Source of the DNA: Paraphysomonas bandaiensis
Taxonomy: Eukaryota > Protista > Chrysophyceae
Assembly: GCA_965644295.1 (NCBI GenBank)
Contig: CBFFRP010000453.1
Coordinates: 1-21,279, forward strand
DNA: 21,279 bases
Reading direction: 5' to 3'
Position numbers and translations under genes: made by a program. The notes under the pieces were generated by a model that had not been told where the DNA came from, did no database searches, and saw only the letters and a list, made by a program, of their open reading frames with translations. Shown here in pieces: positions 1-21,279 of the stretch; the stretch's first letter is position 1; each line of letters starts with the position of its first letter.

Positions 1-532
1 TACTCTACTCATTGAATAAGATGTGTCCAAAATCAGAATTTATGAAATAAGGGATTTTCGCGAAAAATAAGTATTTTCTTCTACAACACCCTAATATTTA
101 AGATATCCGTAGTTTTTATCTGTGAATAAGCCGATATTTCCAGTTTTCACAGCAAAAAAAGGTATGTACTGTATATATGTTATATGGACAGTAATGTTGA
201 TACTATTGTACATACACAGTACGAAGTAGTATAATGGACGTGTGAGTAGATCATATGAGGATACTTTCTCAAGACGCCAATTACTAGAGTAGCTACTCGA
301 ATGGTCAATCACACTAACATATGGCCATATACGTAAGAATGTGTGGTGTATGTACAGTAGTGAGTAGTGTGTATATAATATACATGTATGCCGTTTTTTT
401 CATCAGTTGAAAGTGTGAAAAGTCATACCAGAGATAGCCAATCAAAAGTATCATATTTGGATACTTCTTTCATAAATTGAGTAAGCCAATTCATAAGTGT
501 GAGTCGTATATATACATCAATCACACACTCTC

Positions 533-680
533 TATATATATATATATGCCGTATGTATACCTATACTTACATATGATACTATAACTACATACACTTATAT
601 ACATACACATACACTTATATACATACACATACACTTATATACATACACTTATACACATACATACACATATACTCATACTA
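533..680. repeat. (TA)n tract followed by a 20-bp minisatellite ACATACACATACACTTATAT (2 full copies at 601-640 plus partial flanking copies)
   Basis: Direct reading of the sequence. Confidence 0.85.
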
Positions 681-755
681 GTGTAGTGGTAGTATATATT
701 AAACTAAGCAATATATGAATCATTATTAAAATCACACCACAGCATCTTCTTTGTA

Positions 756-781
756 CATACATGACCCATACATGACCCATA
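756..781. repeat. 11-bp tandem duplication (CATACATGACC x2 + CATA)
   Basis: Direct reading of the sequence. Confidence 0.75.
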
Positions 782-1449
782 GAGAGGGCTAGACATACTA
801 TCTATACACAGCAGAGTACATACATGTACACCACTATAGAATAATACCGTAGAAATACACTGTGCATAAATACACTATACAAAAATATTGTTTCAGTTTT
901 TAATTTTATATCAGGATTAGGTAACAGTGTAACACTATATTGCAATAGGAAATAGTATTATTGCGTTAAGTTATCAATAACGCTTGAGTTATTTCAGTTT
1001 CAGGTTTTTGGTTGCACTGACTTCATATCTAGTTTGGCATTTTATTTTATGAAATATCTAAGTCACTATCACCAGTTCACTGAGTATGAGTAGCATAAGA
1101 TGATTGCATCTAGTACATTGCATGACTTTAGAAAACGGTTAGTTCTACTATACTAAGTACCGAATACTAAATACATGCTCCAAGAATGCATTCTAAAGCT
1201 ACACTACGCAATCACAATGTAAAAAGAGCACTATTTTTAGATTTCATGATGATCCGAACAGAAAATTGTACCCATTTATATCAACAAACCAAGTCCATTA
1301 TAAAGAAGATAAAAACTTAAAATCTCAATTCGCGATTCAAACTTTCTATAACAGACAAGACACAGCAGTACCATCGCAACATGCTGATCAGCCGTCTAAC
1401 AACCACATATCCACTCCACAATTATGACAGACTAACAACAAAAACTCGT

Positions 1450-4400
1450 CTAAATGCCTAAGTCGTTCAGGGTAAAATTTATGGAATTCAAGAGATTCTC
1501 GAGATCACGCCTCGGCTGCCCGTGGTCCACACAGCTCTGTATGACAGTACCCTAGAGCACGACAAACACACATCAGAGACAGAATCGCAGTACGTCACAC
1601 ATAAATAACAGTAATTAAACTTAGCGTATACGAATAGAAACAGGACTTTAGTTGAGGATGCAAACTACCCCACACTGACCAACAGATAACATACCATTCG
1701 TTTTTTAGCCAGTTGAATTTCTTGCAGCACTGGTTTGATGATAACCGATCGTGTGACGCCATTATCAATATAAAGCTAGAATATTACGAATTGTAAGCAC
1801 CAGAAGAAGTACGCACAATGTCAATCTCATTCATGCATTAAAATACAGGGCATACTTTCCCATACCAATGCACACATGTTTATTGGGTACGGGCTACTTT
1901 TTGGATTTACTACCTTAATCATTGCACTAAACTGAGGCTTCGATTCGATACAATTTTCAACAGCTGTATTTAGCACAGTCAAAATCCTTTCTGGTTTCAC
2001 AAATTGTTGTTTCTTTAGCCCATTTCGAGCAGCTTCTGGGATCAACACCTCTTGTCCATTTAGCGCAGTTGCAGATACATCATTGGGTCCATTATGAGGT
2101 GGATTAGGTACAATATCGCCACGGTACACGGGAATATCATCACCTGACAATCATGTTACCACGTATAGTACGAATTCTAAACTGTAGCAATTACACATTC
2201 CCCAATAGACGCACAATATAACACAAGTCATGTTTAAAATGTACATCAGTGAGCCACAACAAAGTACGTGAGACAATAGGACATTTGCACAAGGCACTCA
2301 CCAATAAAAGCTGTCACTTTGGCGAGGAAACCTTCTAATGGGCCGAGCAAAAAGTGAAGAGCGCTAAACTTCAACGACTGACACGAAGTCTTGAGAACTT
2401 CGTCCATGTGTTTGCGAATATCCAGCTGAGACTCCTGCATACCTGTATACAACGAGATATCATTTCCAGCAGGTACTCAAGAGGGAAGGTAGACAACAAC
2501 ACACATTGTGATAAGCGCAAAAAAGTCGTACGGAATGTGATATTACAATGCCAGAGAAACTTACCAGGTAGGCCGTCCCGAGCCATCTGCAGTAATGAAT
2601 TCCCACCATCAAATCGCAGCAAACTTCTAGAGTTCCCCATAAACGCCGACAATGCAGTGCTTGTTGGTTTAAAATCAAGGTGCTTAGTAATAGTCATGAG
2701 ATTCATGTCAAAGGGCATAAGCTGTTCTCTAAGGATAAGTAGATGGCGAACCAGGAACAGGTCTCCGTGAATTTGAGTTTTCCACCTTGAAGAAATCGAT
2801 GTGTTAGGGTATTCAACATGCAGTATACAAATATACAAGTGTCCTGTATCTCTCATAAGGACCAATGAAACATTGGAGTTCATAATGTAAGAGTACAACA
2901 TGCCGTGCTGGCCAATACCTGCGGACTCCAGCAGCACCTTTCTGAAGGCATTGCAAACAAGACGTTACAGCCCTTCTTGCAATATCTTCAAATACTGGCG
3001 TGCTAACTGCGCCATAGAGCTGAGAGAGAAGTGACAGGGTGTCTTTGAGCGGTGGAAACCAAGTAGATGAGAGGACATCTTCTGAGTCACTGGACGCCTT
3101 TTCAAGAATATCAGGGTATGCCAGCTGACTTGGCAAAGGATCAAACATTTGAATCTGATACAGCGGGGTTACATTAATCGCCATATCTTATGAGATTTAC
3201 CTGTTGTCTTATGCAAACCTCGGAGCAATACAGTAACCTTTCTCTCGCATCAGATACGGTACCTCGAAGGTTGGCTTCTAGTAAATCGAACACGCTCTTC
3301 GACAGTCTCGTAGCCTGTAACTGACTGGAAACATCCTGAGTAAGAGTCAGGATTACTCGGCAGAGGCTTTCCACAGAGGTTTCGCGGATAATGAGTGTCC
3401 TAAGTTGACCATTGATGAGACTAGATATTTCTGCTACAATTTGTGTAACTTCAGAATTTTCTTCGCCGTCAGGAATTTCGTCAGATTCAGAAATATCAGA
3501 CGTGTGTCTCTTTAAGACGGACTGTGACTGGGAGCTATCGTTACTACTATGTTTTGGAGAGTTTATCACAGCTCCGCCACTAGGTTTCCTAAAGAGAGAG
3601 ACATACAACTGCTGCTCCAGTTGAGCAGCCCGGAAAATAAGACCATACGCGCTGCGTATAGAGCTACAGAGTGCAGATGTCGATGAACTTTCCCCTGCGT
3701 CATGCCCTGATCCTACCTTATGCCTTAACGCATCTCCTGCAACCCCCCACGAGGAGTCTTTAATTACTGGCAACAAGAGCTCACACCGTAACGCTGCATA
3801 TGCCTTAAGAACTTCACTCAATGCGGTCCCACCAAACTCCCCTCCGTCTTGGCGGTGCGCATAATCCGACGACGACAAGGCGGTTTTCCCCGAGTTCAAA
3901 CGACGTCGCCACTCTGTCTCCAGCGCACCGTTTTCATGAGAAAACTCACTGCAACGCAGCATATCACATAGTTCTCGCATGCGGAACCCCAGCCCTCTAA
4001 ATTTGGTGTACAGATACATGGACTCCAAAGGAGTGTGAGAAGTTGGATCACTTGTTCCTGCGTGGTACAAGACACAAAGTAAACATATAGCAGAAAAGGG
4101 GTTAATACTGCGAGATAATACGGCTTTTGACAAAGATTTCATCCATCCATACGCAAATTGCAAATAGTTGCATTATCCGAACAGAGATATATATATATAA
4201 CACGTATATCTATCTCCATATGTATACACTTAAAACTGAATAAATACCATGTACTACTATGTTTACTATTTCCCTTACCTGTGTTCTTCTTGGCATCCCT
4301 AACAGCCTGGTCCTCTCTACATGCTCTTGCTGCGCCTTCCATTAGTTCTCCCATTGCCTTTGCAGTCATGCTATCTGCCCGCCTTTGCAGTTGCCATAAC

Positions 4401-5351
4401 CAGGTCATATACTTGTCGGCATCCTTGATATCGGGGTGGGCATGTAGACATCGTATCGCATGAGCAGTGCGTGTCAGAATGTCTTTAAAAGCTGCACTGC
4501 GAGGATCTACGTGCTGCTGGTGCGACGGAACCGATACTGGCCGACCAGCAGCGTCGACAGGAATGCCAAGGGCACTTGCAACGGCCTCAACCTCATTGAA
4601 AGGTGTAATTATCTCTTTCAGCTTCTCAGTGATCATTGCCAGTGAATGCTACAGGAAGTCAACAAGAGGTCAAGTCAAATTATAAATGCATAAAAATATC
4701 AACAACACGTTACATCACATACGGCTAGATATTCATATATAGACACGGTATATCAATTATCTACCAGTTCATCACTAGCATCACTGTTACGCCAAACACA
4801 ATACACTCTCTACATATCCACCATACAACTCACATACTATACCATACTACACCATATATCATACATCCTACATCATACTGTACTGCATTACACATAATAC
4901 TATCCACGCACTATACAGAATGTTATACATCACACAAAGCCCCCCATAAATGCATACACCCTTTTATATCCCATCATAAGACATCAACCCATATCACACC
5001 ATCAATTCTAATCCTCTAATATCTTACCTGTTGTTCCAATAGAGCTTCACAGTTATTCATTAATACATTTGTACGTCCAGTAATCTCCTTATGACTATCA
5101 CCCACTTCATCTAATATCCCTAATATATCATCTAATCTACATATAAATTCACTACATGATGATTCTACTGATGTTAACGATGTATATAATGAGTTATATT
5201 CATGAGTTGATTGGATAGATATACGGTTAGATCCTATAGATGGAGATGTAGGGGGAGATGAGGCATATGAGGGGGATAGAAGAGTGTCCAGGGCTTGGAG
5301 GTGGGTGGATAGTGTAGAGGAAGGAAGGGATGTGTCCCAGAGAGATGACAT
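1450..5351 (-). CDS. COG3: Conserved oligomeric Golgi complex subunit 3 (COG3/Sec34), 9 exons, ~853 aa
   Basis: Exons (minus): 5351-5028, 4648-4279, 4057-3201, 3154-2919, 2785-2565, 2442-2302, 2143-1914, 1775-1695, 1551-1450. All introns are GT..AG with matching phases, and the total of 2562 nt is 854 codons ending in TAG. COG3-typical motifs: NCEALLEQQ...ITEKLKEIITPFNEVE, HPDIKDADKY, LYTKFR, DARERLLYCSEVCIRQQI..FDP...LAYPDIL, TWFPPLKDTLSLLSQLY, HGDLFLVRHLLILREQLMPFD, LYIDNGVTRSVIIKPV. Confidence 0.93.
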
Positions 5352-5628
5352 GAGTGTGTATGGTAGATGAAATAGATGAGATACTTAATACTAACAACAC
5401 TGTGACAACATCACATAAAATATGCATGTATGTATGTATGTATGTATGTATGTATGTATGTATGTATGTATGTATGTATGTATGTATGTATGTATGTATG
5501 TATGTATGTATGTATGTATGTATGTATGTATGTATGTATGTATGTATGTATGTAGGTATGTATGTAGGTTTGTATGTATGTATGTATGTATGTATGTATG
5601 TATGTATGTATGTATGTATGTATGTATG

Positions 5629-5660
<32 letters not shown>

Positions 5661-5814
5661 TGTATGTATGTATGTATGTATGTATGTATGTATGTATGTA
5701 TGTATGTATGTATGTATGTATGTATGTATGTATGTATGTATGTATGTATGTATGTATGTATGTATGTATGTATGTATGTATGTATGTATGTATGTATGTA
5801 TGTATGTATGTATG

Positions 5815-5848
<34 letters not shown>

Positions 5849-6628
5849 TGTATGTATGTATGTATGTATGTATGTATGTATGTATGTATGTATGTATGTA
5901 TGTATGTATGTATGTATGTATGTATGTATGTATGGTATGTATGTATGTATGTATGTATGTATGTATGTATGTATGTATGTATGTATGTATGTATGTATGT
6001 ATGTATGTATGTATGTATGTATGTATGTATGTATGTATGTATGTATGTATGTATGTATGTATGTATGTATGTATGTATGTATGTATGTATGTATGTATGT
6101 ATGTATGTATGTATGTATGTATGTATGTATGTATGTATGTATGTATGTATGTATGTATGTATGTATGTATGTATGTATGTATGTATGTATGTATGTATGT
6201 ATGTATGTATGTATGTATGTATGTATGTATGTATGTATGTATGTATGTATGTATGTATGTATGTATGTATGTATGTATGTATGTATGTATGTATGTATGT
6301 ATGTATGTATGTATGTATGTATGTATGTATGTATGTATGTATGTATGTATGTATGTAGTATGGTATACATATGACTATCTCTCAGCATATGTATGTATGT
6401 CTATCTCTGTGTATGATCTTCACACTCTCTACTCTACTCTACCATACTATCATCCCCATCTCACTCCTCTCATCTTCCTCCTCCTACACCATATACATAC
6501 ATATCTCCCTCTCATTCATCATATATACAAACTCAATTCTATTAAAACACAGAGATATTCAGAGGGCCTTATTAAGACCTCAATGATCTTAATGGGATAT
6601 ATATATATATATATCATATAATCATAAC
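5352..6628. promoter_or_regulatory. Divergent (bidirectional) promoter region between COG3 and the PH-kinase gene
   Basis: Lies between the head-to-head ATGs at 5351 (-) and 6629 (+). Function is inferred from position only. Confidence 0.55.
5421..6357. repeat. Long (TATG)n/(CATA)n tetranucleotide array, ~935 bp, ~230 units
   Basis: Nearly perfect array with interruptions near 5425, 5555-5570 (TAGG, TTTG), 5630, 5818 and 5934. It produces the spurious MYVC/YIHT ORFs. Confidence 0.99.
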
Positions 6629-9600
6629 ATGTCCGCATGGGATAGTTTTATGACAGGTACGGGTTACATGTCACCCGGATTACATACAAAAGGTGATAAA
6701 GATATAAAGAAAACATCCAGTTTAACAGATATTGATACTATACTTGATAATGGACATCCAATAGATCATATAGAAGGGACACAAGAGGACATTGAGGGGA
6801 ATGTAATACATGGAGTTACACAAGAAAGAATTGCAAATATGTTTCAAAGAACTTATTATACTGAACATGAAAAATTATCACGTGGACAACCTGCAGAGCA
6901 TCCCATATTGAATGCAGATATACGACATGAGGATAGTGAAGTATTTATCACAGGTGAATTGCTTCATGCAGATCAATCGGAGAACCCCAAAACATGGGAT
7001 GATTATTTTGATATTCTAGTGGAACAGTTGCATGATCCTGAAAAGAAAGTTGCAACTCCCCTGGCTATGTCACCCGAAGCCTTGTCCACTATACCTGAGG
7101 AACGTTCTCCTTACCCCGAAGATGATGAGGCACAAACCGACCCCCAACTACCATCATTTGTTCCAGCACGTCAGGAGCAGGGCACCTCTGGTCATCCCTT
7201 CAATACTTCTGTGGGCGCCACAGGCATAGGCAAAATCGATAAAGAGCACTCTGCGAAAGGTGGAAGTTTGTTCGGTAATATGGACTGGAACTCAGGGACA
7301 GCAGAGGGTGCTACTAATGAAGACATGTTTGTTATACCAGAGGACGCCGACGATGACTTTGTTGTCGGCCTTCTAGATCCACAGAACACTCCAGGTGATT
7401 TAAAATTTGAAGGCTGGGTTGTAGTGTCATTCGCTCGTATATCTCTCTCGATGTAGTGTACTTGTGTTTGGTTTCTGATATATATGAACAGGAACATCTC
7501 CACCGGAAGCTCTTGGAAAAATTCCTGACCAAATGCCTCATGCAAGTGTGCAGACAGACACAGTACCTCGCCCAGTACCGACGTTAATCTCTGTATCTGC
7601 GAAGAGCTACTTAGGTACCCATGTCATGTGTGTTGGAATGAACTCATATTTATTGCATTTCTCTGGTATCGAGCTTGTGGGGTGTTGTATGGGCGTTTGT
7701 GTTTTTGTTTACATGTACATCGTGTTATTTTATACGTCTACAGGTGATGAGCTGAGCCACCATCAAGGTGGCGTATTTTCCAAGGACATGTTTTCGCGTG
7801 TTCCTGACTCCATGAAGCGTGTCCATTCCATGAGCAAGCTTGACAGAGCAGCGGGTACTGGTGCACCGACTACTCGTCGCCCATGTTTGCTACCGATGCC
7901 AGGTTACGTGGACCCCACTGCTGTTTCGTCTGACACACCGCTAGATCTCTCAACTTTGCTGCAATCTATTCCGAACGAGGGGTGGATTTTGCCATACATC
8001 ATAGCAGGGGCAGTACTGTTGTCTGAGACAGATAAAACGTCAAAGAAGTCAGCGACAAAGTTCTCGAATGTGGCATTCAGAGATCGATCGGAGTTAAGAA
8101 ATAGGAAATTGGTGTCTAGTATGGACGATATGCAAATGCTTGCGAGTCGTCGAAAACAGAGCACTTCCGGAAGAACTCTTAGACGAGATATATCCATCGA
8201 GGAATTGAAAGATGGTACTGGGACCTGTACATCAGGCCGGCCTCGCACACGCAGCGATGATGAAATTGCATCCACTTCGACGCCTCCGCGGCTTCAATCG
8301 GTGGGTGGAGGGGGCACACGTATCGGAAGTCTGTTTCATATTGGTCGTCATGACGATGTCACACTTGATGATAGCCATTATCAACCATCGAAGGAAGAGA
8401 TAATAGAGCAAGAACAGGCATATTCCAAAATGGAGTCTCGGATGAATTCTCACGGAAGTCACCGAAGTTTGTTTCAATTGGGTCGACAAAAGGCAGAGAA
8501 ACCTAACGATTTAGACGATAGTCGCTATCGGTTGACTCCTGCAGAAGTGTCAGACCTGGATATTGCAAAGACTGATTATGTGCGACAGCTGTCAAATGCC
8601 AAGAGTCAAACGAATTCAAATAGTACTGCGAATTGTCCAACGAGTACGAACAAAGCCATGTACTCCGCAGACAAAGAGTGTTTACCTACATGTCGTTCTG
8701 GTACCGGTGATTTGCGAGATATGACAGGGTCGCACGCTGATGGTGAGGGGAAAGGTAAGCACGAAGAGCAATATTCAAGGGGTGCTTCATATCCTCGCAA
8801 ACACATCTTGGACGATTCATCTGTAGATACTTGTAGACACGACTCATCATCCAAACCTTATAAACTTGAGAAATCGACACAAAGTAATTACAAAAGTATA
8901 TTTAGTCGGAATAAGCCTAACAGAGACGATGAATTGGACGACAGTCATATTAGGGATAAGGATGATTACGAAGACTCCCAAGTGGTGAGCAAATCGCATC
9001 AAAACACGAGAGAATATGGATATCATTCTCGAGGTCTCTTTAGAAGAAAACCGAAAGACGATGATTTAGATGATAATGATACTAGGGAAAAAACAAGTGA
9101 TGCGGATGAACTTTGTATTTCAAAACATTCAGAAAAGAGTTCATATAAACGTGGAATATTTCGCCGGTCACAAAAAGAAAAAGAAGAACCCCATACAACT
9201 GGATCACCTGTCCAGGTGAGGGACTTGCGAGAAAACATCACTTCAATGAAGAGTTCGAGTACGGACAATTTTGCTACTGGAAACAATGACGGGCAGCAAC
9301 ATCCCGTGGGGCTTCTAGGAGGGTTGTTACAACGTATCCGCAGTCACGACGATCAATATAACTCTCCTGATGATAGTGTACATGGGGATTTAGTTCTTTC
9401 ACATGATAAAGATGGTGTGTATTTAACGAGTAAACCAGATCACACAACGCATTCTAAACATTCGGCCCCACCAACGGTGGCAAGTCTTTCCCCATCTAAT
9501 GATGATGAAATCATGATGGAGATCGGGAAACATTCTGAACTGCCGAAGTTCATGCAATTTCTATTTTTGTTTCCTAATTTTCATAGACTGGGTACGATAT

Positions 9601-11936
9601 TCGCCTGTAAGAATCCCCCGTGGGGTGAATGGGAAAGGCGACGGTTTTTCCTTTGGGACAACTATATTTTTGAGGCTCTTGCAGATGATGACGGTATGCC
9701 CATTGGGTATGCTAATTTGAGTGCTGCCAAGGTGGCAATACACAGGGATAAGAGAGTGCGAGGTAAGTTGTTAATAAGAAATTTATATTCCACTTGTGTG
9801 AATGTATATGGCAAGAGTTTAGTAAAGAGATTCTATTATAGGTTTGTTGTTATTGCAGTAAAGCTTAGACTTGATATTGTAATTGTGTTTTGTATTAGCA
9901 CAAGTATACTGTTGATAATATATATTAGCCGTTGTAAGTTTTTTATATTCAGGTCGAAGTGATGCAGGGCACCCCCAAGATCCCGATTATATGATACGAT
10001 TGCAGTATTACTGCTCAACAGATGTCGCCTCCCCGAAAGAGGAAATATTTCTCTGTAGTAAGAACCGCACCTACACTGACGAAGTATTTCAGAGACTAAT
10101 CTTGGCCTCGAAAATGACAGTCAAAGATGTGTATGCTTTCGAGGAGTCACGACCACCTCTTGGTATAGGTAAGGAGTTATGACTTGGTTTTTGAGTGTGT
10201 GCTGACGTTGATATATATGCATAGGTCGTTATGCCTTCGTACACCGGGCCGTGAACCGAAGACTTCGAGAGAAGATCGTTGCTAGCAGCTCTGATTCTGA
10301 TAGTGACGTTGCGCCGACGGGGCAGTCACCGTTGGCAAGGTAAGTCTATTTGTTAATGATTCTTTTTGTGGGATTGAATTTGCTGTGCATTTGAAGCAGT
10401 ACTATTTTCATGTTTCTTATTTCTATGTTGTCATAGATCGTCGTCATACTTTAGTCGAAGAAACTATGGTTCAGATAATAAGCTTGACCGGAATGCTCAT
10501 ATGCCCTATTCTGAGGGCGATCTTCTCTCCAATGAGAGCTTGACAGGTTTAAATTCCATGGCAGGTGCGTCCACTGATATCTATTTTACACTTTGATGCA
10601 GTAGCGTAGCGTTAAAACATGATCATATGCTTTCAATGTAGTTTACGTTTTTTTTCGCGACGATGTATATACAGGTCAATGTGCCTTGAAACTTATAAAT
10701 AAGCGTGAGTTCTGGTCTCAAGTTAATAGTGGCAAAGAGCGGAAAGATACCCTTGTACGAGAAGTGCTAGCGCAGAGTCAACTCATAAACGCGGTGATAT
10801 CAGCAGGCCAAGAGTCAATAGATGATGTTGATGAGGTGACTTTGTCTGAAATGGAGCTGCCCGTTGTACAGCTGAATGGTATCATGGAGACAAGGTAAAC
10901 TCATGCTCCCATTTATACTGCTTGAACTCTTCTCTATTGACACGGTTTTATGTTACCGTGTATGTTCCACGTTGATTATTGTGTACTACATGCGCGACAG
11001 AAGATGGTTGATCCTAACACTATTTTCAGAGAGAACTTTGTGATTGATATGGAGCTTATGAAGTCTAATAATCTTTTCGACAAGCTATCTGAAGAGGGTG
11101 CCTTCAAGGAGAAACATGTCAAGCACATTGCTATCCAGCTCGTACAAGCTGTTGCACTCTGTCAGGCAAACCATATCGCCCATCGAGATATCAAACTATC
11201 TAACATTACTTTCCCTGAACGAATGAACGAGAACTTACTGTTGTCTCGTGCAAAGCACCCACCCATGCAGATAAAACTAGCAGACTTCGGAATGGCCGGA
11301 TTTTTAGAAAAAGATGGCTGCCTCAGAGGGCGGTGCGGCACTCCAGGGTATGTAGCGCCGGAGATATTTCGATCAGGAGTGCGCGAAGGGTATTCATTGA
11401 ATGTAGACATGTTTTCGGTAAGTAATGCGTGTACTATACCCACCTCAACGATATGCAGACACCTAAGGATATTGTACTATCTTAAATATGTATAATGCTC
11501 TGACCTACTGTATATTACACTGTGACTTGCGTATATACAGATATCTCGCTAGGGATTCTTCATTTATATACTATCTTATAATGTTTCGCGCTATTTTATA
11601 TCTACAGATACATTGTACCTGACGATATACTGTGTATAGGTTGGTGTATGTCTCTACAGTCTCTTGTGCGGATATGAGCCGTTTCAAGGAGAAACTATTC
11701 AAGACATTATAAATGCCAACAAATCTCTCCTATTTACTTTTGATTCACCAGAATGGAGCCGAGTAAGCGACGAGGCGATAGACTTTGTGTATCGCGCTAT
11801 GTCACCATCTGCTAGAGACCGACTTACCGTTCATGAGGCCTTGGACCACCCCTGGATGAATCACTATGCGGGTACCATAAACTACCCTCCTAAGTTCAAG
11901 CATACACGGCAGAATAGGGGATGTGTGGTTTCATAA
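6629..11936 (+). CDS. PH-domain-containing CAMK-group Ser/Thr kinase with long disordered N-terminus and C-terminal CaaX, 9 exons, ~1423 aa
   Basis: Exons: 6629-7394, 7492-7614, 7744-9762, 9953-10168, 10225-10339, 10437-10564, 10675-10894, 11030-11417, 11640-11936. All are GT..AG and phase-consistent (4272 nt). Kinase motifs: LGIGRYAFV (Gly loop, split by an intron), CALK, VRE (alphaC), HRDIKLSN, LADFG, RCGTPGYVAPE, VDMFSVG, LCGYEPF, EALDHPW. PH-like segment LGTIFACKNPPWGEWERRRFFLWDNYIFE...PIGYANL...EIFLCS..TDEVFQRLILA. Ends CVVS*. Linkage of exons 1-2 to the rest is less certain than the 3' part. Confidence 0.85.
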
Positions 11937-12819
11937 CTAACAAACATGGCTACCGGAGCTGTATACGGTTGCCTTGTTTCGTTGTATTGTTTATATTTGC
12001 AGGATTCATATTGGTATGTGTTTCGTTTCGTTAATCGTCTATCAGATTATTTAATTAAGTATGAGCTTTTCCCACTCTAGATGATATGGTGGTTGCGACA
12101 TAAGTTATGGTTGAAAGAAAGGGAAGCTAGGTAGAGTCATGCGTATGATTCATAAACAGTACACAAGTAAAGAACAACAAATATCGGGTAGATGATAGAT
12201 GGTGATATATATTTTACACTGTACAAGGGCAGGCTCACCGTAACACCTGATCCCAAGTGGAGGAAATGAAATCCTTCCTAGTACCAACTCTTTTTTTCAA
12301 AGATGTGCAGCATTTTTCGTCTATATTGGATATGTACTTTTAAGCAACCAATGAATACGGGATTTAGTATAACTAAACAAGTACACATGAGTAGGTACAA
12401 CAGAGCATTCGTAGTTGGAATTGTAAATATGACGACTGCGTTTTCATTAAATAACTCGATTATGATACTATTACATCCCCCTTTTAGAACAATAAAAATA
12501 TATTCTAACTAGAATAATTAATACAACCATTAATACAAGAATACATATATTACTATAACGTTCATATTTCATATTATAACGTACAACTCATGAAAGCATA
12601 TTGCAGACAAACAGTCAAATAACAATATGATTCAATCTATATGAGAATATAAAGTACATGTATTCTATGCACTTTAATTTATTTCCAACGAAAGCACATT
12701 AAAACTAATGCCAAATCACGTGGTATACTGTTGTCAGCGCCGACTACAACGCTTCAATCAGGGTAGCTGTTGCAATTCCTAGCAGCAACCCAAAGAAAAT
12801 AAAACAAACGCTCGATGCT

Positions 12820-13286
12820 CTAATAATATCCATGCTCCTGAATTGAACTGCCATAATGCAGTAAAGTTGCTACAGCGAATATTCGAACAAACTCGATGAC
12901 GTGTGCAGACATATATGATTCAAAGCTTGATTGGGCTCTCGATTTTGGTAAAAGAGCAGTAGATTTGCGCTTCATTGATAGAACCGGAACTTCAGTCGTG
13001 CATTCAGTTGTTGAATTATCCGAGACATCAGTGATTGACAGTACTGGTTGATGTGTATAGACATGGGCATAAGATTCAGTTGGTGCAAACAACTGCTGGT
13101 GCATACTCATGGACCACAGAGAAATGAGACCATTTAATGCCATCGATAAGAACGACTGCACTGGCGTTACTATAATATTCTATGAACCGTTAGAGGAGAG
13201 TAATTATAGTGAGTGAGGAGTGAGATTGCTGCAATATATGTGCGTACCTTAGTATCACAGCCCACCACAATCACTGAGCGAACCAT
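12820..13286 (-). CDS. Small hypothetical protein (~132 aa), 2 exons
   Basis: Exon 1 13286-13248 (MVRSVIVVGCDTK, donor AAG|GTACGC). Intron 13247-13180 has a CTCTAAC branch point and CATAG acceptor. Exon 2 13179-12820 is in frame with the 113-aa ORF. No recognisable domain. Confidence 0.55.
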
Positions 13287-13805
13287 TTCTTCATATCATA
13301 CCATACAGATTGATGATTGGCTATACAGATCTCTGACGGTTGATTTTTTTTCAATGACGAATGTATTACGGGTTACATGATCTTCCGGGAATCCCCCGTA
13401 CATGAACTGGTAATTCCGCATATCAAAATGATTTTTCTGACGTTATTTTATTTAGCCAATTACATCGATTTATAAGAATATGATTGGTAGAAAAATTGTT
13501 ATTTGATTATCAAATTTTGTCAGATTGACATACGACAGTGGGATGATTTGTAAAATTTCATTCTTCAATTTTACATAAACAAAAAAATGTAGTGTGTTAT
13601 ATATATGAATTTGATATTCATTCAAAATTGTCGTAGAAAATAATAGAAAAAAAAAGTAAATTTAGCGAGTCAAGAATATGTCAGAAAGATTTCCAGAAAG
13701 TGTATATAGAATGAATGTTTATTATACACAATTCATAATTAAAGTGGGAGGAAAGTGATTGAATTGATATACTTTACTAAGTGAATTAAGACTATCTTGA
13801 ATTAT
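13287..13805. promoter_or_regulatory. AT-rich divergent intergenic region with three CCAAT/ATTGG boxes
   Basis: ATTGG at 13316-13320 and 13483-13487, CCAAT at 13456-13460, between head-to-head genes. Motifs this short could be chance. Confidence 0.3.
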
Positions 13806-16800
13806 ATGAGTGTTGAAATGGCATCTTTTGATGAAGAAAAAGCATGTGAATTATTACGTAAAAAACATCCTGAAAATGAAGTGATTTCATCTGAAGAATT
13901 AAACCAATACGCTAATTCTAATATACCATATGAAGATGTGATTGGTGCATTAAGTACTAATATATCTAATGGATTAACTTCAGATGAAGTAATACGTAGA
14001 TTACATCTATATGGTACAAATGAGTTAACCAAACCTAAACGTATTCCACTATGGTTATTATTTTTATCACAATTTGTTAATATTGTGATTATTATATTAA
14101 TGATTGCTGCTATTGTATCAATTCTTGTTGGTGAATTAGTTGAAGGTATTGCTGTATTTATTATTATTTTAATTACAGCATCTGTAGCAACATATACTGA
14201 ATATTCATCTGGGAATGCATTAGAAGCATTAGCATCCTTAACTGATCCACATTCACATGTATATCGTAATGGACAATTAGAAATGATATCAACATGTGAT
14301 ATTGTACCAGGTGATATTATTGTTTTATCACCAGGTGATTTAGTTCCTGCTGATATACGAATAATTGAATCACATCATGTGAAAGTGAATGAAATGATCT
14401 TAACGGGTGAATCAGCTGAAGTAAAGAAATCTGCTCATACAACACTTGAAGAAAATGAAAATAAATTAACTGCAGTGAATATGGTATATGGATCAACTAG
14501 TATGGTGGATGGAAAACTTACGGGTGTTGTCCTTTTAACGGGTATGAATACACGTGTGGGATCAATTGCTACTTTACTTAATCAAGGACCTGAGAATGAT
14601 AGCAGTGAGAATAAAGTACCACAAGAAATGCAATCTCGTATACATCGATTCAATAGTGAGATTCAAGAAAACCGAAGTTCTGAATCGGAAGAGTATGAGT
14701 CTGATGAAGAGAGAGATGATCATAAAAAGACTGAGAAGAAGACTTCGAGCTTCTCTGTGTCGTATGTCGTTAATGCCACCAAATGCTGCACGTCTATAAA
14801 GAAGTTCATGTCGAGTGTACAGCCGAAGCGAACTCCTTTACAAGATGAAATCCATCATTTGGGTCTCATTATGACTGGCTTTGCGATTACTGGTGCTGTG
14901 TTGGTGATAATTATCGGTATTTTACGTAACTTTAGAGACCCGAATAATGAAGACAATCCTCCTTGGCTCCAGAGTTTGATGCTTGCGGTTAGTATGGCTG
15001 TGTCTGCGATTCCTGAGGGACTTCCACTTGTTGTTGTCATGTGCTTGGCACTAGGAACACACGCTATGTCAGAGCGAAATGTTTTGATTCGCCGTTTGCC
15101 CGCTGTCGAGACTCTGGGGTCTGCTTCTGTTGTATGCAGTGATAAGACTGGAACCCTTACCACTGGGAAAATGACCGCCACCCAGATGTGGACGTACGAG
15201 AGACTCTACAGCATTAGTGGGAGTGGATATGATCCGACGCAAGGCCATGTGATGGACTCAAAAGATAACCAAGTGACAAAGCAGTCTCATTCTCATGATG
15301 TTGCACTGGCTGCCACAATGGGAATAATTAACTTATGCAATGACTCGGATATACGTTACAATGAAGGCAAGTGGGTTCCTATTGGTACATCCACCGAAGC
15401 GGCCCTGGTTGTAGCCTCCCAAAAATTCGGTATCGCCACAGGAGAGTACAGAAAGTCAAACCCTCAGGAGTGTGTTGTTCCCTTTAGCTCCAAGTTCAAA
15501 ATGATGGCCTCAGTGCATAGACTCCAAGAGAGCGATTCAAATATTTTTATACCTGCCCCGAACTCATCTTCAGACAAAGCAAATGACCAAAACAACTTGG
15601 TTGTAATGTCCAAAGGGGCCCCACTTGTCCTATTAAATAAGTGTAAATACGTGATTCGTGACGAGCATGATGGGTCTGGTCCTGTTGTCACTGAACTCAC
15701 TGCTGACATGCGGAGCGATATCGTCAAGGAATGTGACCGCCTATCTGATCTTGGTTTACGTGTTCTTGCGGCCTGCTATCGTCGTTCTACGACTATAGCT
15801 GTTGATGAGGATGACGAGTCTGTCCCCACTGAAGATAAGCTCGATGTGCTCGTGTCCAATATGGTATTCTCAGGCCTAATAGGTATGATGGACCCCCCTC
15901 GACCAGGGGTAAAGAAAGCTGTTTTACGAGCAAAGGAAGGTGGTGTTCGGACTGTTATGATCACCGGAGATTACTTAAAAACTGCTGTAGCAATCGCTAA
16001 GATGATTAACATAGTTGGGCCTACGATGGATGAAACTGAGTGTGCCGTCGACTGCTCTGTACTCCGACCCAATGGTGACTATTTGAGTGCTCGGGAAATC
16101 GATGAAATAACATGGCACACATTTGTCTTTGCTCGGGCACGACCAGAGGACAAAATTCAAATTGTGAAATCTTTTCAGCGACAAGGCAAAGTATGCGGAA
16201 TGACAGGAGATGGGGTAAATGATGCCCCTGCCTTGAGGCAAGCAAATATTGGTATTGCGATGGGTATAGCAGGCTCGGAAGTAGCCAAAGCAGCCTCTGA
16301 TATGATTTTAACTGACGATAAATTTTCTTCGATTGTTGGTGCTATTGAAATGGGTCGAACTATATACAGCAATCTGCGCAAATTTGTCATGTATTTTATT
16401 GGCACTAACTGGTCTCAAGTTCTTGTGATCTTATTGTCTCTTCTTATCGGCATGCCGAATCCGTTGGAACCGCTGCAGATTCTGTTTATCAATTTGATCA
16501 CTGACGGAATGCCGGCCGTTGCACTCAGTATTGAGGATCCAGAAGGAGACGTCATGCGACAACCTCCTAGAAAGAAAAATTCCAGAATTCTCAGCGGAGT
16601 GATCGCTGTCGGCATTCTTGGACACGCCACTGTACTTGTCGTTTTTATGTTGCTTACATTCTTCATGGGCTTGTGGTGGAATATTGGTGTGGTGCTTATC
16701 GACAATATGTACAATGATGATGGCGATCTCATCACACAGTGTAATCAGTTGACGTCAAGTGGAACTTGGGTGGAAGTGGAGTCAGGTGACTGTGTAAAAG

Positions 16801-17234
16801 ATGGACTAAAGATTGCCCGGACAATGGTGTTCCTTATTATTACTTTTGCAGAGTGTTTGCGACCTCTGACTGCTAGATCTTTCAGTTTGGCCATCCACAA
16901 TGATCCTTTCCGTAACACTGCAATGATCAAGGCCATTCTTTTCAGTATGTCTTGTACTTTCATTGTTGTATTTGTTCCCGTGGTTCAAGACATATTTCAC
17001 TTGACAGCACCGCGCTGGTTTGAATGGCTGATTATCATTGTTGGTGTCATTTTGACAGTTGTCAGTGATGAAATGCTTAAATCGAAACTGCGAAGCGAAA
17101 ATTTGAAGAACCGGCGGTGGGAGCAATTGTTTGGTGATATCAATAACATCACCATGGAGCTACGAAATGTGCGTAGTCATGTTAATCGTATTGAGTACGC
17201 TGCTGTACCAAACGGAGATGCTGGAGATGTATGA
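13806..17234 (+). CDS. Type II P-type cation-transporting ATPase, ATP4-like (putative Na+ efflux pump; Ca2+ not excluded), intronless, ~1142 aa
   Basis: PGD..PAD, TGES (14403), PEGLP, CSDKTGTLT (Asp at 15141), KGAP, GLRVLA, DPPR, MITGD, ARARPEDK and TGDGVNDAPAL are all present, with a 10-TM pattern. First in-frame ATG is 13806 (the ORF track starts at TTG 13797). The P-type call is secure; the subfamily call is from recalled motif similarity. Confidence 0.93.
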   Translation: MSVEMASFDEEKACELLRKKHPENEVISSEELNQYANSNIPYEDVIGALSTNISNGLTSDEVIRRLHLYGTNELTKPKRIPLWLLFLSQFVNIVIIILMIAAIVSILVGELVEGIAVFIIILITASVATYTEYSSGNALEALASLTDPHSHVYRNGQLEMISTCDIVPGDIIVLSPGDLVPADIRIIESHHVKVNEMILTGESAEVKKSAHTTLEENENKLTAVNMVYGSTSMVDGKLTGVVLLTGMNTRVGSIATLLNQGPENDSSENKVPQEMQSRIHRFNSEIQENRSSESEEYESDEERDDHKKTEKKTSSFSVSYVVNATKCCTSIKKFMSSVQPKRTPLQDEIHHLGLIMTGFAITGAVLVIIIGILRNFRDPNNEDNPPWLQSLMLAVSMAVSAIPEGLPLVVVMCLALGTHAMSERNVLIRRLPAVETLGSASVVCSDKTGTLTTGKMTATQMWTYERLYSISGSGYDPTQGHVMDSKDNQVTKQSHSHDVALAATMGIINLCNDSDIRYNEGKWVPIGTSTEAALVVASQKFGIATGEYRKSNPQECVVPFSSKFKMMASVHRLQESDSNIFIPAPNSSSDKANDQNNLVVMSKGAPLVLLNKCKYVIRDEHDGSGPVVTELTADMRSDIVKECDRLSDLGLRVLAACYRRSTTIAVDEDDESVPTEDKLDVLVSNMVFSGLIGMMDPPRPGVKKAVLRAKEGGVRTVMITGDYLKTAVAIAKMINIVGPTMDETECAVDCSVLRPNGDYLSAREIDEITWHTFVFARARPEDKIQIVKSFQRQGKVCGMTGDGVNDAPALRQANIGIAMGIAGSEVAKAASDMILTDDKFSSIVGAIEMGRTIYSNLRKFVMYFIGTNWSQVLVILLSLLIGMPNPLEPLQILFINLITDGMPAVALSIEDPEGDVMRQPPRKKNSRILSGVIAVGILGHATVLVVFMLLTFFMGLWWNIGVVLIDNMYNDDGDLITQCNQLTSSGTWVEVESGDCVKDGLKIARTMVFLIITFAECLRPLTARSFSLAIHNDPFRNTAMIKAILFSMSCTFIVVFVPVVQDIFHLTAPRWFEWLIIIVGVILTVVSDEMLKSKLRSENLKNRRWEQLFGDINNITMELRNVRSHVNRIEYAAVPNGDAGDV

Positions 17235-18653
17235 GTACCATGACGTGCAATTGTTACCATATGTACTTGTTCGTGCTAGCAAGTGTGTTATATGGAAGAA
17301 TTAGTTTAAGAAGAGTTTTAATTAATAGCAGGCAGTAACGAGTGTACAACGTTGTAATAATGACATTCGATTATTTTGCTACGGTTAACTGTACAACAGA
17401 GTGAGTACATGCATGGATATGTAGTGATTTAGTGACGGCAGTTGTTCTAGTGTGCTGTGTACTCTATGTTTCGATGTTAAACTAGTACTGCCAGGTGAAT
17501 ATATTAAACCTTGTGCGCTTAGAGGAGGGTACGACCGGTCATGTAGCCGAACGCAACGCATCAGATCTTTACCTGGCGAACCGAGAGGAGCGCTCAATGC
17601 ACCGTACTTTGGAGCAGAAGCACGACGTTACGTCAACAGGAAAAATGCTACTGCAGGTGCGTATAAATGCAACCCGTTTAACAGAAGGTGATTTCGAGGA
17701 TGAAGAACAAGAAGTGTCAGACCATGAATCAGATTAACATTGTTCACTCCAACATCATATACAATTTAAGAGGTATTACTTCTGAGGTAAGTAGCTACAT
17801 GTAACACATATATTTAATTAAATTTAAGAGGTATACTCAGGTATACAGCAAAAATACTTTTACGACATCAACTATAATAATGGACAGCATGTCTACAAGC
17901 TAGCGGCAAGTTACTTGAGGCACTTAGCAGCAGGTTGATATTATTATGTATATTTATGTTATATTATTAAGTATATTAGTGTTTGTTTTATATATATTAT
18001 CTACAGTAACTTCGTCAAAGAAAAGGACTAAAAACAGCAATGGGTAATAGTGACAAATCCTACAACAGAATGAGTGAACCAATGCGTGCTCTTATCTGAG
18101 AATGTTATGATCGGATGACACGTCGACGTAATATTCGTGGGGTGTCGTACAAACAATAACTTTATGCTAATGACTGAATAGCTTGAATTGTGTAGTCGTT
18201 GACTTTATTACTGTAAAACTGAAGTGTTATGTAAGTAAGTAATAAATAATATTTTCCACACTGTGATAAATATCTTCATTTAGCTAGCTAGTATGTCTAG
18301 CCATTCAACTAGCCACTATATTGGTACAGGTTTATAACGCCTATTGCTAAATATAAAGACTTTCAGTTATAGATCCATTTATAATTACTCTGGGATGAAT
18401 GCTCTCGAATGGGGTGGTTATATAAATGCTGCGTGAAAATTATAAAATCTATTCGTATTACACTGGGCTGATTGCACTTTCCTATAACACAATTCATATG
18501 ACACCCTTTTCAAGACAAAATTATATGTGGAGAGTTTATACATCACGATGGGTATTTCAGACTATTACAGATTATGTGTTTGAATACATTTCTCCCTAAC
18601 CAATGCGATCCAACATATATATATCATAACTGCTCATCGCTCACAACATAATA

Positions 18654-21275
18654 TTAGATAGTGATCCCTAATTCTGAAATGATCTCCGTCACAGCGTTTA
18701 TTACCTCCTCACGAATTCCCACACGAATAGTAGCTAAGTATGCTTTCAACAACTCCGTCCTACGAAGCCGCTGGGACTCCTCATAGTCCGCCCGACGGCT
18801 AAATACATTAGGTCTACGATTATTGTATCTACAATTGGCAGTGTGTTGGTGGGCATCGTCGCCACAGTCGTGTAGGCAGTATCCACAGAAACCACAGTTG
18901 CAATTCGGACAATAAAGAGCTAGACAATGGCCGTAGTCTAAGCTATCTGGAGTGAACAGCCACGCACATCTCGGACATCTGAGGGACAAAATACAATTCC
19001 TAATGTAGTTCCCGTGAGTTTGTATCTCTCTGTCCTTCTCAGATAAGGCAGCCAGGCGGATCTTCTCCAGCCGCTGAGCCTCTTCGTAATGGCAAATTTC
19101 TCGCCAAGCAACAAGCTCACGCTCACTGCGTTGATATAAACGGTGAACCTCTTCTGTTAACAGTCGTACCACTTTATGGGAATCAAAGGGACCCACATTA
19201 CATCCGTGAGAATGGTAGGGACACATGATCCGGAACTCGCCACCGTAATCTGTTCGTTCTTCCCAAACCTCGTTAAACTCAGGGGCTCTCATGTTAGGCC
19301 AAGGCTTCTGTAACTCTGTGCTGTTAGCTACTTGCCTGAACTCCCTCAAAATATCTCCTTTGTTGCCTCGAAGGTAAAGGTCTCGTTGCCCAGATATGTC
19401 CCAAATGTGAACTAGTCGACGTCGGCCCCTCTCTGACGTGGCCTCAACTTTGACATAAGCGTTAAGACAGCTTTCACAAGTAAAGTGCCGAGCCTCTCCT
19501 TTGCACTGCAACCCCTGACACATATCTACCTCTTCATCACACAAACAACATACTCGCATGCGAGCTTGTTGTTCCTTCTCCAGTCTCTCCCGCTCCTGCG
19601 CTATCTCCCGCTCCTGACAAACGATTCTTTCCCGGAGGGTTTGAATATCATTGGCTAAATCTTGTATGGCGAAGAAAGACTTCTGTAGTGCATCTCGGGA
19701 AGAAAGTCGTTCCTCCGGATTTTGACACAGAACCTCCCTAAGTCGGTTCCTCAAATCATTGAGTTCTCCATCACACTTAGGAATCTTGTGCACTAGAAAT
19801 TTATCCATACTGCCCCGATTACACTCGAGGCCAAAGATGTGAAGTACACACACACCAAAGGAGTACATATCGGAAGCATAAGATGGAGAATTACCAATGA
19901 ATATCTCAGGAGCCATAAAATCATGAGACCCTCTCATTTTCCCGCCCAAAGTAGACTGGTCTCGACTCAAGGAGTCGATAGAAATATCAAAATCCGTTAA
20001 CATAGCGGTTCCTCTATCCGAAATAAGGATATTGTCTGGTTTCACATCACAGTGTACCACATTATTGCCGTGCAAATGAGCCAACCCATTCAGCACATCG
20101 TTGCATAATAGACGCTTGGACAATATGCTTAACCCATGCTTTTGTCTCTCCAGGTACAGCGCTAAGTTTCCATTTATGTAGAAAGGCATTTCTATATACG
20201 CTTTACCCTTCTCAAGGAATACAGCAGTGATGTCCGCTATGTACGGACTTTGACAATGGGTAGCTAATATGCGAGCTTCCCGCCAGAAGCTTTTCTGTTG
20301 GTCCTCATTGCTGCATGAAAAAGCTTTCAAAAATACGTTCCTCTTAGCAAAGCAACCCCTCATAACCAAGTTTCGGCTGTTGCTCTCGACTAAATCAGAG
20401 TAATCACCAATCGAACGGTCAATTATCAGTAACCCCTTAGCTATGTCAGGCAAATCTTTCGGGTCAAAACCAATCCCAGGACACAAGATTGGCATCTCGG
20501 GAAAATGAGTCAAAGCTATTCGAGAGAGAGCAGCTCGCTCTTTGCACAGTGCGTTACGCTTGAGCTGAAGATCTACTTTCGCATTTTTCATATCTTCCTC
20601 GAGTTGTTGTTGTCTCGTTCTGTCACATTTATCACCCTCAAGTTCCTGAATTTCAATAGCAAACTTGCACTGCGCAATACGCTTCTGAGCATTTCTAATA
20701 TCGTCCAATAGGCCCGAGAAGATTTCTCCTTTGGGAGGACCATCAACCCAAACCTCCATTTCCTCGAGCTGGTTACGTATTCTGGCCCTTTGTTGCACAA
20801 TTTCGGAAGCTTTATGACACCAGTATGTGGTAAACCGCGCGACTGCTACACATGCTTCCCTGGTATCTCGCCTTATATCTGGGTAAAAACGCATAGGGTA
20901 CTGCCAGTGATCCCTCTCAATACGAAGACACTCATCCAATTCCTTCGAACAAACTTCCAGATTATGCATACTCATGCTATTTTCATCAACTAACATCTCC
21001 CCAACACATCCCAAACATTTATGAAATGCCGCAAGTGCTCTCTCTGTCTCCTCAGCGGGGGAGCGCGAGCACTCACCCACCCATTCTCCCATCTTATCTT
21101 CGAAATCCGACAGAAGCGTCATCAGCTCAGTAGACGATATATGACGGGTTTCTCCAATGCATTCTACAGCTTCAATCACCTCATTTCCTGACCATCTGCA
21201 CCCATCGTAGACTTGCTTCAGAACCTCTAACCACTTTTCCACGGGAGCTGCGAGGATTGTCCGCATTACAGACAC
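18654..21275 (-). CDS. Coiled coil + STK31-like protein kinase + RING1/Rcat (RBR-like) E3 ligase fusion; 5' end probably outside the window
   Basis: Uninterrupted 873-aa ORF with no in-frame stop up to the window edge. Kinase ~20410-19671: FLK, RE, HCDVKPDN, TDFD, GSHDFMAPE, SDMYSFG, ERLS. RING-like 19550-19200: CCLC..QC..HFTCESC...CP....C. Rcat/IBR-fold-like 18977-18831: CPRC..GHCLALYCPNCNCGFCGYC..DAHQH..C. Confidence 0.88.
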   Translation of the reverse strand: MSVMRTILAAPVEKWLEVLKQVYDGCRWSGNEVIEAVECIGETRHISSTELMTLLSDFEDKMGEWVGECSRSPAEETERALAAFHKCLGCVGEMLVDENSMSMHNLEVCSKELDECLRIERDHWQYPMRFYPDIRRDTREACVAVARFTTYWCHKASEIVQQRARIRNQLEEMEVWVDGPPKGEIFSGLLDDIRNAQKRIAQCKFAIEIQELEGDKCDRTRQQQLEEDMKNAKVDLQLKRNALCKERAALSRIALTHFPEMPILCPGIGFDPKDLPDIAKGLLIIDRSIGDYSDLVESNSRNLVMRGCFAKRNVFLKAFSCSNEDQQKSFWREARILATHCQSPYIADITAVFLEKGKAYIEMPFYINGNLALYLERQKHGLSILSKRLLCNDVLNGLAHLHGNNVVHCDVKPDNILISDRGTAMLTDFDISIDSLSRDQSTLGGKMRGSHDFMAPEIFIGNSPSYASDMYSFGVCVLHIFGLECNRGSMDKFLVHKIPKCDGELNDLRNRLREVLCQNPEERLSSRDALQKSFFAIQDLANDIQTLRERIVCQEREIAQERERLEKEQQARMRVCCLCDEEVDMCQGLQCKGEARHFTCESCLNAYVKVEATSERGRRRLVHIWDISGQRDLYLRGNKGDILREFRQVANSTELQKPWPNMRAPEFNEVWEERTDYGGEFRIMCPYHSHGCNVGPFDSHKVVRLLTEEVHRLYQRSERELVAWREICHYEEAQRLEKIRLAALSEKDREIQTHGNYIRNCILSLRCPRCAWLFTPDSLDYGHCLALYCPNCNCGFCGYCLHDCGDDAHQHTANCRYNNRRPNVFSRRADYEESQRLRRTELLKAYLATIRVGIREEVINAVTEIISELGITI

Positions 21276-21279
21276 TAGG

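Follow-up and report, generated by a model that had tools for sequence, protein, structure and literature searches.

A protist Ser/Thr kinase fused to an RBR-type RING1 and an Rcat-like zinc domain, with helices where an IBR would be

The DNA analyzed here (the window) is a stretch of 21,279 nucleotides from a marine protist, and carries on its reverse strand an open reading frame that is still open at the window end (21279), so that the N-terminus of the encoded protein is cut off there (table 1). The order of its parts is a helical N-region and a Ser/Thr kinase, then a short coiled coil and a RING, followed by two long helices that lead to a single zinc domain and, last, a helical tail. PolyA RNA contigs extend over positions 18650–21279 without joints and run on past 21278, unlike the flank at 18000–18550, for which no polyA RNA contig coverage was observed. 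The variants within the ORF split into 22 synonymous versus 18 nonsynonymous, and none of them falls at a conserved Cys/His position. This restriction of the RNA contigs to the ORF, in combination with the variant split and the sparing of the conserved Cys/His residues, indicates a genuine gene that evolves under constraint. For the N-terminal 289 residues we found no recognizable relatives, with no Pfam family at an E-value below 0.08 and Atlas feature scores of at most 0.82; this variable N-terminus is likely a sensing or targeting part.

Table 1. Features of the kinase-ligase ORF (window positions; aa, residues of the incomplete ORF).
Feature	Positions	Strand	Basis or remark
Whole ORF, N-terminus incomplete	18654..21275	-	873 codons, no introns in span
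N-terminal region (aa 1-290), incomplete, no recognizable family	20406..21275	-	Pfam and Atlas
Ser/Thr protein kinase domain (aa 314-535)	19671..20336	-	Pfam Pkinase 4e-30; motif table, 35 related kinases
Short charged helix/coiled coil, E/R/Q-rich (aa 540-573)	19557..19658	-	Sequence only
RBR-type RING1 (aa 576-692)	19200..19550	-	Ligand conservation and VIA-align
Insertion of ~62 aa in RING1, between ligands 6 and 7	19236..19421	-	phmmer domain coordinates
Helical linker, two long helices where an IBR would be	18987..19181	-	AF2 secondary structure
Rcat-like two-zinc domain (aa 767-815)	18831..18977	-	Conservation in 162 copies; PDB profile matches
Cys784 codon, candidate catalytic (thioester) Cys	18924..18926	-	Alignment with CUL9 C2249
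His809 codon in the conserved D-A-H-x-H motif, candidate partner of Cys784	18849..18851	-	Conservation
Conserved C-terminal helical tail (aa 828-869)	18669..18794	-	AF2 and alignment

A first-pass annotation, made from the sequence alone, had described a kinase domain followed by an E/R/Q-rich coiled coil, and both were recovered, the latter as a helix. Judged by its motifs, the kinase is atypical but has kept its catalytic residues. It is of the non-RD type (HCD), carries DFD instead of DFG, and lacks the glycine-rich loop, as no GxGxxG was found in the loop region, which reads SNSRNLVMRGCF and holds no Gly motif. The catalytic residues of eukaryotic protein kinases (ePKs), namely K317, E333, D410, N415, D428, and the APE at 455–457, are all present and were found conserved in 28–35 of the 35 related kinases in the motif table, 31 of which share the replacement of DFG by DFD. 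Among the best 60 solved kinases, the nearest relatives were MAP2K-like, S6K, PKC, and STE20 kinases; PINK1 was not among these 60, and a specific PINK1 relationship was rejected on the nearest solved relatives.

Downstream of the coiled coil, we observed a cross-braced C3HC4 RING1 of the RBR type and its following helix, in agreement with the RING1 identity that had been proposed. Its ligands follow the pattern C576-x2-C579-x11-C591-x5-H597-x2-C600-x2-C603-x81-C685-x6-C692, and all eight ligand columns (C576, C579, C591, H597, C600, C603, C685, and C692) were conserved at 91–100% in an alignment of 93 sequences. Superposition with VIA-align placed this domain closest to RNF216 RING1 (residues 512–601; Z 8.0, rmsd 2.6 over 90 residues), followed by the RING1 domains of Parkin (Z 7.5–7.6), RNF144A (Z 6.9), and ARIH2 (Z 6.6), with 90–97 residues superposed in each case at an rmsd of 2.5–3.4; Parkin RING1 was also matched by the family profile. 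The insertion between ligands 6 and 7 is common only to a small subgroup (P0003, P0006, P0013, P0017, and P0029) and was modeled as a small β/α unit with a pLDDT of ~95.

The absence of an IBR and the presence of a helical linker, both claimed previously, hold as well. Between C692 and C767 only helices were found, and neither this protein nor the family consensus has a Cys/His cluster of IBR size there. Residues 699–763 are Cys/His-poor and helical in the AF2 model (H130–136, H139–174, and H177–193 in fragment numbering), and no conserved Cys or His was found in this stretch across the family.

The first-pass annotation had considered the last zinc domain to be Rcat-like, which the profile and fold comparisons sustain. 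Searches with the single sequence of residues 570–873 returned nothing from Pfam or the PDB, and the zinc domain of the window itself had no Pfam match. The family profile, however, scored Parkin Rcat at 16.8 bits versus 5.4 bits for Parkin IBR, and the PDB profile search gave CUL9 Rcat 28.3 bits (E = 1.2e-5) versus a score below zero for CUL9 IBR. Other Rcat domains matched by profile were Parkin RING2, HHARI RING2, ARIH2, and HOIP, along with the isolated Rcat structures 1wd2, 2lwr, 9c5e, and 2m9y. An AF2 model built from the 93-sequence alignment reached a pLDDT of 95.3 and a pTM of 0.78, versus a pLDDT of 35 for the single sequence, and the AlphaFold and Foldseek comparison suggested in the first-pass annotation yielded nearly exclusively RBR ligases among its best 50 matches; in both the PDB and the Foldseek searches, the E-values were modest (1e-5 to 2e-3). 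For the C-terminal part of this model (helix, zinc domain, and tail), VIA-align found a match in the Rcat-helix region of RNF216 (residues 652–771; Z 5.5–6.1). RNF216/TRIAD3 is thereby the best structural match for both halves of the module, and in both proteins the Rcat is followed by a helix, although RNF216 has an IBR and identity over the C-terminal Rcat-helix superposition is ~10%. When 85 family zinc domains were searched against Pfam (E ≤ 10), the RNF216-specific models PF26200 (Rcat_RNF216) and PF26191 (RING-HC_RBR_RNF216) were absent among the 25 families most often matched, and the likeness to the RNF216/TRIAD3 subfamily is one of fold only.

The zinc domain follows the pattern C767-x2-C770-x13-C784-x4-C789-x2-C792-x4-C797-x2-C800...C804...H809-x-H811-x3-C815, a layout that had been read correctly except for one spacing, since 12 residues rather than 11 separate CPRC from HCLALYC. 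From conservation across 162 copies, we propose that C767, C770, C789, and C792 would coordinate the first zinc, and C797, C800, H811, and C815 the second. The seven ligand Cys show no or almost no variation, and the only substitute seen for His811 is Cys (four of 162 copies); these eight conserved ligands fit two zinc sites. Two further residues are surplus to these eight. Cys784, whose codon had been located correctly, is kept in 153 of the 162 copies, stands at the exact catalytic spacing (C-x4-C), and aligns in the profile match with CUL9 C2249, a demonstrated catalytic Cys (PMC11257990); with the zinc ligation as proposed, the domain is a linear two-zinc Rcat/RING2 with a Cys at the catalytic position. 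His809 is kept in 156 of the copies, and was lost in five of the eight copies that had lost Cys784 versus one of the 153 with it (Fisher p = 4e-7), a co-loss that is seen in one clade and one independent duplicate copy and rests on only two or more independent events. Because both residues are extra, highly conserved, and tend to vanish together, this pattern suggests that Cys784 and His809 form a Cys-His catalytic pair. A third four-ligand zinc site made of C784, C794, C804, and H809 was rejected on conservation, as Ser, Ala, or Gly can stand in for C804 and C794 with C784 and H809 retained. The claim that the Cys occupies the catalytic position without the downstream His also stands: this protein has Ala at position 786, as do 98% of the 93 aligned modules and 154 of the 162 zinc-domain copies. 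Many RBRs, though not all, have this C-x-H His two residues downstream of the catalytic Cys. Within the C-terminal tail, R838 is 95% conserved.

Set against the known RBR ligases (Parkin, HHARI/ARIH1, ARIH2, CUL9, HOIP, and HOIL-1), the module shares a RING1 ending in CP-x(n)-C and followed by a helix, as well as a C-terminal linear two-zinc domain with a catalytic-spaced Cys (G/H-C-x4-C-x2-C-x4-C-x2-C). It differs from them in that two long helices, and no IBR, bridge RING1 and the Rcat-like domain, in lacking the C-x-H His, for which the D-A-H-x-H loop after the second CxxC is a candidate substitute, and in the conserved helical tail of its own family. The earlier comparison to a fused PINK1-Parkin pair is speculative and only loosely apt: a Ser/Thr kinase and an RBR-type ligase are indeed combined, in one pathway there and in one chain here, but this kinase is not PINK1-like and the ligase lacks Ubl, RING0, and REP, with no Pfam match to a ubiquitin-like or RING0 domain in the ORF.

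Together, these features make it somewhat probable, in our judgment, that the gene codes for a kinase joined to a minimal ubiquitin ligase module of RBR descent, with helices in place of the IBR. Three other readings were weighed against this one. The module could be a non-catalytic RBR remnant, in which RING1 and an IBR-type structural zinc domain act as an ordinary RING E3 (direct E2-to-substrate transfer) or as a scaffold and Cys784 is structural. The Pfam families matched by the members do carry the IBR name (IBR_1 in 81 of 85, IBR in 56 of 85), the zinc domain comes after the RING1-proximal helix, where classical RBRs have their IBR, and the C-x-H His is absent; yet Rcat far outscores IBR within the same target proteins, Cys784 has the catalytic spacing and the CUL9 alignment, and two zinc sites would not account for the conservation of Cys784 and His809, whose losses are mainly confined to one clade and to redundant tandem copies, which leaves this reading unlikely. 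Less likely again is a ubiquitin- or E2-binding regulatory device without ligase output, in which ubiquitin chains or a charged E2 would turn the kinase on, resulting in a ubiquitin-regulated kinase instead of a ligase under kinase control. The conservation of all RING1 zinc ligands and of the Cys-His pair exceeds what binding requires, and many members are short (130–400 aa) with no partner enzyme seen, some of them possibly fragments, even though the helix-Rcat-helix unit superposes on the part of RNF216 crystallized with ubiquitin and K63 di-ubiquitin (7m4m and 7m4n) and the module also terminates helicases and other enzymes, as would suit an adaptor.

That the last domain is instead a second cross-braced RING (C4C4/C3HC4-like) in a tandem-RING protein unrelated to Rcat appears very improbable, and was rejected on conservation. 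The RNF4 RING was the best PDB profile match by E-value (1.6e-7), but this entry is a fused tandem dimer of which each single domain reaches only ~5e-3; and although the spacing C792-x-C794-x2-C797-x2-C800 is compatible with RING ligands 3 to 6, such a reading would need C794 as a ligand, which is kept in 120 of the 162 copies and often Ala, and would leave the invariant C789 without a role. The structural matches in this region were the Rcat domains of RNF216 and Parkin, not RINGs.

Under the favored reading of a kinase-fused minimal ligase, RING1 would dock a ubiquitin-charged E2 and Cys784 would receive the ubiquitin as a thioester before its final transfer to the substrate. In classical RBRs, the C-x-H His serves as general base; here, His809 of the conserved D-C-G-x-D-A-H-x-H loop may have taken over this role, perhaps assisted by Asp807 or Asp803 from that loop. 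In known RBRs, the handling of ubiquitin involves the IBR, so a module without it might be incapable of transthiolation. The fused kinase would probably mark or select the substrate, or activate the ligase through autophosphorylation.

Related modules occur well beyond this gene and form a large conserved family, in which fusion to kinases is frequent. An exhaustive protein search revealed relatives in 1,725 clusters from several eukaryotic supergroups, with members in Thecamonas and Pythium among them, whereas word-index protein searches had returned 0, 1, and 3 matches. At E ≤ 1e-10, 788 relatives of the zinc module were found, which places the architecture far beyond chance. Most long members bear a kinase and others carry ZNFX1/UPF1-like helicases, while those looked up in public databases are labeled only as kinases or hypothetical proteins. 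The system had been put forward as a candidate for an undescribed one. The literature searched, which covers the field in part, yielded no account of an IBR-less RBR or of such a kinase fusion; the gene belongs to a widespread family of ~1,700 clusters.

A broader and more tentative possibility is that RING1-helix-Rcat constitutes an ancient, pan-eukaryotic, and unrecognized class of minimal transthiolating E3s, devoid of an IBR and with a relocated Cys-His(-Asp) active site, which was repeatedly recruited as the output module of sensor enzymes (two kinase subtypes, one of them carrying an IRAK/Pelle-like HRD-KSxN motif, ZNFX1-like helicases, and LRR or STAND proteins) and acts in protists as an effector of signaling or innate immunity. 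Three zinc domains are the defining feature of RBR ligases; if the proposal holds, this family would reveal the smallest unit capable of transthiolation, with RING1 and the Rcat-like domain kept, the IBR exchanged for helices, and the candidate catalytic His moved. The repeated fusions to kinases and ZNFX1-like helicases in several supergroups point to a shared circuitry that couples phosphorylation or RNA sensing to ubiquitylation and that model organisms have not revealed. The immunity or conflict role is speculative, being hinted at only by the partner domains of the relatives. In P0025, P0082, and five others, the RING1-Rcat unit lies at the C-terminus of ZNFX1/UPF1-like helicases, as a terminal transthiolating E3 module would, similarly to the RZ-finger E3 module in which the large NTPases ZNFX1 and RNF213 end; the RZ finger itself is of another kind, consisting of one small zinc motif, and the comparison is one of position, not of homology. 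Further partners in the relatives include kinases with an IRAK/Pelle-like HRD-KSxN catalytic-loop motif, LRR, and STAND NTPase.

The minus-strand ORF encoding the kinase-ligase reaches the window end with its frame open, so the N-terminus of its product is missing, and Pkinase (aa 314-535, E=4e-30) was the single domain that Pfam detected in it. Its C-terminal module (aa 570-873), searched as a separate piece, produced no match in Pfam or in the PDB sequence search. PolyA marine metatranscriptome contigs spanned 18650-21279 without joints and extended past 21278, and their 40 best-supported differences from the window (22 synonymous, 18 nonsynonymous) left the conserved Cys/His positions untouched; 18000-18550 had no polyA contig cover and was covered in a DNA run. 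This is a real gene, and apparently an expressed one. Every element described by the first-pass annotation was recovered in place, including the candidate catalytic Cys codon at 18926-18924, and the spacer following CPRC was corrected from 11 to 12 residues.

AlphaFold2 modelled the module with a mean pLDDT of 95.3 and pTM of 0.78 when given A1, the 93-sequence family alignment, and with a pLDDT of 35 when run without an alignment. Nearly all of the first 50 PDB matches retrieved by Foldseek were RBR ligases (Parkin, HHARI, RNF216, HOIP, ARIH2, and HOIL-1), in agreement with the class first proposed; whole-model E-values stayed weak (2.4e-3 at best) owing to the different domain arrangement. 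In VIA-align, model residues 2-160 superposed on the RBR RING1 and its helix (RNF216, Z 8.0, rmsd 2.6 over 90; Parkin, Z 7.5-7.6; RNF144A, Z 6.9; ARIH2, Z 6.6), and residues 174-298 on the RNF216 helix-Rcat-helix 652-771 (Z 5.5-6.1). Helices alone lie between the two zinc domains of this model, in which the IBR, as had been supposed, is truly absent.

An exhaustive HMMER search with aa 570-873 recovered 1,725 cluster representatives at a threshold of E<=1e-3, of which 788 also passed E<=1e-10; word-index protein searches recovered almost no relatives. Judged by sequence similarity, the module is a large family. Among the best 150 of the 1,725, which were the relatives examined, the RING halves were contiguous in most, so that the ~62-aa stretch at aa 619-680 represents an insertion in the RING, common to a small subgroup only. 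The A1 consensus comprises a RING, ~75 residues without conserved Cys/His, a zinc motif (I-L-T-L-K-C-P-R-C-x-x-A-F-x-D-F-x-G-C-F-A-L-T-C-x-R-C-x-C-G-F-C-A-W-C-L-x-D-C-G-x-D-A-H-x-H-V-x-x-C), and a conserved helical tail.

Across 162 zinc-domain copies, C767, C770, C789, C792, C797, C800, and C815 were invariant or nearly so, and H811 was His in 158 and Cys in 4, a swap typical of zinc ligands. These eight putative ligands fit two sequential zinc sites, resembling IBR and Rcat domains. Beyond the needs of two such sites, C784 (153/162) and H809 (156/162) were also conserved. A third four-ligand site was rejected, since C804 and C794, often Ser, Ala, or Gly and hence not obligate ligands, vary while C784 and H809 stay. 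H809 was missing in five of the eight copies without C784 and in 1 of the 153 with it (Fisher p=4e-7). Four of these double losses group in a single clade and the remaining one lies in an independent duplicated copy; with at least two independent events in the tree, the joint loss is suggestive rather than conclusive. Our reading is that C784 and H809 form a candidate catalytic pair, or a triad if D807 or D803 also takes part, in place of the classical C-x-H. The clade lacking both residues (P0006, P0013, P0017, and P0029, which carry the query's RING1 insertion) likely comprises pseudo-ligases; at least P0017 retains the kinase. Tandem double copies of the Rcat-like domain occur in P0005, P0024, P0085, P0088, P0079, and P0100, of which the first three have lost the candidate Cys from one copy.

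The module is clearly RBR-derived, and it differs from textbook RBR ligases in lacking the IBR and the C-x-H histidine and in having conserved motifs and a conserved tail of its own. The most likely reading, which we consider somewhat probable, is that a kinase is coupled to an active transthiolating ligase of RBR type that lacks the IBR. The identity of the last zinc domain bears on it. The family profile matched the CUL9 Rcat (28.3 bits, E=1.2e-5) and scored CUL9's own IBR below 0, gave the Parkin Rcat 16.8 bits vs 5.4 for its IBR, and also matched HHARI and Parkin in structures of the Rcat alone, and ARIH2 and HOIP in their Rcat regions, upholding an Rcat-like domain rather than a plain IBR. 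The proposed catalytic position gained support from the pairing of C784 with C2249, the CUL9 catalytic cysteine (PMC11257990); the classical histidine is absent, as noted at first. In single-sequence Pfam searches, IBR_1 was matched by 81 of the 85 family zinc domains, and the window's own copy had no match.

A plain RING E3 acting through a non-catalytic RING1-IBR remnant is, on these data, an unlikely alternative, and a kinase regulator that binds ubiquitin or an E2 a slightly less likely one. That the protein is a tandem-RING protein seems very improbable: RNF4, a fused tandem RING, tops the family-profile matches by E-value, but its single domains reach only ~5e-3 each and a RING reading of the last zinc domain conflicts with the conservation pattern. 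For the transthiolating ligase, the fused kinase might serve to select or prime substrates, or act as a gate on the ligase, and the unrecognised N-terminus could serve as a targeting or sensing part; the proposed PINK1-Parkin analogy is conceptual only. No published description of the IBR-less module or of its kinase fusion was found within a partial literature collection.

A kinase preceded the module in 29 of 49 long representatives scanned, and a UPF1/ZNFX1-like helicase accompanied it in seven; single cases carried an IBR plus RING, ubiquitin, a DEAD helicase, LRR, or a STAND NTPase. Two kinase subtypes were linked to the module: that of the window (H-[ACGS]-D, D-F-D, no glycine loop, all catalytic residues present), found in 34 proteins of the compared set, and one with HRD-[IV]-K-S-x-N...D-[CFY]-G. 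Named members belong to a cryptophyte, an oomycete, a choanoflagellate, two dinoflagellates, an apusomonad, and Paulinella, with Atlas clusters adding haptophytes, diatoms, and rotifers. Source labels, where given, went no further than 'hypothetical protein' or 'serine/threonine protein kinase', with a single exception that is evidently a mislabel.

The surroundings look eukaryotic. The genome has introns, given the split of the COG3 (conserved oligomeric Golgi subunit 3) gene over ORFs; unlike COG3, the kinase-ligase gene has none within the window. The second kinase ORF probably represents a single exon within a larger gene, and the microsatellite accounts for a GC-skew spike and a pile of overlapping ORFs at its position. 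In related strains, contigs from RNA as well as DNA part from the window at 18651, next to the stop codon; the 3' flank thus differs between strains. Word depth points to a repeated element lying immediately downstream of the gene.

Features located in the window, with strand and supporting details
Feature	Positions	Strand	Details
COG3 gene	2371-4636	-	split over at least 3 ORFs
(TATG)n microsatellite, near-perfect	5421-6362		236 copies, 98% matches
809-aa ORF	7533-9962	+	no Pfam family at E<=0.01
Second, partial kinase ORF	10950-11495	+	Pkinase profile positions 71-183, E=3e-27
P-type cation ATPase ORF	13797-17234	+	intronless, 1,145 aa; Cation_ATPase_N, E1-E2_ATPase, Cation_ATPase, Hydrolase, Cation_ATPase_C (Pfam)
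Repeated element	18220-18440		word depth ~8,000-10,000 in a DNA run vs ~100 nearby
Kinase-ligase ORF	18654..21275	-	873 codons; frame open to window end
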